Below are positions 1 through 64,000 of a stretch of DNA of 64,000 bases, piece by piece. Source of the DNA: Escherichia phage vB_EcoM_G8; the sequence record NC_054915.1; one strand, 5' to 3'. Below the pieces are notes generated by a model. That model saw only the letters and a program-made list of their open reading frames with translations. It searched no databases and was not told where the DNA came from. The translations under genes were made by a program, and so were the position numbers. Every line of letters starts with the position of its first letter. Position 1 is the stretch's first letter.

Positions 1-1362
1 CATTAAATTCTTCATCTAATGTAAACACATAATCCGCTTCCATTATTTTAAGATAATGGTTAATCTGCTTATTAAATAATGGAATGTACTTTTTAATAAT
101 AGCACCTTTAATACCAGAATCTTTGAGCATATCAGTCAAAATTCCTCGGTGGTATTTTTCCATTACTAAATTAGTTTTTGTCTTAACAATTTTATCAAGT
201 TCTTCTTGAAGCAGTGCTATTTCATCAGCATGGTCAATAAACTCAGAAGATGCTTTTTCTATAGCCGCTTTAACTTTTTTAGCTTTATCTACTGCTGCGA
301 TCAGAGATTGCTTTTTATTGCGAATATCATTTGCCAACGACTGCTGAGTTTTAATATTATCTCGGTATTCATCAACAAGAACTTTTAAATTATCACGATG
401 TGTTGAAAGCTGTTCAAACGAATGCGTGCATTCAGAAACTTTATCTTTAATTTTAGAAACAACTTTATCACCGGAACTCAATTGTGACAAACAGGTTGGA
501 CATAATCCACCTTCGTGATACATATTAATGACTTTATTATACGAGTCAATTTTTGATTTAATTAAAACTGCTTCTTGACCGATTTTATTAAATGCATCAG
601 TCGGGTCTTCATCTAAAACAATATTAACTAATCTTTCATTAGCTTCTTCTATTTCCGATTTTAGCGTTCTAGCTTCTTTTGCCAAATCATCATACATATT
701 TTGCAGACGAGTAAGGTTGTCACCAGTTAATTTTTTCTGGCGTTCAACATTATCATTATATATTTTAATTTGTTGGATAATACTATCTTTTTTAACATCA
801 AGCACTTGGTTTTGTGAATTTAATTCACGTATTAGTGCTTTATTAAGCTTATCCATTTCAGCTAATGTTCCTACCTCAAGCAGGTCTTCCACAAGCTTTC
901 TTCGTGCAGGGGTCGACAAACCCATGAAAGGGGTATACCCTGCTGTACCAAGGACAACAATCTGCTTGAAACTGGCATATGACATTCCGATAAGCTGTTC
1001 AAATTCTGCTTGGAAATCTTTACTGCTGGCAGATTCATTAAGACGTGTACCGTTAACGGTGATTTCAAAAACGTTCGGTTTTTGTCCTCTTTTGATATAG
1101 TACTTTTTCTCATCATATTCCATCCACAGTTCAACTAAAAGTTCTTTCTTATTTGTGCTGTTTATTAATTGACCTTTCTTTACATCACGAAATGGCTTGC
1201 CAAAAAGCCCAAATGTGATGGCTTCTAACATAGTAGACTTACCACCGCCATTTCGGCCAGTAATAAGAGTTTTTTGAACCTTATCTAATTGAATGTCAAT
1301 CCCATTTTGACCAACTGACATTATATTTTTATATTTTACTCTATTAAGTTTAAAATTCTTCA
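1..1362 (-). CDS. 46: Recombination nuclease ATPase subunit gp46 (SbcC/Rad50-like), partial; C-terminus lies beyond window start
   Basis: Hand translation of the minus strand is open from ~1362 to the window edge and contains Walker A GRNGGGKST followed by long coiled coil; lies directly downstream of gene 47. Start codon (probably GTG near 1362) uncertain. Confidence 0.8.
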
Positions 1363-1623
1363 CAAAAGATTCCTTTTAATGTATCTTTTAGACCATTCTA
1401 TCATATCATCATAATCTAAAAAGTATTCATCAAATTCAGCCATGCAAACAACACCTTGTGCTGCTTTTGATGTGATATAAATTATTCCAACATATCTAGA
1501 ATCTTCTTCGGTATAATCAATATTTGCTATGAATTCATCATTAATGTCAAATGTCGAAAACTTCACAGTATGCATCCTTAATACAAGATACAGCCATATC
1601 TCGTAATGATTTAGGCGTGTCAT
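1360..1623 (-). CDS. Hypothetical small protein between genes 47 and 46
   Basis: Minus-strand ORF (87 aa) in ORF track, packed between 47 and 46; no recognisable motif; start uncertain. Confidence 0.4.
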   Translation of the reverse strand: MTRLNHYEIWLYLVLRMHTVKFSTFDINDEFIANIDYTEEDSRYVGIIYITSKAAQGVVCMAEFDEYFLDYDDMIEWSKRYIKRNLL

Positions 1624-1810
1624 TATCTAAAATGTTGAAGTTAAAAGATACAGCCCAGTCAGTGCAGACTGTAACCTTTTTAATACAATTATCTTCAACC
1701 TCTAGTGGTTCAAACCAATATTCAATAATTTCTTTATGACCAATATCATCTTTTACTTCACATTCAAAATGCTGACTCATCACAACATTTTTAAATTCAT
1801 CAAAAGTCAT
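1547..1810 (-). CDS. Hypothetical small protein between genes 47 and 46
   Basis: Minus-strand ORF (87 aa); its start codon is immediately adjacent to the gene 47 stop codon (1807-1809); no motif. Confidence 0.4.
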   Translation of the reverse strand: MTFDEFKNVVMSQHFECEVKDDIGHKEIIEYWFEPLEVEDNCIKKVTVCTDWAVSFNFNILDNDTPKSLRDMAVSCIKDAYCEVFDI

Positions 1811-2826
1811 TGTGTTGCCTCTACATATAGCTGATTTGCATATTGAATAAGTGCTTCACGGTCAGAATCAGTGATGTCTGGAATTGCATTAATATACTCT
1901 TCCATCAACGTCTGAAGAGATTGAACTTCAACTTCTTCACTGTCATCTGACTCGACAGAGTTATCAATTTTTGACACAACTCGTAATGAATGCACAACTT
2001 TTTCTAGTTCAGATTCGAACTTCGTCAGATTTTTGTCTACCTCAGTTACTATAACACGTACTGATAGATTTGTAAAATCTTTATAGTCAATTTTTCCTTT
2101 AAATGGATAATGAATTCTACGATGCCAGGTAGTATTGTTTGGAATAAATTCCATTCGTTCTGTTTCTGTATCAAACATCCAGAACCCACGAGGGTCATTC
2201 TCGTCACCTGCAGTTAGTGTCCATGGTGTCCCAATATATCTGACGTTAGCAGCCTCAGAGATAGTATGGAAGTGACCAGACCACACTTCTTTATAAGTCT
2301 TAAGGAAATCAGGTTCAAGACCATGAGATTTCATTCCTTTATAAAAATAAAATCCGTTCAGTTCCCAGTGACCAACGCAAAAAGAAGCAGATGAAGTTTT
2401 GATGTGTTCAAGAATTTCACCAGTATTTTCTTCACACATCCAAGGAATTAAATCAATTAAACATCCGTCAAAATCTACTGTAGTAGGCTTATCATATACT
2501 TTAACATTAGGATATTTAGCCAAAAGCTCAGTAGAGGCATTTGGATGCATTACATTTTTGTAGTGGAGATCGTGATTTCCTACAATAGTATGTAATGTGA
2601 TTCCAGCATCATCAAGCATTTGAACTATTTCGCGAGCGAACTCCATAGTTTTATGCGTGATTGCTTTTCGCACATCAAAAATATCGCCGTATTGAATCCA
2701 TGTAGTAATTCCATTTTTCTTAGAATATTCTATTGCTTGTTTAATTCCATCAATTTGAATACCGCGAATCCACTCATCATCAGCTTTAACGCCTAAATGC
2801 CAATCACCTAAATTTAAAATTTTCAT
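1807..2826 (-). CDS. 47: Recombination nuclease subunit gp47 (Mre11/SbcD-like calcineurin-type phosphoesterase)
   Basis: 339 aa; metallophosphoesterase motifs (GDWH, GDIFD, GNHD, GHWE, GHFH); length and N-terminus match recalled T4 gp47. Confidence 0.9.
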   Translation of the reverse strand: MKILNLGDWHLGVKADDEWIRGIQIDGIKQAIEYSKKNGITTWIQYGDIFDVRKAITHKTMEFAREIVQMLDDAGITLHTIVGNHDLHYKNVMHPNASTELLAKYPNVKVYDKPTTVDFDGCLIDLIPWMCEENTGEILEHIKTSSASFCVGHWELNGFYFYKGMKSHGLEPDFLKTYKEVWSGHFHTISEAANVRYIGTPWTLTAGDENDPRGFWMFDTETERMEFIPNNTTWHRRIHYPFKGKIDYKDFTNLSVRVIVTEVDKNLTKFESELEKVVHSLRVVSKIDNSVESDDSEEVEVQSLQTLMEEYINAIPDITDSDREALIQYANQLYVEATQ

Positions 2827-3002
2827 ATATCAAGAACCGTCATTGAAATGCAAAATAAAATTATTGAAATAAATCCATCTGGAGTGCTAAAGAACCCAAT
2901 CCAACATGCTTTAGTGAATAGATAAAATGCAAGAAAAAGTATCACATATCCAAGAAATATCATTATATCAAACTCCGTATAAAGCTAAAGGGCCGAAGCC
3001 CT

Positions 3003-4205
3003 TTATTTTGTAATAATGTCAAACTGTTCTTTAAAGCAGAAGCTTGAATCTTGATGCTGATACAAAAATTCATAAGCTTTTTCGCGTTCACGGTCATAAA
3101 GAGTTCGGTCAGATGACAGTTCTTTAATACGCTCGAATGTTGATTCCATGTCATTTTCATCAAACCAAATGATACCGCTATCATGCGAGGTCAAAGGAGT
3201 ATTATCAACACGGAATTTTAAATTTTCGCCAGTAGATTTCCAAAATACCGGAATTGTTCCACATGCACCAAGCTCGAGATGAGTATATTCTAAAGAGCGC
3301 TGTAGATATTTTTTATCCAACTTACTCAACTGATAACCAAATCCGGATTTACTCATGCGTTCAAGCATTTCGCTATTTACATAACGGTCAAGAATTTGCG
3401 TTGGCAAATTAGGAGCAATTTTAATTTGGTCTACTTGATGAAGACGATAATACTCGTATGGAATTCCTTTTTCTTTAATAGGAATGAACGCTGGAGAACG
3501 TTCCAGACCTTCCATAATAGTACTTAGTCCTGCAGGTTTAAGATGTTTTTCATGAAAATCAAACATCTGATAAAAACCTTTCCATGTAGTCGTACGACCA
3601 ATCCAACGGTTGATATTCATGTTAATTTCAGAAACATCTTTCCAGTAGGTTGATCGAACCTTCGCAATATCCATAGGAGGCTGAAAGTTGTATACAGTCG
3701 GTGCTTCTTCAATATCATCAAACAGAGAAACTGTTTCTGGATACCATTCTTTCATCAGAACTTTATTAAAATCGCCATTATCAGAATGACTAAAAATAAC
3801 ATCAGCTCGACGAACAGTTTCTTCTAATCCCAAATTTCGGCGCAAAGAAAGAGAAGAATGGTCATGTTGATAAACTACAACACGAACCGAAGGTTTAATG
3901 TTATCAATAATTTTTTTATAGTTATTAATAGTGTCTTCTTCAACTGAAGTAGCAGGAACTGAATTGATAATTAGAATATCACAATCATTTACCAGCTTAA
4001 GTGTTTTATCGTATTCTTTTGCCAATAAAACCGGAATTGAAAATGATTTATAATCATGCGCACAGTTACGAGTAAATGATTTATCTTTAGCATAAACCAA
4101 AGTTACTTCATGACCATTTTTAATAAACCAATCACGCTGCTCAAGAGAAAATTTAGTTACACCGCAACCTTCAAGACCCCGAGCCATAAAAATGCAAATA
4201 CGCAT
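3003..4205 (-). CDS. agt: DNA alpha-glucosyltransferase
   Basis: 400 aa from ATG at 4205 (ORF track start at 4226 is an upstream TTG); AAGAGGAAA Shine-Dalgarno; N-terminus MRICIFMARGLEGCGVTKF matches recalled T4 a-gt. Confidence 0.9.
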   Translation of the reverse strand: MRICIFMARGLEGCGVTKFSLEQRDWFIKNGHEVTLVYAKDKSFTRNCAHDYKSFSIPVLLAKEYDKTLKLVNDCDILIINSVPATSVEEDTINNYKKIIDNIKPSVRVVVYQHDHSSLSLRRNLGLEETVRRADVIFSHSDNGDFNKVLMKEWYPETVSLFDDIEEAPTVYNFQPPMDIAKVRSTYWKDVSEINMNINRWIGRTTTWKGFYQMFDFHEKHLKPAGLSTIMEGLERSPAFIPIKEKGIPYEYYRLHQVDQIKIAPNLPTQILDRYVNSEMLERMSKSGFGYQLSKLDKKYLQRSLEYTHLELGACGTIPVFWKSTGENLKFRVDNTPLTSHDSGIIWFDENDMESTFERIKELSSDRTLYDREREKAYEFLYQHQDSSFCFKEQFDIITK

Positions 4206-4263
4206 AGTTTTCCTCTTTTCATTCAATAAATCATGTAAATAATATTTTATTTTCTATAAAACG

Positions 4264-5058
4264 CTACGAATAGGCCCAAACATATCCATAAGCAATTTTG
4301 CTTTTTCCAGATATGCACTTTTTAATATTAGACATGCATCCTTTAACGGATACAGCTGCGTCTTTAATTTTAGGAAATACTCGTAATAATTTTCCAGTAG
4401 TATCATATTGAAATACTGGCACATTTCTTTTCTGAGTTATCCCACGTTTAGATTTAGACATTTTTTGTTTAGTTGCATTAGACATCCTAGAGGGCTTTCC
4501 TATGTTATCAGAATAATAATATTTCCATTGAAATCCTCCAGCGGTTTTCCTTTTCCCATCTACACATTGTTTAATTGAACTTGAACAGCTATATGACATA
4601 TCTTCTGCAGCATCTGTAATACATCTATATTTGCGAATAAAATTTCCATTTAAATCATATTGATAAATTGGTTTTCCAGCATTTCGTCTAGCGTTAGACA
4701 TGTATTTTTTATTATCATCATCTTTCCAGAACTCTTTCATGCCTTCCGATATTGAGGAAGATACGGCTGTTTTAATCCATCCATACATTTTATTATTTAG
4801 TCTTGTTCCGTCAGAACTATAACACATCATACGAATAGCTAAAGCCAATTTAGGAAGTCTATAAATTTTAAATAATAATAAATGCGCGGTAAAATGTTCT
4901 TCTGGTGTCAAAAGAACTAAATTAGTTTTATCATCTGTACCACCCATACATCTAGGAATTATATGATGAGTTTCAGTATAGTATGTTAAAAGACTTTTAT
5001 CATTGCCTCTGTTTAGTCCTTTTTCGATCAGTAAATTATATATGTTTAAATAATTCAT
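4264..5058 (-). CDS. HNH homing endonuclease-like protein (Mob-type)
   Basis: 264 aa; HNH motif HHIIPRCMGGTDDKTNLVLLTPEEH near N-terminus, then repeated NUMOD/IENR-like DNA-binding modules (GGFQWKY, GYVWAY). Confidence 0.7.
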   Translation of the reverse strand: MNYLNIYNLLIEKGLNRGNDKSLLTYYTETHHIIPRCMGGTDDKTNLVLLTPEEHFTAHLLLFKIYRLPKLALAIRMMCYSSDGTRLNNKMYGWIKTAVSSSISEGMKEFWKDDDNKKYMSNARRNAGKPIYQYDLNGNFIRKYRCITDAAEDMSYSCSSSIKQCVDGKRKTAGGFQWKYYYSDNIGKPSRMSNATKQKMSKSKRGITQKRNVPVFQYDTTGKLLRVFPKIKDAAVSVKGCMSNIKKCISGKSKIAYGYVWAYS

Positions 5059-5456
5059 TTTAATTATTTTACCAAAAATTTATAAAGCAATATAGGAGCC
5101 GAAACTCCTATCCGCATAATACGCCATACAAAGGCTCGTTAGAGCTTCTAAATTTTATACGCTTATATGTTATAGTTCCTTCTGCTTTAGCTTTATCATG
5201 AGACTCTTTAAAGCGTCTCATCATTTCTACTTTAGAGGAACGAATTTTATTATAATCTATTTCAGAAGTTTGGGTGTTCATCTTTCACAGTTGCCACCAA
5301 TTTTTGACTTGATAAGAATCAACCCACACTTTCATATTAGGGTCTGCTCTTACAATAGGAGGATTAACTTCTTTAATTGAACTATCATGGTATTCTTTTT
5401 CAGAAATTTTCACACAAAGATGACCATTCAAAGATTCAGTAAATCCTGCATTAATT

Positions 5457-5774
5457 TTAAGACGCTTGAATTTTACGTGTGTAAGCATCAATCATATCCT
5501 CAATCTGCGATCTAGTAGTCTTCCAAAGAATACTGATGAGTTCATCGTTATATGGCTGTTTTAGAATATCCCGACTTTTCTTGATAGCATATTCGTATTG
5601 AGCAAAATTATTATTTTCAGCTGCAATCTGAGCGTGCTTATAAAGACGATTCAGTTCGCGTTTGTTTTTAGACAATAACTTATTTGCTTTTCTTTCTGCT
5701 TCAAGACGGTTCTTTTCTTCAATAGAAGAAATAAGCTTTTCCACTTCATCATTAATTTCGGGTTTATCAGTCAT
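5457..5774 (-). CDS. Hypothetical protein
   Basis: Minus-strand ORF 105 aa, lysine-rich helical; no motif recognised. Confidence 0.45.
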   Translation of the reverse strand: MTDKPEINDEVEKLISSIEEKNRLEAERKANKLLSKNKRELNRLYKHAQIAAENNNFAQYEYAIKKSRDILKQPYNDELISILWKTTRSQIEDMIDAYTRKIQAS

Positions 5775-5775
5775 A

Positions 5776-6021
5776 TTATTTCTCTAATATAAAATAAAAA
5801 TCATCATCTGTTAAATGATACCGATAGTTTAATTCTACACCATTAGATTTAAAAGCGGTATCATACGGATTTTCTGGATCAATATCAATGTCAAGAGCTA
5901 AAACTTCCCTGAGATACATTTTAAGTAAATAGGGAATAGCTTCAACTTCAGGTATTTCTTCCAAGAATCCGGAGAGGTTAATCGTTAGCCTCATATAAAA
6001 AATCCAAACTAGGAGAATCAT
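5776..6021 (-). CDS. Hypothetical protein
   Basis: Minus-strand ORF 81 aa immediately downstream of gene 55; start uncertain (overlaps 55 3-prime end in ORF track). Confidence 0.4.
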
Positions 6022-6535
6022 CTACAACACTTTTCTTTTCAGCCCCCGGTGTTCTATAGGTTGATTCTTCGTAATGCGTCATTTTATCGTAGATGTCTTG
6101 AATAAAAGTTTCATCTACTAACGCAACCATATCGTCGTCACGACTGTCATAGACATTGTGAACGAAGTAACTATATTTCTTTGCAACTTCCTTACGTTCT
6201 TTTTTAATACGTTGGACGAATGCATTAAAACAAGCTTGAGTTATATACGCATGTGGGTTTTTATATTTCGTTTCATCAAAATTATGAAGCCCCTTAATAG
6301 AAGCTTCTATACCATCTGCAATCATTTCTTGTTTCCAAGACTGGGTGTATCCTGAAAAGTTGAAACGTTTAGATAAGCCTTCTGCAATAAGCATAATGGC
6401 TAATCCGATAGTATCATTCTGACGAACTACTTTATTTGGGTCTTTATTATTTGCTAATTCTGTTTTCCAATCAATAATAGCCTGTAAAAGCTCTTTATTG
6501 TTTACGTAATTATATTTAGGCTTAGTTTCTGACAT
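5978..6535 (-). CDS. 55: Late-transcription sigma factor gp55
   Basis: 185 aa from ATG 6535 with AAGAGGTGAAA Shine-Dalgarno; N-terminus [24 protein letters not shown] matches recalled T4 gp55. Confidence 0.9.
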
Positions 6536-6613
6536 TTTCACCTCTTAGCTCAATTCATAGATCTATTATATCATAATATTTGAAGATCTATCTTAAAGCA
6601 TAGAGGATATCAG

Positions 6614-6883
6614 TTATCTAAGTAAGCAGTATGCTTGGAACACTTTCTCCATCATCTTTTTAAATTCATGAATATCTATGTAATGATCATTAATATCAGC
6701 GCGATATAAAAAGTCTAAAAACTTTTTATGGGTATTAGAATATTTACTTCCAGTTAATTCAGAAACATGGCTTTCCCAATATCCAACACCAGTTTTATTT
6801 GGGAAAAATGAAATTTTCATGTATTGGTCAACATAGAAAATACCAAAATTTTCAATAGCAATAGAAATATTAATTAATTTCAT
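6614..6883 (-). CDS. Hypothetical protein
   Basis: Minus-strand ORF 89 aa; no motif. Confidence 0.45.
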   Translation of the reverse strand: MKLINISIAIENFGIFYVDQYMKISFFPNKTGVGYWESHVSELTGSKYSNTHKKFLDFLYRADINDHYIDIHEFKKMMEKVFQAYCLLR

Positions 6884-7095
6884 ACATTCATCAACTTAGC
6901 CGCTTCAAGAGCTGCATCTAGTGAATCAAATTGGTCAACATATTCAATCAATTCGCCGTAATTGGCATATAACCACCATTGGCTAAATTCATACTCAAGG
7001 ATGAATCCATTTCCTTCAATTTGAGTTAAACCAATGCCATTTGTATTTACTTCATATCCAGCAAGACGCAAATCGTTAATAAGAGCTTCGTTCAT
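6880..7095 (-). CDS. Hypothetical protein
   Basis: Minus-strand ORF 71 aa, 4-nt overlap with downstream ORF (translational coupling). Confidence 0.45.
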   Translation of the reverse strand: MNEALINDLRLAGYEVNTNGIGLTQIEGNGFILEYEFSQWWLYANYGELIEYVDQFDSLDAALEAAKLMNV

Positions 7096-7097
7096 AA

Positions 7098-7424
7098 TTA
7101 TACCTTAGTAATTTTCAGGTCTGCAAATTTTTTCTTGCGTTGATTTTTCATACGACGAATAGTTTTATCGGAAATTTCATGCTTTTGATAAGCTTTAGAT
7201 TCTACGCCAAAAGCTTTAACATCAAATTCTGACAAGATATATTGAACCAACAATTCACGGACAGTGTTGCGTCCAATCTTCTGATCATTCTGTTTCATCA
7301 TTTGATGAAGCTCTTTTTCCCATTTATCCAAAATTTGAGGAGTTACAATATCGCCTTTTTCTAGCAAAGAAACTACTTTATCATATGCGTAAGAATTAAT
7401 GACGTTTTTAATTTGAATAGTCAT
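7098..7424 (-). CDS. Hypothetical protein with basic C-terminal tail
   Basis: Minus-strand ORF 108 aa. Confidence 0.45.
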   Translation of the reverse strand: MTIQIKNVINSYAYDKVVSLLEKGDIVTPQILDKWEKELHQMMKQNDQKIGRNTVRELLVQYILSEFDVKAFGVESKAYQKHEISDKTIRRMKNQRKKKFADLKITKV

Positions 7425-7460
7425 ACATTATCCTCAATTACGTTAAAATTTTATTATCCA

Positions 7461-7482
7461 AAAAAGGGCCGAAGCCCTTAGC
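7461..7482 (-). terminator. Rho-independent terminator
   Basis: Minus strand AAGGGC-UUCG-GCCCUU hairpin followed by UUUUUU. Confidence 0.6.
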
Positions 7483-7678
7483 TAAACTTTTTGGCACCCT
7501 TCCAGCCTTCGTACATCATTGCGGCTGATATTAATATTGCTCCTGAGCAACTTGAATATTTGTGATTCCAAAACCAGTTTAGAAAAACTTCGTCATCAAT
7601 ACCTTGTGCTATCATATTTTCAAAGAACTGACGACGAGCTTCAGCAATTCGCTGCGATAATTTAGATTCAGGATTCAT
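7478..7678 (-). CDS. Hypothetical protein
   Basis: Minus-strand ORF 66 aa; stop codon lies inside a terminator hairpin. Confidence 0.4.
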   Translation of the reverse strand: MNPESKLSQRIAEARRQFFENMIAQGIDDEVFLNWFWNHKYSSCSGAILISAAMMYEGWKGAKKFS

Positions 7679-7894
7679 TTAAATTTTCCAGTTACCGTTT
7701 TCATCAATAAATTTAATCCAGTCATTTACTGACCACTTGGTCGTATCGCCTTTTGGAGCAATATTTAAAGTGTATAATCCTTGTTTAAAAAGCATTCGTT
7801 TGATATTCATATTTTCCTCAGCTGTAACGATAACACTCGTTTGATTTACGTTTAGCAACTCGTTGAGAAGTATTATAATCAAAATCATCGTCAA
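7679..7894 (-). CDS. Hypothetical protein
   Basis: Minus-strand ORF 71 aa. Confidence 0.4.
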   Translation of the reverse strand: MTMILIIILLNELLNVNQTSVIVTAEENMNIKRMLFKQGLYTLNIAPKGDTTKWSVNDWIKFIDENGNWKI

Positions 7895-8110
7895 TGTAAA
7901 CTGATTTTTTCAACTTTCTTACTTCACCACGTAATTGGCGATTTAGCTCATCTTTAACTTCTGAATCAATACCTTTCATTCTACGCCATTTATCTGAGCG
8001 AAAAATGTTTTCAACCATATCTTTATGACTTACACCATCAGGAGCTTTACGCTTTCCGAAATAGTCATAATCACGTACTTTTAAATCTTTACGACGATAC
8101 GTTTTACCCA
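7818..8110 (-). CDS. Hypothetical basic protein
   Basis: ATG at 8110 preceded by AAGGAAA; 97 aa; ORF-track start at 8156 is an upstream GTG. Confidence 0.45.
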
Positions 8111-8310
8111 TGGAGTTTAATTTCCTTAGCAACTGAACTAAATACAGCACGATCACAAACCATGCGTTTGTTCCATTTAATCACAGTATAATGAACATCT
8201 AGATCATCGACTGCTGTAACAATAACGATATGTCCGTTAACACGATAGTACTGGTCAATTTTAATCTCTTTATCAACCATATCAATTCCTCAAAGGTAAT
8301 TCATATGTTA

Positions 8311-8340
8311 ATAATACCACGGTTTGAACTTGTTGTAAAC
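8311..8340 (-). promoter_or_regulatory. T4 early (sigma70-type) promoter
   Basis: Minus strand GTTTAC -35, extended -10 TGGTATTAT, A/T-rich upstream element. Confidence 0.55.
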
Positions 8341-8438
8341 AACTTTGTGAAAAATATTTTAGGGAATGATAAGAAAGGAACGATAGCTTAGAATGGTAAT
8401 ATACAGAATGTGAGAAAGAAAGGCCCAGAGGGCCCGTC

Positions 8439-8747
8439 TTAATCTTCTATGATATCTCTATCATATCCAAGTGAAATGAGAGTTTCTTTGAAGTGTTTAA
8501 TGTTCTTTTGTCTAGAATCATTAATGAAAATGACTGGATAACGAATGTTAAGAGATGTGAATCCAGCGCGTTTAGCAAGAGATACAATCAGTGGACGATC
8601 ATACTCAATCTTACCGTTATTTGTAAGAACTTTATAGAAAGTAAAAGGAGCATTGAGCTCCTTTAGAAGTTTTGTAACTGATTGACATCCAGGACAACGA
8701 CCTACTTCATCTGGAATTCCATAGACTTCAATCTTATTCTTTAAGTT
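8439..8747 (-). CDS. Glutaredoxin/NrdH-like redoxin
   Basis: CPGC redox motif in a glutaredoxin-like segment (KIEVYGIPDEVGRCPGCQ); probable GTG start near 8747 after AAGGAA; the ORF-track N-terminal extension overlaps the upstream gene. Confidence 0.6.
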   Translation of the reverse strand, partial: NLKNKIEVYGIPDEVGRCPGCQSVTKLLKELNAPFTFYKVLTNNGKIEYDRPLIVSLAKRAGFTSLNIRYPVIFINDSRQKNIKHFKETLISLGYDRDIIED

Positions 8748-9045
8748 CGAGTTTTGTTCCACGAGAAATAATTCCTTGGTAAGCCCAATAAGGAGGATTA
8801 ACAGAATCCTCACCAGAGTTTTCTTCAGGAAAATAAACCTGGATAACAAATCCAGACGCATCAAAGGTAAAATAAACCGTAGGTAGTTCACCTAACAATT
8901 CGGCACGAGTATTAATTTCTTCGAGATCTCGTTCACGTCCAGCCCAAAAACTAGGATTTAGACTACATTCGTAAAAATAATAGTCATTACCGAACATATC
9001 AAAACCCTTCCAACTCTCTACCACATACCGCTCAAAACTAATCAT
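8734..9045 (-). CDS. Hypothetical protein
   Basis: Minus-strand ORF 103 aa. Confidence 0.45.
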   Translation of the reverse strand: MISFERYVVESWKGFDMFGNDYYFYECSLNPSFWAGRERDLEEINTRAELLGELPTVYFTFDASGFVIQVYFPEENSGEDSVNPPYWAYQGIISRGTKLELKE

Positions 9046-9047
9046 AA

Positions 9048-9263
9048 TTAAGCCTTTTTATCAAGAACAGAATTCAGCTTGTTAGTAATTTTATCCAGAC
9101 GCTCATTGAACTCACTAGAAGATAAGCCCTTTTCTGGAGAAATCAAACTAATCACGAAAAATATAGCAATAAAAGGAATAAGGAAAATAGCTCCAACTGC
9201 CATAAACAAAAAGAATGTTACAGTTGTAAGAAAATCAGCTAAACCTTTACGAAATTTATACAT
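9048..9263 (-). CDS. Small membrane protein
   Basis: 71 aa with one long hydrophobic segment (FLTTVTFFLFMAVGAIFLIPFIAIFFVISLI). Confidence 0.45.
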   Translation of the reverse strand: MYKFRKGLADFLTTVTFFLFMAVGAIFLIPFIAIFFVISLISPEKGLSSSEFNERLDKITNKLNSVLDKKA

Positions 9264-9378
9264 ATTTTACCCTTAATTGATTAACCAAGCATTGATAAGC
9301 ACTAAACTATATTGCGAATAAAATTCTGGACCAAAATGAAAAATCATATCATTTATAGTATCCATAATGCAATTCAAT

Positions 9379-9849
9379 TTAATCATGTTTCCACACCCCA
9401 TCGGTATTTGACCAAAGTCGCTGATTATCTGATCCTCGCCACAGCTTTTTAGTCGGAAGATTTTTCTCATACTTCCCATCAATAATAACATCAACATATT
9501 TAAGCATTTCTAGTTGTTTAATATCTTCAAACTTATATCCTGCCCACAACCAAATGCTTTTATTGGGATAAAGATTTTTAATAGTTTGAACCACAGAGTG
9601 AATCACGTCTCTGTTATCAGGATAAAGAGGGTCACCTCCGGTTATAGTCAATCCTTCTATATAATCATTATTCAAACATTCAATTAATTGTTCTAGTGTT
9701 TCACCAGTGAATGGAATACCATTTCTAGCATTCCATGTTGATTTATTATAACACCCTTCACATTTATGCAAACAACCCGTAACGAAAAGAACGACCCTGC
9801 AACCAGGGCCATTCACAAAATCGCAAGGATAAAATCTATCGTAATTCAT
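9379..9849 (-). CDS. nrdG: Anaerobic ribonucleotide reductase activase (radical SAM)
   Basis: 156 aa; CxxxCxxC radical-SAM cluster motif (GCLHKCEGCYN); sits directly downstream of nrdD with stop/start overlap. Confidence 0.9.
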   Translation of the reverse strand: MNYDRFYPCDFVNGPGCRVVLFVTGCLHKCEGCYNKSTWNARNGIPFTGETLEQLIECLNNDYIEGLTITGGDPLYPDNRDVIHSVVQTIKNLYPNKSIWLWAGYKFEDIKQLEMLKYVDVIIDGKYEKNLPTKKLWRGSDNQRLWSNTDGVWKHD

Positions 9850-11125
9850 TGATGCTTAACCCTATGCATGATTTCTTTATTTTTACCGAGATTAAATCCG
9901 CGTTCGTTCGGGTTTCCAAGATATCCGCATGTTCTTCTTATTGTGTTCATCTTTTTAGGATCAGTTTCTCCACAAATAGAACAAACAAATCCGTTTTCAG
10001 TAGGAGTCATTTCATGGGTACTTCCGCATGTAAAACATTTATCTACCGGCATGTTAACACCAAAATAATCTAAATGTTGTGCAGCATAATCCCACACAGC
10101 CTCAAGACCTTTTAAGTTATTTTTCATATCAGGAAGTTCAACATAAGAAATGTGACCACCTGTCGCAATGAAATGATATGGCGCTTCACGAGAAATCTTT
10201 TCAAACGGAGTAATATTTTCTTCTACTGAAACATGGAAACTGTTAGTGTACCAGCCTTTATCGGTAACATCTTTTACACTTCCATATTTTTCTGTATCGA
10301 GTTTACAGAAGCGATAACAAAGGTTTTCAGCAGGAGTAGAATATAAACTAAAAGCAAATCCGGTTCTTTCAGTCCACTGTTTAAGATGAGCATTCATTTT
10401 AGTTAAAATTTCTCGTCCAATACCACGACCAACAAGAATATTCAATTCGTGAATACCTATGTATCCTAGGGACACTGAACTTCTACCGTTTTTAAATAAC
10501 TCAATTATATCGTCATCAGGTTTAAGACGAACCCCGAATGCACCTTCTTGGTAAAGAATAGGAGCAACAGTCGCTTTAACTCCTTTTAAGGAATTGATTC
10601 TACACATCAATGCTTCAAAACATAAATCCATTCGTTCATTGAACAATTCGGCAAATTTCTGTTCATTGAACTGTGTTCCAATATAAGAATCTAACGCAAT
10701 ACGAGGAAGATTCAATGTTACAACGCCAAGATTATTACGTCCATCAAGAATTTCATTACCAGTCGAATCTTTCCATACGCTCAAGAAACTACGGCAACCC
10801 ATTGGAGAAACAGGAATAGATGAACCAGTGATAGCTTTATTATTCTTAGCTGAAATAATATCAGGATACATTCTTTTGCTTGCACACTCTAGAGCAAGCT
10901 GCTTAATATCATAGTTCGGATCGTCTTTATAAAGATTAACACCTTCTTCAACGAACATAACAAGTTTAGGGAAAATAGGAGTTATCCCGTCACGACCAAG
11001 ACCTTTAATACGATTTTTCAGAATTGCTTTCTGAATCATTCGTTCAGTCCAGTCAGTTCCCGTACCAAATGTAATTGTTACAAAAGGTGTTTGCCCGTTT
11101 GAACTGAATAACGTGTTCACTTCAT
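9846..11125 (-). CDS. nrdD: Anaerobic ribonucleotide reductase NrdD, exon 2
   Basis: C-terminal glycyl-radical motif RRTCGYLG and Cys cluster; splice junction derived by hand: joining 12159 to 11125 restores the frame and gives a 605-aa product. Confidence 0.85.
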
Positions 11126-11146
11126 CAATGTGTTCAGTAGAGTTCG

Positions 11147-11923
11147 CTACTTCTCTACCCGTTTATATGAAACAATGTAATTTGGATAATTGTCATCTAA
11201 ACACAAATCTTTAATACGACTTGGGTGGAGTTTTAAATCTTTAGCAGCATCCACAAATGATTTATAGATATTGTCATTTATTTTAACATATTCTGGGACG
11301 GGATGAATTGTTATTTTTATATCTATAACATTTGGATGATTACTAACCTGTTCTTCAGAGCATTTAAGAAATTTTGCAGCTGATTTAAAACTTCTAAATT
11401 TATTTCCGGATTTTAAAGCTATAGAAACAGTCTTTTTAGCCGTTCTACTACCAATATTATTTTTAACATGAGCTTCACTTCTACTATTATTTTTATAATG
11501 CTCAATCAATTTCTCTCGTATCTTATCTTTATGTTTTAAAGATAAGATTTTACCTTTATGGGCATTACTAAGTTTTTGCTTATGTTCTTCTGAATCCGGA
11601 TATTTGTTAAATTTATATCCACCTATAGATTTATTAAGAATAAATTCGTTATTAAAATATTTCCTAATAAGCATTTCTTCATGTTTAAGGGCCGATTCAT
11701 AAGAATCAAAAACTTGAAGAATTATCCACTTAGCTTTATAATCTTTAAGCTTTTCTTTAACAAGCTTAGATGACGAATTGTATTCTTTCCAATTTGTATC
11801 TTTACCATATATAGTTTTGAATTTTTTAAAACCTATATAAAAAGACTTATCAGGAAATCTTACCATATAGGTAAATGCTACAGAATTGGCAAGTTTTAAG
11901 CTTTTTCTTAATTTCCATTTCAT
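11147..11923 (-). CDS. I-TevII: Intron-encoded homing endonuclease, I-TevII-like
   Basis: 258 aa ORF in the 3-prime part of the intron; N-terminal GIY-YIG-like FYIGFKK...NSS; length matches recalled I-TevII. Confidence 0.75.
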   Translation of the reverse strand: MKWKLRKSLKLANSVAFTYMVRFPDKSFYIGFKKFKTIYGKDTNWKEYNSSSKLVKEKLKDYKAKWIILQVFDSYESALKHEEMLIRKYFNNEFILNKSIGGYKFNKYPDSEEHKQKLSNAHKGKILSLKHKDKIREKLIEHYKNNSRSEAHVKNNIGSRTAKKTVSIALKSGNKFRSFKSAAKFLKCSEEQVSNHPNVIDIKITIHPVPEYVKINDNIYKSFVDAAKDLKLHPSRIKDLCLDDNYPNYIVSYKRVEK

Positions 11924-11930
11924 CGTTTCA

Positions 11931-11955
11931 CCTCGTATTCATATTTATACGAGGA
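11931..11955 (-). promoter_or_regulatory. Hairpin enclosing a late promoter and occluding the I-TevII ribosome-binding site
   Basis: Minus strand CCUCGUA-UAAAUAUGAA-UACGAGG; TATAAATA spans stem/loop; 3-prime stem strand contains the GAGG Shine-Dalgarno just upstream of ATG 11923. Confidence 0.6.
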
Positions 11956-12158
11956 TAAACAGCTGCATGTCACCATGCAGTTCAGACTATATCTTCAACT
12001 CTTAGAGTTGTCTGCCGTTTCGGGTCGCTTGACCCTACTCCCTTACATTCATCAGGGATAGTCGTTGGGCATTTACAGCTACTGCTGATTTAGCAACGGA
12101 TTGTCTCAGTGAGAGTTTCCCGTTTTAGGCAGATTTTACATGAGCTTGACTTACGTTA

Positions 12159-12696
12159 ACTCATAAGCTTGGAATGCATCGTATACGTCTTTTTCTGTTT
12201 TAGATTGAGCATAATTCAACGCATCAGCGATTTGCCATTTTTCTGCATCCTCAATATGTTTTGCATAGGTGCGTTTAACATAAGGAGAAAGTACTTTATC
12301 TACATTCGCAAATGTAGTTCCGCCATACTGGTGTGAAGCAACTTGTGCAGTAATTTGTGCCATAATTGCAGTAGCAACACCAATCGATTTAGGCGTTTCA
12401 ATTTGAGCATTGCCTAATTTAAATCCGTTCTCAAGCATCCCCTTTAAATCGACTAAACAGCAATTAGTAAAAGGCAATGATATACTGTAATCTAAATCAT
12501 GAAAATGAATTAATCCAACATTATGGGCATTTACAATATGACTTGGAAGAATACGACAAGCGATATGTTTAGAAACAATACCGGCCATTAAATCTCTTTT
12601 TGTTGGAAAGACGCGAGAATCTTTGTTGGCGTTTTCTGTATTTAATTCTTTATCTTTATTTGAAATAAAATTTAAAACATCTTTTTCTAAAGACAT
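12159..12696 (-). CDS. nrdD: Anaerobic ribonucleotide reductase NrdD, exon 1
   Basis: N-terminal ATP-cone-like region; frame ends at intron stop TAA 12151-12153; exon end set by P1 pairing. Confidence 0.85.
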
Positions 12697-13508
12697 AATT
12701 CTAATTTATCCTTTTGAAATTCTTCGTCTAAATATGGGTTCCAACCCATTTTAAACCTTTTGATGAAATTATCAATTCTAAATTTCGGTAAGTTTAAATC
12801 CACAAAAATAGATGATTTACTTTTAAAATCTGGACTTAAATAATCATATAAAATTTCTGCGTATTTTAACCATAATATACAAGTACCAGATTTAATTGCT
12901 CTCGGAGTTTTCCAAGGTTTTACACCATACATCGGATTTCCACTTCCTTTATGCCTGATAGAAGATGAAATTCCAATTTTAATTTTAGCTTCCTTTGTAT
13001 GCGAAAATCCACGATGTGGATTTTCTTTCCAGTATTTTTTAGAAGCTTCTGATATTTTCTTTCTGGCTAAATTAGTATGATGCTTTCCATAAAATCCATG
13101 ATTTTTGCCTTTATTACGATTTCTTTTAATCATGGTTATTGATTGCTTTTCTCTAGTTTCTTTAGAAGGAGAAACACCGTACGTTGTAAATTGACCATCA
13201 GCATATGCTAAATTAAAATACTCTTTATTCCATATATCTTTTTCTATATTCTTTTGAAATTCAGCTTCAATGCTAGTTATTTGCTCATCTCCGACTAATT
13301 GAAAATATAATATTTCAACTTTCGGCGTTTCTTTCAACAGGGCTTTTTGAAATTCGGAAGATGACGAAGACGAATAATAAAATTTACCATTTTTATCAAT
13401 AATATTCGTTCCGTCAAAAGTGCAATTAGTTTTACTTCCAATGTAATAATATGGCGGGGTTTTAGCATTAATTCTATTAATAAATGATAGTTTATATACT
13501 ACATTCAT
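12687..13508 (-). CDS. GIY-YIG homing endonuclease-like protein (Seg-type)
   Basis: 273 aa; N-terminal YYYIGSK...; NUMOD3-like repeats (GKNHGFYGKHHT, GSGNPMYGVKPW); ATG overlaps the gene 49 stop as ATGA. Confidence 0.7.
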   Translation of the reverse strand: MNVVYKLSFINRINAKTPPYYYIGSKTNCTFDGTNIIDKNGKFYYSSSSSSEFQKALLKETPKVEILYFQLVGDEQITSIEAEFQKNIEKDIWNKEYFNLAYADGQFTTYGVSPSKETREKQSITMIKRNRNKGKNHGFYGKHHTNLARKKISEASKKYWKENPHRGFSHTKEAKIKIGISSSIRHKGSGNPMYGVKPWKTPRAIKSGTCILWLKYAEILYDYLSPDFKSKSSIFVDLNLPKFRIDNFIKRFKMGWNPYLDEEFQKDKLELCL

Positions 13509-13978
13509 TTTAAACTCTTTCTAAGCTGCTTCTTGAATGAAGCTATTAATTGTGTTTTGGTGTCAGATTCATTATATTCAAATCCTCTTTGAAGCATCTC
13601 GGCCATCATTTCCTCTTTTCCTAAACGAGAAAATTCCTTTGATTTATCTCCAACGAAGTTAGGGTGAATATTATTTTGGGTGTAATCGGATTTTAAATAA
13701 GTAAGTAAATTTTCTAACCATTCAAGATAATCAACACCTTGCCCCTTTAAGCCAGAACGATTAAATTTATGTTTCATTTGACCTTCTGCGGCATTGCAGA
13801 GATTACAAAGCAATCCACGTACCTTTCCTGCTTTTGGTCCATTTAATTCATGGTCATGGTCGAGGTGATTAGCTTGAACATCAGGATTTAGTTCTCGTTG
13901 GCAAATTAAGCATTTACCATTTTGTGCATCATAAAATTTCTGTTTTTCTTCTTTATATAATTTGCCAGTCAATAACAT
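13505..13978 (-). CDS. 49: Endonuclease VII (Holliday junction resolvase)
   Basis: 157 aa; zinc-binding CLICQ...CNLCN; matches recalled T4 gp49. Confidence 0.95.
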   Translation of the reverse strand: MLLTGKLYKEEKQKFYDAQNGKCLICQRELNPDVQANHLDHDHELNGPKAGKVRGLLCNLCNAAEGQMKHKFNRSGLKGQGVDYLEWLENLLTYLKSDYTQNNIHPNFVGDKSKEFSRLGKEEMMAEMLQRGFEYNESDTKTQLIASFKKQLRKSLK

Positions 13979-14019
13979 AATAAACCCTTACCTTAAATAG
14001 ATAAGGGTATTTATTATTT

Positions 14020-14523
14020 TCAAGTATTGTAAAACATTTGATTCAATCGCTTATATTGCCGAATCTTTTGGTCAGAAAAAGAAATTTGAGTTTCAAGCCA
14101 TTCAATATATTCTGCCGCAGCTTGCATCAAATTTCCTTCATAGCCATCGTTATTTTCTTGTGCAGCTAATTTAGCTAATGCGTATGAAATACGTTCACCT
14201 TGAAAATCGGCTTTAGGTTTATGAATAGCTTGATCAACTCGTTCTACAACTTCTTCAATTTCGCCATTTTCGACTGATTCAGTATTCCACAAACACCAAT
14301 ACGTAATTAGCTTATCGTAGATGTTAATAATCTTTCCATCAGAAAGTTCAATTTCAATAATTCCAGTATCAGGTTCTATATCATCTTCACATTCTTTTAC
14401 AAGTTCACGAACTTTAAAGACAGTACCTGCACTAAGTTCCGGCCAGTAATTACATAGCTCTTTATCAGCACGATTAATTCTAAACCACTTATCTACTGTA
14501 ATCATGTCCCATCTCCATATCAA
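14020..14523 (-). CDS. Hypothetical acidic protein
   Basis: Minus-strand ORF 167 aa between 49 and nrdC. Confidence 0.5.
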   Translation of the reverse strand: MIWRWDMITVDKWFRINRADKELCNYWPELSAGTVFKVRELVKECEDDIEPDTGIIEIELSDGKIINIYDKLITYWCLWNTESVENGEIEEVVERVDQAIHKPKADFQGERISYALAKLAAQENNDGYEGNLMQAAAEYIEWLETQISFSDQKIRQYKRLNQMFYNT

Positions 14524-14627
14524 TTAAGTCATTTATCGTTGGTTCATTATATACTGTTTCTTCATCAGTGTAAACCGGTTCTTCCGGCTCTGGCTCTACA
14601 GTTTCCCATCTAGCCGCCCACCAAGGT

Positions 14628-14837
14628 TTAACCCCGAAGCTTATTAAGTTCTTCATAATCAATCCAGGATTCTAATCCTGATGGCAAATCAGATTCAATT
14701 TCCCAAAGAAGTTCTTCAATTTTATGAAGACGATCTAGTTCTTCAGCAGGAATAGTAACCACTGACGGAGCTCTTGCTACATTAATATCGTAAATCATAT
14801 TTACCCCAGTTTGACCATACAATCGCCGTATTTCCAC
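14628..14837 (-). CDS. Hypothetical protein
   Basis: Minus-strand ORF 69 aa. Confidence 0.4.
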   Translation of the reverse strand: MEIRRLYGQTGVNMIYDINVARAPSVVTIPAEELDRLHKIEELLWEIESDLPSGLESWIDYEELNKLRG

Positions 14838-15016
14838 TTAGAAATAGACTTTTCACCATTAGAATAATAAACTTCAAGTTTAGCACGATTATTTTTAATT
14901 TGAATAACCTTTGCTGTCATCAAAGTTCCATACCCATAATAAACTGCAACTTCATCACCTACATATACCGCGCTTCCGCGGTAGTCATGGATATAATCAG
15001 TTCCTTCAAGCATCAT
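14801..15016 (-). CDS. Hypothetical protein
   Basis: Minus-strand ORF 71 aa; 4-nt overlap with nrdC stop. Confidence 0.4.
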   Translation of the reverse strand: MMLEGTDYIHDYRGSAVYVGDEVAVYYGYGTLMTAKVIQIKNNRAKLEVYYSNGEKSISKWKYGDCMVKLG

Positions 15017-15276
15017 TTAAAGTATTCCCGCAATTGGTCAAATCCACCAATATGACTTCCATCAGGAGCAAATACCTGAGGCATTGTTAAGCCGATTTGA
15101 GTATCACGACCTAGTTTAGTCAGAAGCTCAGCAATTTTCTCATCATCAAAAACACCTTTTTCCGGCATAATGTTGATAAATTCAAACGGTTGTTTCTTCA
15201 CTGTCAAAAGACGTTTTGCATTATCGCAATACACGCATTTGTGGATGTTGCTATCATAACCATATACTTTAAACAT
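15013..15276 (-). CDS. nrdC: Thioredoxin/glutaredoxin (NrdC)
   Basis: 87 aa; CVYC redox motif; identical to my recollection of T4 NrdC. Confidence 0.95.
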   Translation of the reverse strand: MFKVYGYDSNIHKCVYCDNAKRLLTVKKQPFEFINIMPEKGVFDDEKIAELLTKLGRDTQIGLTMPQVFAPDGSHIGGFDQLREYFK

Positions 15277-15277
15277 A

Positions 15278-15535
15278 TTATTCCTTAATTCCTAGTACTT
15301 GTTTAAAAGTCTCGTCGTAATCAAGACTTTGGCCCGTTTGTTCTTTATGTTTGTATATAATATCACTTACTTCCGATAGCATATTTTTATATGAACGAGT
15401 TAAAGCTGATTTAAGCACGCTGTATCTATCAGGAAATTTACCGTGTTCATTATAATAAGCTATTGCTAATTCACGGACTGCCTTTTCAGCAGTCTCCATA
15501 TATTCTTTACGCTTTGTCATTTTCTTCTCGGTCAA
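15278..15535 (-). CDS. Hypothetical protein
   Basis: Minus-strand ORF 85 aa. Confidence 0.45.
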
Positions 15536-15803
15536 ATCGGTGTTTACAATGGCGACATTTATAACGAAGATTACTAGTCTGCCAATGAACTAATTGTACC
15601 TGTTCAGTACCGCATTCAGGACAATTAGGAACGTTTTTAGAAGCCCTTTCGCGACGTTTAACCATAGCCATAATGGCATCCCATGCTGGAGGTTTAAAAT
15701 CTAAATCGTCAGTAACTAGCAGTCCTTTATCAAACCCAACGCATGGAGTCCATTCAGGAAAATCTGAAGCTTCGGCAATATCTTCTAATAGACGCTTTTT
15801 CAT
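15507..15803 (-). CDS. Zinc-ribbon protein
   Basis: 98 aa; CPECG...CRHCKH four-Cys ribbon. Confidence 0.5.
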
Positions 15804-16729
15804 TTCAATACCTCAATAGCATTGCGTAAACCATTTGCTTTTGCATTAAGAGCTTTTAACAATTTGGTGTGTTCTGCAATTTGGGCTTCAACTTCAATCA
15901 AACGAGCATTGAGATATTCGCGTTCTTCACTCAGATTATCAGCCTTTTCTGCTTTAGGTTCTTTTACAACTTGCTTATATGTATTAGGGTTCTTCAGTTT
16001 AATTAGAATGCGTGAACTGTATAACATTGAACCATTATCTTCGGTTTCGTCATACATTTCCACTACGTCCATCATCTCCACCATCGTGCAGAGTTTATAA
16101 GACAACGAACGAATAATTTTGTTGTGCTTATTAATTTCTCTAGCTGTCATGGTGCCGAGATTACGTGAGTAATAATAAGGAACCTGGATATTAATTAATA
16201 CTGATGAACCACCTGGCTTGTGTGTTACTTCATCAGCAATAACCCAATCCTTAACATGAACTGTATTTGTACGGTCATCGCCCGCGGTAAATAGTTTACG
16301 AGCATGCTTAAAAAGCATATTCACTTGGTCATTGAATTGACAAGCGAATTTATCAGCAAATTTAGTTTCGGGAATGGTAGATAACCAATCAGCCAAATGG
16401 GTCTTTTTAACATCGTTAACAATAGTAAATTCAACCAAATCGGTTATAGATGTCTCAGATTTAATGAAGCTCGGCTTCATAAAGTTTTTAATGTTATCAC
16501 TAGCTACAGTAGAAGATAACAGACGAGAACGTTTAAACCATTGAAGCAAATTGCCTAACGAATGAGAATAAGCGTTTTGAGTATCTTTACAGATATGATT
16601 TTCCTGGCCAACATATTGAAGGAAATCACGAAGAATATTATTGATTACTGCCCTGTGTCCTATCTGATAATTACGATGTTTAGTAATAAGACTGTCAAAA
16701 TAATCAATATAATGTTTACGAGTTTTCAT
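15800..16729 (-). CDS. Hypothetical protein with C-terminal coiled coil
   Basis: 309 aa; C-terminal heptad-rich helix ([42 protein letters not shown]). Confidence 0.5.
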   Translation of the reverse strand: MKTRKHYIDYFDSLITKHRNYQIGHRAVINNILRDFLQYVGQENHICKDTQNAYSHSLGNLLQWFKRSRLLSSTVASDNIKNFMKPSFIKSETSITDLVEFTIVNDVKKTHLADWLSTIPETKFADKFACQFNDQVNMLFKHARKLFTAGDDRTNTVHVKDWVIADEVTHKPGGSSVLINIQVPYYYSRNLGTMTAREINKHNKIIRSLSYKLCTMVEMMDVVEMYDETEDNGSMLYSSRILIKLKNPNTYKQVVKEPKAEKADNLSEEREYLNARLIEVEAQIAEHTKLLKALNAKANGLRNAIEVLK

Positions 16730-16781
16730 GTTCTTCTCACTTTGTTAATGATTTGTACTCCGAGCTATCCTTGGCTTTAAA

Positions 16782-17258
16782 TTACTTAATTAACTGTAAA
16801 GCTTGTTCTAGACGATCAAGACGATTAACGGATTCTTCCCAAATCTTTTTAGCCTGCTCATATTCTTTCTGCGCTTTATTAGAAATTTCTAGAACTTCCT
16901 TATAAGCTTTTTCTAATGCAATAACTTCTGGACGAATTTCTACCGGTTCAGGTGAATCATCAAGACATTCCATTAGTTCCTCAAGGGTAGTTTCTTCTTT
17001 AGGAGTATTCACAATTTCATCACATTTTTGTTGGTAAATTTCTTTATCAGTAGGTGAATAAGCACATTTCACTTCACGAAGACTAATTACAATTTTATAT
17101 CCTTCCCAACCGCATATATTCTTAAAAGGATAAGTATGAATATTTTCTACTGTTTCCATACAAAGTAATGCGGTCTCTAATTGACGAGTTATAGTGCTAG
17201 CAATTGAGAAAAATTTATTAATGTTCTTTTGGTTAGCTTCTGGTGTAAAAAAATCCAT
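16782..17258 (-). CDS. Hypothetical acidic protein
   Basis: Minus-strand ORF 158 aa. Confidence 0.45.
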   Translation of the reverse strand: MDFFTPEANQKNINKFFSIASTITRQLETALLCMETVENIHTYPFKNICGWEGYKIVISLREVKCAYSPTDKEIYQQKCDEIVNTPKEETTLEELMECLDDSPEPVEIRPEVIALEKAYKEVLEISNKAQKEYEQAKKIWEESVNRLDRLEQALQLIK

Positions 17259-17835
17259 AATTCACAAAAATAGATACTTTATTTTTATCAAGTTCATATT
17301 CTTTTATGATAATCATATCAGAAGCCAAAGGATGAATTTGACGATAATCGCCATAACATAATTTAGAAGCTGATTTTAGAATTTGTCCTTTGAAAAGTCT
17401 GAAATTACTAATCCAACGACGAGTAAAAACATTCTCAGGGTCTTCTTTGACATTAAGATGATAAGAATTAACATCACCGAACCAATTATATCCTACTACA
17501 TCTTTGGTTCGTTTAATTTCTTTCCCAAAATTACCAAGAATATCCCGATTAACCAAATATGAAAGAAGACGAGACTCTTTAAAGGTTTTCTTGATAACAT
17601 CTTTATCTACACGGCTAGAAATTTTACGAATTTCATGAATAAATTTAGTAGAAGAAACAATACTTGCATCAACACTATTGAGCCATTGATTTATAATAGA
17701 AAGAACGATATTTTGACCAAACATCGGTATAGCTTTATCATCAATAACGCTATTGAATGATTTGATATATTCGTTACGAGTCATAATAATCTCCTCAGTA
17801 GAAAGTAAAAACATTATACCACATCCTTGTGGCAA
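17233..17835 (-). CDS. Hypothetical protein
   Basis: Minus-strand ORF 200 aa; true start probably an internal ATG. Confidence 0.45.
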   Translation of the reverse strand: MPQGCGIMFLLSTEEIIMTRNEYIKSFNSVIDDKAIPMFGQNIVLSIINQWLNSVDASIVSSTKFIHEIRKISSRVDKDVIKKTFKESRLLSYLVNRDILGNFGKEIKRTKDVVGYNWFGDVNSYHLNVKEDPENVFTRRWISNFRLFKGQILKSASKLCYGDYRQIHPLASDMIIIKEYELDKNKVSIFVNYGFFYTRS

Positions 17836-17841
17836 AGTAAA

Positions 17842-18867
17842 CTAGTTCAGTGCATTTAGTGCATTGTTCAGTTTAGAACGTTGCTTTGTCAGATTTTGAA
17901 CCCTTGACTGAGCTTGTTCTAACGCCTTTTCAGCTTCTAGCACTTCATTGGTCGCTTTAACGAGTTCATCATCTACTGCCTTAAGAGACTTCTCAATCGC
18001 GTCAGCGTGCCATTTTTCTACAGGTTTAAAATTTGAATTTTCAGTAGGAAGAAAATTCACTTTATTGAATTTCCATGCATCCTTATTACCTGAACTATAC
18101 ATCCAAAATTTAGGATCGTTTGATAAGTAATTGGATAAATTTAAATTTAAGTTATCTTGTACTTCTTGCTTTTTCTCTTGCGGGACTTCGTCCTTTCTCA
18201 AAAAATCGTATTTAAATGAAACGATCATATCAAGTTCATATGATGTTGTATCTAACTTAAATCGTTCAAAACGATGTAAAATCTTAGATTGAACAGCAGC
18301 AACAACATCCATATACTTAAATGCTTCTGTCAACTGTGATTTAAGGCATTCACAAATTGAAAGAGAATTTTTTGTATTAGGTTTAAAGCTAATTTGTGCA
18401 GTTCTATTATTTTCTTTAGATGGTCTTACTTCCATCTGAAGAGTATAACCATCAAATTTCAGATTCTTTAAGTTAATATCAGAACCTTTTAATCGACTAG
18501 CAGTAGACAAAATTTGCTTTAATTGTTTACGGAATAGAGCAATAAATCTCCATTCAAGACGATAATGATTTGGATTAAAAAATCCTGTTGATAAATCGAC
18601 CTTACTCTGACCAACGCCTTGAACAAATAGAGGATTTTTATAATCAATAGTTTTACAGAAATCGGTGAGCTGCTCACGAGCAGTCATTTGTGTAATATAT
18701 CCCGCTTTACTAAAATGACGTAACCATTCACTGCTATTCATATACTTAAAGTGAATGGAACTATTAACTCTATCAGGGTCTAAATTATTTTCACACAAAA
18801 ATGTCATAACATTACGGGTATAGCTGGCATTACGAACCATATCTTCAATTTGAGAACGAGTTTTCAT
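17842..18867 (-). CDS. Hypothetical protein with C-terminal coiled coil
   Basis: 341 aa; C-terminal coiled coil (ELVKATNEVLEAEKALEQAQSRVQNLTKQRSKLNNALNALN). Confidence 0.5.
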   Translation of the reverse strand: MKTRSQIEDMVRNASYTRNVMTFLCENNLDPDRVNSSIHFKYMNSSEWLRHFSKAGYITQMTAREQLTDFCKTIDYKNPLFVQGVGQSKVDLSTGFFNPNHYRLEWRFIALFRKQLKQILSTASRLKGSDINLKNLKFDGYTLQMEVRPSKENNRTAQISFKPNTKNSLSICECLKSQLTEAFKYMDVVAAVQSKILHRFERFKLDTTSYELDMIVSFKYDFLRKDEVPQEKKQEVQDNLNLNLSNYLSNDPKFWMYSSGNKDAWKFNKVNFLPTENSNFKPVEKWHADAIEKSLKAVDDELVKATNEVLEAEKALEQAQSRVQNLTKQRSKLNNALNALN

Positions 18868-18875
18868 GGTGTTCC

Positions 18876-19799
18876 TTAAGATTTAAGTAAATCAACAATT
18901 TTAATTAATTTTTCACGTTCAGATTTAGCTTTACTACTCAATCCAGATAGTCTGAAAATTTCATCGTCATATTGTTGAATAGAAATATTCAGCTCTTCAA
19001 TTTGCTTATTAAAATAATCAATTTGTTCAGAATGTTTTTCGTTACTACGAACTGGTGCAGGTTTTGTAGGCAATTTAGTTGAACTGGATTCATCCGGGCG
19101 ATAAATTAAAATACAACTTGAACCAATCGGACATTTAGCACCAGACACATATTCTAATGTTCCAGCTTCTTTTAAAATTTCAAAAGCTAAACAGAGATGA
19201 TGACCCATATTGGCATAATCTGTAGAGTGAGCTCTGACGTAATAATCATCTCCACGAGTGCTAAATTTAAAGCATTTAAGGTCTTCTGTATTATTGGTCT
19301 TAAAAATCATTTGTTTATCTAGACCTTTAGCCAATCGAGCGCCTAATGCTAATAATCGTCGTTGATTTTCCCACAAATCTGCGATCATTTGGTCAAATGA
19401 TAATTTTGGCATTAGTCGACCATAAAGGTCATATCCTTTATTATAATTGCGAAGAATTTCACTCGCGTTAATGCGAGACAACGCTCCAATTTTATTAAGG
19501 GCTTTCATGATGCGATTAGATAAAAGCATTCCAGATCCGTTTGTTCGTTGTAAATGTTTTTCTAATCCAAATCCAATATCAACTTTAAACTTATCTAAAA
19601 TTTCGGCGTGAACATCTTTATCAATAACATTTAAATTTAGTACTGGGTTAAATTTATGAAAAAATTTATCTGACTCGTCGCGTTGAAGTACAGTCCATTC
19701 ATTTGATTTTTTATTAACTAAAGATTTAATTACTGCATTGACATTATTAATTGCTACTGACATATTTTCCTCACTCAATTTCAATTTTACTAAATACAC
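18876..19799 (-). CDS. Hypothetical protein with C-terminal coiled coil
   Basis: 307 aa; C-terminal coiled coil. Confidence 0.5.
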   Translation of the reverse strand: MYLVKLKLSEENMSVAINNVNAVIKSLVNKKSNEWTVLQRDESDKFFHKFNPVLNLNVIDKDVHAEILDKFKVDIGFGLEKHLQRTNGSGMLLSNRIMKALNKIGALSRINASEILRNYNKGYDLYGRLMPKLSFDQMIADLWENQRRLLALGARLAKGLDKQMIFKTNNTEDLKCFKFSTRGDDYYVRAHSTDYANMGHHLCLAFEILKEAGTLEYVSGAKCPIGSSCILIYRPDESSSTKLPTKPAPVRSNEKHSEQIDYFNKQIEELNISIQQYDDEIFRLSGLSSKAKSEREKLIKIVDLLKS

Positions 19800-20178
19800 A
19801 GAATATGATGGAACAGACTATATAAGCACCACACACAGATTGAACTAATACCATTCCAAAGAACCAAATAATATTATCAAACAATGTCTGTTTTACGTCG
19901 AAAGGACGTAAACTTACAGTAATATTATCGCCTTTTTCTATTGAAGAATACATCTCTGGTGAAATATATTCACTAAATCTATAACCGTCATTTAGTTCAT
20001 ATACAGCAATAAACGATAAACTAGACCCCTTTCCTTGAGTTCCTGTAAGGGTATTAACTACAGTAACATCATAATCTTTATAATGCATATAATCATTAAT
20101 AGCATAATAACCATATGCAATTACTATACATAAACAACATATCAATAAATTCAATCTTTTAATTATCAACTGTTTCAT
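19771..20178 (-). CDS. Membrane protein
   Basis: 135 aa; N- and C-terminal hydrophobic helices. Confidence 0.45.
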   Translation of the reverse strand: MKQLIIKRLNLLICCLCIVIAYGYYAINDYMHYKDYDVTVVNTLTGTQGKGSSLSFIAVYELNDGYRFSEYISPEMYSSIEKGDNITVSLRPFDVKQTLFDNIIWFFGMVLVQSVCGAYIVCSIIFCVFSKIEIE

Positions 20179-20233
20179 AATAATCTCAATTAAAAGGGCT
20201 TAGAACCATTATACCATCCTTGGTATAAAGCGG

Positions 20234-20761
20234 TTATGCGAGTACCGTCTTTAACCGTTCTTCAAATTTCCGAAGAGTATTCTGGCGTTCAGCTCTTTGC
20301 TTTTTGTAAGTTTCAATACGCTCTGAAATGAGAGTGTATCGTTCATTTACTGATTCTTTCATAAAATCAGGAATTTCACGAGAAGCTTTAATCTCGTCAA
20401 ATTTATCAATAACAGCTTGCTCTTCAGCAATTAAGTTATCATACATCAAAATATCTTTCTTGATGAACTCAATATCTTCTTGAGTTACACGAGATAATTT
20501 AGATGCTTTATCCTTTTTGTACTGTTCATTAGTATCACGAGACCAGTGTAATGTACGATTTTTATTCGTATTCTTGTAAATTTCTACAATACCAATCTCA
20601 TCAATAATAACGATCCAATTCCAACGGGATTTGTAAATTTGTCCTCCATCAACCGTGATTTCACCTCCGATTGAGATGTCATTAAAGAACTTGCTTTGCG
20701 CTTCAGATTTAAATTTACCATCATTGTAATTTACCAAGTTGAAAATATCTTTAGCGTTCAT
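20234..20761 (-). CDS. Hypothetical protein
   Basis: Minus-strand ORF 175 aa with C-terminal charged helix. Confidence 0.45.
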   Translation of the reverse strand: MNAKDIFNLVNYNDGKFKSEAQSKFFNDISIGGEITVDGGQIYKSRWNWIVIIDEIGIVEIYKNTNKNRTLHWSRDTNEQYKKDKASKLSRVTQEDIEFIKKDILMYDNLIAEEQAVIDKFDEIKASREIPDFMKESVNERYTLISERIETYKKQRAERQNTLRKFEERLKTVLA

Positions 20762-20790
20762 TTTGTGTTCCTCCGTAGTTGATAGTTGTA

Positions 20791-20819
20791 TAGTACCACA
20801 GAGGAACGGTCTTGTAAAC
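20791..20819 (-). promoter_or_regulatory. T4 early promoter with conserved leader
   Basis: Minus strand GTTTAC -35 and TGGTACTAT -10; followed by conserved leader ACAACTATCAAC. Confidence 0.55.
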
Positions 20820-20821
20820 CA

Positions 20822-21136
20822 CTAAAAGAAACTTCTTTCACAATTTTTTCCACTGAACCAAGCGCTCACTGCTTTCTTAGTCTCAGGAGCAGTGTTATCC
20901 ATAAACCATTCAAAGGCAGCCTTTTTATGATTCTGGAGGGCTTCTCGGGCTTTAATCTGCTCACGGTCTATTAACACTAACATATGAGCCTTTCTTGTCA
21001 CCATGGGCTTCTTATGATTTTTTGAATACTCCCAATCATTTGTCCATCGCATCGTTGTTGCGAATTGAAGTACAGCTTCTTTAATTTTAGTTTCGTAAAT
21101 TTCACGAGCCTTTGAGTATAACATCATTACCTCCAT
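20822..21136 (-). CDS. Hypothetical protein
   Basis: Minus-strand ORF 104 aa. Confidence 0.45.
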   Translation of the reverse strand: MEVMMLYSKAREIYETKIKEAVLQFATTMRWTNDWEYSKNHKKPMVTRKAHMLVLIDREQIKAREALQNHKKAAFEWFMDNTAPETKKAVSAWFSGKNCERSFF

Positions 21137-21226
21137 TTACCAGTTTAATTCTAGTCATCTTTTTAATGGCAGTCCATATAATCTATTTCTGAACTGCCTT
21201 TTTGTCTTAGAAGTCCTCTTATGAAT

Positions 21227-22207
21227 TTATTTCAGAAGAGTAACCGTAGCAATTTCTTCCCAATGGTTTTTGTCGGTCATAATAAAGTCAGCAAGATAAA
21301 GAGCAGTACGCAGTGAAACATTGCGTAAACGATTAACATTGACTTTCATCCATGATAATGCTTTATAAGTTTCTTCATCAGAAAGACCGCGCTTTTGCAT
21401 CATGTCGGTTGAAAGAATAACATCTTCAACCCTGACCATAATTTCTTCATTAGTGTGAACACCCAAATCCAAATAAACTGAGCGGGACACTAATGCTTGT
21501 AAATGTGGAGCAAGTTTAGTACCACGGTCTAATTCGCGGTCAATGTCAACGTTTGTGATAAAAACAATCGTTCCTTTAAATTCAAACTCACGCTCAATGC
21601 CTTTTTCTTCTAAGTAAGAAGATGCAGTGCTCCAGCAGACTTTACGGGTCTCTCCAGTGTCCAGAGCGGCTTTTAGAAGATTAAGAATGTCCATATCAGA
21701 GAAAACATCCACATCATCAATCAAAAGGACAGAATTCTCTTCACGATTATTCCAAAGCTGTTCATAAAGACCGATACCAGAGATTTTACCATTAATGCTT
21801 TTATACTCAATGTATCCATTATCATTTGCTTTATTTAAAGCTTTATCTAAAGAATATGTTTTACCAATACCTGCTGCACCAGAGATAATTAATGAACGAA
21901 TGTTTCCGTTAATAATACCATTCGTCATCATTCCCATAACATTAAATCTTTTATTAATGCGGGTTTTCATATCTTCATACGATTCTTTAACTTCTTCAAC
22001 TTTTACACCATCATATGAAATGTCTGATTTGTAAACCCAAACACCGCGACGTTTACCGTCAATTTCAACAAAAACTTTACCATCTCCTTGTGCATCTACC
22101 GGAGCATTATCTGGGAACCATTCACCTAAGAGCTCAAAAGTTCCAGAGATTTCTTTACCAAAGTAGATACCCTTATTGATAGTTACAGTTTTCATTTTAT
22201 TCTCCAA
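21227..22207 (-). CDS. P-loop NTPase (AAA-like)
   Basis: 326 aa; Walker A GAAGIGKT and Walker B VLLIDDVD. Confidence 0.6.
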   Translation of the reverse strand: MENKMKTVTINKGIYFGKEISGTFELLGEWFPDNAPVDAQGDGKVFVEIDGKRRGVWVYKSDISYDGVKVEEVKESYEDMKTRINKRFNVMGMMTNGIINGNIRSLIISGAAGIGKTYSLDKALNKANDNGYIEYKSINGKISGIGLYEQLWNNREENSVLLIDDVDVFSDMDILNLLKAALDTGETRKVCWSTASSYLEEKGIEREFEFKGTIVFITNVDIDRELDRGTKLAPHLQALVSRSVYLDLGVHTNEEIMVRVEDVILSTDMMQKRGLSDEETYKALSWMKVNVNRLRNVSLRTALYLADFIMTDKNHWEEIATVTLLK

Positions 22208-22230
22208 ATCCGTATCAGTTGATAGTTGTA

Positions 22231-22260
22231 TAGTACCATAAAGCTTTATGCTTGTAAACA
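22231..22260 (-). promoter_or_regulatory. T4 early promoter with conserved leader, preceded by terminator hairpin
   Basis: Minus strand GTTTAC -35, TGGTACTAT -10, same leader as at 20778-20798. Confidence 0.55.
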
Positions 22261-22280
22261 GTTTTGTGAAAAATTTTTGA

Positions 22281-22308
22281 AATAAAAAAGGGAGCCCGAA
22301 GGCTCCCT
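22281..22308 (-). terminator. Rho-independent terminator
   Basis: Minus strand GGGAGCC-UUCG-GGCUCCC hairpin followed by UUUUUUAUUU. Confidence 0.65.
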
Positions 22309-22309
22309 A

Positions 22310-23320
22310 TCATTTATAATAACTTCGGTGGTTTTCAAGATAGACCTTCTCAAGGAAGTCATCCCAGAAACTCATGTCTACTGTTTTAGGCATACCATTC
22401 TTAGAAGCTTCAGTAGATGCTGCTTCTACTTGATCGACCACATCTTCCAAAAACTCTTGAACTGTTTTAAATGGATGTTTACCCAACTTCACGTCGAGAA
22501 TAAATGGAGCATCTTGGAGTGGATAAATCAAGTCGCCAGTTTTGTAAATTTCCAATAGTTGAAGTCCACCACGACAAGCATGACTTAGTGCTTTCCAATC
22601 AATACCTTCATTAGCTTCGGCCTTACGAGCACGTTCACCATATTCAGCATCTAATTTGTTCAGTGACTGCTTAAGCTCAATAAGAGAAAGCGTTGTCTGA
22701 TATTTACGACCCAGCACTGTATAGAACGTTTGTGGACCTGTTTTCTCATGATTATGGAACACCCATTCACAGAATTCGTTTTCTGGAAGACGATGCTTAA
22801 TATCTTCAACTTTAGTACGACGCTGCTTAATGGAACCGTCTTCTTGGTAATCAACCCATTGCTCAGGGATTTGATTAACTACTTTCAATACATCATGTAA
22901 TGCAGCCAAACGAGAACCCTTGACGCCGTATTTAGAAGCTTGCTTGCGGACATATCCTAAATAGGATTTCATGTTAGTCGTATAAAAACGAGAACGGTTG
23001 TCTTGAATAAACTTCCACACATCAGGCAAATCAGATTTAACTACTAGTTCAGGTGGAGTGTGAAGCATATCCAATGCTACAGTTTCACCATCTGCTGCTA
23101 ATTTAAAGAAATATTTAAGACTGTATAGTTCATGGTCAATATCATCTTTAGTGTTTTTAGATGATGTGTTGTTGGTGTTTTTACTCATGTGCTCTTTAAC
23201 GTTACCGGTCAAGATATCACGAGCATGAGGGACATAAATTTCTTTAAAATCGACGTCAGATTCAGGAGTAGACGTTCCATAAAGGTGGCTACCAAAATAA
23301 GACTTAACTACAGTTTTCAT
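22310..23320 (-). CDS. Nucleotidyltransferase-fold protein (Pol-beta superfamily-like)
   Basis: 336 aa; N-terminal GS-x10-DVD signature (YFGSHLYGTSTPESDVDF) typical of minimal nucleotidyltransferases; substrate unknown. Confidence 0.5.
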   Translation of the reverse strand: MKTVVKSYFGSHLYGTSTPESDVDFKEIYVPHARDILTGNVKEHMSKNTNNTSSKNTKDDIDHELYSLKYFFKLAADGETVALDMLHTPPELVVKSDLPDVWKFIQDNRSRFYTTNMKSYLGYVRKQASKYGVKGSRLAALHDVLKVVNQIPEQWVDYQEDGSIKQRRTKVEDIKHRLPENEFCEWVFHNHEKTGPQTFYTVLGRKYQTTLSLIELKQSLNKLDAEYGERARKAEANEGIDWKALSHACRGGLQLLEIYKTGDLIYPLQDAPFILDVKLGKHPFKTVQEFLEDVVDQVEAASTEASKNGMPKTVDMSFWDDFLEKVYLENHRSYYK

Positions 23321-23504
23321 TATTCCACCTAATCATTTCAAGATATTGAACTAACTTAGCTTTAGATTTATCCAAATCCTTTTTAGCTGCTTCTATACCG
23401 TCGTATGAATATCCTTCACAATGCTCAACTGCTAATTGATATGAATCTATTTCAATATCACGTGCTAATTTAATGATTTTTTCAAACTGTTCGCGTGTTA
23501 GCAT
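23304..23504 (-). CDS. Hypothetical small protein
   Basis: Minus-strand ORF 66 aa. Confidence 0.4.
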   Translation of the reverse strand: MLTREQFEKIIKLARDIEIDSYQLAVEHCEGYSYDGIEAAKKDLDKSKAKLVQYLEMIRWNNENCS

Positions 23505-23506
23505 AC

Positions 23507-23746
23507 TTAAACTCTCGTATTATGATCGATAATTTCATCAAGAAACATATCTAACGCTTCTACAGCATTATTAACTTTATCTTCAAGTTCTTCAATACTT
23601 TTATTTGCAATGCCTGACGAAAACCAAGCAAAGTCACTAAGTTCCTCATCTGCTTTACGAATTAAAGCTACCAATTCCTTAATTTTATCCGCTTGTTCGA
23701 TACTAATCATTATTCCACCACATATGAAAGAGAGAATATTGCACAC
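23507..23746 (-). CDS. Hypothetical small protein
   Basis: Minus-strand ORF 79 aa. Confidence 0.4.
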
Positions 23747-23943
23747 GCCATGTGAGTTGCAACTTCATCACACATATTATAACGTTTCTTAAGAAGTTCT
23801 ACAAGTTCTTCACTAGTAACTTCATCCATGTCGACGAAAAAATCACCATTAATGATGACGTAGATATTTCCTTCTTGATTGAGTGCTTCAATTTTCATGA
23901 TGTTCTCCTCTTTATCCGATAGTTGTATAGTACCACAGCTCAA
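23710..23943 (-). CDS. Hypothetical small protein
   Basis: Minus-strand ORF 77 aa. Confidence 0.4.
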
Positions 23944-23956
23944 ACGGAAAGTAAAC
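23928..23956 (-). promoter_or_regulatory. T4 early promoter with conserved leader
   Basis: Minus strand GTTTAC -35, TGGTACTAT -10, conserved leader. Confidence 0.55.
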
Positions 23957-23960
23957 CGGT

Positions 23961-23989
23961 AAAATGAAAAAAGTCTCCCGAAGGAGACT
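23961..23989 (-). terminator. Rho-independent terminator
   Basis: Minus strand AGUCUCC-UUCG-GGAGACU hairpin followed by UUUUUUCAUUUU. Confidence 0.65.
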
Positions 23990-23993
23990 AACG

Positions 23994-24380
23994 TTATTCG
24001 AGGGAAAGAAGATATTTACTCTGGTAAAACATTCCAGTAATATCATCTATCGTGCTTTGAATGGCTGGAGGCATTTCTTTGTAAATGCTGTTAGATTGGT
24101 CTAGTATGCGATCAATCATTTTAATTGTGTCGGTAGGAAGTTTACTAGCATCTGGAATTGAAGGTGTGTATTTTCTACCAGAATACCCCAAATATTGCTC
24201 ACCAAATTTATCAATCAAATCTGGCAACTCGGAAAAAATAAAATCGTATGCTTTGTGTCTAGCATAACTTTTAGTTTCAAAATGTGCAGAATGAAAATAA
24301 GCTTGTGCAGCCATTAATAAACCTAAGTATTCATCTGCCTTTGAAGGTTTTCCACTTTGTGAAAAGTCGCTGAATTTCAT
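23994..24380 (-). CDS. Hypothetical protein
   Basis: Minus-strand ORF 128 aa. Confidence 0.45.
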
Positions 24381-24670
24381 TCAGTCTCCAATTTAATGTT
24401 CATAATTCTAGCGTATGATTGTGCCATCTCCGCGCCTCGCTCTATACATTCAAAATCAGAAGAGCACGGGTCATTTTTATAGGTCGTTCTCATAAAACTA
24501 TAGAATTGTTCAGACGATTCTACGCTTTTATTTTCAAAAAGCATATAAACGTGCCTAATACCAGATTCCATAAATTTATCAAAATGAGGATCGACATTCG
24601 CTTCAATCGATGGAGATAAAACAAATGACAATCCTAGCATGGCAAATAGTGCCGTTGCTTTTAAGGCCAT
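24377..24670 (-). CDS. rI: Lysis-inhibition regulator (antiholin) RI-like, signal-anchored periplasmic protein
   Basis: 97 aa with N-terminal signal-anchor (MALKATALFAMLGLSFVLSPSIEA); size and position next to tk match T4 rI. Confidence 0.7.
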   Translation of the reverse strand: MALKATALFAMLGLSFVLSPSIEANVDPHFDKFMESGIRHVYMLFENKSVESSEQFYSFMRTTYKNDPCSSDFECIERGAEMAQSYARIMNIKLETE

Positions 24671-24682
24671 AAAGGCCTCCTA

Positions 24683-24895
24683 TCATTTTTGCCCTGTATT
24701 TACTTTATGCCGGTGCACGGCCTTAACTTTATCAAGGTATTTTTCAAAATTTCGCAATCTAGTATAGTCTGCCGGAGATTGGTTGAGTGATACTTCTCGA
24801 CGCAAAGCTGAAATGATATTTCCAACTTCCCTACGAATTTCATCTAATTGAAGAACAGTAAGATTGCGAAGTTGCTTTTCAGTTAATTGTAGCAT
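24683..24895 (-). CDS. Hypothetical protein
   Basis: Minus-strand ORF 70 aa. Confidence 0.4.
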
Positions 24896-24937
24896 ATATA
24901 CCCCTTTAGTTAGATAAACCTATTTATAACTTTTGCA

Positions 24938-25519
24938 CTAACCGAGCTTTTTAGTTAATTCATTCCAATGTTTTCTACACAAAGAAACATAAATTTCATC
25001 ACCAATACAGATTTGATTACCTTCTTTAACTGGTGTTCCATCTTCCATTAATCGAGCTGTCATAATCGCTTTTTTACCGCAATGACAAACTGCCTTTAGT
25101 TCAATAAGTTTATCTGCAATCGCCAAAAGTTCTTTAGAACCTTCAAACAATTTTCCAGCGAAATCAGTCCTTAATCCATAAGCCATAACAGGAACATTAT
25201 ATGTATCAACAATTCGGCTCAATTGATGCACCTGTTCAGTTTTTAAAAACTGGGCTTCATCTACAAATACGCAATGAATATCTTTTTGTGCTTCAGCCCA
25301 TTTATAGAACTCGAAAATATCCATATCATCTGTAATAATATTCGCTTCCTGTTTAATTCCAATGCGAGAAACAACTTCACAGACAGAATCGCGAGTATCA
25401 ATAGCAGGCTTAAGAACTAATACACTCATTCCACGTTCTTTATAATTATGTGCAGCAGTCAAAAGAGAAGCAGATTTTCCAGCATTCATTGCTGCATAAG
25501 TAAAAATTAAACTCGCCAT
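24938..25519 (-). CDS. tk: Thymidine kinase
   Basis: 193 aa; P-loop AAMNAGKSASLL and C-terminal Zn ribbon CHCG...CRKH. Confidence 0.95.
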   Translation of the reverse strand: MASLIFTYAAMNAGKSASLLTAAHNYKERGMSVLVLKPAIDTRDSVCEVVSRIGIKQEANIITDDMDIFEFYKWAEAQKDIHCVFVDEAQFLKTEQVHQLSRIVDTYNVPVMAYGLRTDFAGKLFEGSKELLAIADKLIELKAVCHCGKKAIMTARLMEDGTPVKEGNQICIGDEIYVSLCRKHWNELTKKLG

Positions 25520-25520
25520 C

Positions 25521-25709
25521 TTAGTCCTTAGTTAAATTTTCTAAATATGTTTCTAAATCATTTTCAGCTTTATCGATAGATTTTACTAATTCGTAATATG
25601 TTTCGTCATCTCCGTATTCAGAAGATAATTCAAAAGACAAATCCTTTTCTAAACTAATAATTTCACTAACTAAAAATAATATTTCGTTCTTTTGTTCGCG
25701 AGTAATCAT
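25521..25709 (-). CDS. Hypothetical acidic small protein
   Basis: Minus-strand ORF 62 aa. Confidence 0.4.
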   Translation of the reverse strand: MITREQKNEILFLVSEIISLEKDLSFELSSEYGDDETYYELVKSIDKAENDLETYLENLTKD

Positions 25710-25891
25710 AAGGAATTTATATAATCAATGAGTTCTTGTTCTTTATTATCGAATTCTTTAGAAAGTTCTTCGTACTCGTTTGCACTAAAAGGACCGCATT
25801 CATTACAAACTTTTTCCAATTCACTATTTTTATCCATAACTTCGTGGATAAGAGAAAAGAGTCTGTCTTTTTGTTCTTTACTTAAACTCAT
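25706..25891 (-). CDS. Hypothetical acidic small protein
   Basis: Minus-strand ORF 61 aa. Confidence 0.4.
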   Translation of the reverse strand: MSLSKEQKDRLFSLIHEVMDKNSELEKVCNECGPFSANEYEELSKEFDNKEQELIDYINSL

Positions 25892-26057
25892 ATATTAATT
25901 TCCAGAAGTTTTAAAATAATTCGCTTTTGCTTAAATATTTCCATAGTTAAATGATCAGTATCTTTTTGGCCAATTCCAATGGCAAAACCTTTATTAGCAG
26001 CGAGTTCAATTAAATTATCAAGTTCACGTGACACTTCATATTGTAACTCAGAACTAT

Positions 26058-26270
26058 TCATTTCGGTTTACCTTCTTTAACGAAATCTGGATAAGGATAA
26101 AATCCCGAATAAAATCCTTCACCTTTATGATTGATGCATCCTTTATTAGAACAATAGCACCAATAATCGAAATCACAAGCCATTTCATCGTTGCATAAAG
26201 CAAAAACAACTGGCCATTTACACTTTTCACAGTGGGCATTTTTAAGAATACTAGTTTGGCTCATAACCAT
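26058..26270 (-). CDS. Cys-rich small protein
   Basis: 70 aa with multiple CxxC-like pairs; preferred over the overlapping 26054-26239 frame. Confidence 0.4.
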   Translation of the reverse strand: MVMSQTSILKNAHCEKCKWPVVFALCNDEMACDFDYWCYCSNKGCINHKGEGFYSGFYPYPDFVKEGKPK

Positions 26271-26488
26271 GTCACCTTTAAGCAGTATTCTTCTACATGC
26301 TGTTTACGACCTTTCTTATCAATAAAGGTATATTCAACGAATGTTCCAATGTAGTCTTTATCTACATCATGTGGACTATTAATTGGACATTTAGTACGGC
26401 AAATGCGCTCCCATTGACGAATAATTACTGCCTTATTCTTTGGGTCATATGGATGTGGATAATGTATATTCATAATAATGGTTCCCAA
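26261..26488 (-). CDS. Hypothetical small protein
   Basis: Minus-strand ORF 75 aa. Confidence 0.4.
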   Translation of the reverse strand: MGTIIMNIHYPHPYDPKNKAVIIRQWERICRTKCPINSPHDVDKDYIGTFVEYTFIDKKGRKQHVEEYCLKVTWL

Positions 26489-26937
26489 TCAACAATCACA
26501 ATTTCTAATTTAGAGGAATATGTATCTAAAATCCCCTCAATAATATCCCAGTTCCCTTTACCTATGCCTGCACCAATCCTAGGCATATAGATTGTAGGTT
26601 TAATCAGTTTATTTTCACCAAACTCATTTAATTCTAACATACAATTCATTAAAGCGGAATATTCAAAATTTGGTCCTGGTTGAAATTGAGTATAAAGATT
26701 AAAGCAGTAAGCTTTATGAGTCCTAAAGTATTTTTCATAGACTGAATAAGAACCAAGTTTAGTTACATCACCCCATTCAGTCTGTAATTTATCAGCTTCC
26801 AAAATTTTAGGGAAAGCTTTGGTTAATTGACCTGCGACTCCAGCTTTCATCGTATGAAAACAATTGCATCCATGCGCAATATTTTTACCTTCAGTGAAAA
26901 GGGCGACAATATCGCCCTTGATATATTTTACAATCAT
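26470..26937 (-). CDS. Macro-domain-like protein (putative ADP-ribose binding/processing)
   Basis: 155 aa; pattern GDIVAL...NIAHGCNCFHTMKAGVAGQL...PRIGAGIGKGNWDII resembles macro-domain signatures; by eye only. Confidence 0.5.
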   Translation of the reverse strand: MIVKYIKGDIVALFTEGKNIAHGCNCFHTMKAGVAGQLTKAFPKILEADKLQTEWGDVTKLGSYSVYEKYFRTHKAYCFNLYTQFQPGPNFEYSALMNCMLELNEFGENKLIKPTIYMPRIGAGIGKGNWDIIEGILDTYSSKLEIVIVDWEPLL

Positions 26938-27275
26938 TTAGTACTCAATCCTCGATTATAAGAATCTACCAAACGGTCAACCATTGAATGACAAGCGGCT
27001 TTATCTTTCTCCTCCGCAACTGAACATTCTAAGGTATTCCACTTTTTAGCATATCGTTTTAATAATGTATCGTTTTTGTATCTGCTTGATTTATCTCTTT
27101 CTCCGTCTTTATATGCATATATTAATTTCTGCGCAAATTCAGCTTGGCATGCTTTATTTTTCCCACAATAATCTGCCGCAGTGCGATTTACATATTCTCT
27201 AATTTCAGTATATGATGTATCTGCTAACGCAGAAAATGAAATTAATCCTATACATAAAACCAAAATTTTAGTCAT
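26934..27275 (-). CDS. Secreted/periplasmic protein with signal peptide
   Basis: 113 aa; cleavable signal peptide (MTKILVLCIGLISFSALA); four Cys. Confidence 0.5.
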   Translation of the reverse strand: MTKILVLCIGLISFSALADTSYTEIREYVNRTAADYCGKNKACQAEFAQKLIYAYKDGERDKSSRYKNDTLLKRYAKKWNTLECSVAEEKDKAACHSMVDRLVDSYNRGLSTK

Positions 27276-27813
27276 TTACTATTTCCAAAAGTTTATTATT
27301 TTTAAGGTAATTAGCCTTTTCTAGGACTTCAGAAGCATATTTAGAACCTGCTTTAACATTCCATCCCGAATTATAAGAGGATATTGCTTTTCTTATATCG
27401 CCCTTATGTATATTTAACCAATAAGAAAGTTCAATGTACGCCCAGGAAGCTGAATTGGACCGTTTATTCAACATTCTTTTTATTTCAGCATCGGTCATAT
27501 TATAACCAAGTTCCTTAACTCTTGCTCGCATAGTAGGCAAATAATTTTGGAACATTCCGTAGGCGTGATGCTTTGGTTTAGATTTTAAATTAACTCCGCC
27601 AGAGCTTTCTTGCCATAAAATAGCAGCCATTATATGACCTAATCCGCTCTTGTGGATATTTTTGTGTGTTTTATATTTTCCATCCTTAGAAAATTGTTCC
27701 CCGAATTGATACGCGTAACGCATGTTATCGAGTTGGACATTACTGAAAGTATGCTCGGAGCTATGTGCCATCATTGAAATGGCCAATAGACCAGCGAGTA
27801 GTGCTTTTCTCAT
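27268..27813 (-). CDS. Periplasmic lytic transglycosylase-like protein (SLT/lysozyme-like fold)
   Basis: 181 aa; signal peptide (MRKALLAGLLAISMMAHS); SLT-like motifs WQESSGG and YGMFQ. Confidence 0.55.
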   Translation of the reverse strand: MRKALLAGLLAISMMAHSSEHTFSNVQLDNMRYAYQFGEQFSKDGKYKTHKNIHKSGLGHIMAAILWQESSGGVNLKSKPKHHAYGMFQNYLPTMRARVKELGYNMTDAEIKRMLNKRSNSASWAYIELSYWLNIHKGDIRKAISSYNSGWNVKAGSKYASEVLEKANYLKNNKLLEIVND

Positions 27814-27820
27814 GCTTACC

Positions 27821-28282
27821 TCATTGAGTTTTAATTACTGCTTTAGAAGCCTTTCCTGGTAAACGACGACTGTTGATAATTGCCATCCTGCATTGAAGTG
27901 ACGGGTTTTTGAACTTCTCATTAGGCTTACAAACCGTAAATCCAAGCCAAAGATTTCCATCTGTAATTTCCAAACGCCCAGGACGATATTCAACCCCATC
28001 AATAAAATCCTCGTCAATGTCAGGACGCGGAGGCATACTCAGGAATTCATTAACTTCTAAAACATGGTCTTTTATTTTATGGAATAATTCAAAAACATAT
28101 GTCTCATCAATCTCCCGTTGAATTGCACGATCAAGAAGATGTTGAGAATATTTTAGATGAAACGATGAGACTCCTGCTGCTTTTGATGCCTCACGAATCT
28201 CATTGTTAATTTGACGAAACTCCGACTCAAAGTGACGACGAAGCTTATTTCGACGGATAAAAACTTCTGTATTGATAGTCAT
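27821..28282 (-). CDS. regB: Endoribonuclease RegB
   Basis: 153 aa; length, position between tk and e and early promoter at 28311-28339 fit recalled T4 RegB. Confidence 0.8.
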   Translation of the reverse strand: MTINTEVFIRRNKLRRHFESEFRQINNEIREASKAAGVSSFHLKYSQHLLDRAIQREIDETYVFELFHKIKDHVLEVNEFLSMPPRPDIDEDFIDGVEYRPGRLEITDGNLWLGFTVCKPNEKFKNPSLQCRMAIINSRRLPGKASKAVIKTQ

Positions 28283-28310
28283 GTTATTCTCCTCTTAACT
28301 GATAGAAAAA

Positions 28311-28339
28311 TTATACCACAGTCAAGAGGAAAAGTAAAC
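28311..28339 (-). promoter_or_regulatory. T4 early promoter upstream of regB
   Basis: Minus strand GTTTAC -35 and perfect extended -10 TGGTATAAT. Confidence 0.6.
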
Positions 28340-28341
28340 AG

Positions 28342-28620
28342 TTATTCTTTAAATCTGATCAATTTATTCATAGACTTTGAAACTTCTGCACGAACCTCAT
28401 GTAAGTTTTTAAGCTGTTCAAGACGCTGTTCATAGTAAGCAATTTCATCTTCTTCGAGACAGTCCTGTGAATCTTCTTTAAGATAGCGTGCATAGTCCTG
28501 GAAAGCTTTACGGACTACTTCCTGGAAGTCATCAAGACTTTGAATTTTCTTAGGAGCGGCAGATACACGACGAGGGGCAGTATAATACTCATAACCAAAC
28601 CCTGCACTTAATTGAGCCAT
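28342..28620 (-). CDS. Hypothetical acidic protein
   Basis: Start taken at the ATG sharing one base with the upstream stop (TAATG); 92 aa. Confidence 0.4.
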
Positions 28621-28886
28621 TAGTATTTTTCCTCTGGTTGGAACACAGCACGGCAAGCCCACATACTTGCTTCTTTGAGTTTCGTTTTAGCAATAGTTAA
28701 CTGATCGAGGCTTTCGGCGTAATTCTTCGCGAGTTCATCATCTTCACAGCTATCAAATGCTTCCCAGAATTCATCGTATAAAGCGTCAAAGATAAGTCCT
28801 AAACGAACTTCAGCGTCTTTGATAGCATTCACTTTACCGATTTTCTCTTCAGTATGCGGCTTATAACCCTTAATATCTTCAATCAT
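28620..28886 (-). CDS. Hypothetical small acidic protein
   Basis: 88 aa from ATG at 28886, which overlaps the stop of the upstream ORF (ATGATTGA). Confidence 0.4.
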
Positions 28887-29100
28887 ATTTGACTTCCTCA
28901 CCAGTACATAAATCATATTCAACTAAACGAATAGGTTCATGAATGCCATATCCCTGAACAGAAATTTCTGTCGTAGGATAAATTCCATCAATATCACCCA
29001 TATTCCACGCTTCGTTAAATTGCTGTTCGCCTGAATTACTAAACCATTCGGCGAAAGCATTTAGCACATCTTCAGAACCTTCAATAATTATCTTTGCCAT
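28879..29100 (-). CDS. Hypothetical small protein
   Basis: Minus-strand ORF 73 aa directly downstream of the GrcA-like gene. Confidence 0.4.
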   Translation of the reverse strand: MAKIIIEGSEDVLNAFAEWFSNSGEQQFNEAWNMGDIDGIYPTTEISVQGYGIHEPIRLVEYDLCTGEEVKYD

Positions 29101-29462
29101 TACAAACTCTCGGTAAAGGTACGAGCGATAACGTCGCGCTGCTGTTCCGGAGTCAGAGAGTTAAAGCGAACTGCATAACCGGATACACGGATGGTCAGCT
29201 GCGGATATTTTTCCGGATGCTTAACTGCATCTTCCAGAGTTTCACGACGCAGAACGTTAACGTTCAGGTGTTGACCACCTTCAATTTTAACTGTAGGCTG
29301 TTGCTCAATTTCAATTTCACGGGCATGCAAACCATAGAAAATTTCTGGGTCTACAAAAGAGTCCTCTTTAAAGGTTTTAGAGACAATAATTCGTGCTTGA
29401 ATACCATCTTCAAAATAAATAGTACCTTTATGTGTGCCTTCAAGAATTTGATATGCTTTCAT
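29100..29462 (-). CDS. Autonomous glycyl-radical cofactor (GrcA/YfiD-like; T4 Y06I-type)
   Basis: 120 aa; C-terminal half ([59 protein letters not shown]) is near-identical to my recollection of E. coli GrcA, including glycyl-radical motif RVSGY. Confidence 0.85.
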
Positions 29463-29469
29463 ATAAACC

Positions 29470-29799
29470 TCAATTAGAAAATAAATTTATCCAAGATTGT
29501 TCTTTAATTAAAAATGGCTCAGAATCATATGCCATTAAACTCTGTGTGATTAGTCCTTTAAAAGGCCCATCAATAAATTCCATGGTAAAATATGGAATTT
29601 TATTCATTAGCCGTGCATTAGGAGCAGTACATAAAACTCTGCATCCTTTGAATACACCTTTTTGTAATTTGTATTGCTTGGGATAAAATTCGCTCAAAAT
29701 GTTATTATTTGCTAAAATTTCAAAATGATTCACCAATTTATTTTTAATAGTTTTTGGCGAAAAATAAAGATATTCGAAAAGCTGAGTGTCTGTCATCAT
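29470..29799 (-). CDS. Hypothetical protein
   Basis: Start taken at ATG overlapping the upstream stop (ATGATGA); 109 aa. Confidence 0.4.
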
Positions 29800-30338
29800 T
29801 GCATTCCGATTACGAAAAACTGTGGACGAGTAATACCACCAATACAACATTTAATATTACAGCAGCAGCAGTGTACAGTGTCAATATGGACACTATAAAT
29901 CTTATCCATATCAGGAGATTTGACAGGCTCATCAATTATATACAAAATTCGCGAAAGCGATAAACCTCTGAACTTGCTTCCTTTATTACCAATAAAACTG
30001 CGTACAGAATCAGTAAATAAACGAAAACGTATATCATCATTAGAATAACGCGAAAATTCCTTTTTAATGTTATTTGCAGAAATTTTAGCGTAAGCTGAAG
30101 TATTAGAAAGAACAATAACTGTTCCGCCATCATACAACCAATTAGCAGCAAAGTTAGTCACAGCAATTGATTTACCGGATTGACGTCCACCGTCTAGTCG
30201 AAGTGTGCAATACTGTTTAAGTAAGTCTTCAAATGGCGGGATATATTCGTTTTTACAAATTTCTTCTACTCTAGCATCAGAATGGTGTGTAAAAGCATTC
30301 ATCAGGGATAGATAAGGACCAGTTAAAAATGTTCTCAT
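29796..30338 (-). CDS. Small P-loop NTPase
   Basis: 180 aa; Walker A GGRQSGKS, Walker B-like ILYIIDEP; Cys-rich C-terminus. Confidence 0.5.
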   Translation of the reverse strand: MRTFLTGPYLSLMNAFTHHSDARVEEICKNEYIPPFEDLLKQYCTLRLDGGRQSGKSIAVTNFAANWLYDGGTVIVLSNTSAYAKISANNIKKEFSRYSNDDIRFRLFTDSVRSFIGNKGSKFRGLSLSRILYIIDEPVKSPDMDKIYSVHIDTVHCCCCNIKCCIGGITRPQFFVIGMQ

Positions 30339-30503
30339 TTCTTCTCTCTAAATTTGGGCCATTCCGTGGCGCATGAATTGTCCATTTCTGTATTTACCCA
30401 TTACCGCACTTGGGCTCGACCTTATTACAGGTTGGCGGGAATCCCTCATAGAATCATGAGGTCCAGGTTGTTCCCATTTTATTTGAATGTAAATAGGTCT
30501 GAG

Positions 30504-31082
30504 TTAGGAATTACGGGCTGCATTAGCAACGGCGTAAGCGTACTGGACATTAGCGTCTTTAAACGTACCTTTAGAGGTATCTATTTCTGCCTTAAAGCCG
30601 CCTTTAGCCATAACATCGGCAAATTCTTTACGGAAAGCCATTGCATCAAGACCTTTCCATGATGATTTATGCTTGGCAAATTCAAGACCAGCGTAGTTGA
30701 CAGCCTTAGCTAATTTATTATCAATAACCCATTTACCGGCTTTAGGCACAAACTTCGGGCCTTTTTGTTTAGAGAACAGTTTTAAATTCCAGCGACGAAG
30801 GTCACTGTCGGCTTTAACAAAAGCTGCGTCTAAGTTACTAGCAACAACATCTTCAATATGGGCAAATTTAAGTCCGTCAACTTCAATATTTAGATCGTTA
30901 CGCCAGCGAAGTCCTTCCCAAGCGAAGGCTTTAAAGTCGGAAGCCTTTGTAGCTAAGTACCGTTCAATAGGAGCTGTTTTAGGGTCAAAGCCGTTTCCCG
31001 ATCGGTAGGTCCACTCATCTTTATTAATGCCTTTGGCCTTTACTATAGAAGCTTCGGCAATAAATTCTTGATAGGTTTTCAT
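30504..31082 (-). CDS. ipIII: Internal protein with capsid-targeting leader (IPIII-like)
   Basis: 192 aa; N-terminal MKTYQEFIAE-A capsid-targeting sequence; early promoter at 31111-31140. Confidence 0.6.
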   Translation of the reverse strand: MKTYQEFIAEASIVKAKGINKDEWTYRSGNGFDPKTAPIERYLATKASDFKAFAWEGLRWRNDLNIEVDGLKFAHIEDVVASNLDAAFVKADSDLRRWNLKLFSKQKGPKFVPKAGKWVIDNKLAKAVNYAGLEFAKHKSSWKGLDAMAFRKEFADVMAKGGFKAEIDTSKGTFKDANVQYAYAVANAARNS

Positions 31083-31110
31083 GTGTTTCCTTGTTTGTTT
31101 TGATAGAGTA

Positions 31111-31140
31111 ATTATACCATATTAATACTTAAGCGTAAAC
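31111..31140 (-). promoter_or_regulatory. T4 early promoter upstream of ipIII
   Basis: Minus strand GTTTAC -35 and TGGTATAAT -10. Confidence 0.6.
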
Positions 31141-31143
31141 CGT

Positions 31144-31404
31144 TTAAGCTTTACTGCCAGAAATAATTCCGAAGTTGTTAAAATCATATCCAATATCGTC
31201 AACATCTACTTTAGGACTTGCTACAACATAAGCAATTTCACTACGTTTTGCACAGGTGTTGATTTCTTTACCATCGCCACCTAAGAAAGAATACCCATTA
31301 CGTTTTAATGAGCCAAAGTCTTCCGCATCACCAATGAAAGCTTTAACTTTAAATTTAGAACCTCTGGCATCTGCTTCAACGATAAATTCTTGATACATTT
31401 TCAT
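31144..31404 (-). CDS. Internal protein with capsid-targeting leader (IPII-like)
   Basis: 86 aa; N-terminal MKMYQEFIVE-A leader. Confidence 0.5.
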   Translation of the reverse strand: MKMYQEFIVEADARGSKFKVKAFIGDAEDFGSLKRNGYSFLGGDGKEINTCAKRSEIAYVVASPKVDVDDIGYDFNNFGIISGSKA

Positions 31405-31573
31405 TTTTCCTTAGTAAATTGATTTACCAAAGTATTTGTACCAAGTCGGACGTTGATCAATTTTTTCATCTAAGCGTGCTTGATTTATCGCAATGGACGC
31501 TTCGGACGGGTCATAATTTCCTCCAAGTAGTTGATGAATGTATAGTATCAAAACCCTTGGAGGAAGTAAACAA

Positions 31574-32376
<803 letters not shown>

Positions 32377-32832
32377 TTAAAAGAGGCTGTTCATTATTCG
32401 GTAAAGTGAAGGACCCATCACATATTGCCACTGAGTACGAGGAATAAGGGCAAAAGCATCCATCTCTGGAATCATAACACCATCTTTATTTTCAAAATAA
32501 GACTCGCAATGACAATTTCTGAACATCTCATGCTCTACTGGAATCGTATAATAAAATAACTGTAAGTCTTTATTACTAGAATATTTAAATACACCTAGGT
32601 CTTCTAGAAGGTCTGGATTATAATTGCTAAAACCGGTCTCTTCTGAGCATTCTCTTCGTGCTGCATCTAATGCGCTTAAATCAGAATTTTCTACACGCCC
32701 CTTTGGAATATCCCAGCGATGTGCCATCATTCCAGGCTTACGAGAACCAGTAACCCGTCCCATGAATAAATCTTTATCTTCTGTCATAAAGATAATACCA
32801 GCTGATAATGTTTTCATTTTAATTTCCTGCAT
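32377..32832 (-). CDS. nudE: Nudix hydrolase
   Basis: 151 aa; Nudix box GRVENSDLSALDAARRECSEETGF. Confidence 0.8.
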   Translation of the reverse strand: MQEIKMKTLSAGIIFMTEDKDLFMGRVTGSRKPGMMAHRWDIPKGRVENSDLSALDAARRECSEETGFSNYNPDLLEDLGVFKYSSNKDLQLFYYTIPVEHEMFRNCHCESYFENKDGVMIPEMDAFALIPRTQWQYVMGPSLYRIMNSLF

Positions 32833-33302
32833 TCGGTGATAAAATTATTTAAATTTTGAGTATATTTCTTTTCATCAAAAATCTTTTGCTGCCTACGTAA
32901 ACGCCATGGCATTTCAATGAACGTGTACCATATCCCAGATAATATTGCTGCTGTAAAAATATTAACAAGTATGGTTAAAATAATCCAATCTCCCGTTCTG
33001 TCTACTGGACTTTCTCCAAAGAAGCAAAATACAAATGATGTCACAGGAAAACTAATAATATACCACAGAATCATAATCTTATCTGTGAACCAATCAGCGT
33101 TCGTTAACTTAGCGCGACCATTATGAATACACACGAATTTATCATCTGTTACAGTAAATGGCTTAGCTGCTTGATATCCCATTCTAAACTCCCTAATCAA
33201 CAAATTTTTCATATCTTCGGAACAACCATTCCAGTCAACTCTATCAACTGAAATGCCATCATCCCCATCATCTAAATCATACCAGCGAGTTTTTAAAATC
33301 AT
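32814..33302 (-). CDS. Hypothetical membrane protein
   Basis: 162 aa; central hydrophobic helices. Confidence 0.45.
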   Translation of the reverse strand: MILKTRWYDLDDGDDGISVDRVDWNGCSEDMKNLLIREFRMGYQAAKPFTVTDDKFVCIHNGRAKLTNADWFTDKIMILWYIISFPVTSFVFCFFGESPVDRTGDWIILTILVNIFTAAILSGIWYTFIEMPWRLRRQQKIFDEKKYTQNLNNFITECRKLK

Positions 33303-33661
33303 TTAATTTTCCTACAATCGCTCACAAACTCTTCCATTGATTCTTTTTCAATATAAGACATGTAGCTATTATATTCTTTTAATTGTATTTTGTAATCTTT
33401 TTTTCTTTGCCAATTTATTTTAAAATTATCATAATGAAAATATAACATTGTACCAAAGAATGAAAATAATGAAATCGCTATAGTAAAACGAAGTTCACTC
33501 CAAACCTCTGTTATAATTACTGTGCCGTCGATGTTTAAAATAAAACAGTCAATTAACAATCCAATAAGACTACCTGCAAGAGCTGCAAATGCTGATACGG
33601 CAAGAATTAATAGTGCCTCAGGAAACGAATATTTAACTTTATTTAGTTTTGGCTTTTGCAT
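33299..33661 (-). CDS. Hypothetical membrane protein
   Basis: 120 aa; two predicted transmembrane helices. Confidence 0.45.
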   Translation of the reverse strand: MQKPKLNKVKYSFPEALLILAVSAFAALAGSLIGLLIDCFILNIDGTVIITEVWSELRFTIAISLFSFFGTMLYFHYDNFKINWQRKKDYKIQLKEYNSYMSYIEKESMEEFVSDCRKIK

Positions 33662-34056
33662 CGTGATTCCTTAACAAATTTCATAATTTCATCAAATTCA
33701 TACGCGGCAAGTTTAAGCTGATGTTCCTTTTTAATCTTTTTACACTGTGCTTTCCAATCACGTACGCGTTTACGATAATGCCTTCCTTGATACCAGTATC
33801 CTACCCAATTTACGGGTACTAATAAAAGTGGAACTATTAATGGAAGAATTAGCATTAACACAAGTATTTCGCCAGAATCAATATCAGTCATAACATCTAA
33901 AATACCTCCAATAATCAATAGAATTACAAATGATATGAGTATAACAGGACCTATTAATACATCAGTAGGAATTAGCTGACGCTTTAGTTCATACTTCACA
34001 GGTTTACTTGGAAGGTATAGTGATGGCTTTGACATATTCTCTACATTCCTTAACAA
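33643..34056 (-). CDS. Hypothetical membrane protein
   Basis: 137 aa; two hydrophobic helices, basic C-terminus. Confidence 0.45.
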   Translation of the reverse strand: MLRNVENMSKPSLYLPSKPVKYELKRQLIPTDVLIGPVILISFVILLIIGGILDVMTDIDSGEILVLMLILPLIVPLLLVPVNWVGYWYQGRHYRKRVRDWKAQCKKIKKEHQLKLAAYEFDEIMKFVKESRCKSQN

Positions 34057-34609
34057 ATTTTTCTAATAATAAATCGCTTTCAAAATTAGGATTTTCCACG
34101 AATTTATCAAAAAGATCATCAACGATAGTTAAGATATTCTTTTTATTAAGAATACGCTTATTTTCATATTTTGTTTCAGAGTCAACTATAAGAGTAAAGA
34201 AATATTTCTTTCCCTGAAATTTTACCGTAGTATCAATATAGAACAAATTTGACTTTTGTAAATTACGTTTAAACCATGCGTCACTTAAACTGTAAACGCC
34301 AAGATAATCATAATCGTCATTTAAATAACAAACTGTCCATTCAGGAGAAATGAAATCAGTAAATTCAACATCAAAATCACACGTCAATGAATGAATTGAT
34401 TCAATACTTTTAATGAGTATTCCAGGACGTATTAAAGACTTTTTACCTTTATAAAATCCAGAAAGACTTTCATCAGTTTCGTATGAAGACCCCCAATAGT
34501 AATTACGTCCTTCTGCCATACGTTTAAGAGCATTTAGTAATTGATCTGGAACATCAACCTGTCTTTGGAACTCTTCAAACATTGAATTGAAATCACTTTG
34601 CATTTTCAT
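34004..34609 (-). CDS. Hypothetical protein
   Basis: Minus-strand ORF 201 aa. Confidence 0.45.
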   Translation of the reverse strand: MKMQSDFNSMFEEFQRQVDVPDQLLNALKRMAEGRNYYWGSSYETDESLSGFYKGKKSLIRPGILIKSIESIHSLTCDFDVEFTDFISPEWTVCYLNDDYDYLGVYSLSDAWFKRNLQKSNLFYIDTTVKFQGKKYFFTLIVDSETKYENKRILNKKNILTIVDDLFDKFVENPNFESDLLLEKFVKECREYVKAITIPSK

Positions 34610-34650
34610 TCCTATTTACTCCAAGTAATAGGGGCCGAAGCCCCTTATCA

Positions 34651-35244
34651 TTATTTCAGAGAATTAATATATTCCTGGACATCGGCAGAGGTAGTTTCAA
34701 CCCCAGAAATATTGCCGTTAAAAGTTTCAACTCGAGCAAGGGTATCTTCAATATCAACCTTAGTCAGTGCTGCAATTTCAACTACATCATCGGCAGTACT
34801 AATTCCAAGGGCATTTGCCGCACGAGTTTCACGAATATATTCCAATTTAACTGCAAGTTCTTGGCGAGCATCATCTAACTCAACTACTTTCTTGGCGATT
34901 TCAATTCGCATTTCAGCATAACCGTCAGCTTTAGTAGTCAACTGCTCAGCTGTTCGGCGATATAGTAAACCGAGTTTAGCATGCATTGTTACATCTTGAC
35001 CTTCGGAAAGAAGTTTTCGAATTTCACGCTCTTTTGATTCGGCCTGTCGATTCTTTTCGATAACAAGTTCACGAATACGTTTTTCTTCATTAATAGATTT
35101 AATAGAAGCAGTTTTTAGATCTTTAATTTTATCAAGTAGTTTTGCTGCTGCAGCAGTATACTGTTCTTCAACAGATAGATTTTTAGCCATAGCAGAACCA
35201 AGTTTAGTGCGAATAAACTCAACAATTTTCTTCAGTGTGTTCAT
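34651..35244 (-). CDS. Coiled-coil protein, possibly PspA/IM30-like
   Basis: 197 aa, almost entirely helical; weak local resemblance to PspA (..[13 protein letters not shown]..); fold assignment tentative. Confidence 0.35.
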
Positions 35245-35301
35245 AGTATTTCCTTAGATTGATACAATTAGATAATATCACGTTTTTAATAGATTGTAAA
35301 C

Positions 35302-35637
35302 TTATTCTTCGTCTATCTCATCGATAAAGACGTCAATGGCCTCGATAACGGCATCATTGATAGCCAATAAAGTAAAATCATCGTCAGTACCTTTATAAGA
35401 TTCTGAAGCATTGATATATGCTTGATTGACGAGTTCCCAAGCCTTTTTAAAATAAGGAGTTTCATCATCAGGACAAATATCCCGCACACCTTCAAAGATA
35501 CGATTGGCATAATCTAACACCCATTGTACAGGCATGTTTTGAGAACGTTCGTTAAACTCTTTAAATTCCTTAGATTCAAAAAGCTCTTCAGGATAATAAT
35601 TTCGATTACAAAAAGCTTTACTAAAGTTACGTTTCAT
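35302..35637 (-). CDS. Hypothetical acidic protein
   Basis: Minus-strand ORF 111 aa. Confidence 0.45.
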   Translation of the reverse strand: MKRNFSKAFCNRNYYPEELFESKEFKEFNERSQNMPVQWVLDYANRIFEGVRDICPDDETPYFKKAWELVNQAYINASESYKGTDDDFTLLAINDAVIEAIDVFIDEIDEE

Positions 35638-35692
35638 AATGTTCTCCTCAAGCTACAGGCTCATAATATCTCAATCATGAGCCTGTGTAAAC

Positions 35693-35968
35693 TTATTTCA
35701 TATTATTGAAATATTCTTCTGCGATTTCGTCGTTATCATGGTAAACTTTAGAAGACAGTTTAACATAACCTTCAGCAGTGAACATGTTAATCACAACCTT
35801 TACAGTATACCACTGACCATCTTCATTACCCATTACTGCGTAAGTTTCAAACATCGGATGATCAGGACCGATAACTTTAATATCATTCACTGTACGACCG
35901 AAATCTTCTGAAACACATTTCATAAAGAAGTTGAACAGTTCGCCGTAATTATCCATTTCATTCTCCAA
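35693..35968 (-). CDS. Hypothetical protein
   Basis: Minus-strand ORF 91 aa; early promoter at 36001-36029. Confidence 0.45.
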   Translation of the reverse strand: MENEMDNYGELFNFFMKCVSEDFGRTVNDIKVIGPDHPMFETYAVMGNEDGQWYTVKVVINMFTAEGYVKLSSKVYHDNDEIAEEYFNNMK

Positions 35969-36000
35969 GTTGTTTTCTGTATCAGTAGTTGATAGTTGTA

Positions 36001-36029
36001 TAGTACCATGGAAGAACAGGGATGTAAAC
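36001..36029 (-). promoter_or_regulatory. T4 early promoter with conserved leader
   Basis: Minus strand GTTTAC -35, TGGTACTAT -10, same 21-nt leader as at 20778, 22219, 23917. Confidence 0.55.
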
Positions 36030-36162
36030 AGTTTTGTGAAAAATTTTTAAAAAATTTTAGGGAATTCTAGGGTCAGGAGGGGCAATTAAAAGGTAGGATA
36101 ATATTATTATAAAGGGTATAAACTAAATGATGCCTAGAGAGGCCCGGAAAGGCCTAGATACC

Positions 36163-36190
36163 AAAAAGCCCCAACCTTTTGGTCGGGGCT
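36163..36190 (-). terminator. Rho-independent terminator (copy B)
   Basis: Minus strand AGCCCCGACCAAAAGGTTGGGGCU hairpin followed by U-run; near-identical to the copy at 36697-36725. Confidence 0.6.
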
Positions 36191-36197
36191 AAGAATG

Positions 36198-36659
36198 TTA
36201 TTTGATTTGTTTAGCAGACCAAATGCGGTCTTTGATGATTTTTTGGAGGTCTTCAACATACTCTAGGTCATGAGCATGTGGATTATCTTTGAAACTATAA
36301 GCACGCGCAAGTTTCTGGCCTTCGGTCTTAATTATCAAAAGTTCTTTAAGAATTGCTTCATACCTAGAGATAATTCCTTTAGCAATATTTTTTTCTTGTG
36401 CTGCTTTAGGGTCAGCCTTAGGAGCAGGTTTACCAGAAGGTTTTTCGAAAGCCGCACCAGTAGCAACCAGGCTTTTCCAGGCGGTGGTAACATAGTTACC
36501 CACAAAGCCTTCAGCTCTCATATCGTCATAGAACTTGTACCGAGATTCGTCAGAAGCATCTTTATAAGAATATTTACCAGCTTTAATAGCAGCAGTTGCT
36601 ACAGCGCGAACATCTGAAGCGGATGCTTCGGTCATTAAAAATTGAGCATAAGTTTTCAT
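36198..36659 (-). CDS. Internal-protein-like ORF with capsid-targeting leader, in its own late-promoter/terminator cassette
   Basis: 153 aa; N-terminus MKTYAQFLMTE-A; TATAAATA (36688-36695) 28 nt upstream of ATG; flanked by near-identical terminator hairpins. Confidence 0.55.
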   Translation of the reverse strand: MKTYAQFLMTEASASDVRAVATAAIKAGKYSYKDASDESRYKFYDDMRAEGFVGNYVTTAWKSLVATGAAFEKPSGKPAPKADPKAAQEKNIAKGIISRYEAILKELLIIKTEGQKLARAYSFKDNPHAHDLEYVEDLQKIIKDRIWSAKQIK

Positions 36660-36687
36660 TGTTATTTCCTGTGTTAATTAACTCATC

Positions 36688-36695
36688 TATTTATA
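36688..36695 (-). promoter_or_regulatory. T4-type late promoter (TATAAATA)
   Basis: Exact TATAAATA on the minus strand between terminator copy A and the ATG at 36659. Confidence 0.55.
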
Positions 36696-36696
36696 T

Positions 36697-36725
36697 CAAA
36701 AAGCCCCAACCTTTCGGTCGGGGCT
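36697..36725 (-). terminator. Rho-independent terminator (copy A) at the end of the tRNA/small-RNA cluster
   Basis: Minus strand AGCCCCGACCGAAAGGTTGGGGCU hairpin (GAAA loop) followed by UUUUU. Confidence 0.65.
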
Positions 36726-36734
36726 AAGCCTTGC

Positions 36735-37030
36735 TGCAACCTTGTCGGGGTTCCACCTGCTAAGGCAAGTGTTTGTACGAAACGCCGGGACTTGAACCCG
36801 GTTATTAAGTAGTTGACGCTACTCAATATTTTTAAAAGGCCATATCTCGACCATATCCGAACGTTCCGTCAAAAACGCTACTCGGCTTATGGCAAAGATA
36901 TTTCCTCGAATCGATAATTCGGTGCGCCGTTTCTGCTGTGATGTAAGAGGGCATTAGCAGATCGTAAAGATTTGTTAATGCCAGTCCTTAAACAGGGAAC
37001 ATCAGTCCGACGACTTACCGGTAGCGACCC
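36735..37030 (-). ncRNA. Small stable RNA region (T4 species 1/2, rnaC/rnaD-like)
   Basis: About 300 nt without ORF between tRNA-Arg-proximal ORF and terminator; contains a tRNA-like T-arm (GGGUUCAAGUCCCGG); boundaries approximate. Confidence 0.4.
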
Positions 37031-37036
37031 GGTTTC

Positions 37037-37387
37037 TTAATATTCTTTTAAAGCATCAATTTGTTCACGGCGTTTACGCCATAAATCAATTGCTTCATAC
37101 GCGGATTCAACATTTCGAATTGGTCGGCATTTATATAAAGATTTGTGATTTTGATATTGTGTAGATAACGGAATTTTATCTAAAAGGTCTTTACGTTCAA
37201 AATATTCGTAACCATCTAAACCAAATGAACGATTTTTGAGAAATTGCCAATGACCATATTCGTTTTCGATATAAACATAATCTGCGTGCTGATAAAGCAA
37301 ATTAATTACGCGTTCAGAAATAACAGTGTCATTGTGATTAAAATAGAATGTTAAATCATGAACTACTAAATAAACATTACCTTTCAT
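37037..37387 (-). CDS. Hypothetical protein
   Basis: 116 aa from ATG 37387 with GAGGAA Shine-Dalgarno; ORF-track upstream extension overlaps tRNA-Arg and is rejected. Confidence 0.45.
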   Translation of the reverse strand: MKGNVYLVVHDLTFYFNHNDTVISERVINLLYQHADYVYIENEYGHWQFLKNRSFGLDGYEYFERKDLLDKIPLSTQYQNHKSLYKCRPIRNVESAYEAIDLWRKRREQIDALKEY

Positions 37388-37405
37388 ATTTTCCTCACTT
37401 ATAAT

Positions 37406-37482
<77 letters not shown>

Positions 37483-37485
37483 TAA

Positions 37486-38151
37486 TTAAAATTTCATTTT
37501 TCGACCTTTAAACCATCCTTCTGGAATTGGGTCAGTTTTCTTAATACGTTTAGAAACTTTTTCATCTAATGAATGAATCCACATCATACCAAATTGAGAA
37601 TTCTTTTCGCCCTGTTGGTGTTTATTTCTGGCGTGAGATTCTTTCATTTTATTAATAGTTTCAGGAGTATGGGTCTTACCCAAGAAAGATTTAGTATTTA
37701 AAAATTTCTCTCTATACTCAGAATTATCCCAAAGCTGTTTAAACCTTTCTGAACCCATTTTACGATATTTTTCTTTAAGGTCTGGGTCGTTCTCAAATCT
37801 GGTTTTAAAAGCGGCAGCTCCTTTTAAGGAAGCTTCTTTCTTTTTATCCAAATATTCTTTAGTGTTTAAATGGTCCCAACCACCTTCACCACCTAATTTC
37901 AAATTATAAACATCAGGGCGCTTTAAAAACTCTTCAGTCACAATATTCTTTTCTGACTCAAACATAGAGGTTTTATCGTCAAAGAACTCTAATATTTCTT
38001 TAGAAAAATTTTCTATACCATACTTATCTTGGGCTCTTTTTAATAATTTACCAGAACCCATATATCCATCATCTAAATTTTCGGTAGAATGAGCGCCTAT
38101 ATAGATTTTATTATTAATTTTATTTGTTATTTTATAAGTGTAATGGAACAT
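37486..38151 (-). CDS. segB: GIY-YIG homing endonuclease SegB-like
   Basis: 221 aa; N-terminal YKITNKINNKIYIGAHS GIY-YIG motif; sits between tRNA-Arg and the other tRNAs. Confidence 0.8.
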   Translation of the reverse strand: MFHYTYKITNKINNKIYIGAHSTENLDDGYMGSGKLLKRAQDKYGIENFSKEILEFFDDKTSMFESEKNIVTEEFLKRPDVYNLKLGGEGGWDHLNTKEYLDKKKEASLKGAAAFKTRFENDPDLKEKYRKMGSERFKQLWDNSEYREKFLNTKSFLGKTHTPETINKMKESHARNKHQQGEKNSQFGMMWIHSLDEKVSKRIKKTDPIPEGWFKGRKMKF

Positions 38152-38178
38152 AAATATCTCCTATTTCTAGGAGTATTT
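38152..38178 (-). promoter_or_regulatory. Hairpin sequestering the segB ribosome-binding site, with late-promoter-like CATAAATA
   Basis: Minus strand CUCCUA-GAAA-UAGGAG stem-loop, AGGAG in the 3-prime strand 8 nt before ATG; CATAAATA immediately upstream. Confidence 0.45.
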
Positions 38179-38192
38179 ATGTTCTCAAAATA

Positions 38193-38264
38193 TGGCCCTG
38201 GGTGGAATTGAACCACCATCTGGCGATTATGAGTCGCTTGCTTGAACCTTCCAGCTACAGGGCC
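38193..38264 (-). tRNA. tRNA-Ile (anticodon CAU)
   Basis: Hand-folded: 72 nt, anticodon loop CUCAUAA, T-arm GGUUCAAUUCC. Confidence 0.8.
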
Positions 38265-38270
38265 TTGATA

Positions 38271-38343
38271 TGCTGATTGACGGAATCGAACCGCCGACGT
38301 CCTCATTACAAGTGAGGTGCTCTACCTACTGAGCTAAATCAGC
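38271..38343 (-). tRNA. tRNA-Thr (anticodon UGU)
   Basis: Hand-folded: 73 nt, acceptor GCUGAUU/AAUCAGC, anticodon loop CUUGUAA. Confidence 0.85.
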
Positions 38344-38350
38344 GAAATTA

Positions 38351-38437
38351 CGGAGGCGATAGGATTTGAACCTATGAGTCGCCGGAGCGACTGCCGGTTT
38401 TCAAGACCGGTGCATTAAACCACTCTGCCACGCCTCC
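38351..38437 (-). tRNA. tRNA-Ser (anticodon UGA)
   Basis: Hand-folded: 87 nt with long variable arm, acceptor GGAGGCG/CGCCUCC, anticodon loop CUUGAAA. Confidence 0.85.
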
Positions 38438-38439
38438 AG

Positions 38440-38513
38440 TCTCCGTGGCAGGATTTGAACCTACGACATTCTGCTCCCAAAGCAGACGCTCTACCAAACT
38501 GAGCTACACGGAG
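38440..38513 (-). tRNA. tRNA-Pro (anticodon UGG)
   Basis: Hand-folded: 74 nt, anticodon loop UUUGGGA; abuts tRNA-Ser (dimeric precursor arrangement). Confidence 0.8.
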
Positions 38514-38525
38514 TAAATTAAATTT

Positions 38526-38597
<72 letters not shown>

Positions 38598-38603
38598 AAA
38601 CTT

Positions 38604-38690
38604 TGGTACGAGAAGTGGGACTCGAACCCACAAGGAAATCATTCCGCAGCATTTTAAGTGCTGTGCCTTTACCAATTTGACCATTCTCGC
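38604..38690 (-). tRNA. tRNA-Leu (anticodon UAA)
   Basis: Hand-folded: 87 nt with long variable arm, anticodon loop CUUAAAA, encoded CCA. Confidence 0.85.
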
Positions 38691-38691
38691 G

Positions 38692-38765
38692 CTGGGAATA
38701 AAGGACTCGAACCTTTGCATCTAGCAGTCAAAGTGCTGTGCCTTTACCAATTTGGCTAATTCCCA
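38692..38765 (-). tRNA. tRNA-Gln (anticodon UUG)
   Basis: Hand-folded: 74 nt, acceptor UGGGAAU/AUUCCCA, anticodon region CUUUGAC; 1 nt from tRNA-Leu. Confidence 0.8.
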
Positions 38766-38862
38766 ATTATTAACAAAGGCTCTCAAACAAGAACCCTTGA
38801 TGATAGAGGGTATTAATCAGTGCGGTATGAATTAATAATAACAAATAATTCTTAAAGCATAT

Positions 38863-39150
38863 TTACCATTTATGATAATACATATTTACGATGCATTCAA
38901 GACCCAAAGGATTCTTGAAAATATCATATTCAAGAGGACCTTTTTCTGTTTCAATAAAGAAATCAAAATTTACTGTATTAAATTTACGGTCTTCCTTCAC
39001 TAATTTAACTTGAGAAGATGAACGGTCAACATAAACCTTTTCAACTTCAAAACATGTTAAAACGCCATAATCATCAATCAAGGCTTTAGCCGCGTCTTGA
39101 TCATATTTATATCCATTTTCAATGGATGATACTTTAGCATAAAGAATCAT
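38863..39150 (-). CDS. Hypothetical protein
   Basis: Minus-strand ORF 95 aa. Confidence 0.45.
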   Translation of the reverse strand: MILYAKVSSIENGYKYDQDAAKALIDDYGVLTCFEVEKVYVDRSSSQVKLVKEDRKFNTVNFDFFIETEKGPLEYDIFKNPLGLECIVNMYYHKW

Positions 39151-39152
39151 TA

Positions 39153-39533
39153 TCAGCCTTCATCAACAATAGTATGAGTGTGGGCATTTACAATTTGCCA
39201 CCAATCAAAGCGATTAGAACCATACATCAGTTTGTTTTCATTTTCTTTGATAATATCACGGAGTTCATCTTCGGTAGCGGCTTTCGCGATTAAATCAGCA
39301 TATCCACCACGAGGATAATAATTATCACCTGCAAAAAGTAAAAAGTTTGGTTTAATATTATTAAACTCTTCAAGAGTAATAACTGTTCCACCAGGTTGAA
39401 CAATATCTACATAACTATATCCTAATTTTTGAGCAGCATCTACTGCTTCAAGCAGGGTATCATGAGCCCATCCAATTTGGCAATCTGGCTTTTCAGATGG
39501 ATTAGCCTGATAATCCGCGTACACTTTATACAT
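39153..39533 (-). CDS. Hypothetical protein
   Basis: About 126 aa from an internal ATG (ORF-track start 39572 overlaps the upstream small ORF). Confidence 0.45.
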   Translation of the reverse strand: MYKVYADYQANPSEKPDCQIGWAHDTLLEAVDAAQKLGYSYVDIVQPGGTVITLEEFNNIKPNFLLFAGDNYYPRGGYADLIAKAATEDELRDIIKENENKLMYGSNRFDWWQIVNAHTHTIVDEG

Positions 39534-39534
39534 T

Positions 39535-39720
39535 CTATTCACCTTTAGAAATTTTATCCATAACGATAGCAATTAAACCAATTAAAAATGCTACTACAAG
39601 TGAAAAAACATTTTCTGCTGTAGTCAATAATCCGCATATAAATCCAACAAACATTGAAAAACTAAAAGCGGAAGCAGAAATTGCAATAGCAACATTTCGA
39701 ATTAATTCACAGCGTTTCAT
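39535..39720 (-). CDS. Small membrane protein
   Basis: 61 aa, almost entirely hydrophobic; early promoter upstream. Confidence 0.4.
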   Translation of the reverse strand: MKRCELIRNVAIAISASAFSFSMFVGFICGLLTTAENVFSLVVAFLIGLIAIVMDKISKGE

Positions 39721-39744
39721 TTTATTCTCCTCAGTAGTTGATAG

Positions 39745-39778
39745 GGTAATAATATCACTACCCTATCTAAAAGTAAAC
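39745..39778 (-). promoter_or_regulatory. Probable T4 early promoter
   Basis: Minus strand GTTTAC -35 with A/T-rich -10 region; spacing approximate. Confidence 0.45.
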
Positions 39779-39788
39779 GGTTTATAAA

Positions 39789-40097
39789 CTATTTTATTCC
39801 GCGTGATGCAATTGTGTTCTGCCGTTTAACACCAGTCTGTTTAAAGTCATGATTGTCGATTTGATCGGTACGAGCAACTCCGAATGATGATTTGATCTTA
39901 GCCTTAGATCCTTTAGTTATAGAAATAAACATCTCGGAAGCCCCTTTCTTAAAGTCCGAGGCGATTACTTCAACGCCGTTCTTAGCAAGTGACTTCAGAA
40001 TTGCCTCAGCATACTCATCGTCAAGACTCGCCTGAGTATTAATAACGAATGTCTTTGGCGCAGCCGCTTCATTGATAAATTCTTTAAATGTTTTCAT
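39789..40097 (-). CDS. Internal protein with capsid-targeting leader (ipI-locus position, adjacent to 57B)
   Basis: 102 aa; N-terminus MKTFKEFINE-A capsid-targeting sequence; early promoter at 40125-40157. Confidence 0.6.
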   Translation of the reverse strand: MKTFKEFINEAAAPKTFVINTQASLDDEYAEAILKSLAKNGVEVIASDFKKGASEMFISITKGSKAKIKSSFGVARTDQIDNHDFKQTGVKRQNTIASRGIK

Positions 40098-40124
40098 TTT
40101 ATTTTCCTAATTAATTTTGATGAG

Positions 40125-40157
40125 ATAATAGTATCACTACCTCATCAGTATGTAAAC
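40125..40157 (-). promoter_or_regulatory. Probable T4 early promoter upstream of the ipI-locus gene
   Basis: Minus strand GTTTAC -35 with A/T-rich -10 region; spacing approximate. Confidence 0.45.
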
Positions 40158-40169
40158 AACTTTATGAAA

Positions 40170-40866
<697 letters not shown>

Positions 40867-40867
<1 letters not shown>

Positions 40868-41592
40868 TATAGTACCTTTAGTGTATTTTTAATTTTAGAA
40901 AAAAGTTCTTCAAGAGAACCATCATTTGTAATTACTAAATCGCCATCACGAATTGGCAATCCAGCTTCTGTAATATGTGTATCATTGGATTTTTGACCAG
41001 GACGAACTACATGAATTACTGTAGCACCCATCGCCCTAGCCGCATCCATTTCATGATCTTGACGGGTATCAGGAACGATATAATAATCATAACCTGATTT
41101 AAATTTATCAAGATAATCTAAAGCAAATAATTTTACCCAGTACATGCGGTCGAAGTTATTAACAATCAAATCCGTACCTAGGGCTTGCATCAGACGACGG
41201 ACTGACCATTGATCTTCAATATTATTTATAACGTCAATAATCTTATTAAATGCTACGGAATTAACTGATTCTTGTCCTTCGTCATCAAAAACAAACACAC
41301 CCTTAATTGGGCTTTTACCGTTAAGATAGCAAAATGCTTGTTCCATAATCGTGATTACTTCTGATTTAGTCAGATTTAAATTAGTCTCACGATCATAGTC
41401 AATTCCTTCAAACTCTTTACGAGTTAAGCAAGGATAGTCAGTGTTTTCTGCAAATACGCCCCATGCATAAGCCAATGCATCCTTAATAGGACCAGCAAGT
41501 TGGTATTTAACTGCAGAATAATTACTCATGATAAAATCAGCAGTAGTATCTTTTCCACTACGCTTTACACCGCTTAAAAAGATTAGTTTCAT
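40867..41592 (-). CDS. 1: Deoxynucleoside monophosphate kinase gp1
   Basis: 241 aa from ATG 41592 with GAGGAG Shine-Dalgarno; P-loop GVKRSGKDT. Confidence 0.9.
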
Positions 41593-41641
41593 GTGTTTCT
41601 CCTCAAATTTAATTAAGATTATAACACACAAAACTGAAGCA

Positions 41642-42172
41642 TTAAACTTCTGCTATAATTTTTCCATCTTTTTCTACTTGAAAATAGGTGTAAGGAATCG
41701 TTGCAGTACATACTAAAGCCGGGTCTGAATCTTCTGTGTAGCTAAATTCTACTTCAGACAGGTCAGAAACCCAAGGCTTATAAAAATTTATTGACATCAC
41801 GATTTCAGTTTTGCTATTATCTAAGATGTAAAGCGTAATGTATTCAGGACCTGTTTTTTGGGCAGTATTTTCACCTGTAAGATAGTTACTAGTTCCTAGC
41901 ATCCATTCATACATTCCTATCCATGACTTAAGTTCTTCATCAACTATAAATCTCACGATGAGTGGATCGTACTCAAATGTAGCACCCGGTCGTTGTGCTC
42001 GGCCCAGCCCAAACGGCCCAGTCACGGTATCAGTAACAGGTATTCTAATTCCTGGAATAGGAACTGACTGAGCATTTAAAGTAAAAGCAGATGTAGTATT
42101 ACTATGTGGTATTGATACTACAAAGTTAGTTGTATTTGCTTGGTTAAAAATTTGTTGCAGAGCTTGTGACAT
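41642..42172 (-). CDS. 3: Tail completion / sheath stabiliser gp3
   Basis: 176 aa from ATG 42172 with GAGGAA Shine-Dalgarno; position between gene 2 and gene 1. Confidence 0.75.
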   Translation of the reverse strand: MSQALQQIFNQANTTNFVVSIPHSNTTSAFTLNAQSVPIPGIRIPVTDTVTGPFGLGRAQRPGATFEYDPLIVRFIVDEELKSWIGMYEWMLGTSNYLTGENTAQKTGPEYITLYILDNSKTEIVMSINFYKPWVSDLSEVEFSYTEDSDPALVCTATIPYTYFQVEKDGKIIAEV

Positions 42173-42278
42173 ATATTCCTCATAATGCTTTATAAATGTT
42201 GGTGGTATAATGGGTCTAAGTCCCTTCCATTCAATTCCATTTAGAACAAACAACAGAAAAGAATGGAAGATAATAGAA

Positions 42279-43103
42279 TTAGATATTTGACCAGACTTTG
42301 TTTGCAGAGAAACGTTTTCCTTTTGAAACGAACTGCTGAAGTGGCATCAACACAACGTTCGCCCAGTCTTTCGGGGCGATTTCAACAAGGCTACCCATAA
42401 TATTACCAGGTATATATGCCTTAATCATTTGGTCTGCACCCCTAAATCCTTTCACTTGACTCCAATCAATTTTTAATTTCGTTTTATTAGTAATAGTAGG
42501 TGTATTTGCATATTGCTTTAAAAGCTCTTCTAGGAATTGCTGACGAGCTTTAGGTGGAATATAGTGCAAGTTTAATCCGTACATTAAATTATGCTTACCT
42601 AAACCAAGGTAAATTATCAAAGGAAATTTATCCCAATAAGGAAGAGTTTCCTTGTGTTTAGCATCATAAGCAAAAGCATATATTCGTCCCGGCTGCGGGC
42701 GAACAACTTTATGTCCTTTTACTTGCTTGATAGTTTCAGCAAACCACTTTCTGGTTTTATTATTAATTGCTGCACCTTCATTACGAATTTTATCACGCAA
42801 TGTTTGTCTGAATGAATTTATCATAAGCAGTTGTCTTTCTTGCTTATTGAGTTTATTCATTGGTTTTGATTCAAGCTTTTGAATCTTTTCGGCTGTTTTA
42901 ATTCCTGAAGCATATTTTGACATTGCTGAAGTAAACGTAGAGTATTTGATTCCTCTTTCTTCAGCAAATTGCTTTCCTGTCATTCCTTTTGCTTTGGCCT
43001 TTTTATATTCAAGACCTATTTGAATCCATTTCTTTTCGTTTAATGATTGCTTAACCTTTGGAACTTGGGGAGTGCTTTCATTAATTATTTGAAAAATAGC
43101 CAT
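42279..43103 (-). CDS. 2: DNA end-protector protein gp2
   Basis: 274 aa; basic protein; position and size as T4 gp2. Confidence 0.8.
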
Positions 43104-43555
43104 TATGCCCCCTTAAAGCCAAGAGCTCGTAATCCATCTTCTGTTAGAATTCTAAATTTTATTCCACGCTTTTCAGCTAAAGATTGTGCTGCTTTCCATT
43201 TATCAGTGTTCACAGACCAGGTATAAATTTCATTCATAAATCTTTTCTTCGCTGCAGTTGTTAGATGCGCTGGTTTAACTGGTGGTTGTGTTTCTTTTTT
43301 AGGTTTTATTTCAATAAAAAATTCTTGTCCAGAAGAATCTTTCATCCAAATATCCATGAAGTATCTACGTTTTTTCCCTTCTGCATTACAAAAATAAGGA
43401 ATTACTGCTGTTTCACTACCCCATGCAATAATTTCTGGATTTTTATCTAACCATTCAAAAAAGAATTTTTCCCAATTTGATCTATACGTAATTTTTTTAG
43501 GGTCACCTCTATACTTTGATATATTTTTAGGAACCCATTTTCCAGAATATGCCAT
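43103..43555 (-). CDS. 4: Head completion protein gp4
   Basis: 150 aa; start overlaps gp2 region; minus-strand TATAAATA at 43582-43589 upstream. Confidence 0.8.
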
Positions 43556-43566
43556 TGGATTCTCCT

Positions 43567-43574
43567 TATAAATA
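43567..43574 (+). promoter_or_regulatory. T4-type late promoter for gene 53
   Basis: Exact TATAAATA 29 nt upstream of ATG 43603, followed by GGAGGG Shine-Dalgarno. Confidence 0.6.
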
Positions 43575-43581
43575 GATAATA

Positions 43582-43589
43582 TATTTATA
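43582..43589 (-). promoter_or_regulatory. T4-type late promoter for gene 4 (divergent from gene 53 promoter)
   Basis: Exact TATAAATA on the minus strand about 27 nt upstream of gene 4 ATG (43555). Confidence 0.55.
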
Positions 43590-43602
43590 AACAGGAGGGC
43601 CC

Positions 43603-44193
43603 ATGCTCTTTACATTTTTTGATCCGATTGAATATGCGGCCAAAACGGTGAATAAAAACGCGCCGACTATTCCTATGACAGATATTTTTAGAAACTATAA
43701 AGACTATTTTAAACGTGCTCTTGCGGGATACCGCTTACGTACTTATTATATCAAAGGTTCACCACGCCCGGAAGAATTAGCAAATGCTATATATGGAAAT
43801 CCGCAGTTGTATTGGGTTTTATTGATGTGTAATGATAATTATGATCCGTATTATGGATGGATTACTTCACAAGAAGCAGCTTATCAAGCATCTATACAAA
43901 AATACAAAAATGTAGGTGGAGACCAAATAGTATATCATGTGAATGAGAACGGTGAAAAATTTTATAATTTAATATCATACGATGATAATCCATATGTTTG
44001 GTATGATAAAGGCGATAAAGCTAGAAAATATCCTCAATATGAAGGAGCACTTGCTGCGGTCGATACGTATGAAGATGCTGTTCTTGAAAATGAAAAACTT
44101 CGTCAAATAAAAATAATAGCAAAATCAGACATTAATTCATTTATGAACGACCTTATACGTATAATGGAGAAATCTTATGGAAATGATAAGTAA
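43603..44193 (+). CDS. 53: Baseplate wedge protein gp53
   Basis: 196 aa; size and position (upstream of gene 5) as T4 gp53. Confidence 0.9.
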   Translation: MLFTFFDPIEYAAKTVNKNAPTIPMTDIFRNYKDYFKRALAGYRLRTYYIKGSPRPEELANAIYGNPQLYWVLLMCNDNYDPYYGWITSQEAAYQASIQKYKNVGGDQIVYHVNENGEKFYNLISYDDNPYVWYDKGDKARKYPQYEGALAAVDTYEDAVLENEKLRQIKIIAKSDINSFMNDLIRIMEKSYGNDK

Positions 44194-45949
44194 TAACCTT
44201 AATTGGTTTGTTGGTGTTGTTGAAGATAGAATGGACCCATTAAAATTAGGTCGTGTTCGTGTTCGTGTGGTTGGTTTGCATCCACCTCAAAGAGCACAAG
44301 GCGATGTAATGGGTATTCCAACTGAAAAATTACCATGGATGTCAGTTATTCAACCTATAACTTCTGCAGCAATGTCTGGAATTGGAGGTTCTGTTACTGG
44401 ACCGGTAGAAGGAACTAGAGTTTATGGTCATTTTTTGGACAAATGGAAAACTAACGGAATTGTCCTTGGCACTTATGGCGGAATAGTTCGCGAAAAGCCT
44501 AATAGACTTGAAGGATTTTCTGACCCAACTGGGCAATATCCTAGACGTTTAGGAAATGATACTAACGTACTAAACCAAGGCGGAGAAGTAGGATATGATT
44601 CGTCTTCTAACATTATCCAAGATAGTAACTTAGACACTGCAATAAATCCCGATGATAGACCACTATCAGAGATTCCAACCGATGACAATCCAAATATGTC
44701 AATGGCTGAAATGCTTCGCCGTGATGAAGGATTAAGATTAAAAGTTTATTGGGATACCGAAGGATATCCGACAATTGGTATTGGTCATCTTATCATGAAG
44801 CAGCCAGTTCGTGATATGGCTCAAATTAATAAAGTTTTATCAAAACAAGTTGGTCGTGAAATTACAGGAAATCCAGGTTCTATTACAATGGAAGAGGCGA
44901 CGACTTTATTTGAGCGTGATTTGGCTGATATGCAACGTGACATTAAATCACATTCTAAAGTAGGACCAGTCTGGCAAGCTGTCAACCGTTCTCGTCAAAT
45001 GGCGTTAGAAAATATGGCATTTCAGATGGGTGTTGGCGGTGTAGCTAAATTTAACACAATGTTAACTGCTATGTTAGCTGGAGATTGGGAAAAAGCGTAT
45101 AAAGCCGGTCGTGATTCATTGTGGTATCAACAAACAAAAGGCCGTGCATCCCGTGTTACCATGATTATTCTTACGGGGAATTTGGAATCATATGGTGTTG
45201 AAGTGAAAACCCCAGCTAGGTCTCTATCAGCAATGGCTGCTACTGTAGCTAAATCTTCTGACCCTGCTGATCCTCCTATTCCAAATGACTCGAGAATTTT
45301 ATTCAAAGAACCAGTTTCTTCATATAAAGGTGAATATCCTTATGTGCATACAATGGAAACTGAAAGCGGACATATTCAGGAATTTGATGATACCCCTGGG
45401 CAAGAACGATATAGATTAGTTCATCCAACTGGAACTTATGAAGAAGTATCACCATCAGGAAGAAGAACAAGAAAAACTGTTGATAATTTGTATGATATAA
45501 CCAACGCTGATGGTAATTTTTTGGTAGCCGGTGATAAAAAGACTAACGTCGGTGGATCAGAAATTTATTACAACATGGATAATCGTTTACATCAAATCGA
45601 TGGAAGCAATACGATATTTGTTCGAGGAGATGAAACGAAAACTGTTGAAGGTAATGGAACTATCCTAGTTAAAGGTAATGTTAAAGTAGTTATTCAAGGA
45701 ACAGCAGATATAACCGTTGAACAGGAAGCATACATAACTGTTGAAAAAGACACGACTGTTAATGTTAACCAAAACGCAGACATAAGTGTTAAAAATAAAG
45801 CAACTGTTAATGCTGAAAATATGGATGTCAACGTTGAGCAAGATTTAAATTTTTCAGCGACAAATATTAATTTAAGTGCATCTAATACTGTTCATATGGA
45901 TGGCGGGGTTCTTTCTAAAGTATCAGGTGGAAACGTACAGGTTGGTTAA
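44177..45949 (+). CDS. 5: Baseplate central spike / tail lysozyme gp5
   Basis: 590 aa; N-terminal OB-fold, central lysozyme domain (MLRRDEGLRLKVYWDTEGYPTIGIGHL, paralogous to e), C-terminal beta-helix octapeptide repeats (VEGNGTILVKGNVKVVIQG...). Confidence 0.95.
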   Translation: MEMISNNLNWFVGVVEDRMDPLKLGRVRVRVVGLHPPQRAQGDVMGIPTEKLPWMSVIQPITSAAMSGIGGSVTGPVEGTRVYGHFLDKWKTNGIVLGTYGGIVREKPNRLEGFSDPTGQYPRRLGNDTNVLNQGGEVGYDSSSNIIQDSNLDTAINPDDRPLSEIPTDDNPNMSMAEMLRRDEGLRLKVYWDTEGYPTIGIGHLIMKQPVRDMAQINKVLSKQVGREITGNPGSITMEEATTLFERDLADMQRDIKSHSKVGPVWQAVNRSRQMALENMAFQMGVGGVAKFNTMLTAMLAGDWEKAYKAGRDSLWYQQTKGRASRVTMIILTGNLESYGVEVKTPARSLSAMAATVAKSSDPADPPIPNDSRILFKEPVSSYKGEYPYVHTMETESGHIQEFDDTPGQERYRLVHPTGTYEEVSPSGRRTRKTVDNLYDITNADGNFLVAGDKKTNVGGSEIYYNMDNRLHQIDGSNTIFVRGDETKTVEGNGTILVKGNVKVVIQGTADITVEQEAYITVEKDTTVNVNQNADISVKNKATVNAENMDVNVEQDLNFSATNINLSASNTVHMDGGVLSKVSGGNVQVG

Positions 45950-45950
45950 T

Positions 45951-47987
45951 ATGAATTATAACGAAATTGTTGATGAATTAGTTGATACCATACAATCAGC
46001 TTGTTCAATTATTCCCGAAGGTTATTATAGACGAGTTAAATGGGAATTATACAATCCCAATAAAGAAATGATTCAACCCGATAATGGGGTTGAATGGGAC
46101 ACTGAAATTATTAAATTAGATACCCATCTTTACACCGAAAATCCATTTGGTCATTCTTCTGATACATTTACTGAATCATCTGATGGAGAAACCCAAACTG
46201 GCGTTTTTTGTCATAAAATCGGCGTGTATTTTCCAACTCAAACTGCGTTAGAAGATTACGTTGAACAAATTGGTGCAACTTTACTTCCGGGTAATACTTG
46301 GTATGGCGCTGATTTATCGAAACGTGAATTTTTTAAAACTGAAATTGAATATGATATATATCGCATTGAAAATCGCGGAGGTACATGGCATCATACGGGT
46401 CCTAGAATAGATGCTAGGACAATGATCGGTGTTAACAATGACTATACAATGTATGTTAACTTTAACGGTTTAGGAGATTATCGAAGAGCATATTTAAAAT
46501 ATTATGAAGATAAACCATGTACATATGTCGGTTTAACACTAAATTTAAATATAGATACATCAATTCCCGGTATTCCTTATTCACCTCCATCAATTATTGG
46601 AGAGCTTCCACTTAATGCAATTTCATGCGTTAATTTTACTGCCCAATTTCCATACAATGGCTTAACATCTGCAATTATTGAGGCTTGGAACACCTCAAGA
46701 GATTCATTTAAACTATATTGGGATATGTTGCCTGGTATGCCGGCAATTAGCGGAAGTGATTTCGAAAAATATTTTAATTCGGCATATACACATTTATCTG
46801 TAGCAATGGAAGAGCTTGGAAATTCGGCAATTGCTATGTGTCAATATGTTCAGCAACAAGCCTTTATGGTTTTTAAAAATTCTGTTTCACAAGTTCTAAA
46901 TATTGTCGGTGGCGGATGGGATTTATTAAAAAGTTTTTTACCTAAAATAACAATAATGGGCATATCTATTGATATTGAAGATTTATGTACATCAACAGAT
47001 GGTGTTCAAAAATTGAAGGAAACCTTTAAAAATTTTAATCTGGAAGATACTATTAGTTCAATTTATTCTGCAATGGGTTCTGCATATGACTATTCTATAG
47101 AACGCGTTAAAATGTATTCGCGGGATTTAGTTGATGCAATAACAGATTTATATGATTGGGCCTGGTCAAAATTAATGATGGCCGGTGTCGCTTTATCAAA
47201 ATTATGTGTTGATTTAGCACAAATCTGGAGCATGCCACCAATTATTCCAAATCCAGTGTGGTCTGTTATCACTTTAGTGAAGGAAATGATGAAACAAATT
47301 CCTCCATTAGATATGATTATGTCAGGTAATTTTCCTGGATTTACTGCTTCTGATGTATATCAGATGGTTATGTCTATCGTATCTGAAAAAATTAAACAAG
47401 TTTATACTGAAATAGAATCATTAAAAACCCAAGCATTGGATGTATGGAATGAAATTAAACTAAAAACACAGGAATATAAAAAGCAAACGATTGAATTTAA
47501 ACAATATTTATCAGGAATGGCTGAAAAGGTTGAAGATGAAATAACTATAGCAAAAGAGAAAGCATTACAAGAAGCTGAATCCGCTTTAAATGTTTTAAAG
47601 GATAAATATAACAGTATTAAAGACTTAATAAAAAATAAGCAGATTTCTGTGTCTGATGTATTAGATTTAGCTTTGACTGAATTTCGAAAAATTCCATTAA
47701 TTTCACAAATGGAATCATTATTATCTTTAGCTGGAGCATCTATCGATGATATAATGAAAGTATATGAAAATAGCGTTACTAAAGCAAAATCATTATATCA
47801 CGAATTCACCGATGGCGCTCGGTCAATGAAAGATCTATGCAAATCATTATACAATCAAATTTCGACTTTATGTTTGAGTAAGGTTGTGCAATGGATTAAT
47901 AAAATGCTTGGAATATTTGGATTAAGTATTACATTTCCAACAGTATCAATATGCATTCCATGCTTAAAAACTCCTATGAGGAATTAA
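45951..47987 (+). CDS. Large uncharacterised protein filling the gene 5 - gene 6 interval
   Basis: 678 aa from ATG 45951 (2 nt after gp5 stop) to stop 47987 (1 nt before gp6 ATG); hydrophobic segments near residues 286-330, 404-446, 640-672; coiled coil near 480-560; no nuclease or PAAR motifs seen. Confidence 0.7.
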   Translation: MNYNEIVDELVDTIQSACSIIPEGYYRRVKWELYNPNKEMIQPDNGVEWDTEIIKLDTHLYTENPFGHSSDTFTESSDGETQTGVFCHKIGVYFPTQTALEDYVEQIGATLLPGNTWYGADLSKREFFKTEIEYDIYRIENRGGTWHHTGPRIDARTMIGVNNDYTMYVNFNGLGDYRRAYLKYYEDKPCTYVGLTLNLNIDTSIPGIPYSPPSIIGELPLNAISCVNFTAQFPYNGLTSAIIEAWNTSRDSFKLYWDMLPGMPAISGSDFEKYFNSAYTHLSVAMEELGNSAIAMCQYVQQQAFMVFKNSVSQVLNIVGGGWDLLKSFLPKITIMGISIDIEDLCTSTDGVQKLKETFKNFNLEDTISSIYSAMGSAYDYSIERVKMYSRDLVDAITDLYDWAWSKLMMAGVALSKLCVDLAQIWSMPPIIPNPVWSVITLVKEMMKQIPPLDMIMSGNFPGFTASDVYQMVMSIVSEKIKQVYTEIESLKTQALDVWNEIKLKTQEYKKQTIEFKQYLSGMAEKVEDEITIAKEKALQEAESALNVLKDKYNSIKDLIKNKQISVSDVLDLALTEFRKIPLISQMESLLSLAGASIDDIMKVYENSVTKAKSLYHEFTDGARSMKDLCKSLYNQISTLCLSKVVQWINKMLGIFGLSITFPTVSICIPCLKTPMRN

Positions 47988-47988
47988 A

Positions 47989-49968
47989 ATGACAACTCCT
48001 GTAAATTATCAATTAACAAGAACAGCAAATGCTATTCCCGAGATATTCGTCGGGGGTACGTTTGCTGAAATAAAACAAAACCTCATTGAATGGCTTAATG
48101 GCCAAAATGAATTTTTGGATTATGATTTTGAAGGCTCAAGATTAAACGTTCTGTGTGACCTTTTGGCTTATAATACGCTGTACATTCAACAGTTTGGTAA
48201 TGCTGCTGTGTATGAAAGCTTTATGCGTACTGCTAACTTACGAAGTTCAGTTGTTCAAGCTGCACAAGATAACGGATATTTACCTACTTCAAAATCCGCT
48301 GCGCAGACTGAAATTATGTTAACATGCACTGACGCATTGAATAGGAATTACATTACAATTCCTCGCGGAACTCGCTTTTTAGCATATGCAAAAGATACTT
48401 CTGTTAATCCATATAACTTCGTTTCTACCGAAGACGTTATTGCTATTCGTGATAAAAATAACCAATATTTTCCACGTTTAAAATTGGCTCAGGGACGTAT
48501 AGTAAGAACTGAAATCATTTATGATAAATTAACACCTATTATCATTTATGATAAAAATATTGATAGAAACCAGGTTAAATTATATGTTGATGGAGCGGAA
48601 TGGATTAACTGGACAAGAAAGTCAATGGTTCATGCTGGTTCAACATCAACGATTTACTATATGCGTGAAACTATTGATGGAAACACTGAATTCTATTTTG
48701 GCGAAGGTGAAATTTCTGTTAATGCTTCTGAAGGAGCTTTGACCGCTAATTATATCGGAGGTCTTAAACCTACTCAGAACTCTACGATTGTTATTGAGTA
48801 CATCAGTACTAATGGTGCTGACGCGAACGGAGCAGTCGGATTTTCATATGCAGATACATTAACAAATATAACTGTCATCAATATTAATGAAAATCCAAAC
48901 GACGACCCAGATTTTGTCGGAGCAGATGGCGGCGGTGATCCAGAAGATATTGAGCGTATTCGCGAATTGGGTACTATTAAACGCGAAACCCAGCAACGCT
49001 GCGTAACTGCAACTGACTATGATACATTCGTTTCAGAAAGATTTGGTTCTATTATTCAAGCAGTTCAGACTTTCACTGATTCTACTAAACCTGGTTATGC
49101 ATTTATTGCTGCTAAACCTAAATCAGGTCTGTATTTAACTACCGTACAGCGTGAAGATATTAAAAATTATCTCAAAGACTATAATTTAGCTCCTATTACA
49201 CCATCAATTATTTCTCCTAATTATCTTTTTATTAAGACTAATTTAAAAGTCACATATGCTTTAAATAAACTACAAGAATCCGAACAGTGGCTCGAAGGTC
49301 AAATAATTGATAAAATTGATCGTTATTATACCGAAGATGTAGAAATTTTTAACTCATCTTTCGCTAAATCTAAGATGTTGACATATGTAGATGATGCAGA
49401 TCATTCTATCATTGGTTCATCAGCGACAATTCAAATTGTTCGTGAAGTACAAAACTTCTATAAAACGCCTGAAGCAGGTATTAAATACAATAATCAAATA
49501 AAAGATCGTTCTATGGAATCTAATACGTTTTCATTTAATTCTGGACGAAAGGTTGTAAATCCTGATACTGGTTTAGAAGAAGATGTATTATATGACGTTC
49601 GCATAGTATCAACAGACCGAGATTCTAAAGGAATTGGTAAAGTTATTATTGGTCCATTTGCTTCTGGCGATGTTACAGAAAATGAAAACATTCAGCCGTA
49701 TACAGGCAACGATTTTAACAAATTAGCAAATTCTGATGGACGCGACAAATACTATGTTATCGGTGAAATAAATTATCCGGCTGACATGATTTATTGGAAT
49801 ATCGCTAAAATTAATTTAACATCTGAAAAATTTGAAGCTCAGACTATTGAATTATATTCTGACCCAACCGATGATGTTATCTTTACTCGCGATGGTTCAC
49901 TGATTGTATTTGAAAATGACTTACGTCCACAATACTTAACTATCGATTTGGAGCCTATATCACAATGA
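47989..49968 (+). CDS. 6: Baseplate wedge protein gp6
   Basis: 659 aa; N-terminus MTTPVNYQLTRTANAIPEIFVGG; size and order as T4 gp6. Confidence 0.95.
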   Translation: MTTPVNYQLTRTANAIPEIFVGGTFAEIKQNLIEWLNGQNEFLDYDFEGSRLNVLCDLLAYNTLYIQQFGNAAVYESFMRTANLRSSVVQAAQDNGYLPTSKSAAQTEIMLTCTDALNRNYITIPRGTRFLAYAKDTSVNPYNFVSTEDVIAIRDKNNQYFPRLKLAQGRIVRTEIIYDKLTPIIIYDKNIDRNQVKLYVDGAEWINWTRKSMVHAGSTSTIYYMRETIDGNTEFYFGEGEISVNASEGALTANYIGGLKPTQNSTIVIEYISTNGADANGAVGFSYADTLTNITVININENPNDDPDFVGADGGGDPEDIERIRELGTIKRETQQRCVTATDYDTFVSERFGSIIQAVQTFTDSTKPGYAFIAAKPKSGLYLTTVQREDIKNYLKDYNLAPITPSIISPNYLFIKTNLKVTYALNKLQESEQWLEGQIIDKIDRYYTEDVEIFNSSFAKSKMLTYVDDADHSIIGSSATIQIVREVQNFYKTPEAGIKYNNQIKDRSMESNTFSFNSGRKVVNPDTGLEEDVLYDVRIVSTDRDSKGIGKVIIGPFASGDVTENENIQPYTGNDFNKLANSDGRDKYYVIGEINYPADMIYWNIAKINLTSEKFEAQTIELYSDPTDDVIFTRDGSLIVFENDLRPQYLTIDLEPISQ

Positions 49969-52900
49969 CAGTAAAAGCACCTTCAGTCACTAGTCTCAGA
50001 ATTTCCAAGTTATCCGCAAATCAGGTGCAAGTACGCTGGGATGACGTTGGTGCTAATTTCTACTATTTTGTAGAAATCGCTGAGACAAAAACAGACTCGG
50101 GGGAAAATCTCCCGAGTGATCAATATCGTTGGATTAATTTAGGGTATACAGCAAATAATAGTTTCTTTTTTGATGATGCTGATCCACTGACATCATATGT
50201 TATTAGAGTAGCTACGGCGGCTCAAGATTTTGAGCAGTCTGACTGGATTTATACCGAAGAGTTTGAAACTTTTGCTACGAATGCTTACACATTTCAAAAC
50301 ATGATTGAAATGCAATTAGCCAATAAATTCATTCAGGAAAAGTTCACTCTTAATAATTCTGATTATGTTAATTTTAATAATGACACCATAATGGCTGCAT
50401 TGATGAATGAATCATTCCAGTTCAGCCCATCGTATGTTGATGTCTCATCAATCAGTAATTTTATTATTGGTGAAAATGAGTATCATGAAATACAAGGTTC
50501 TATTCAGCAAGTATGTAAGGATATTAACCGAGTTTATTTGATGGAATCAGAAGGGATTCTATATCTTTTTGAGCGCTATCAACCCGTAGTTAAAGTATCC
50601 AATGATAAAGGACAAACTTGGAAAGCTGTAAAGCTCTTCAATGACCGCGTAGGATATCCTTTATCTAAGACTGTATATTACCAATCTGCAAACACAACAT
50701 ACGTTCTAGGATACGACAAGATTTTCTACGGCCGTAAATCTACTGATGTTAGATGGTCAGCTGATGATGTCAGATTTAGTTCACAGGATATAACATTTGC
50801 TAAACTTGGTGACCAATTGCATCTAGGATTTGATGTAGAAATTTTTGCCACTTATGCGACTTTACCAGCGAATGTATACCGCATTGCAGAAGCTATTACT
50901 TGCACGGATGATTATATCTATGTTGTTGCCAGAGATAAAGTTAGATACATAAAAACGAGTAATGCACCCATAGATTCTGATCCATTATCTCCAACATATT
51001 CGGAAAGACTTTTTGAACCTGACACAATGACTATAACCGGAAATCCTAAAGCAGTATGCTATAAAATGGATTCTATCGGTGATAAAGTTTTTGCTCTTAT
51101 TATTGGTGAAGTTGAAACATTAAATGCTAATCCGAGGACTTCAAAAATAATTGATTCTGCTGATAAAGGAATATATGTTTTAAATCATGACGAAAAAACG
51201 TGGAAAAGAGTTTTTGGTAATACCGAAGAAGAAAGAAGACGTATTCAACCCGGATATGCGAATATGTCAACTGATGGTAAATTAGTTTCTCTGTCTTCGA
51301 GTAATTTTAAATTTTTAAGTGATAATGTTGTTAATGACCCTGAAACTGCAGCAAAATATCAGTTAATTGGCGCTGTTAAATATGAATTTCCTCGTGAATG
51401 GTTAGCTGATAAGCATTATCATATGATGGCATTTATAGCGGATGAAACATCTGATTGGGAGACTTTTACTCCTCAACCAATGAAATACTACGCAGAACCG
51501 TTCTTTAACTGGTCTAAAAAATCTAACACACGTTGTTGGATAAACAACTCTGATAGAGCTGTAGTAGTTTATGCTGATTTAAAATACACCAAAGTTATAG
51601 AAAATATTCCGGAAACATCACCAGATAGATTAGTTCATGAATACTGGGATGATGGTGATTGTACTATAGTAATGCCAAATGTTAAATTCACTGGATTTAA
51701 AAAATACGCATCAGGAATGCTTTTCTATAAAGCCTCTGGTGAAATAATTTCTTACTATGATTTTAACTATCGTGTGAGAGATACAGTAGAAATTATTTGG
51801 AAGCCAACTGAAGTATTTTTAAAAGCATTTTTACAAAACCAAGAGCATGAGACTCCTTGGTCACCAGAAGAAGAGCGTGGACTAGCTGACCCCGATTTAA
51901 GACCATTAATTGGCACAATGATGCCTGATTCTTATTTGCTACAGGATTCGAATTTTGAAGCATTTTGCGAAGCATATATTCAGTATCTTTCTGATGGATA
52001 CGGAACTCAATACAATAATTTACGAAATTTAATTCGTAACAAATATCCACGAGAAAAGCATGCATGGGAATATTTGTGGTCAGAGATATATAAAAGAAAC
52101 ATTTATTTAAATGCTGATAAACGCGATGCTGTTACGAGATTCTTTGAATCACGTAGCTACGATTTTTATTCTACTAAAGGAATTGAAGCATCATACAAGT
52201 TTCTTTTTAAAGTTCTTTATAATGAAGAAGTTGAAATTGAAATTGAATCTGGGGCTGGTACTGAATATGACATAATCGTTCAATCTGATTCTTTAACTGA
52301 AGATTTAGTAGGACAAACGATTTATACGGCAACAGGAAGATGTAATGTTACTTATATAGAAAGAAGCTATTCTAATGGTAAATTGCAATGGACAGTAACT
52401 ATTCATAATCTTTTGGGAAGATTAATTGCTGGTCAAGAAGTTAAAGCAGAAAGACTCCCTAGTTTTGAAGGCGAAATTATTCGTGGGGTTAAAGGAAAGG
52501 ATTTGCTTCAAAACAATATAGACTATATTAATAGAAGTAGATCATACTATGTAATGAAAATTAAATCCAATTTACCTTCTTCCCGCTGGAAATCTGACGT
52601 TATTCGTTTTGTTCATCCGGTAGGATTTGGATTTATAGCAATTACACTTTTAACAATGTTTATTAATGTTGGTTTAACTCTTAAACACACAGAGACTATA
52701 ATTAATAAATACAAAAACTATAAATGGGATTCTGGATTGCCTACTGAATATGCTGATAGAGTAGCTAAATTGGCTCCAACTGGTGAAATTGAGCATGATT
52801 CGGTAACAGGCGAAGCAATTTATGAGCCTGGCCCAATGGCTGGTGTAAAATATCCTCTTCCTGATGACTATAATGCTGAAAATAATAATTCAATATTTCA

Positions 52901-53063
52901 AGGTCAATTGCCGTCTGAACGACGTAAATTAATGAGTCCTTTATTTGATGCATCTGGAACAACATTTGCGCAATTTAGAGATTTAGTTAATAAACGTCTA
53001 AAAGATAATATAGGAAATCCAAGAGACCCTGAAAATCCAACACAGGTTAAAATAGATGAATGA
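49965..53063 (+). CDS. 7: Baseplate wedge protein gp7
   Basis: 1032 aa; size and order as T4 gp7. Confidence 0.95.
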   Translation: MTVKAPSVTSLRISKLSANQVQVRWDDVGANFYYFVEIAETKTDSGENLPSDQYRWINLGYTANNSFFFDDADPLTSYVIRVATAAQDFEQSDWIYTEEFETFATNAYTFQNMIEMQLANKFIQEKFTLNNSDYVNFNNDTIMAALMNESFQFSPSYVDVSSISNFIIGENEYHEIQGSIQQVCKDINRVYLMESEGILYLFERYQPVVKVSNDKGQTWKAVKLFNDRVGYPLSKTVYYQSANTTYVLGYDKIFYGRKSTDVRWSADDVRFSSQDITFAKLGDQLHLGFDVEIFATYATLPANVYRIAEAITCTDDYIYVVARDKVRYIKTSNAPIDSDPLSPTYSERLFEPDTMTITGNPKAVCYKMDSIGDKVFALIIGEVETLNANPRTSKIIDSADKGIYVLNHDEKTWKRVFGNTEEERRRIQPGYANMSTDGKLVSLSSSNFKFLSDNVVNDPETAAKYQLIGAVKYEFPREWLADKHYHMMAFIADETSDWETFTPQPMKYYAEPFFNWSKKSNTRCWINNSDRAVVVYADLKYTKVIENIPETSPDRLVHEYWDDGDCTIVMPNVKFTGFKKYASGMLFYKASGEIISYYDFNYRVRDTVEIIWKPTEVFLKAFLQNQEHETPWSPEEERGLADPDLRPLIGTMMPDSYLLQDSNFEAFCEAYIQYLSDGYGTQYNNLRNLIRNKYPREKHAWEYLWSEIYKRNIYLNADKRDAVTRFFESRSYDFYSTKGIEASYKFLFKVLYNEEVEIEIESGAGTEYDIIVQSDSLTEDLVGQTIYTATGRCNVTYIERSYSNGKLQWTVTIHNLLGRLIAGQEVKAERLPSFEGEIIRGVKGKDLLQNNIDYINRSRSYYVMKIKSNLPSSRWKSDVIRFVHPVGFGFIAITLLTMFINVGLTLKHTETIINKYKNYKWDSGLPTEYADRVAKLAPTGEIEHDSVTGEAIYEPGPMAGVKYPLPDDYNAENNNSIFQGQLPSERRKLMSPLFDASGTTFAQFRDLVNKRLKDNIGNPRDPENPTQVKIDE

Positions 53064-54060
53064 TTCAAGTGTTATCTATCGTGCGATAGTTACTTCAAAA
53101 TTTAGAACAGAAAAAATGTTGAATTTTTATAATTCAATTGGAAGTGGTCCGGATAAAAACACTATCTTTATCACATTTGGAAGATCAGAACCGTGGTCAT
53201 CAAATGAAAATGAGGCGGGCTTTGCCCCGCCTTATCCCACTGATTCTGTATTAGGTGTAACTGACATGTGGACGCATATGATGGGAACAGTAAAAGTTCT
53301 TCCATCAATGCTTGATGCAGTTATTCCTCGTAGAGATTGGGGAGATACTCGATATCCTGATCCATACACATTTAGAATTAATGACATTGTAGTGTGTAAC
53401 TCAGCTCCTTACAACGCTACTGAATCAGGCGCAGGCTGGTTAGTATATCGTTGTTTAGATGTTCCTGATACCGGAATGTGTTCAATCGCATCTTTAACTG
53501 ATAAGGATGAATGCCTTAAATTGGGTGGAAAATGGACTCCTTCTGCTAGGTCAATGACTCCTCCTGAAGGTCGAGGAGATGCTGAAGGAACAATTGAACC
53601 TGGGGACGGGTATGTGTGGGAATATCTATTTGAGATTCCGCCTGATGTATCTATAAATAGATGCACGAATGAATATATCGTGGTTCCTTGGCCTGAGGAA
53701 TTAAAAGAAGACCCGACTAGATGGGGGTATGAAGATAATCTCACTTGGCAACAAGATGATTTTGGATTAATTTACCGTGTTAAGGCAAATACTATCCGTT
53801 TTAAAGCATATTTAGATTCAGTTTATTTTCCTGAAGCTGCATTGCCAGGAAATAAAGGATTTAGACAAATATCAATAATCACGAATCCTCTTGAAGCTAA
53901 AGCTCATCCAAATGACCCAAACGTTAAAGCTGAAAAGGATTATTATGATCCGGAAGATTTAATGAGGCATTCGGGCGAAATGATTTATATGGAAAATAGG
54001 CCACCTATTATCATGGCAATGGATCAAACAGAAGAAATCAATATTCTGTTTACATTTTAA
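53056..54060 (+). CDS. 8: Baseplate wedge protein gp8
   Basis: 334 aa; size and order as T4 gp8. Confidence 0.95.
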   Translation: MNDSSVIYRAIVTSKFRTEKMLNFYNSIGSGPDKNTIFITFGRSEPWSSNENEAGFAPPYPTDSVLGVTDMWTHMMGTVKVLPSMLDAVIPRRDWGDTRYPDPYTFRINDIVVCNSAPYNATESGAGWLVYRCLDVPDTGMCSIASLTDKDECLKLGGKWTPSARSMTPPEGRGDAEGTIEPGDGYVWEYLFEIPPDVSINRCTNEYIVVPWPEELKEDPTRWGYEDNLTWQQDDFGLIYRVKANTIRFKAYLDSVYFPEAALPGNKGFRQISIITNPLEAKAHPNDPNVKAEKDYYDPEDLMRHSGEMIYMENRPPIIMAMDQTEEINILFTF

Positions 54061-54065
54061 ATTAA

Positions 54066-54088
54066 GGGAGCCCATGGGCTCCCTTTTT
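54066..54088 (+). terminator. Rho-independent terminator after gene 8
   Basis: GGGAGCCCAUGGGCUCCC hairpin followed by UUUUU. Confidence 0.65.
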
Positions 54089-54091
54089 CTT

Positions 54092-54099
54092 TATAAATA
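54092..54099 (+). promoter_or_regulatory. T4-type late promoter for gene 9
   Basis: Exact TATAAATA 24 nt upstream of ATG 54124. Confidence 0.6.
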
Positions 54100-54123
54100 C
54101 TATAAACTCATAAGGAAACCGCT

Positions 54124-54990
54124 ATGTTCATTCAAGAACCAAAGAAATTGATTGATACCGGCGAAATTGGTAACGCTTCTACTGGTGATATCTTATTCGA
54201 CGGTGGTAATAAAATTAATAGTGATTTTAACGCAATTTATAATGCGTTTGGCGATCAGCGTAAAATGGCAGTAGCAAATGGCACTGGAGCAGATGGTCAA
54301 ATTATCCATGCTACTGGATATTATCAAAAACACACTATCGCAGAGTACGCAACTCCAGTGAAAGTTGGCACTAGACATGATATTGATACCTCTACTGTAG
54401 GTGTTAAAGTTATCATTGAAAGAGGCGAACTCGGCGATTGTGTTGAATTCATTAACTCTAATGGATCAATATCAGTTACTAATCCTTTGACAATTCAAGC
54501 TATTGATTCAATTAAAGGTGTTTCAGGTAATTTAGTAGTAACTAGCCCATATAGTAAAGTAACTTTACGCTGTATTTCATCTGATAATTCTACTTCGGTT
54601 TGGAATTATTCTATTGAAAGCATGTTTGGACAAAGGGAATCACCAGCTGAAGGTACATGGAATATTTCTACATCCGGATCAGTCGATATTCCATTATTTC
54701 ATCGTACTGAATACAATATGGCTAAATTGCTAGTTACGTGCCAATCGGTAGATGGAAGAAAAATTAAAACAGCAGAAATAAATATTCTTGTGGATACTGT
54801 TAATTCAGAGGTCATTTCTTCTGAATATGCTGTCATGCGAGTTGGGAATGAAACCGAAGAAGACGAAATCGCTAATATTGCATTTAGTATTAAAGAAAAC
54901 TATGTAACGGCGACTATAAGTTCTTCAACTGTCGGTATGAGAGCAGCAGTTAAAGTTATCGCTACGCAGAAAATCGGGGTGGCTCAATAA
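54124..54990 (+). CDS. 9: Baseplate protein gp9 (long tail fibre socket)
   Basis: 288 aa; size and order as T4 gp9. Confidence 0.95.
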   Translation: MFIQEPKKLIDTGEIGNASTGDILFDGGNKINSDFNAIYNAFGDQRKMAVANGTGADGQIIHATGYYQKHTIAEYATPVKVGTRHDIDTSTVGVKVIIERGELGDCVEFINSNGSISVTNPLTIQAIDSIKGVSGNLVVTSPYSKVTLRCISSDNSTSVWNYSIESMFGQRESPAEGTWNISTSGSVDIPLFHRTEYNMAKLLVTCQSVDGRKIKTAEINILVDTVNSEVISSEYAVMRVGNETEEDEIANIAFSIKENYVTATISSSTVGMRAAVKVIATQKIGVAQ

Positions 54991-56798
54991 TGAAACAAAA
55001 TATTAATATCGGTAATGTTGTAGATGATGGTACCGGTGACTACCTGCGTAAAGGTGGTATAAAAATAAATGAAAACTTTGATGAGCTTTATTATGAACTC
55101 GGTGATGGTGATGTTCCATATTCAGCCGGTGCCTGGAAAACTTATAATGCTTCATCAGGACAAACATTAACAGCAGAATGGGGAAAATCATACGCTATTA
55201 ATACATCTTCTGGAAGAGTGACTATAAATCTTCCAAAGGGTACAGTTAATGATTACAACAAGGTAATTAGAGCTAGAGACGTATTTGCTACATGGAACGT
55301 CAACCCAGTTACACTAGTAGCTGCTTCCGGTGATACGATTAAAGGGTCTGCAGTACCAGTTGAAATTAATGTTCAATTCAGCGATTTAGAACTAGTGTAT
55401 TGTGCCCCAGGACGTTGGGAATATGTCAAAAATAAACAAATTGACAAAATTACCAGTTCAGACATTAGTAATGTAGCTCGTAAAGAATTTTTAGTCGAAG
55501 TCCAAGGACAAACGGACTTTTTAGATGTTTTCCGTGGAACTAGTTATAATGTAAATAACATCAGAGTAAAACATCGCGGTAACGAATTGTATTACGGTGA
55601 TGTGTTTAGCGAAAACAGCGATTTTGGCTCTCCGGGCGAAAATGAAGGAGAACTAGTTCCTCTTGATGGATTTAATATTCGATTAAGACAGCCTTGTAAT
55701 ATTGGTGACACTGTTCAAATTGAAACATTTATGGATGGTGTATCGCAGTGGAGAAGTTCATATACAAGACGTCAAATTAGATTGTTAGATTCAAAATTAA
55801 CGTCAAAAACTTCTTTAGAAGGAAGCATTTACGTTACTGATTTATCAACAATGAAATCAATTCCATTTTCTGCTTTTGGATTAATTCCAGGAGAACCTAT
55901 TAATCCTAACTCTCTTGAGGTTCGTTTTAACGGAATTTTGCAGGAATTGGCTGGCACAGTTGGAATGCCATTATTTCATTGTATTGGTGCCGATTCAGAC
56001 GATGAAGTAGAATGCTCTGTTTTAGGTGGAACTTGGGAACAATCTCATACCGATTATTCAGTTGAAACTGATGAAAATGGCATACCGGAAATTTTACATT
56101 TTGATAGAGTATTTGAGCATGGTGACATTATCAATATCACCTGGTTTAATAATGATTTGGGTACATTATTGACAAAAGATGAGATTATTGATGAAACTGA
56201 TAATCTCTATGTATCGCAAGGACCGGGAGTAGATATTTCTGGTGATGTAAATTTAACAGACTTCGATAAAATTGGTTGGCCAAATGTAGAAGCAGTTCAA
56301 TCTTATCAACGCGAATTTAATGCTGTTTCAAATATCTTTGATACGATTTATCCTATTGGAACTATATATGAAAACGCTGTTAATCCAAACAACCCTGTTA
56401 CATATATGGGATTCGGCTCATGGAAATTATTTGGGCAAGGAAAAGTTTTAGTTGGATGGAATGAAGATATTTCGGACCCTAACTTTGCTCTAAATAACAA
56501 CGATTTAGATTCGGGTGGAAGTCCTTCGCATACTGCAGGTGGAACAGGTGGTTCTACTTCGGTTACATTGGAAAATGCTAATCTTCCTGCAACTGAAACA
56601 GATGAAGAAGTTCTAATAGTTGATGAAAATGGATCAGTCATTGTTGGTGGGTGTCAATACGATCCAGATGAATCCGGTCCAATTTACACTAAATACCGTG
56701 AAGCTAAAGCATCTACTAACTCTACTCACACTCCGCCAACATCAATAACTAACATTCAACCATATATTACAGTTTATCGTTGGATAAGGATTGCATAA
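54990..56798 (+). CDS. 10: Baseplate wedge protein gp10
   Basis: 602 aa; size and order as T4 gp10. Confidence 0.95.
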
Positions 56799-57457
56799 TG
56801 AGTTTACTTAATAATAAAGCGGGAGTTATTTCCCGCTTAGCTGATTTTCTTGGTTTTAGACCTAAAGCTGGTAATATAGATGTAATGAATCGTCAATCAG
56901 TTGGGTCAGTGACAATTTCTCAATTAGCGAAAGGATTTTATGAACCAAACGTAGAATCAGCTATTAATGACGTTCATAATTTTTCTATAAAAGACGTTGG
57001 TACAATTATTACTAATAAAACTGGTGTTTCTCCTGAGGGTGTTTCTCAAACTGATTATTGGGCATTTTCTGGAACTGTAACAGACGATTCTCTTCCTCCT
57101 GGTTCTCCTGTTACGGTATTAGTATTTGGTCTTCCAGTTTCAGCAACAACTGGAATGACGGCGATTGAGTTTGTTGCAAAAGTTCGTGTTGCCCTTCAAG
57201 AAGCTATTGCGTCATTTACTGCTATCAACTCATATAAAGACCATCCAACAGATGGTAGTAAATTAGAAGTTACTTATTTAGATAATCAAAAACATGTATT
57301 AAGCACATATTCTACATATGGAATAACTATTTCGCAGGAAATTATTTCTGAGTCTAAACCTGGCTATGGTACATGGAATTTATTGGGCGCACAAACGGTA
57401 ACTTTAGATAATCAGCAGACTCCTACAGTATTTTATCATTTTGAGAGAACAGCATGA
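56798..57457 (+). CDS. 11: Baseplate wedge protein gp11 (short tail fibre attachment)
   Basis: 219 aa from ATG 56798 overlapping gp10 stop (TAATG). Confidence 0.9.
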
Positions 57458-59037
57458 GTAATAATACATATCAACACGTTTCTAATGAATCTCGTTATGT
57501 AAAATTTGATCCTACCGATACGAATTTTCCACCAGAGATTACTGATGTTCAGGCTGCTATAGCAGCCATTTCTCCTGCTGGCGTAAATGGAGTTCCTGAT
57601 GCATCGTCAACAACAAAGGGAATTTTATTTCTTGCCACTGAACAGGAAGTTATAGATGGAACTAATAATACCAAAGCAGTTACACCAGCAACGTTGGCAA
57701 CAAGATTATCATATCCAAACGCAACTGAAACTGTTTACGGATTAACAAGATATTCAACCAATGATGAAGCCATTGCCGGAGTTAATAACGAATCTTCTAT
57801 AACTCCAGCTAAATTTACTGTTGCTCTTAATAATGCGTTTGAAACACGAGTTTCAACTGAATCCTCGAATGGTGTTATTAAAATTTCATCTCTACCGCAA
57901 GCATTAGCTGGTGCAGATGATACTACTGCAATGACTCCATTAAAAACACAGCAGTTAGCTATTAAATTAATTGCGCAAATTGCTCCTTCTGAAACCACAG
58001 CTACCGAATCGGACCAAGGCGTTGTTCAATTAGCAACAGTAGCGCAGGTTCGTCAGGGAACTTTAAGAGAAGGCTATGCAATTTCTCCTTATACGTTTAT
58101 GAATTCATCTGCTACTGAAGAATATAAAGGCGTAATTAAATTAGGAACACAATCAGAAGTTAACTCGAATAATGCTTCTGTTGCGGTTACTGGCGCAACT
58201 CTTAATGGTCGTGGTTCTACAACGTCAATGAGAGGCGTAGTTAAATTAACAACAACGGCCGGTTCACAAAGCGGAGGCGATGCTTCATCAGCACTAGCTT
58301 GGAATGCTGACGTTATCCACCAAAGAGGCGGTCAAACTATTAATGGAACACTCCGCATTAATAACACGCTCACGATAGCTTCAGGTGGAGCAAATATTAC
58401 CGGAACAGTTAACATGACCGGTGGTTATATTCAAGGTAAGCGTGTCGTAACACAAAATGAAATTGATAGAACTATTCCTGTCGGAGCTATTATGATGTGG
58501 GCCGCTGATAGTCTTCCTAGTGATGCTTGGCGTTTTTGTCACGGTGGAACTGTTTCAGCGTCAGATTGTCCATTATATGCTTCTAGAATTGGAACAAGAT
58601 ACGGCGGAAGCTCATCAAATCCTGGATTGCCTGACATGCGTGGTCTTTTTGTTCGTGGCTCTGGTCGTGGCTCTCACTTAACAAATCCAAATGTTAATGG
58701 TAATGACCAATTTGGTAAACCTAGATTAGGTGTAGGTTGTACTGGTGGATATGTCGGTGAAGTACAAAAACAGCAGATGTCTTATCATAAACATGCTGGT
58801 GGATTTGGTGAGCATGATGATTCTGGGGCATTCGGTAATACCCGTAGATCAAATTTTGTTGGTACACGTAAAGGACTTGACTGGGATAACCGTTCATACT
58901 TCACCAATGACGGATATGAAATTGACCCAGAATCGCAGCGTAATTCCAAATATACATTAAATCGTCCTGAATTAATTGGAAATGAAACACGTCCATGGAA
59001 CATTTCTTTAAACTACATAATTAAGGTAAAAGAATGA
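57454..59037 (+). CDS. 12: Short tail fibre protein gp12
   Basis: 527 aa; repetitive beta-rich fibre sequence; size and order as T4 gp12. Confidence 0.95.
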
Positions 59038-60497
59038 CAGATATTGTACTGAATGACTTACCATTCGTTGACGGCCCTCCTGCAAAGGGCCAGAGCCGCA
59101 TTTCCTGGATTAAAAACGGCGAAGAAATATTAGGAGCTGACACGCAGTATGGAAGCGAAGGTTCAATGAATAGACCTACAGTTTCTGTACTAAGAAATGT
59201 CGAAGTTCTCGATAAAAACATTGGAATACTTAAAACATCTTTAGAAACCGCAAATAGTGATATTAAAACAATTCAGGGCATCTTAGATGTATCTGGTGAT
59301 ATTGAAGCTTTAGCCCAAATAGGTATCAATAAAAAGGATATTTCTGACCTCAAAACGCTAACCAGTGAACATACAGAAATATTAAATGGAACTAATAGTA
59401 CGGTTGACAGTATTCTTGCTGATATTGGTCCATTTAACTCTGAGGCCAACTCTGTATACAGAACAATCAGAAATGATTTACTGTGGATAAAGCGTGAACT
59501 TGGACAATACACTGGTCAAGATATTAATGGTCTTCCTGTTGTAGGAAATCCTAGTAGTGGAATGAAGCATCGCATTATTAATAATACTGATGCCATTACT
59601 TCACAGGGAATACGTTTAAGCGAATTAGAAACAAAATTTATTGAATCTGATGTAGGTTCTTTGACTATTGAAGTTGGTAATCTTCGTGAAGAGCTTGGAC
59701 CGAAACCACCATCATTTTCACAAAACGTTTATAGTCGTTTAAATGAAATTGACACTAAACAGACAACAGTTGAGTCTGACATTAGTGCTATTAAGACCTC
59801 AATAGGATATCCAGGAAATAATTCGATTATCACGAGTGTTAATACAAACACTGATAATATTGCATCTATTAATTTAGAGCTAAATCAAAGTGGAGGTATT
59901 AAACAACGTTTAACCGTTATTGAAACTTCTATTGGTTCAGACGATATTCCTTCGAGTATTAAAGGTCAAATCAAAGATAATACAACTTCAATCGAATCTC
60001 TGAATGGAATCGTCGGTGAAAACACTTCATCTGGTTTAAGAGCGAATGTTTCATGGTTAAACCAAATTGTTGGAACTGATTCTAGCGGTGGACAACCTTC
60101 TCCTCCTGGGTCTCTTTTAAACCGAGTTTCTACAATTGAAACTTCTGTTTCAGGCTTGAATAACGATGTTCAAAACCTACAAGTAGAGATTGGGAATAAC
60201 AGCACAGGAATTAAAGGGCAAGTTGTAGCGTTAAATACTTTAGTAAATGGAACTAATCCAAACGGTTCAACAGTCGAAGAACGTGGATTAACCAATTCAA
60301 TAAAAGCTAACGAAACTAACATTGCATCAGTTACACAAGAAGTGAATACAGCTAAAGGCAATATATCTTCTTTACAAGGCGATGTTCAAGCTCTCCAAGA
60401 AGCCGGTTATATTCCTGAAGCGCCAAGAGATGGGCAAGCTTACGTTCGTAAAGACGGCGAATGGGTATTGCTTTCTACCTTTTTATCACCAGCATAA
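59034..60497 (+). CDS. wac: Fibritin (whiskers, neck)
   Basis: 487 aa; segmented coiled coil with C-terminal foldon [27 protein letters not shown]. Confidence 0.95.
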
Positions 60498-60500
60498 CAT

Positions 60501-60516
60501 GGGGCCGCAAGGCCCC
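60501..60516 (+). other. GC-rich stem-loop after wac (RNA structure, weak terminator)
   Basis: GGGGCCGCAAGGCCCC hairpin with GCAA loop; no downstream U-run. Confidence 0.4.
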
Positions 60517-60528
60517 AAAGGATTTTAA

Positions 60529-62230
<1,702 letters not shown>

Positions 62231-62271
62231 TAAATATTATAAACTAATTAAAGCCCAGATTAGGAGAAATC

Positions 62272-64000
<1,729 letters not shown>

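Follow-up and report, generated by a model that had tools for sequence, protein, structure and literature searches.

In phage T4, the 97-aa PAAR protein gp5.4 (PDB 4KU0; PF05488) is encoded 3′ of gene 5 and is presumed to occupy the blunt end of the gp5 β-helix. The genomes of RB43, RB16 and Lw1 lack gene 5.4, and a large non-PAAR spike tip, the product of orf205w (RB43ORF205w, YP_239181; Pseudotevenvirus), has been proposed on the basis of extra density at the RB43 tip seen by cryo-EM (Mattenberger et al. bioRxiv 2025; PMC12407873). The tip density in that map (17.7 Å, C6 symmetry imposed) exceeds that of T4 and can be filled by orf205w (PMC12407873). Fused tips such as the P2 gpV Apex, extended or 'evolved' PAAR proteins and the VgrG-effector pairs of type VI secretion systems (T6SS) share with these phages the principle of a modular, exchangeable tip that is able to take additional domains into the envelope of the target.

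Here we analysed a 64,000-nt stretch of Escherichia phage vB_EcoM_G8 (NC_054915.1; referred to as the window), in which a 678-aa ORF takes up the slot between genes 5 and 6. A preliminary description of this DNA had presented the ORF as an unrecognised novelty. It is a real gene and not a new one: it belongs to the RB43 orf205w family already proposed as a spike tip (PMC12407873), and RB43, RB16, Lw1 and other phages hold it in the same slot. All genes, protein segments and promoters below are on the + strand.

A foreign cassette in a T4-like baseplate operon

The ORF (45951..47987; identified by ORF listing, homology, alignment, structural model and PMC12407873) starts at the ATG at 45951, and the resulting N-terminus, MNYNEIV, agrees with those of 30 of 30 aligned homologues. 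The GTG at 45876 was rejected as a start because it lies inside gene 5. Gene 5 (590 aa, 44177..45949), encoding the central spike/tail lysozyme with Gp5_OB, Phage_lysozyme and Gp5_C domains, ends in TAA (45947-45949) and is followed by a single T and the ORF start codon; the ORF stop codon (47985-47987) is followed by a single A and by the ATG of the T4-type baseplate wedge gene 6 (47989..49968; ORF listing and T4 comparison), whose Shine-Dalgarno sequence GAGG (47978-47981) overlaps the final ORF codons. The tiny spacers noted in the preliminary description are thus 1 nt on each side. Chance is excluded as the source of a 2-kb frame without stops in DNA of 33% G+C, and a dN/dS of 0.086 relative to phage SG1, calculated from small counts (9 synonymous and 3 non-synonymous changes), indicates purifying selection at the sequence level. 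The T4 late-promoter consensus TATAAATA occurs 5′ of gene 53 at 43567..43574, and no other + strand copy lies between 43567 and 53652. The role of late promoter is assigned from the established T4 consensus; the site probably drives a 53-5-ORF-6-7 late transcript, consistent with the co-transcription with the late baseplate operon that had been proposed for the ORF.

The gene 5 product is chimeric. Residues 1-502, through ...GNGTILVKGNV, are those of T4, and divergence starts immediately after, bearing out the earlier remark that the gp5 C-terminus differs from that of T4. The foreign β-helix end (residues 503-590, 45684..45949, delimited by alignment and record search) terminates in ...SGGNVQVG and shares 90% identity with Dhakavirus Bp7/E33 and ~41% with RB43. 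Three-way DNA alignment placed a left recombination zone at 45632..45684, in a gp5 β-helix patch common to T4-type and donor-type genes, with T4-like sequence before it and Dhakavirus/RB43-like sequence after it. DNA comparison placed the right zone at 47975..48001, over the conserved ribosome-binding site and start of gene 6, where codons 1-3 follow the donor and T4-like sequence resumes at 48001. The intervening cassette of ~2.3 kb (about 45684-47997) lies within a T4-like backbone (~97-98% nucleotide identity) and stands in for the end of T4 gp5 from residue 503, 5.1, the seg endonuclease and 5.4. Its flanks are 97.8% identical to T4, which covers 65% of a 6.6-kb query in two pieces, and in the relative PD112 the hub genes 26-51-27-28-29-48-54 share 94-98% identity with ~490 Tequatrovirus records. 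Because flanks and hub are T4-like at this level, the ORF copy belongs to a cassette gained by horizontal transfer and not to a genome that has diverged as a whole, and the window, as judged from alignment, is a natural chimera in which a T4-like phage carries a foreign cassette.

In T4 strain 147 the corresponding slot contains 5.1, a GIY-YIG ORF of the seg type that overlaps the annotated 5.3, and the PAAR gene 5.4 (97 aa), matching the small ORFs listed for T4 in the preliminary description. No homologue of gp5.4 or gp5.1 was detected by tblastn (E ≤ 1) or phmmer (--max) in the window, in line with the earlier reading, or in PD112 1-108000, the closest complete relative, which was searched alongside the window as a stand-in for the remaining genome. 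The possibility of a disguised PAAR protein was rejected: the ORF gave no PAAR_motif match in Pfam at E ≤ 1, whereas the positive control T4 gp5.4 matched at E = 9.4e-10, and the N-terminal domain has no PDB fold match. Nor does the predicted fold resemble the small β-rich cone of PAAR proteins (PF05488), and the 678-aa product has no sequence or fold similarity to the 97-aa gp5.4. PAAR tips are the majority, found in 1422 phage records compared to 214 with the ORF.

Family distribution and predicted fold

The ORF matched PHROG 5296 (E = 0, 1120 bits) with residues 1-673 aligned to positions 1-684 of the 685 in the profile, and tblastn found homologues in 214 of 50,697 phage records, 212 of them at ≥80% coverage. 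Dhakavirus copies are nearest (72%); RB43 orf205w shares 41.8% identity over 99% coverage, together with the gene 5-gene 6 slot, the gp5 C-terminal type, the missing 5.4 and a similar domain plan, an α/β N-terminal part of ~220 residues followed by an all-helical remainder. The copy described here differs from that of RB43 in residing in a Tequatrovirus with 94-98% T4-like flanks and hub. The same slot is used in RB43, RB16, Lw1, KP15/KP27, Bp7, PM2 and Miller, and the gene was directly 3′ of gene 5 in SG1, RB43, E33, PM2 and KP15, as well as in two divergent phages from metagenomes, one with a 389-aa gp5 that lacks the lysozyme. The position by gene 5 is kept throughout the family, with an HNH endonuclease gene in between in some Slopekviruses. 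An apparent natural truncation in phT4A was rejected as a sign of dispensability because the missing part is a stretch of Ns. Only 13 proteins reached E ≤ 1e-10 in a profile search against 1.84 billion representatives, all of them family members or fragments; no remote homologue outside T4-like phages and no gp5-ORF fusion was detected.

The distribution of the ORF follows that of the gp5 end. The foreign 88-aa end was found in 213 records and the ORF in 214, with matching organism counts, from which strict co-inheritance of the two can be read in the sequence records. Every ORF-linked gp5 terminates in [ST]G[GA]xVxVG, while T4 gp5 terminates in GSRIDIG, so the ORF pairs with the RB43-type rather than the T4-type β-helix end. 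The HxH iron site of the P2 gpV Apex is absent from the gp5 end found here.

AlphaFold2 modelling from a 31-sequence full-length family alignment, which contains 53 invariant columns and shows conserved patches at residues 115-129, 450-470 and 633-653, predicted a two-part fold with confidence (pLDDT 86, pTM 0.76), in contrast to the low-confidence model in the preprint on RB43 (PMC12407873). The N-terminal α/β domain (~aa 1-235, 45951..46655) has a core at aa 20-200 with pLDDT ~90 and an invariant motif, W117-Y-G-A-D121, and no structural relative of this domain was detected in the PDB. The all-helical domain (aa 285-655, 46803..47915; family alignment and model) is built from long helices predicted at 285-319, 389-426, 466-520, 529-566 and 622-655, with conserved loops IWSMPPxxPNPxW (425-437) and SGNFPGFTA (458-466). 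An ~80-residue coiled coil had been suggested from the sequence; in the model, helices 466-520 and 529-566 form an antiparallel hairpin here, a long charged segment (aa 466-566, 47346..47648) with the lowest conservation in the family. Several long hydrophobic segments had also been described, but only residues 652-672 (MLGIFGLSITFPTVSICIPCL, 47904..47966; hydropathy, alignment and model), which include the near-invariant C668 and P670, exceed the usual Kyte-Doolittle transmembrane threshold (1.76); residues 408-426 are borderline (1.41). No three-fold or pseudo-three-fold feature for docking onto a trimer was obvious in the 77-kDa protein.

Foldseek searches of BFVD gave matches confined to family members, and a sequence profile search of the PDB gave no match below E = 0.03. 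Searches of Pfam and NCBIfam found no enzymatic or toxin domain, in agreement with the earlier statement that the ORF has no recognisable nuclease, lysozyme or PAAR motifs, and no T6SS adaptor domain (DUF4123/DUF1795/DUF2169) or Rhs/PAAR carrier. The ORF is thus distinguished from extended PAAR proteins and VgrG effectors, having neither a PAAR core nor a recognisable effector or adaptor domain. Likeness to tape measures, apolipoprotein-like amphipathic helical repeats, α-pore-forming toxins of the ClyA family (YaxB, AhlC, Hbl-B) and type III secretion (T3SS) translocators (IpaB/SipB) was seen only in the variable hairpin, has the composition typical of coiled coils and stayed below every family threshold. 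Public records recurrently mis-label the homologue 'tail length tape measure protein', and the submitter of one Slopekvirus record annotated it as 'transmembrane domain and a coil domain'.

Weighing the spike-tip reading against its rivals

The ORF most likely encodes an exchangeable spike-tip module. We put at roughly 70% the probability that it is a Tequatrovirus copy of orf205w that occupies the blunt C-terminal tip of the gp5 β-helix, where T4 has the PAAR protein gp5.4 (97 aa), and the joint transfer in one cassette and the co-occurrence of ORF and gp5 end favour the suggestion, made in the preliminary description, that a changed gp5 tip goes with a changed tip partner. A virion location at the spike tip is inferred from this co-inheritance and from the published low-resolution cryo-EM of RB43. 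Homologous recombination would have brought in the ~2.3-kb cassette through crossovers in the conserved gp5 β-helix patch and over the ribosome-binding site and start of gene 6, displacing the T4 gp5 end, 5.1, the seg homing endonuclease and 5.4, and supplying the tip protein together with the last 88 residues of gp5, which would be needed as its docking platform. The ORF would then be transcribed from the late promoter 5′ of gene 53, with translation coupled to genes 5 and 6.

A dedicated folding or assembly factor, such as a chaperone or capping factor that folds or trimerises the RB43-type gp5 end and is released before the baseplate is complete or while it is being completed, without entering the virion, should also be co-inherited with the gp5 end. 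The tightness of the linkage and the translational coupling to gene 5 would fit a cognate chaperone, and T4 has morphogenetic catalysts, gp51 and gp57A, that are not found in virions; co-expression of orf205w with a gp5 β-helix fragment also failed in the hands of its authors, who did not obtain a recombinant complex (PMC12407873). However, the RB43 tip is larger than that of T4 and there is no 5.4 gene, so some component has to occupy the density; the T4 gp5 β-helix folds unaided by any such factor, and 678 aa in two domains conserved over their full length is large for a chaperone. An assembly factor is considered improbable. An ejected protein is judged quite improbable: this would be an internal or membrane-inserting protein, tape-measure- or translocon-like, carried inside the hub or tube and forming or extending a channel for DNA through periplasm and inner membrane. 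The hydrophobic C-terminus would suit it, some GenBank records name the homologue a tape measure, the weak profile-search matches are tape-measure proteins aligned over residues 473-636, tape-measure PHROGs matched part of the helical region at E 3.5e-5 to 1.3e-4 (PHROG 5296: E = 0), and sub-threshold matches to Baculo_PEP_C and apolipoprotein-type families were obtained for 10 of 31 and 4 of 31 family members, respectively. These matches nevertheless fall only in the least conserved, coiled-coil-like part, the 466-566 hairpin being their source, and seem to reflect composition; Pfam gave no tape-measure domain, and the linkage is with the outer gp5 tip rather than with gp27, gp29 or gp48. T4-like phages have one tail-length ruler per genome, and relatives have an ordinary T4-type one, gp29, in the hub cluster (genes 27-29, 48), annotated in PD112 as 'hub subunit and tail length' (22400-24172), and with the ruler role placed there and the matches weak, partial and probably compositional, the designation of the ORF as a tape measure protein was rejected.

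The preliminary description had also raised T6SS-style cargo and superinfection exclusion. A toxic cargo or membrane protein for exclusion that merely rides along in the operon would find some encouragement in a gene order resembling vgrG-effector pairs, in the one transmembrane-like segment and in the Slopekvirus submitter's remark, but the cargo idea gained no direct support, since the searches found no toxin, nuclease, lysozyme, PAAR, adaptor, other enzyme or immunity-like domain. With 1-nt spacing on either side of the ORF there is no space for an immunity gene, and none neighbours it. Nor would a toxin explain why the ORF and the gp5 end always vary together. The known exclusion genes of T4 are early ones, but the ORF lies within the late structural operon of the baseplate; this third reading is highly improbable.

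The literature was also searched for virion proteomics of phages in which the ORF has been demonstrated, and none was found. The data set for Morganella phage MP1, a possible carrier of the ORF, detected neither gp5 nor a downstream ORF, the KP15/KP27 paper contains no mass spectrometry, and the BYEP01 paper has no discussion of the locus. The ValerieMcCarty phages, encountered in the same search, are Jiaodaviruses.

If the protein is the spike tip, sheath contraction would push the spike through the outer membrane, after which, speculatively, the amphipathic helical domain and hydrophobic C-terminus might act on membrane or periplasmic partners and aid the DNA route; any membrane-active role is speculative. 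A bolder reading, which we regard as rather unlikely, is that the tip, instead of being just a passive cap, is a spike-delivered membrane-inserting device whose amphipathic helical hairpins and buried hydrophobic C-terminus refold when they meet a membrane, in the manner of α-pore-forming toxins or T3SS translocators, and that tip cassettes are modules of adaptation to the host envelope whose swaps are helped by homing endonucleases at the junction. Such a device could breach the outer membrane or build the site of DNA entry at the inner membrane, with cassettes exchanged between T4-like genera.

A natural exchange at the putative spike tip

The locus bears on what the spike tip of a contractile tail contributes to getting through the envelope, and on the passage of T4-type DNA across periplasm and inner membrane. 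T4 gp5.4 is known to matter on deep-rough LPS mutants. To our knowledge, among T4-like phages the putative orf205w-type tip stands alone in being neither a PAAR protein nor fused. At this locus nature has run the swap, with a T4-type hub and wedge, flanking wedge genes 94-98% identical to T4, and only gp5 503-590 and the putative tip gene changed. Given the putative tip role, this would place the docking determinants in the last 88 residues of gp5 and would mean that the T4 baseplate tolerates a protein of ~77 kDa at its tip site. For genetics, cryo-EM and host-range work, phages such as SG1, PD112, F26 and JEP6 can be paired with T4 as near-isogenic counterparts.

Gene order and expression signals between genes 5 and 6

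In the window, gene 53 (43603-44193, + strand) and gene 5 (44177-45949, +; 590 aa) are followed by a long single frame on the + strand that ends at 47987 and, when read from the ATG at 45951, encodes a 678-aa protein with the N-terminus MNYNEIV; gene 6 (47989-49968, +) and gene 7 come next. An in-frame GTG within gene 5, 25 codons upstream of this ATG (45876-45950), extends the mechanical ORF to 703 aa. Since every aligned homologue starts at the position equivalent to ATG 45951, this ATG, and not the upstream GTG, is the real start. The junctions read TAA-T-ATG between gene 5 and the ORF and TAA-A-ATG between the ORF and gene 6, bearing out the tight packing (1-2 nt spacers) noted in the preliminary description, and the gene 6 Shine-Dalgarno sequence GAGG lies inside the final codons of the ORF. 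The late-promoter consensus TATAAATA is present at 43567-43574 (+), upstream of gene 53, and is the sole + strand match nearby. The frame is under purifying selection, with a dN/dS of 0.086 relative to phage SG1, calculated from few changes (9 synonymous, 3 non-synonymous). The ORF list, junctions, promoter and purifying selection indicate that the ORF is a real feature and was correctly described, except for its hydrophobicity: of the "several long hydrophobic segments" proposed, only residues 652-672 are transmembrane-like, residues 408-426 being merely borderline. Eight tRNA genes (Arg-TCT, Met, Thr, Ser, Pro, Gly, Leu and Gln) cluster at 37406-38765 on the - strand, as in T4-type genomes.

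A family of large genes adjacent to gene 5

Nucleotide searches found the ORF at ≥99% identity in only 8 records, representing six phages (SG1, PD112, F26, JEP6, BYEP01 and sutha), all of which label it "hypothetical protein"; SG1 and PD112, the two whose taxonomy was checked, are Tequatrovirus. At the protein level, 214 phage records out of 50,697 contain homologues, 212 of them covering at least 80% of the ORF length, with identities of ~72% in Dhakavirus (E33, LHE83, fDHCT2), ~55% in Proteus and Providencia phages, 46% in Cronobacter phage S13, and ~41% in RB43, Lw1, Miller, KP15/KP27, Miro and many Klebsiella, Enterobacter, Citrobacter and Cronobacter phages. PHROG 5296 (function unknown) matches the ORF end to end, and no Pfam or NCBIfam family was assigned. 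An apparent N-terminal truncation in phT4A (NC_055712.1; 485 aa) is an artefact of a run of Ns at ~3400-3500 of the comparison locus (L010), in a record described as a partial genome.

The homologue lies directly 3′ of gene 5 at every locus inspected (SG1, RB43, E33, PM2 and KP15), as well as in two divergent metagenomic phages (L012, 219-3624; L011, 3-4970). One metagenomic phage encodes a 389-aa gp5 with an OB domain and beta-helix and without a lysozyme domain, followed by a 743-aa homologue; in the other metagenomic relative gp25 lies between the homologue and gp6.

The ORF is thus not the unrecognised novelty it was first taken for, and its family has already been proposed, although not proven, to form a novel large spike tip. 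An older genome paper listed the RB43 orthologue, orf205w (RB43ORF205w), as nothing more than an ORF whose Pfam hit was insignificant. More recently, gene 5.4 was reported missing from RB43, RB16 and Lw1, with orf205w (~690 residues; residues 1-220 mixed alpha/beta, the remainder helical) filling the 5.1-5.4 locus; the last 60 residues of RB43 gp5 share 15% identity with T4, the RB43 spike tip bears a larger object in a 17.7 Å cryo-EM map, and co-expression of orf205w with a gp5 beta-helix fragment failed (Mattenberger et al., bioRxiv 2025, PMC12407873). As this proposal is already published, the present finding is a rediscovery of the family in another genome.

Replacement of the PAAR tip gene by a gp5 end-ORF cassette

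The small ORFs ascribed to T4 in the preliminary description were found in T4 strain 147, where a 575-aa gp5 is followed by 5.1, a 198-aa seg-type homing endonuclease ORF (GIY-YIG/NUMOD3; L002, the T4 comparison locus, 3312-3908) overlapping with the annotated 5.3, and gp5.4 (97 aa), which matches Pfam PAAR_motif (E=9.4e-10). The reported lack of a PAAR ORF also held, with 5.1, the seg-type ORF and gp5.4 all absent from the window and from the remainder of PD112, the closest complete relative (the window maps to PD112 from ~104.8 kb through the record end), as judged by tblastn (E≤1) and by phmmer --max against 1482 stop-to-stop segments. The PAAR tip predominates, with 1422 records that extend to Vibrio, Aeromonas, Acinetobacter, Campylobacter and Rhizobium phages, and the large tip seems to be a derived type limited to Enterobacterales phages. 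Several T4-like records label the gene under the gp5.4 match "phospholipase", apparently a further mis-annotation, of the PAAR tip gene, that has spread between records.

T4 aligns in two pieces, at 97.8% identity, to the 6.6-kb region containing the ORF and covers 65% of it. The gp5 protein is T4-identical up to ...GNGTILVKGNV (residue 502) and from residue 503 shares 90% identity with the Dhakavirus end and has a clear relationship to those of PM2 and RB43, in agreement with the divergence suspected earlier; all four ends terminate in ...G(G/A)xVQVG. At the DNA level, the left switch falls within ~45632-45684, a patch conserved among T4, the window and E33. On the right, T4-type sequence resumes where gene 6 has its conserved ribosome-binding site and start, with gene 6 codons 1-3 donor-like, including a missing Asn codon, and T4-like sequence from 48001. 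The junctions therefore delimit a ~2.3-kb cassette comprising exactly the last 88 residues of gp5 and the 678-aa ORF. It is found in ~8 of ~500 Tequatrovirus-level records, and the PD112 hub genes 26, 51, 27, 28, 29, 48 and 54 are ordinary Tequatrovirus genes (94-98% identity to ~490 records). The donor is not among known phages, as the closest ORF match outside the six carrier Tequatroviruses is 72-73%.

The 88-aa foreign gp5 end was detected by tblastn in 213 records (by organism: Klebsiella 113, Escherichia 25, Enterobacter 20, Cronobacter 18, Citrobacter 13, Proteus 7, Salmonella 4, Shigella 3), the same organism breakdown as the 214 ORF records. Metagenomic gp5 proteins preceding a homologue end in ...TGGTVSVG or ...TGGTVVVG; T4 gp5 ends in ...GSRIDIG. 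This co-occurrence, taken with the cassette boundaries, is the strongest available sequence-based argument that the gp5 end and the ORF product interact.

Predicted structure and proposed function

An AlphaFold2 monomer model built from a 31-sequence alignment was confident (mean pLDDT 85.8, pTM 0.76). In it, the first ~235 residues form an alpha/beta domain, residues 285-655 a helical domain whose helices are 35-55 residues long, and residues 665-672 a short C-terminal strand. Family conservation peaks at residues 115-129 (NxWYGADLSK), at 450-470 (SGNFPGFTA with adjacent residues) and in the C-terminal helix (633-653); the long hairpin (471-566) is the least conserved part.

Alongside the family membership, position, chimerism, co-inheritance, PAAR loss, expression signals and fold established here, the best-supported reading is that the ORF product is an exchangeable spike-tip module. 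We infer that it is located in the virion, where it would take the place of the PAAR tip on the gp5 trimer, whose RB43-type end would serve as its docking platform. On sheath contraction it would cross the outer membrane together with the spike, and both would be released into the periplasm, as has been shown for the P2 spike (PMC12407873). An action of its amphipathic helices and hydrophobic C-terminus on membranes is speculative.

It is less likely that the product acts as a chaperone, absent from the virion, of the foreign gp5 end with which it is inherited, or that it is a toxin or mediates exclusion. A tape-measure-like protein that is carried internally and ejected is likewise a less likely explanation. 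The 31-member profile, searched against 1.84 billion representative proteins, gave only 13 matches at E≤1e-10, every one a family member or a fragment; its few weak matches are tape measure proteins aligned to the coiled-coil-like region, and the poorly conserved hairpin is the source of these and of weak apolipoprotein-like matches. T4-like phages usually encode a T4-type ruler, gp29, elsewhere, apart from this slot. Homologues in PQ657795, PQ657829, PQ187642 and PP889462 are annotated "tail length tape measure protein", which is probably a mis-annotation, since gp29 is encoded elsewhere in the Tequatrovirus relative PD112.

As to the origin of the putative exchangeable module, homing endonucleases occupy the gene 5-gene 6 junction in two lineages: the GIY-YIG seg-type ORF in T4 and, in the Klebsiella phage KLB27 (Slopekvirus; L013, its comparison locus, 2071-2655), an HNH endonuclease that separates gp5 from the ORF homologue. 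Double-strand breaks made by the T4 seg/mob endonucleases promote gene conversion and co-conversion of flanking markers in mixed infections, and it is plausible that endonucleases at the gene 5/tip-gene junction drive cassette exchange. What is usefully added to this known family is a Tequatrovirus chimera with precisely located breakpoints, the finding across the database that the ORF occurs together with the gp5 end, and a confident fold model; these do not make it a new kind of system.
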